A stretch of DNA of 8,213 nt, the filler included, from an uncultured virus (IMG/VR IMGVR_UViG_2124908030_000005) (Duplodnaviria; Heunggongvirae; Uroviricota; Caudoviricetes; Thumleimavirales; Hafunaviridae). It is 4 parts of one record of this genome, joined end to end, with 100 filler letters (N's around TTAATTAATTAA, not from the genome) between each part and the next. Parts side by side here need not be neighbours in the genome. Positions count along the whole stretch, not along the records: positions 2,791 to 5,604 come from IMGVR_UViG_2124908030_000005; 3 more parts are not named here. The stretch is one strand, 5' to 3'. Positions 1 through 8,213 of this stretch are shown here, piece after piece. The number at the start of each line of letters is the position of its first letter. Position 1 is the stretch's first letter. The notes beneath the pieces were generated by a model. It was not told where the DNA came from. It saw only the letters and a program-made list of their open reading frames with translations, and searched no databases. A program made the translations under genes and the position numbers.

Positions 1-1557
1 GCTTGGGTAGAGTGGTCTTGGTCTGGTAGCGAAGTTTACGGCGAGGTTCGAGACCGCTCCAAGGACTCTTTCACTGTTGATGGGAACGAGATCACCGGAG
101 ACGAAGGTGAAAACGTCTACAAAATGGAGGAATACGACACCGACTCGGGAGAGTTTACTGGCCAGATGGTCGGTAAGCCAGAGTCGTCGCTGTCGTCTTG
201 GAACGGGCCATCAGAGAACAGTGACATAGAGCGGGCTGCCCAGTCAATGACATTCGCACGAGACGACGAGCGAGTGTTTTCTGCTTGGAACGGCCTCACT
301 AACATGAGCGAGGAAGACATGGAAGTGTGGGGCGATCACCCATGCTCCAACGCTGGTGTTGACAACGGCGAAGAAATGCGCGACAACACTGGTATGTTGA
401 TGGGTCAAGCCCCGGATGGCTGGAACGAGGAATCCTATCAAATCGCCAATAGAGTTGTCTCGTGGGCGCGTATGCACATGGGAGAACTAGAAGACGGGGC
501 ACGCAGCGGCGGCAGAGGGACCTGCCCATCACACACTGCTGTCCATATGCTGAACCGTGGAATCAACCCGTTCAGCGAGGCCCCTAGCGGCAACCCAACG
601 TTCACTGAGAGCGAGATTGACATTGACGGGGATTTCGCAAAGCATCAAGACGAAGTTGACTCAGTGTACTCCAAGTGGGAAGACGCAGTGAACATGACGG
701 CCTCGCAGCTAGATCGGTGGTCGGACCATCCGTGTTCCAACGAGGCGTCTATGGACCCCAACAAAGTTCGCAAGCGCAACATGATGTTGCTCGAAACGAA
801 CAAGTCTGATTGGGGCGAGAAAGAGGTCAAGGCAGCGAAACGCACGGTGTCTTTCATCAGCCGGATGCGCGGCTCTAGCCCCGATGGTGATGCCAGCGAG
901 GGCGGCAAAGGGTCATGTCCATCTGAGTGGGCAGTGAGCCTGCTCAACTGGGCATACAACCCGTTCGATGGGATGCCGAGTGGTGAGCCTAACCCCGAGA
1001 CTGAAAACAGTGAGCCGGGCGCTCTTACCTTTGCTGCCCGGACGGCAGTTCCAGATAAAGTTGGCATCGGCTCAAACTTTAACGAATATGGCGTCCGAGA
1101 GAACTTCGAGGGCGACGACATGGTTTCAGTTGACGCCGTGTATGAGGCAATGGAGCCGGGAGAACCAGAGGACCGCAATGGCGTTCGCATTACCAAAGAC
1201 TTCCTGCGAAACGTGGCCGACAAGAACTACGAACGCCGCGTTCCGTACATGATGGACCACGACAAAAGCACGCTTTCACAAGTTGGCTTCGTCAAAGACG
1301 TGTGGTTCAGCGAGTCCAAAGAGAAACTGATGGTGATGGCGCGGGCGTTCAACGTAGATGGCTCTGACATCCACAGCGAAGTCGTCAGCAGGTTGCGACA
1401 TGACCCGCCAACGATTCCTGATGGCTCTGTGGGGCTTGGCGAAGACTACGAATACGAAGAAAATGACGACGGCGAAGTGCTGTTCACGGATGGCCGCATC
1501 AAGGAGTTTTCAACGACTCCCTTCCCCGGCGGCTATGACACAGGCGGCATTTACTAG
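1..1557 (+). CDS. Multidomain prohead (capsid maturation) protease, 5'-truncated: DUF2945/Tudor-like domain + 2x DUF3140-like repeats + C-terminal HK97-type protease domain
   Basis: Frame 1 is open from base 1 (AWVEWSWSGSEVYGEVRDRSKDSFTVDGNEITGDEGENVYKM...), so the ORF extends upstream of the Met at 124. The C-terminal part has HK97/herpes-type protease motifs: PYMMDH (His codon 1258-1260), VGFV, DGSVG (Ser codon 1426-1428) and IKEFSTTPFPG. It lies upstream of scaffold/decoration/capsid-like genes. Acidic composition is typical of halophiles. Confidence 0.8.
   Translation, partial: AWVEWSWSGSEVYGEVRDRSKDSFTVDGNEITGDEGENVYKMEEYDTDSGEFTGQMVGKPESSLSSWNGPSENSDIERAAQSMTFARDDERVFSAWNGLTNMSEEDMEVWGDHPCSNAGVDNGEEMRDNTGMLMGQAPDGWNEESYQIANRVVSWARMHMGELEDGARSGGRGTCPSHTAVHMLNRGINPFSEAPSGNPTFTESEIDIDGDFAKHQDEVDSVYSKWEDAVNMTASQLDRWSDHPCSNEASMDPNKVRKRNMMLLETNKSDWGEKEVKAAKRTVSFISRMRGSSPDGDASEGGKGSCPSEWAVSLLNWAYNPFDGMPSGEPNPETENSEPGALTFAARTAVPDKVGIGSNFNEYGVRENFEGDDMVSVDAVYEAMEPGEPEDRNGVRITKDFLRNVADKNYERRVPYMMDHDKSTLSQVGFVKDVWFSESKEKLMVMARAFNVDGSDIHSEVVSRLRHDPPTIPDGSVGLGEDYEYEENDDGEVLFTDGRIKEFSTTPFPGGYDTGGIY
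262..990 (+). repeat. Two tandem ~110-aa protein repeats (DUF3140-like) inside the protease ORF, about 262-597 and 649-990
   Basis: The copies share W-x4-NM, W-x-DHPCSN, GG(R/K)G(T/S)CPS-xx-AV-xx-LN and NPF-xxx-PSG-x-P. Copy 2 (AVNMTASQLDRW...SLLNWAYNP) resembles the DUF3140 consensus as I recall it (VNMTASELEEWL...SLMNWGHDP). Confidence 0.8.
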
Positions 1558-1670
1558 GGTCATTGGTTGCGCTCCTTTGAGCGGGCAGAAGCGGTGACTG
1601 TCTGTAATGAAAGGGAACTGCACGCAACAACTCAGTGTCCTTCCCTGGCACTAAATCTAAGAATACAACA

Positions 1671-2069
1671 ATGGATTTTCACGAAGTAGAATACGATGAG
1701 GCAGACGACATGGAGGCAGATGAGCTTCGAGAGCTTGTCTCAGCGTTCTCCAAGGCGCAGCGAGTGAACAAAGACACATTCGGCGATGCTATCGAGCAGG
1801 TCGAAGAATTCGCAGAGTACGAAACGTCTGTGAACGCAGAACTTACCGAAGAAAGTTCGCTGTCTGAGAGCGCCGTCGAGGCTCTGGCGTTCTCCGAGAA
1901 GAAGGACTTGCTCGACGACCTCGATGCCACCGAGGCAGACGAGGAAGAATCAGAGCAGCAGTTCAAAGATCGCGGCACGAAAGGCGAGACCCACACCGAA
2001 GGCGACGAGGAGGGGCCTGGCGAAGTCGTTACCGAGGTCTTTGAAGACATCCCTGGCGTTAAACTTTAG
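1671..2069 (+). CDS. Putative capsid scaffolding protein (highly acidic, helical), 132 aa
   Basis: ATG at 1671 after an A-rich leader is preferred over the track's start at 1635. The sequence is very D/E-rich, and the gene sits between the protease and the decoration/capsid genes. Confidence 0.65.
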   Translation: MDFHEVEYDEADDMEADELRELVSAFSKAQRVNKDTFGDAIEQVEEFAEYETSVNAELTEESSLSESAVEALAFSEKKDLLDDLDATEADEEESEQQFKDRGTKGETHTEGDEEGPGEVVTEVFEDIPGVKL

Positions 2070-2073
2070 AGGT
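2069..2073 (+). promoter_or_regulatory. Shine-Dalgarno-like GAGGT upstream of ATG 2079
   Basis: TTTAGAGGTTTATAATG: GAGGT lies 5 nt before the start codon. Confidence 0.5.
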
Positions 2074-2078
2074 TTATA

Positions 2079-2585
2079 ATGAACATTAACTTTTCCAAGA
2101 TGCAGAACCACCCGATGAACCGGGATGGTGAAACGATTGAAGTGCGAGTTGAAGAAGGCGATCTTGTTGGACTGACCCAGAACGCAGACGGCGACACCGA
2201 GATTGTTGGCGCTGATGCCGACTCTGGCGTGCAGCAGCCAGCAATCGGTGTCGTGATGGAAGACGTGCAAGACCCAAGTAACATCAATGTCAACGGCTTC
2301 GAGGATGCCTACATTGAGCAGCGGCAGCTTCGACGCGAAGCCCGCGAGCGAGAGGGCTACACGCTGGTTGGCGACGAGGCGACTTACGTGACCCACGGCG
2401 TCTACATGGAAGACGAGGACGGCGACCTCGACTTGACTCCGAACGAGCCAGTGTATCTGGACGTTGGCGGCGGTGTCACTCAGACTGCTCCTTCTGGCGC
2501 TGGTGAACTTCACCAAGTGATTGGGCTTGCAGTCAACTCCACGACGTTCCTGCTTGATGTCAACCACGAATACTCGATGGCGTAA
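2079..2585 (+). CDS. Head decoration / capsid cement protein (DUF2190-like)
   Basis: The motifs EGDLVGL..ADAD..PAIGV and LTPNEPVYL..GGVTQTAPSG..QVIGLAV are typical of phage cement/decoration proteins. The gene lies directly before the presumed major capsid gene. Confidence 0.7.
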   Translation: MNINFSKMQNHPMNRDGETIEVRVEEGDLVGLTQNADGDTEIVGADADSGVQQPAIGVVMEDVQDPSNINVNGFEDAYIEQRQLRREAREREGYTLVGDEATYVTHGVYMEDEDGDLDLTPNEPVYLDVGGGVTQTAPSGAGELHQVIGLAVNSTTFLLDVNHEYSMA

Positions 2586-2606
2586 ACATCGGAATTATAA
2601 CTACTA

Positions 2607-2690
2607 ATGCCACCTAAGACTAATTACAGCCGAGAGCCGCAGCTTTACACCGCAGACGACGTACCGCTTGCCGAATTGCTGAGATGCAGA
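2607..2690 (+). CDS. N-terminal fragment of the probable major capsid protein (truncated by contig end)
   Basis: ATG at 2607, open to the contig end (MPPKTNYSREPQLYTADDVPLAELL...). The assignment rests on the gene order protease-scaffold-decoration-MCP. Confidence 0.5.
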
Positions 2691-2790
2691 NNNNNNNNNN
2701 NNNNNNNNNNNNNNNNNNNNNNNNNNNNNNNNNNTTAATTAATTAANNNNNNNNNNNNNNNNNNNNNNNNNNNNNNNNNNNNNNNNNNNN
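2691..2790. other. Artificial contig spacer (N44-TTAATTAATTAA-N44)
   Basis: 100-nt N run with a six-frame stop linker at 2735-2746, identical to the other two spacers. Confidence 0.98.
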
Positions 2791-3659
2791 TCACGAGCAA
2801 CACTTTCGCTGTATCTCCGGGTCAAAGTCGCGTTCACTGGCACAAAGAACCAGTCTCCGTGGCGGATGATCTTACGGCCTAGCATGGAATCATTGCATTG
2901 CTGATACTGTTCTTGAGTAAACTCATCGGAGTCAACAACAGACATCCAACTGTCGTGAACCTCCGGCGGTCGAAGAAACATCTGCGGAATGATTTTTGGC
3001 TCATCAACAGGAATAGCACTAAGTTGAGTTGCTGTGAGGCGGTAGGCAAAGTATTCTGCTCCGCTTTTCACGCTCTTATCTCGGCCTAGGTAGACACCAT
3101 ACTCTCCGTCATTGACTATCACTAGCGAATCTTCGACATTGTGAGTCTCAGTGACTTCTCCGTTGCGGAAATTATACTCAGGCTGGCCGTAAACATCGGT
3201 GACAGATCGAATGTTGTCATGCTGATTCATCTCGGTTTCAAGGGCAGAAAACGGAAGTTTCCAGTCATAATCGTGGGGAGCAGAACACTTTGCGAAGCCT
3301 GCATTCCAGCACTGCTGATTGTTAATCACCGTGCCATCTGCTAGCCTCACTGCCTCTCTCGTGCTGTAATGCCACAGAGTGCCGGAACCATCTGTACGCT
3401 GGGAGCCGTAGAAGTTGGTTCTTGTACCGTCAACATCTGGCGCTCTGCTTCTACCAAAGGCGTTAGTTTTCTTTTCAGGAGAACCAGTGTAGACAATTGC
3501 CGCTCCGTTCTGATCTCTGTTGTGTGTCGGAAACTTGAGGTTCATCCAAGCGTTTGTGACCTCTCGCTGGCTATTGTAGGACTTCTTGTTAGTTGCGTCG
3601 TAGACTGCGGAGTAATTGTTAGTGTTGCTACTGTCGGAATTGTCGTTGTTAACAGACAT
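2791..3659 (-). CDS. Hypothetical viral protein, 3'-truncated (>289 aa), with LRPPEV...IRHGDWFFVP motif
   Basis: Long ORF from ATG 3659 running into the spacer. The R(Q/H)G(D/E)WFF-x-P motif resembles uncharacterised phage proteins. The track's end at 2739 is the linker stop. Confidence 0.75.
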
Positions 3660-3682
3660 AATGAGTCAAGTCGAACCGCAGA

Positions 3683-3720
3683 GAGTGCCGAGGAATCGAA
3701 CCCCGGAAGGCCAATCACCC
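3683..3720 (-). ncRNA. Mini-tRNA-like element A (acceptor-like stem + T-arm)
   Basis: Minus strand: GGGTG-ATTGGCCTT-CCGGGG-TTCGATT-CCTCGG-CACTC. 5+6 bp, starting 7 nt after the upstream stop codon. Confidence 0.75.
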
Positions 3721-3727
3721 AGTTATC

Positions 3728-3928
3728 TTATTCGACTGTGAAATACTGCTCGTCAGAGTCCTTTGAGGAGAGGTGCTTGATCTCTCCTCCTGCAATTCTC
3801 GCACCCTCCAACTGCATGGCGTGGCGGTAATATAGCCCACCAACGCCTACTTCGTCTTCTCGAACAACAATTTCTAGGTTTGGGTACTGTCCTGCAATGT
3901 GTCGGGCAAGTTGTTGGGCTGGTCTCAT
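3728..3928 (-). CDS. Small hypothetical protein, 66 aa
   Basis: The start overlaps the stop of 3925-4242 (ATGA coupling) and the gene ends just before element A. Confidence 0.7.
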   Translation of the reverse strand: MRPAQQLARHIAGQYPNLEIVVREDEVGVGGLYYRHAMQLEGARIAGGEIKHLSSKDSDEQYFTVE

Positions 3929-4242
3929 AGGTCAACGTCGTCTCGTTCATTCAATGCCTCGTACAAGTCTGCTTGATAACAAGCAAATGCTCTGGCTTGT
4001 CGAATGTCTTTGAACGAAGCATCTTCACCGTAGAATATCTTCCACTCAACAGGCTCTATGTCGCTGTGTTTGATTATCTCAGGATTGTGGTGATAGTACA
4101 TGATGTAGTGTGAGCCATCTACTTGTTGATGGATTAACTCATGCACTTCTGCGTCTGGATTGTTGGCCACTTGTTCTGCGACTCTCTCAGCCGATGTGTC
4201 AATAACTTCACGGTACTCGCTGTAAGTAAGGTCGTCACTCAT
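3925..4242 (-). CDS. Hypothetical acidic protein, 105 aa
   Basis: ATG lies 12 nt after the conserved hairpin of element B. Halophilic composition (MSDDLTYSEY...). Confidence 0.8.
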   Translation of the reverse strand: MSDDLTYSEYREVIDTSAERVAEQVANNPDAEVHELIHQQVDGSHYIMYYHHNPEIIKHSDIEPVEWKIFYGEDASFKDIRQARAFACYQADLYEALNERDDVDL

Positions 4243-4254
4243 GGATTAAACACG

Positions 4255-4320
4255 GCGGAAGGTCGCCACCCAAAGGGAAGCGAGGAATCGAACCTCGCTG
4301 TTACATCACCAGATTACCTT
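4255..4320 (-). ncRNA. Mini-tRNA-like element B (4273-4320) plus conserved downstream hairpin (4255-4271)
   Basis: Minus strand: AAGGTAA-TCTGGTGATGTAACA-GCGAGG-TTCGATT-CCTCGC-TTCCCTT (one mismatch in the outer stem), then T, then GGGTGGCGACCTTCCGC. Confidence 0.75.
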
Positions 4321-4321
4321 A

Positions 4322-4648
4322 CTACATCGGGTCGTAGACTTCTATGATGGTGTGGACATCATCATTCACTCTCAAGATGTAGCGCCTGTTTCGTTGCTCA
4401 AGCACTTCTTGAATGAGAGACGAAGAATCAGCCTCACGAATCGCGTCAAGAATGAGCGGGTCGGGGGCTTTCACCGGGTGGTCAATGGGGTCCATGCCTT
4501 CGATAGCACGAGTTTCATTTTCTAATCCCAGGATTTTCTCACGGGTTTCAACCGGCAATGCTTCTACAAATTCTACTAGGTCAACGTTGAAATGGTGTTC
4601 AAATTCACTGATACCGTCAACTTCGTTGATTTCGCCAGGAACAATCAT
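4322..4648 (-). CDS. Hypothetical protein, 108 aa; paralog of 5348-5604
   Basis: Acidic ORF flanked by elements C and B. It aligns without gaps to the ORF at 5348-5604. Confidence 0.8.
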   Translation of the reverse strand: MIVPGEINEVDGISEFEHHFNVDLVEFVEALPVETREKILGLENETRAIEGMDPIDHPVKAPDPLILDAIREADSSSLIQEVLEQRNRRYILRVNDDVHTIIEVYDPM

Positions 4649-4661
4649 TGGAGTAAACTCA

Positions 4662-4717
4662 GCGGTAGGTCGCCACCCAACAAGTAGCAGGGAGTCGAAC
4701 CCTGCACTAACTACCCG
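4662..4717 (-). ncRNA. Mini-tRNA-like element C (4681-4717) plus conserved downstream hairpin (4662-4678)
   Basis: Minus strand: CGGGTA-GTTAGT-GCAGGG-TTCGACT-CCCTGC-TACTTG (6+6 bp), then TT, then GGGTGGCGACCTACCGC. It begins immediately after TAA 4718-4720. Confidence 0.78.
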
Positions 4718-4891
4718 TTACTCAGTCTGCGCTTCTGCTATCGCCTCGGCAATCAACTTGTTGTAGCGCCGGACAAACTCGGCCTCTGTGTCGTAGTCTA
4801 AGTCAAGTTTAGCCACTCCAAGACTCAGGTGTTTCTTGCCGTCGTGTAATTCTTCTGCGGCTTTGTCGCTAATGAGGTTGAGATCAGACAT
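4718..4891 (-). CDS. Small hypothetical protein, 57 aa (not in the ORF track)
   Basis: MSDLNLISDKAAEELHDGKKHLSLGVAKLDLDYDTEAEFVRRYNKLIAEAIAEAQTE*. The ATG lies 2 nt after the stop of the upstream gene and the ORF fills the gap up to element C exactly. Confidence 0.75.
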   Translation of the reverse strand: MSDLNLISDKAAEELHDGKKHLSLGVAKLDLDYDTEAEFVRRYNKLIAEAIAEAQTE

Positions 4892-4893
4892 TG

Positions 4894-5274
4894 TTATTGG
4901 TCAAAGAACAGCGAAAGGTCGTCTTCTGGGTTGTACTCCTCGTTTTTGAGGGAAGCGTAAGCACCAGCCTCGAAGCACGTCCAGAAGTCTTCTTCTTCTG
5001 CGGCGGCTCGCTGGAAGGCCTGATGCCGTTCCTCTGAGCATTCTTCTTCGAGATAATCTTCAAGCGCCCACCAGAATTTCTTGGCAGATTGAGATTCATT
5101 GATGGCAACCCGAACCTCTGGGTACTCATGCAGAGCCATCTCACTCTCTACCGGGTCAATGTCGTCCGCAATAAGGTGCCGTGGCTTTGTGCTACGGAAA
5201 GCATCGAAGCCTGCCGCGTATGCTGATTTCATTGCTTCTTCGTCAGTCTCGCCGAAGTTGTAACTCATAGACAT
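4894..5274 (-). CDS. Hypothetical acidic protein, 126 aa
   Basis: ATG at 5274 (MSMSYNFGETDEE...) lies 13 nt after the hairpin of element D, matching the spacing at elements B and C. Preferred over the track's start at 5286. Confidence 0.8.
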   Translation of the reverse strand: MSMSYNFGETDEEAMKSAYAAGFDAFRSTKPRHLIADDIDPVESEMALHEYPEVRVAINESQSAKKFWWALEDYLEEECSEERHQAFQRAAAEEEDFWTCFEAGAYASLKNEEYNPEDDLSLFFDQ

Positions 5275-5287
5275 TGTAATAACCAAA

Positions 5288-5346
5288 GCGGTAGGCCGCT
5301 ACCCAGTGAGTGCCGAGGAATCGAACCCCGGTTCACCAGTCACTCA
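5288..5346 (-). ncRNA. Mini-tRNA-like element D (5307-5346) plus conserved downstream hairpin (5288-5304)
   Basis: Minus strand: TGAGTG-ACTGGTGAA-CCGGGG-TTCGATT-CCTCGG-CACTCA (6+6 bp), then CT, then GGGTAGCGGCCTACCGC. 24 nt (5308-5331) are identical to 3683-3706. Confidence 0.8.
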
Positions 5347-5347
5347 G

Positions 5348-5604
5348 TTACTCAGAAACCCGGATGATTCTATGAAACTCACCCTCGTAGAGATGGATGT
5401 ATTCTTCATCTCGCTGGTCAAGCACAGAGCGGATGAAGCCATGAAGGGATAGCCCAGCCACAAAATCCTCTACCAAGTAATTTCTCGCAGACATTGGGTG
5501 GTTAATCGGACGCAAATCTTCTTTTTCTCGCTGCTCATTCTCATACTCAACAAGATTCCGAGATCGTCTTCATCGAGGGCTGCTATTTTTTCTTCTTTGG
5601 TCGG
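5348..5604 (-). CDS. 5'-truncated hypothetical protein, paralog of 4322-4648, with an apparent frameshift near 5560-5565
   Basis: PTKEEKIAALDEDD/RNLVEYENEQREKEDLRPINHPMSARNYLVEDFVAGLSLHGFIRSVLDQRDEEYIHLYEGEFHRIIRVSE*. One missing base joins the two frames, possibly a read error near the contig end. Confidence 0.7.
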
Positions 5605-5704
5605 NNNNNNNNNNNNNNNNNNNNNNNNNNNNNNNNNNNNNNNNNNNNTTAATTAATTAANNNNNNNNNNNNNNNNNNNNNNNNNNNNNNNNNNNNNNNN
5701 NNNN
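5605..5704. other. Artificial contig spacer
   Basis: N44-TTAATTAATTAA(5649-5660)-N44. Confidence 0.98.
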
Positions 5705-6500
5705 ATGAGCAAACACTTGAACCAGAAAACTACTAAGACTACTTAACCCGCAATTGGATTATAACGAATCTCCCAGTTATCAGGTGAATTATTTACTAAG
5801 GTGTCAGCCGGCGGGTCCGACATAGTGGTTTAAAGACCTATTTGCACCGTATTACTGGTATTAACGAATTCACATTACTATGTCCCCCGTTCGTGGGGGC
5901 AAAACTGTAGTGTGATAGGTGGCGATTTACTTCCCTGGACAAGCGGAGATGGGAAACAACCCGTGCCCGTCTATTTCAACAACAACACATACCCCCCTTT
6001 AATATATAAAACCCACTGCTTTACAAAAACGGTTGCACAAGGCCGCTACTCCGGGTCTATGGCATTTGAGCAAATAAACCCGGTAAATATGTCCGGGTCT
6101 TAGAACGGGCTATATGCGGGGTAATCCCGGTCCAGTGAGATGGAATGACTTGCCGCTCAAACCCCAAAATTCTGGGGGTACAGGCTCTCTACCCGGTAAT
6201 CTATGGGCCGCGATTATAGAGATTATATTAGATACGTTTTGCGTGGGCCTTAGAATACGTCTAAGTAGATTTAACAGTCTTATCTCGCCATATCGGGCTA
6301 AACGGGGGCTATGGACCGGGATTTTTGCCTGTATTTAGATCAGCGCGTGCGCGTGGCCGGTGTGTGGTGTGTGCTACAGTGAATAACGGCCTATGTGGGG
6401 GCTTGAGCATGATTCTAAGCCGTTGTATGCACCTAGGGGGTAGCACATAACTTATCGCTGTATGAAGCCGCTTAGAACGGACACAGTATCCTATCCGACA

Positions 6501-6533
6501 TAGACGGGGGCTAGGCGGGGGCTAGACGGGGGC
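6501..6533 (+). repeat. 3 x 11-bp tandem repeat TAG(A/G)CGGGGGC
   Basis: TAGACGGGGGC TAGGCGGGGGC TAGACGGGGGC. Confidence 0.9.
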
Positions 6534-6690
6534 ATAATGTCATACTACAAACACGTACAAGGCCCCCCGCATAATGTCGGGGTTTTGACAATAGGCCGAC
6601 GAGGGAACCATCACAGGATATGCAAGTCAGCACGCAGAATGCGGTGAGAGACCAGATTTTCGGGGTCTATCGAGTCGCGGGCGCTGTGAG

Positions 6691-6712
6691 CGGGGGCTAG
6701 ATCGGGGGCTAG
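6691..6712 (+). repeat. 2 x CGGGGGCTAG (12-bp period)
   Basis: CGGGGGCTAG-AT-CGGGGGCTAG, with the same core as 6501-6533 and 6303-6311. Confidence 0.85.
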
Positions 6713-7036
6713 CCAGTTTCAGTGCCATTGAGCGGGCATTTTGGGGGCAATTTGGCGCTCTGAGGCCCAAATGGCAAAGAAATCCATGCTTGAGCGGAAA
6801 ATGGGGCCAAAGATGGGGCTTATAGCCTTTGCTGGCGGCCTTATAAAGCCTGAGCGGAGTATATAAAGACGGCATCTTCGTCTTACCCCAGATCGCGCCC
6901 CAGAAGTGTCAATGAGAACGGCGATTGACAAAAGCGGGGTAAATTGTTCGCTTCTCCAACGAACACTGTGTGATGTTGTCTAAGAGGTTTAGAAACACAA
7001 GCATCAGCCACGTTATGTGTGTGCGAACTGGTAGAT

Positions 7037-7136
7037 NNNNNNNNNNNNNNNNNNNNNNNNNNNNNNNNNNNNNNNNNNNNTTAATTAATTAANNNNNNNN
7101 NNNNNNNNNNNNNNNNNNNNNNNNNNNNNNNNNNNN
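7037..7136. other. Artificial contig spacer
   Basis: N44-TTAATTAATTAA(7081-7092)-N44. Confidence 0.98.
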
Positions 7137-7373
7137 GGTGATTGGACTGTCACTCACGACAATTCTAACGGAACAACTACGCTGTCAAACACAAACTCAA
7201 TCGGATTTGGGAGTCCAAGCGGCTTCGTCATTGATCAGATCGTTATTGAATCTCCAACGACGAGCGGCAACTTCATTATTGATAACAGCCCATCTGGAGA
7301 TACTGACCTTGCTGGCGACGGCACGACGAGTATCCCAGGCGGCAGTTTGACCTATACCTTCGGCAGTCAGTAA
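7137..7373 (+). CDS. C-terminal part of a virion structural (tail/tail-fibre-associated) protein, 5'-truncated
   Basis: Open frame GDWTVTHDNSNGTTTLSNTNSIGFGSPSGFVIDQIVIESPTTSGNFIIDNSPSGDTDLAGDGTTSIPGGSLTYTFGSQ*. It is G/S/T-rich and beta-strand-like, resembling small tail-fibre-module proteins, and its stop lies 5 nt before the next ATG. Confidence 0.6.
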   Translation, partial: GDWTVTHDNSNGTTTLSNTNSIGFGSPSGFVIDQIVIESPTTSGNFIIDNSPSGDTDLAGDGTTSIPGGSLTYTFGSQ

Positions 7374-7378
7374 ACACT

Positions 7379-7864
7379 ATGCCTTCTGTTGAGTACAACA
7401 ACACTGCACTCGTCTACACCGAGATTACAGACACCACCACGCATCCTGAGACGGGTGAGACAGTCAGTTATACAGAGACGACTGAATACCGACCGTTTGA
7501 GGTACGACTCAGTAAGTGGCTGTCACGCGATGGTGACTACGAGGTACATGGCCACGTCTCAGTGACTGATTTCGGGCAATTACTTGCGTCTCAGTCAGAC
7601 CCGTATGCGTGGCTGACATCGAATTATCAGACTGATTCGGCTGTTGACCAGGCAGTTGTGTCAGAATGGGTGCAGGGCGTTGGAGCGGTGACAAATGCTC
7701 AACTCGATGCAATCTTACAGTTTGGTAATGTCACGCCAATCGAAGCGACCGTCACAGACACGCAAACTTCAAGATTTGACTTCATCATCACGCTTGATGG
7801 CGCGACGACATTTGATATTGACTGGCTCGCTGTTGACTTTGACCCGTCACGGGGTGGTATATAA
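7379..7864 (+). CDS. Hypothetical protein, 161 aa, probably tail-associated
   Basis: Acidic T-rich ORF tightly packed between two structural-type genes. Its stop overlaps the next start (TAATG). Confidence 0.75.
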   Translation: MPSVEYNNTALVYTEITDTTTHPETGETVSYTETTEYRPFEVRLSKWLSRDGDYEVHGHVSVTDFGQLLASQSDPYAWLTSNYQTDSAVDQAVVSEWVQGVGAVTNAQLDAILQFGNVTPIEATVTDTQTSRFDFIITLDGATTFDIDWLAVDFDPSRGGI

Positions 7865-8213
7865 TGGCACAATCAGGCGATACAATTACGTACACCTTTT
7901 CTGACGGGACAAGTGTTGCTGAGGATGTGTCAAATGTTGATAAAGCAGCTGTAGAGTATTGTAACGGTGCTGGTGGGGAAGCTGGAGGTGCCTCGGCTGC
8001 TGGTTCTGGTGGTCGTGTTGAAACCGCTACGATTAATACCAGCTCTATATCAACGCTCTACATTTGGGTAGGAGGGTCAATACAATCGGGGCGGTATGAT
8101 GGTGGTGATGGTATTGGGGGCTTTTTTAGGGCTGGAGACGGCGGTGGTTCAACCGAGATTGCGACAGTTGATACGACATCAAGTAATTCTTCGGATGAAC
8201 CGTTTTTAATCGG
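7864..8213 (+). CDS. Glycine-rich adhesin / receptor-binding-like protein, 3'-truncated
   Basis: MAQSGDTITYTFSDG...NGAGGEAGGASAAGSGGRVETATINTSSISTLYIWVGG...YDGGDG...GDGGGSTEI...PFLI. The GAGG / GGxV / LYIxVGG / GGGSTxI pattern matches glycine-rich (ALK/LTK-GRD-like, T-even gp38-like) domains. Confidence 0.7.
   Translation, partial: MAQSGDTITYTFSDGTSVAEDVSNVDKAAVEYCNGAGGEAGGASAAGSGGRVETATINTSSISTLYIWVGGSIQSGRYDGGDGIGGFFRAGDGGGSTEIATVDTTSSNSSDEPFLI

Follow-up and report, generated by a model that had tools for sequence, protein, structure and literature searches.

The haloarchaeal t-element is a tRNase Z substrate and a portable in vivo signal for RNase P and tRNase Z, according to the available portions of three reports (PMC4326828, PMC3296008, PMC7714728). 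Its processing by tRNase Z generates the 5′-end of the 5S rRNA, and t-elements flanking a crRNA undergo processing by both RNase P and tRNase Z in Haloferax cells, as described in the accessible sections of PMC4326828. Likewise, in mitochondrial tRNA punctuation and in the t-elements of plant mitochondria, tRNAs or tRNA-like folds between coding regions set mRNA ends via RNase P and RNase Z, so that an upstream mRNA terminates at its stop codon or close to it (PMC1920247, in the excerpts available). The MALAT1 mascRNA/MEN beta family (RF01684) is a tRNA-like fold that serves solely as an RNase P/Z cutting signal. In murine gammaherpesvirus 68, TMERs form tRNA-like pre-miRNA units in viral transcripts, and host tRNase Z cuts beside them; these belong to an animal virus, whose pol III transcripts release miRNA hairpins, and they do not punctuate mRNAs.

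For archaeal viruses, the question of how very long primary transcripts give rise to the short mRNAs that Northern blots reveal was raised for HF2. Transcripts of this virus reach up to 35 kb by RT-PCR, whereas most measure 1–2.5 kb on Northern blots, and its authors suggested processing to account for long versus short transcripts (PMC8707807, available text). The minihelix fold considered below is not mentioned in the searchable part of that paper. Here, we describe intergenic elements in a virus of the same family that would offer a concrete answer, testable with existing Haloferax enzymes and reporter systems.

The window, i.e. the whole stretch of 8,213 nucleotides that was analysed, consists of four pieces joined by N/TTAATTAATTAA linkers. 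It contains an operon of seven same-strand genes on the minus strand (2739..5515; genes 2739-3659, 3728-3928, 3925-4242, 4322-4648, 4718-4891, 4894-5274 and 5348-5515), all without family assignment. Four of the operon junctions carry an element, termed E1 to E4, and the two tight junctions, with a 4-nt overlap and a 2-nt gap, carry none. We propose, with a probability of roughly 0.55, that the elements represent viral copies of the t-element of haloarchaea, each a processing signal at which the long operon transcript is cut by host RNase P and tRNase Z.

All four elements lie on the minus strand. E1 (3683..3720) comprises a 5-bp acceptor-like stem, a 9-nt linker with TGG, a 6-bp T-stem and a TTCGATT loop; it starts 7 nt past the stop codon of gene 3728-3928 and ends 23 nt upstream of the ATG of gene 2739-3659. 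E4 (5307..5346) has a 6-bp acceptor-like stem, again followed by a 9-nt linker with TGG, a 6-bp T-stem and a TTCGATT loop. In E3 (4681..4717), which begins immediately at the stop codon, an outer stem of 6–7 bp with two G-U pairs is joined by a 5–6-nt linker without GG to a 6-bp T-stem closing a TTCGACT loop. E2 (4273..4320) is a weak copy with a 7-position outer stem containing one T-C mismatch, a 15-nt linker with TGG, a 6-bp T-stem and a TTCGATT loop. The T-stems named in the first-pass annotation, CCGGGG/CCTCGG (twice), GCGAGG/CCTCGC and GCAGGG/CCCTGC in minus-strand sequence, were found as described. Its claim of paired outer stems held for GGGTG/CACTC, CGGGTA/TACTTG (with two G-U pairs) and TGAGTG/CACTCA, but not fully for AAGGTAA/TTCCCTT of E2, which is interrupted by the internal T-C mismatch; the outer stems of E1, E3 and E4 continue directly from the T-stem in minus-strand sequence. 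The elements begin 7, 1, 0 and 1 nt (E1 to E4) after a stop codon, in line with the position originally proposed.

The motif GGTTCGAYTCC, with at most one mismatch, matches the window four times, always on the minus (coding) strand and always in one of the four named gaps. In shuffles 0.33 matches are expected, and none of 200 shuffles reached four, which corroborates the initial observation that these four gaps share a T-loop. The broader statement that all sizeable gaps carry the element applies to the minus-strand piece 2791-5604 only; in the first piece, a 113-nt gap (1558-1670) is devoid of it. A canonical tRNA gene was ruled out, as ARAGORN predicted 0 genes in the window and Rfam gave no tRNA match. 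The Rfam matches that were obtained remained below the gathering score (tRNA-Sec, 18.4 bits vs. 47; mascRNA-menRNA on E3, 19.9 bits vs. 42.5, with a second RF01684 score of 26.9 bits), and the scan of the window returned no rRNA; thus, neither tool accounts for the elements. RF01684, the closest Rfam match, differs from them not only by these scores but also in being a eukaryotic nuclear lncRNA element that keeps an anticodon-like arm. The T-arm hairpin of E2 is present in the MFE fold. Since the single-sequence folding energies are not significant (z from +1.06 to −2.18), the support for the fold stems from the comparison with relatives and not from thermodynamics.

For this comparison we used a covariance model, R1, built from six equal-length copies of viral or metagenomic origin only, because MAFFT alone staggers the 5′ acceptor strands. 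Given an ungapped MAFFT alignment of six copies, RNAalifold predicted the same fold unaided, with double changes at 8 of the 11 pairs. In 20 model-aligned copies 99.1% of the cells are paired, compared with 61.9% in shuffles and 48–58% with slid partners, and the covariation score is 0.943 vs. 0.19. For 49 matches (47 distinct) the corresponding values are 99.6% of pair cells vs. 61.5% in shuffles and 0.890 vs. 0.174, pair counts that lean towards structure since a model rewarding paired positions both selected and aligned the matches. Both sides have changed at 9 of 11 pairs in either alignment; double changes affect all five acceptor pairs, whose cells are 100% paired. The TTCGA loop is retained by 48 of the 49 matches, and the linker has GG in 47 of 48 full-length rows, the exception for GG being E3 of the window. 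The pair cells comprise 512 Watson-Crick, 14 G-U and 2 unpaired cells, and pairing is therefore better on the sense strand. Covariation among relatives, as the first-pass annotation had predicted, together with position, strongly supports the structural reading of a mimic of the tRNA top half without anticodon arm, with a D-loop-like GG linker, located on the sense strand after stop codons. Among 23 elements examined, a reading frame of at least 60 codons stops no more than 1 nt from the element start in 12. Within the window, E1 and E4 score 50.7 bits (E 3e-11) and 51 bits against R1, respectively. E3 is a weak copy by this measure (19.6 bits, E 0.02–0.03), and in E2 the T-arm alone (4281-4297) was matched with 18 bits. 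These low scores, and the missing GG of E3, count against an assignment as t-elements.

The same alignments bear on the idea that the repeats act as DNA, providing short homology patches at cassette boundaries for the shuffling of orphan genes. Promoter-early stem-loop cassettes of this kind have been described in T4-type phages (PMC2839356, accessible portion); moreover, E1 and E4 (repeat family D2) share 85% identity over 47 nt and are flanked by unrelated genes, the flanked genes lack a family assignment, and the module stands next to unrelated genes in many contigs. However, the stems differ in sequence while their pairing is kept, which suits an RNA fold and makes for poor recombination homology; read from the opposite strand, the 14 G-U cells would turn into A-C mismatches, and the strand bias is strict (4/4 in the window, 10/10 and 7/7 in the two actinophages considered below). 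We thus regard this explanation as quite improbable.

The covariance model built from viral copies also retrieved the host element. R1 matched 72 of 121 haloarchaeal genomes with E ≤ 0.001, and all seven host matches that were fetched (those with scores repeated within a genome) sit in 23S-5S spacers and end 2–3 nt before the 5S rRNA gene. The scores of these 5S-upstream copies range from 32 to 36.5 bits. The proposed RNase P/tRNase Z mechanism thereby gains a direct precedent. Viral and host copies share a 5-bp acceptor stem, a linker of about 10 nt with YGG, a 6-bp T-stem and a TTCGAYT loop, are scored by one covariance model, and would be alike in that the downstream RNA begins 2–3 nt past the 3′ strand of the acceptor stem. 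As in t-elements, the acceptor-like stem of the window copies is coaxial with the T-arm (with the one mismatch in E2), no anticodon arm is present, and the T-loop is canonical and accompanied, in all but E3, by a short GG linker. In contrast to the host copies, which precede 5S rRNA, the viral ones separate protein-coding genes, with several copies in one operon; they begin at stop codons and lead into an mRNA leader, and none of the window copies lies directly upstream of a 5S rRNA gene. A host 23S-5S spacer may have been the source from which haloviruses captured their version. The genes adjoining the top chromosomal matches encode only a DUF1102 protein and a FkbM methyltransferase, and hence no informative family. 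Holzle et al. (2012, Biochimie) reportedly saw no in vitro cutting of further tRNA-like elements predicted in H. volcanii, which counts against cleavage.

Relatives of the element were detected with R1 in all six Hafunaviridae genomes examined and in hypersaline metagenome contigs. The five Haloferacalesvirus genomes contain two full matches each, and Mincapvirus HRTV-11 contains one full and one partial match. A scan of metagenomes with a relaxed pattern yielded at least 119 loci, mostly ordinary bacterial tRNAs or chance matches, and among the metagenome matches listed about a dozen belong to the mini-tRNA family. Several of the loci selected by the conserved block described below (L034, L108 and L136, each in a second copy, L111 and L122) lack a clear short acceptor stem, which counts against the t-element reading. 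As both genuine and aberrant tRNA genes occur in related viruses, and longer tRNA-like variants occur at HF2 ~19660-19740 and in L009, L010 and L122, one could regard the elements as remnants of decayed viral tRNA genes that no longer have a function. Yet every copy keeps the same two arms and has lost the same two, with compensatory changes, and the element positions are conserved across the six Hafunaviridae genomes, so that decay, already disfavoured, is scarcely credible.

Unexpectedly, the element recurs in the intergenic gaps of small genes in actinophages. Streptomyces phage Caliburn contains 10 copies and Mycobacterium phage Konstantine 7, in each case on one strand and in one small-gene region. 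No full-length element is present in phiC31, and the published early 5′-ends of that phage consequently provide no test. It is conceivable, at odds somewhat short of even, that viruses of two domains (Hafunaviridae-like haloviruses on the one hand, Streptomyces Likavirus and Mycobacterium Konstantinevirus on the other) punctuate early small-gene operons with the same mini-tRNA and leader hairpin, and use host RNase P and RNase Z to obtain many stable monocistronic mRNAs.

A second conserved block, TGGGTRGCGRCCTWCCGC, which was missed in the first-pass annotation, directly follows E2, E3 and E4. Its pattern matches the window three times vs. 0.04 expected, and none of 200 shuffles reached three. 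All three blocks are on the minus strand and consist of TGGGT and a small hairpin: GGCG, a 6-nt loop and CGCC after E2 (4255..4272), some 12 nt upstream of the ATG at 4242; GGCG/CGCT after E3 (4662..4679); and AGCG/CGCT after E4 (5288..5305), where a G-to-A change is compensated by C-to-T. Downstream of E1 no TGGGT block was found. The block recurs in relatives, and its halovirus form weakly resembles the 5′-end of 5S rRNA.

The near-constant spacing of 28–32 nt between block and start codon, and the conserved block that precedes most Caliburn copies, would also suit a promoter-proximal or 5′-UTR module, in which transcription starts at or inside the element and the hairpins act as a structured leader, stabilising the mRNA or modulating its translation, without any endonucleolytic cut. 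The 5′-end T-4384, determined for HF2 by primer extension and read by its authors as a transcription start (PMC8707807, available text), falls on the linker GG of the HF2 element 4375-4414. This is neither the predicted RNase P nor the predicted tRNase Z site and thus counts against cleavage. In addition, a class I "alpha" motif is located just upstream of this element, and similar AAAGACT...TTTAA motifs stand ahead of both HRTV-5 copies; such promoter-like motifs likewise speak against processing. However, a transcript starting at T-4384 would be without the 5′ acceptor strand, although the acceptor strands covary at all five pairs, and the host copy of the fold is a processing site and not a promoter (PMC4326828, accessible sections). 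The window elements, moreover, lie 0–7 nt past a stop codon. The absence of a TATA box from the gaps, as originally claimed, was upheld insofar as no A/T-rich box occurs upstream of the elements, but A/T-rich hexamers are present 5–13 nt before three start codons. The class I/II promoter repeats of HF2 are likewise conserved, intergenic and found in this virus family, and an HF2 mini-tRNA contains the mapped 5′-end T-4384 and has the alpha motif beside it; these repeats are, however, promoters rich in A/T that combine alpha, beta and gamma motifs. The window is free of such motifs: of the A/T-rich alpha and beta motifs, CTAAAGACTTAGAA and CTTTAAGT, the first gave 0 matches with up to 3 mismatches, and the second two one-mismatch matches, both outside the gaps and fewer than expected by chance. 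The element-bearing gaps of the window are 68–79 nt long and therefore leave no room for a promoter, which we count in favour of cleavage. On balance, we consider initiation within the element unlikely. The idea that leaderless mRNAs have a G+C-rich promoter at −30 was dropped as well, as it has no precedent.

If the elements are t-elements, the operon would be transcribed as a single long RNA in which each element folds into an acceptor stem stacked on the T-arm, without an anticodon arm; the GG linker could dock on the T-loop and thereby form a tRNA elbow. Host RNase P would then cut at the 5′ edge of the acceptor stem, so that the upstream mRNA ends at or 1–7 nt after its stop codon, and host tRNase Z would cut just past the 3′ strand of the acceptor stem. 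The downstream mRNA would begin with UGGGU and the small hairpin, about 30 nt before the AUG, and this hairpin could shield the new 5′-end. A cut at the stop codon would, on the other hand, leave mRNAs without 3′-UTR, which counts against cleavage. A role of the splicing endonuclease and a viral RtcB ligase was discarded, as no bulge-helix-bulge motif was recognised by eye.

The by-product of the two cuts would be a mini-tRNA of about 40 nt. Conceivably, this small RNA is itself the product, carrying CCA or tRNA modifications and serving to divert tRNA-binding enzymes or defences of the host as a decoy or sponge, with mRNA cutting being secondary. The T-loop and the linker GG are indeed under tighter conservation than cleavage signalling may require, and the copy number is high, with four copies in 1.7 kb of the window and ten in Caliburn. 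However, the copies share no acceptor sequence or identity element, all five acceptor pairs varying freely, and the exact placement, with a stop codon on one side and the following leader on the other, fits punctuation and would not be needed by a free-standing RNA gene. We accordingly give this possibility little credence, and the release of decoy RNAs is pure conjecture.

If the t-element interpretation is correct, tRNA punctuation reaches beyond organelles to archaeal viruses and, apparently, to those infecting actinobacteria; in organelle genomes it relies mostly on full tRNAs, whereas the viruses would employ a dedicated mimic devoid of arms. At about 40 nt, the elements would also be compact natural parts with which haloarchaea could be made to express several genes or release guide RNAs. 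Furthermore, 5′-ends mapped by primer extension in such gaps may reflect processing or reverse-transcriptase stops instead of transcription starts. The initial impression that the module is undescribed in haloviruses is consistent with the literature searched, which yielded no account of such a module in any virus; for the HF1 group, "tRNA-like sequences" have only been flagged as needing study (PMC7230728), and Holzle 2008/2012, Smith 2013 (R4-like Streptomyces phages) and Tang 2002 (HF2) may bear on novelty.

The proteins of the operon gave 0 Pfam families at the cut-off and one weak match in PHROGs. A blastn search of 2791-5604 against phages returned 0 matches, and with the 306-aa protein as query no relatives were found in IMG/VR. 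The sequencing runs listed for 2791-5604 comprised three DNA runs, all from one study, and 0 RNA runs. Within the operon, 4322-4648 and 5348-5515 form a pair of paralogous genes (36% identity, 53 aa, E 5e-10).

The four intergenic mini-tRNA elements, E1 (3683-3720), E2 (4273-4320), E3 (4681-4717) and E4 (5307-5346), lie on the minus strand of the second piece of the window (2791-5604), which carries seven genes, all on the same strand and without family assignment. No DNA match to this piece was found among 50,697 phage records. The motif GGTTCGAYTCC occurs four times in the window, always on the minus strand and within a gap, compared with 0.33 occurrences expected from shuffles, and none of 200 shuffles reached four. 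Reading the minus strand bore out the T-stems proposed by the first-pass annotation. Its outer stems are indeed contiguous with the T-stem, and they pair fully in E1, E3 and E4, but not in E2, where one T-C mismatch is present. As it had likewise described, the elements begin shortly after stop codons (7, 1, 0 and 1 nt for E1 to E4), and 23-32 nt separate their ends from the ATG that follows. The remaining two operon junctions are tight and lack an element; at one the genes overlap by 4 nt, and at the other they lie 2 nt apart. Known RNA classes do not explain the copies: ARAGORN detected no tRNA in the window, and Rfam yielded sub-threshold hits only (mascRNA-menRNA, 19.9 bits versus 42.5; tRNA-Sec, 18.4 versus 47). 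Taken singly, the copies have unexceptional folding energies.

Six copies of equal length were aligned by MAFFT without gaps and served as the basis of the covariance model R1. From this alignment RNAalifold predicts the fold that had been proposed, and in 8 of its 11 pairs both partners vary. R1 gave no full-length match to a true tRNA. Among 20 matches 99.1% of the cells are paired (shuffled, 61.9%; slid partners, 48-58%) and the covariation score is 0.943 (shuffled, 0.19), and among 49 matches (47 distinct) the values are 99.6% (61.5%; 43-53%) and 0.890 (0.174), both alignments leaning towards structure because the model selected and fitted them. The observed values were reached by none of 500 shuffles, and it was the T-loop and downstream block, rather than the acceptor stem, that first led to the majority of the aligned members. 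The pair cells comprise 512 Watson-Crick and 14 G-U pairs, with 2 unpaired; the TTCGA loop is present in 48 of 49 rows and a GG in the linker in 47 of 48 full-length rows. In tRNA, G18-G19 of the D-loop docks on the T-loop, and by analogy we infer that the linker GG may be its counterpart.

A second block, TGGGTRGCGRCCTWCCGC, which the first-pass annotation had overlooked, follows E2, E3 and E4 (3 matches versus 0.04 expected) and contains a hairpin of 4 bp, where C-to-T compensates for G-to-A. The halovirus HRTV-5 and HF2 genomes each harbor, close to the early end, two unannotated copies on the sense strand; downstream of each copy come a perfect hairpin and GTGACACCG-ATG, in this order. The pattern of T-loop and downstream block matched three IMG/VR contigs and, in haloarchaeal genomes, three contigs among 14 matches; a relaxed metagenome scan contributed about a dozen true members among the 119 loci listed, most of which are ordinary tRNAs or chance matches. 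The common plan comprises a stop codon, usually TAA, that precedes the element by 0-1 nt, an acceptor stem of 5-7 bp, an 8-11-nt linker with YGG, a 6-bp T-stem with the loop TTCGAYT, the acceptor 3′ strand with 1-3 further nt, then TGGGT with a small hairpin, about 10 nt and the start codon. Of 23 elements inspected, 12 have a reading frame of 60 codons or more whose stop lies no more than 1 nt away. Some loci found via the downstream block (L111 and the second copy in L034, L108 and L136) are without a clear short acceptor stem, and others (L009, L010 and L122) have long linkers carrying an extra hairpin; the members thus form a continuum, running from almost complete tRNA-like folds down to the minimal element. 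In HF2 (about 19660-19740) and HRTV-5 (about 56940-57025; 28840-28925 of locus L008), two small genes are separated by a longer tRNA-like element that is unannotated and was not called by ARAGORN; its 6-bp acceptor is GCGACC/GGTCGC, its linker measures about 50 nt, and its T-arm is imperfect.

At E <= 0.001, R1 finds matches in 72 of 121 haloarchaeal genomes. Seven of these from six genomes, chosen as equal scores recurring within a genome, were fetched, and each of the seven occupies the 23S-5S rRNA spacer, ending 2-3 nt before the 5S rRNA. This is the position of the t-element, and the seven host matches and the viral copies have equal dimensions. Excerpts of PMC4326828 describe t-elements as substrates of RNase P and tRNase Z, with the tRNase Z cut generating the 5′ end of 5S rRNA; those of PMC3296008 and PMC7714728 give the same account of the 5S step. 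We regard the fold of the elements and their kinship to the t-element as secure.

The post-element block UGGGUGGCGACCUACCGC (4255-4272, 4662-4679 and 5288-5305) loosely resembles the start of haloarchaeal 5S rRNA, ..AGGCGGCCAYAGCGG. The likeness to its first ~17 nt, judged by eye, extends to about 10 of 17 positions and hints that the halovirus module might have been captured from the 23S-5S spacer.

None of the six top-scoring chromosomal R1 matches adjoins rRNA. Three of the six, t-element-like copies (L175, L176 and L177, from genomes G042, G105 and G092; 1501-1538; 48-51 bits) lie just upstream of genes whose products have Tat-signal-like starts. No informative family was found for the genes neighbouring these copies; host mRNAs may also use a signal of the t-element type.

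On the simplest reading, the virus would borrow copies of the host signal, such that both borders of every element in a polycistronic RNA would be cleaved; this would leave the upstream mRNA with its stop codon as the 3′ end, and the downstream mRNA with UGGGU and the hairpin at its 5′ end. We consider this cleavage mechanism likely though unproven (probability roughly 0.55). According to excerpts of PMC8707807, HF2 transcripts extend up to 35 kb by RT-PCR and are mostly 1-2.5 kb on Northern blots, a gap that its authors attribute to possible processing; element-directed cutting, if true, would account for it. On the other hand, the HF2 5′ end T-4384 corresponds to the GG of the linker in the mini-tRNA element at 4375-4414 (AF222060.2), which counts against cutting, because neither enzyme should cut in the linker. 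The same source has T-4384 as a start site with a class I alpha motif upstream; motifs of the HF2 promoter type were not found in the gaps of the window. Because the acceptor 5′ strand covaries and RNA initiated at T-4384 would not include it, longer transcripts must have a role as well. T-4384 may mark where transcription starts, where RNA is processed or where reverse transcriptase stops, and its conflict with the cutting mechanism stands.

A blastn search of phages with E4 revealed unannotated intergenic matches in phages of Streptomyces and of Mycobacterium. Streptomyces phage Caliburn (NC_028892, 41077-49121) contains 10 full-length R1 matches on one strand, unannotated, at 41-48.6 kb, and Mycobacterium phage Konstantine (NC_011292, 41737-47779) contains seven, likewise unannotated and on one strand. 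In both, the module of mini-tRNA and hairpin occupies the intergenic gaps of small-gene operons; in the 8 kb of Caliburn examined, an element is present on the sense strand in 9 of 10 gaps that measure 74 nt or more. After each of these elements comes A-CTG(G/A)G, in most cases with a hairpin, and a Shine-Dalgarno-like GAGAGGA or GAGGAG stands ahead of the start codon. A conserved block, GTGTG..ACCTTCGCA, precedes the majority of the Caliburn copies. ARAGORN detected none of the elements in either phage, Rfam gave only mascRNA below threshold (26.9 bits), and the element was not found in phiC31. The literature covered by our search contained no description of the actinophage elements. While tRNA-like processing signals and the host t-element are already known, their repeated placement between viral protein genes as candidate punctuation, their coupling to a leader hairpin and the recurrence of the module in viruses of two domains are new.

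The window (8213 bases) consists of four pieces joined by N runs around TTAATTAATTAA (2691-2790, 5605-5704 and 7037-7136), and as it is a stitched record, neighbourhood between separate pieces carries no meaning. Paralogy (36% identity over 53 aa, E 5e-10) links the minus-strand genes 4322-4648, upstream of E2, and 5348-5515, upstream of E4; the latter may be shortened, because an in-frame stop lies upstream of 5515. The first piece (1-2690) encodes the head proteins prohead protease, a scaffold-like protein and a gpD-like protein, with 68-75% DNA identity to Hafunaviridae, e.g., HRTV-15, HRTV-10 and HRTV-5. In its plus-strand ORF at 1-1557 (477 aa), the prohead protease domain (residues ~293-476) carries a long N-terminal fusion, within which a W..D/HPCSN-like motif recurs and DUF3140 matches weakly. 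The piece at 5705-7036 is mostly non-coding and contains A/T-rich patches as well as recurring motifs of the GGGGGCTAG type (e.g., near 6500-6535 and 6690-6715); it might serve as an origin or in regulation.
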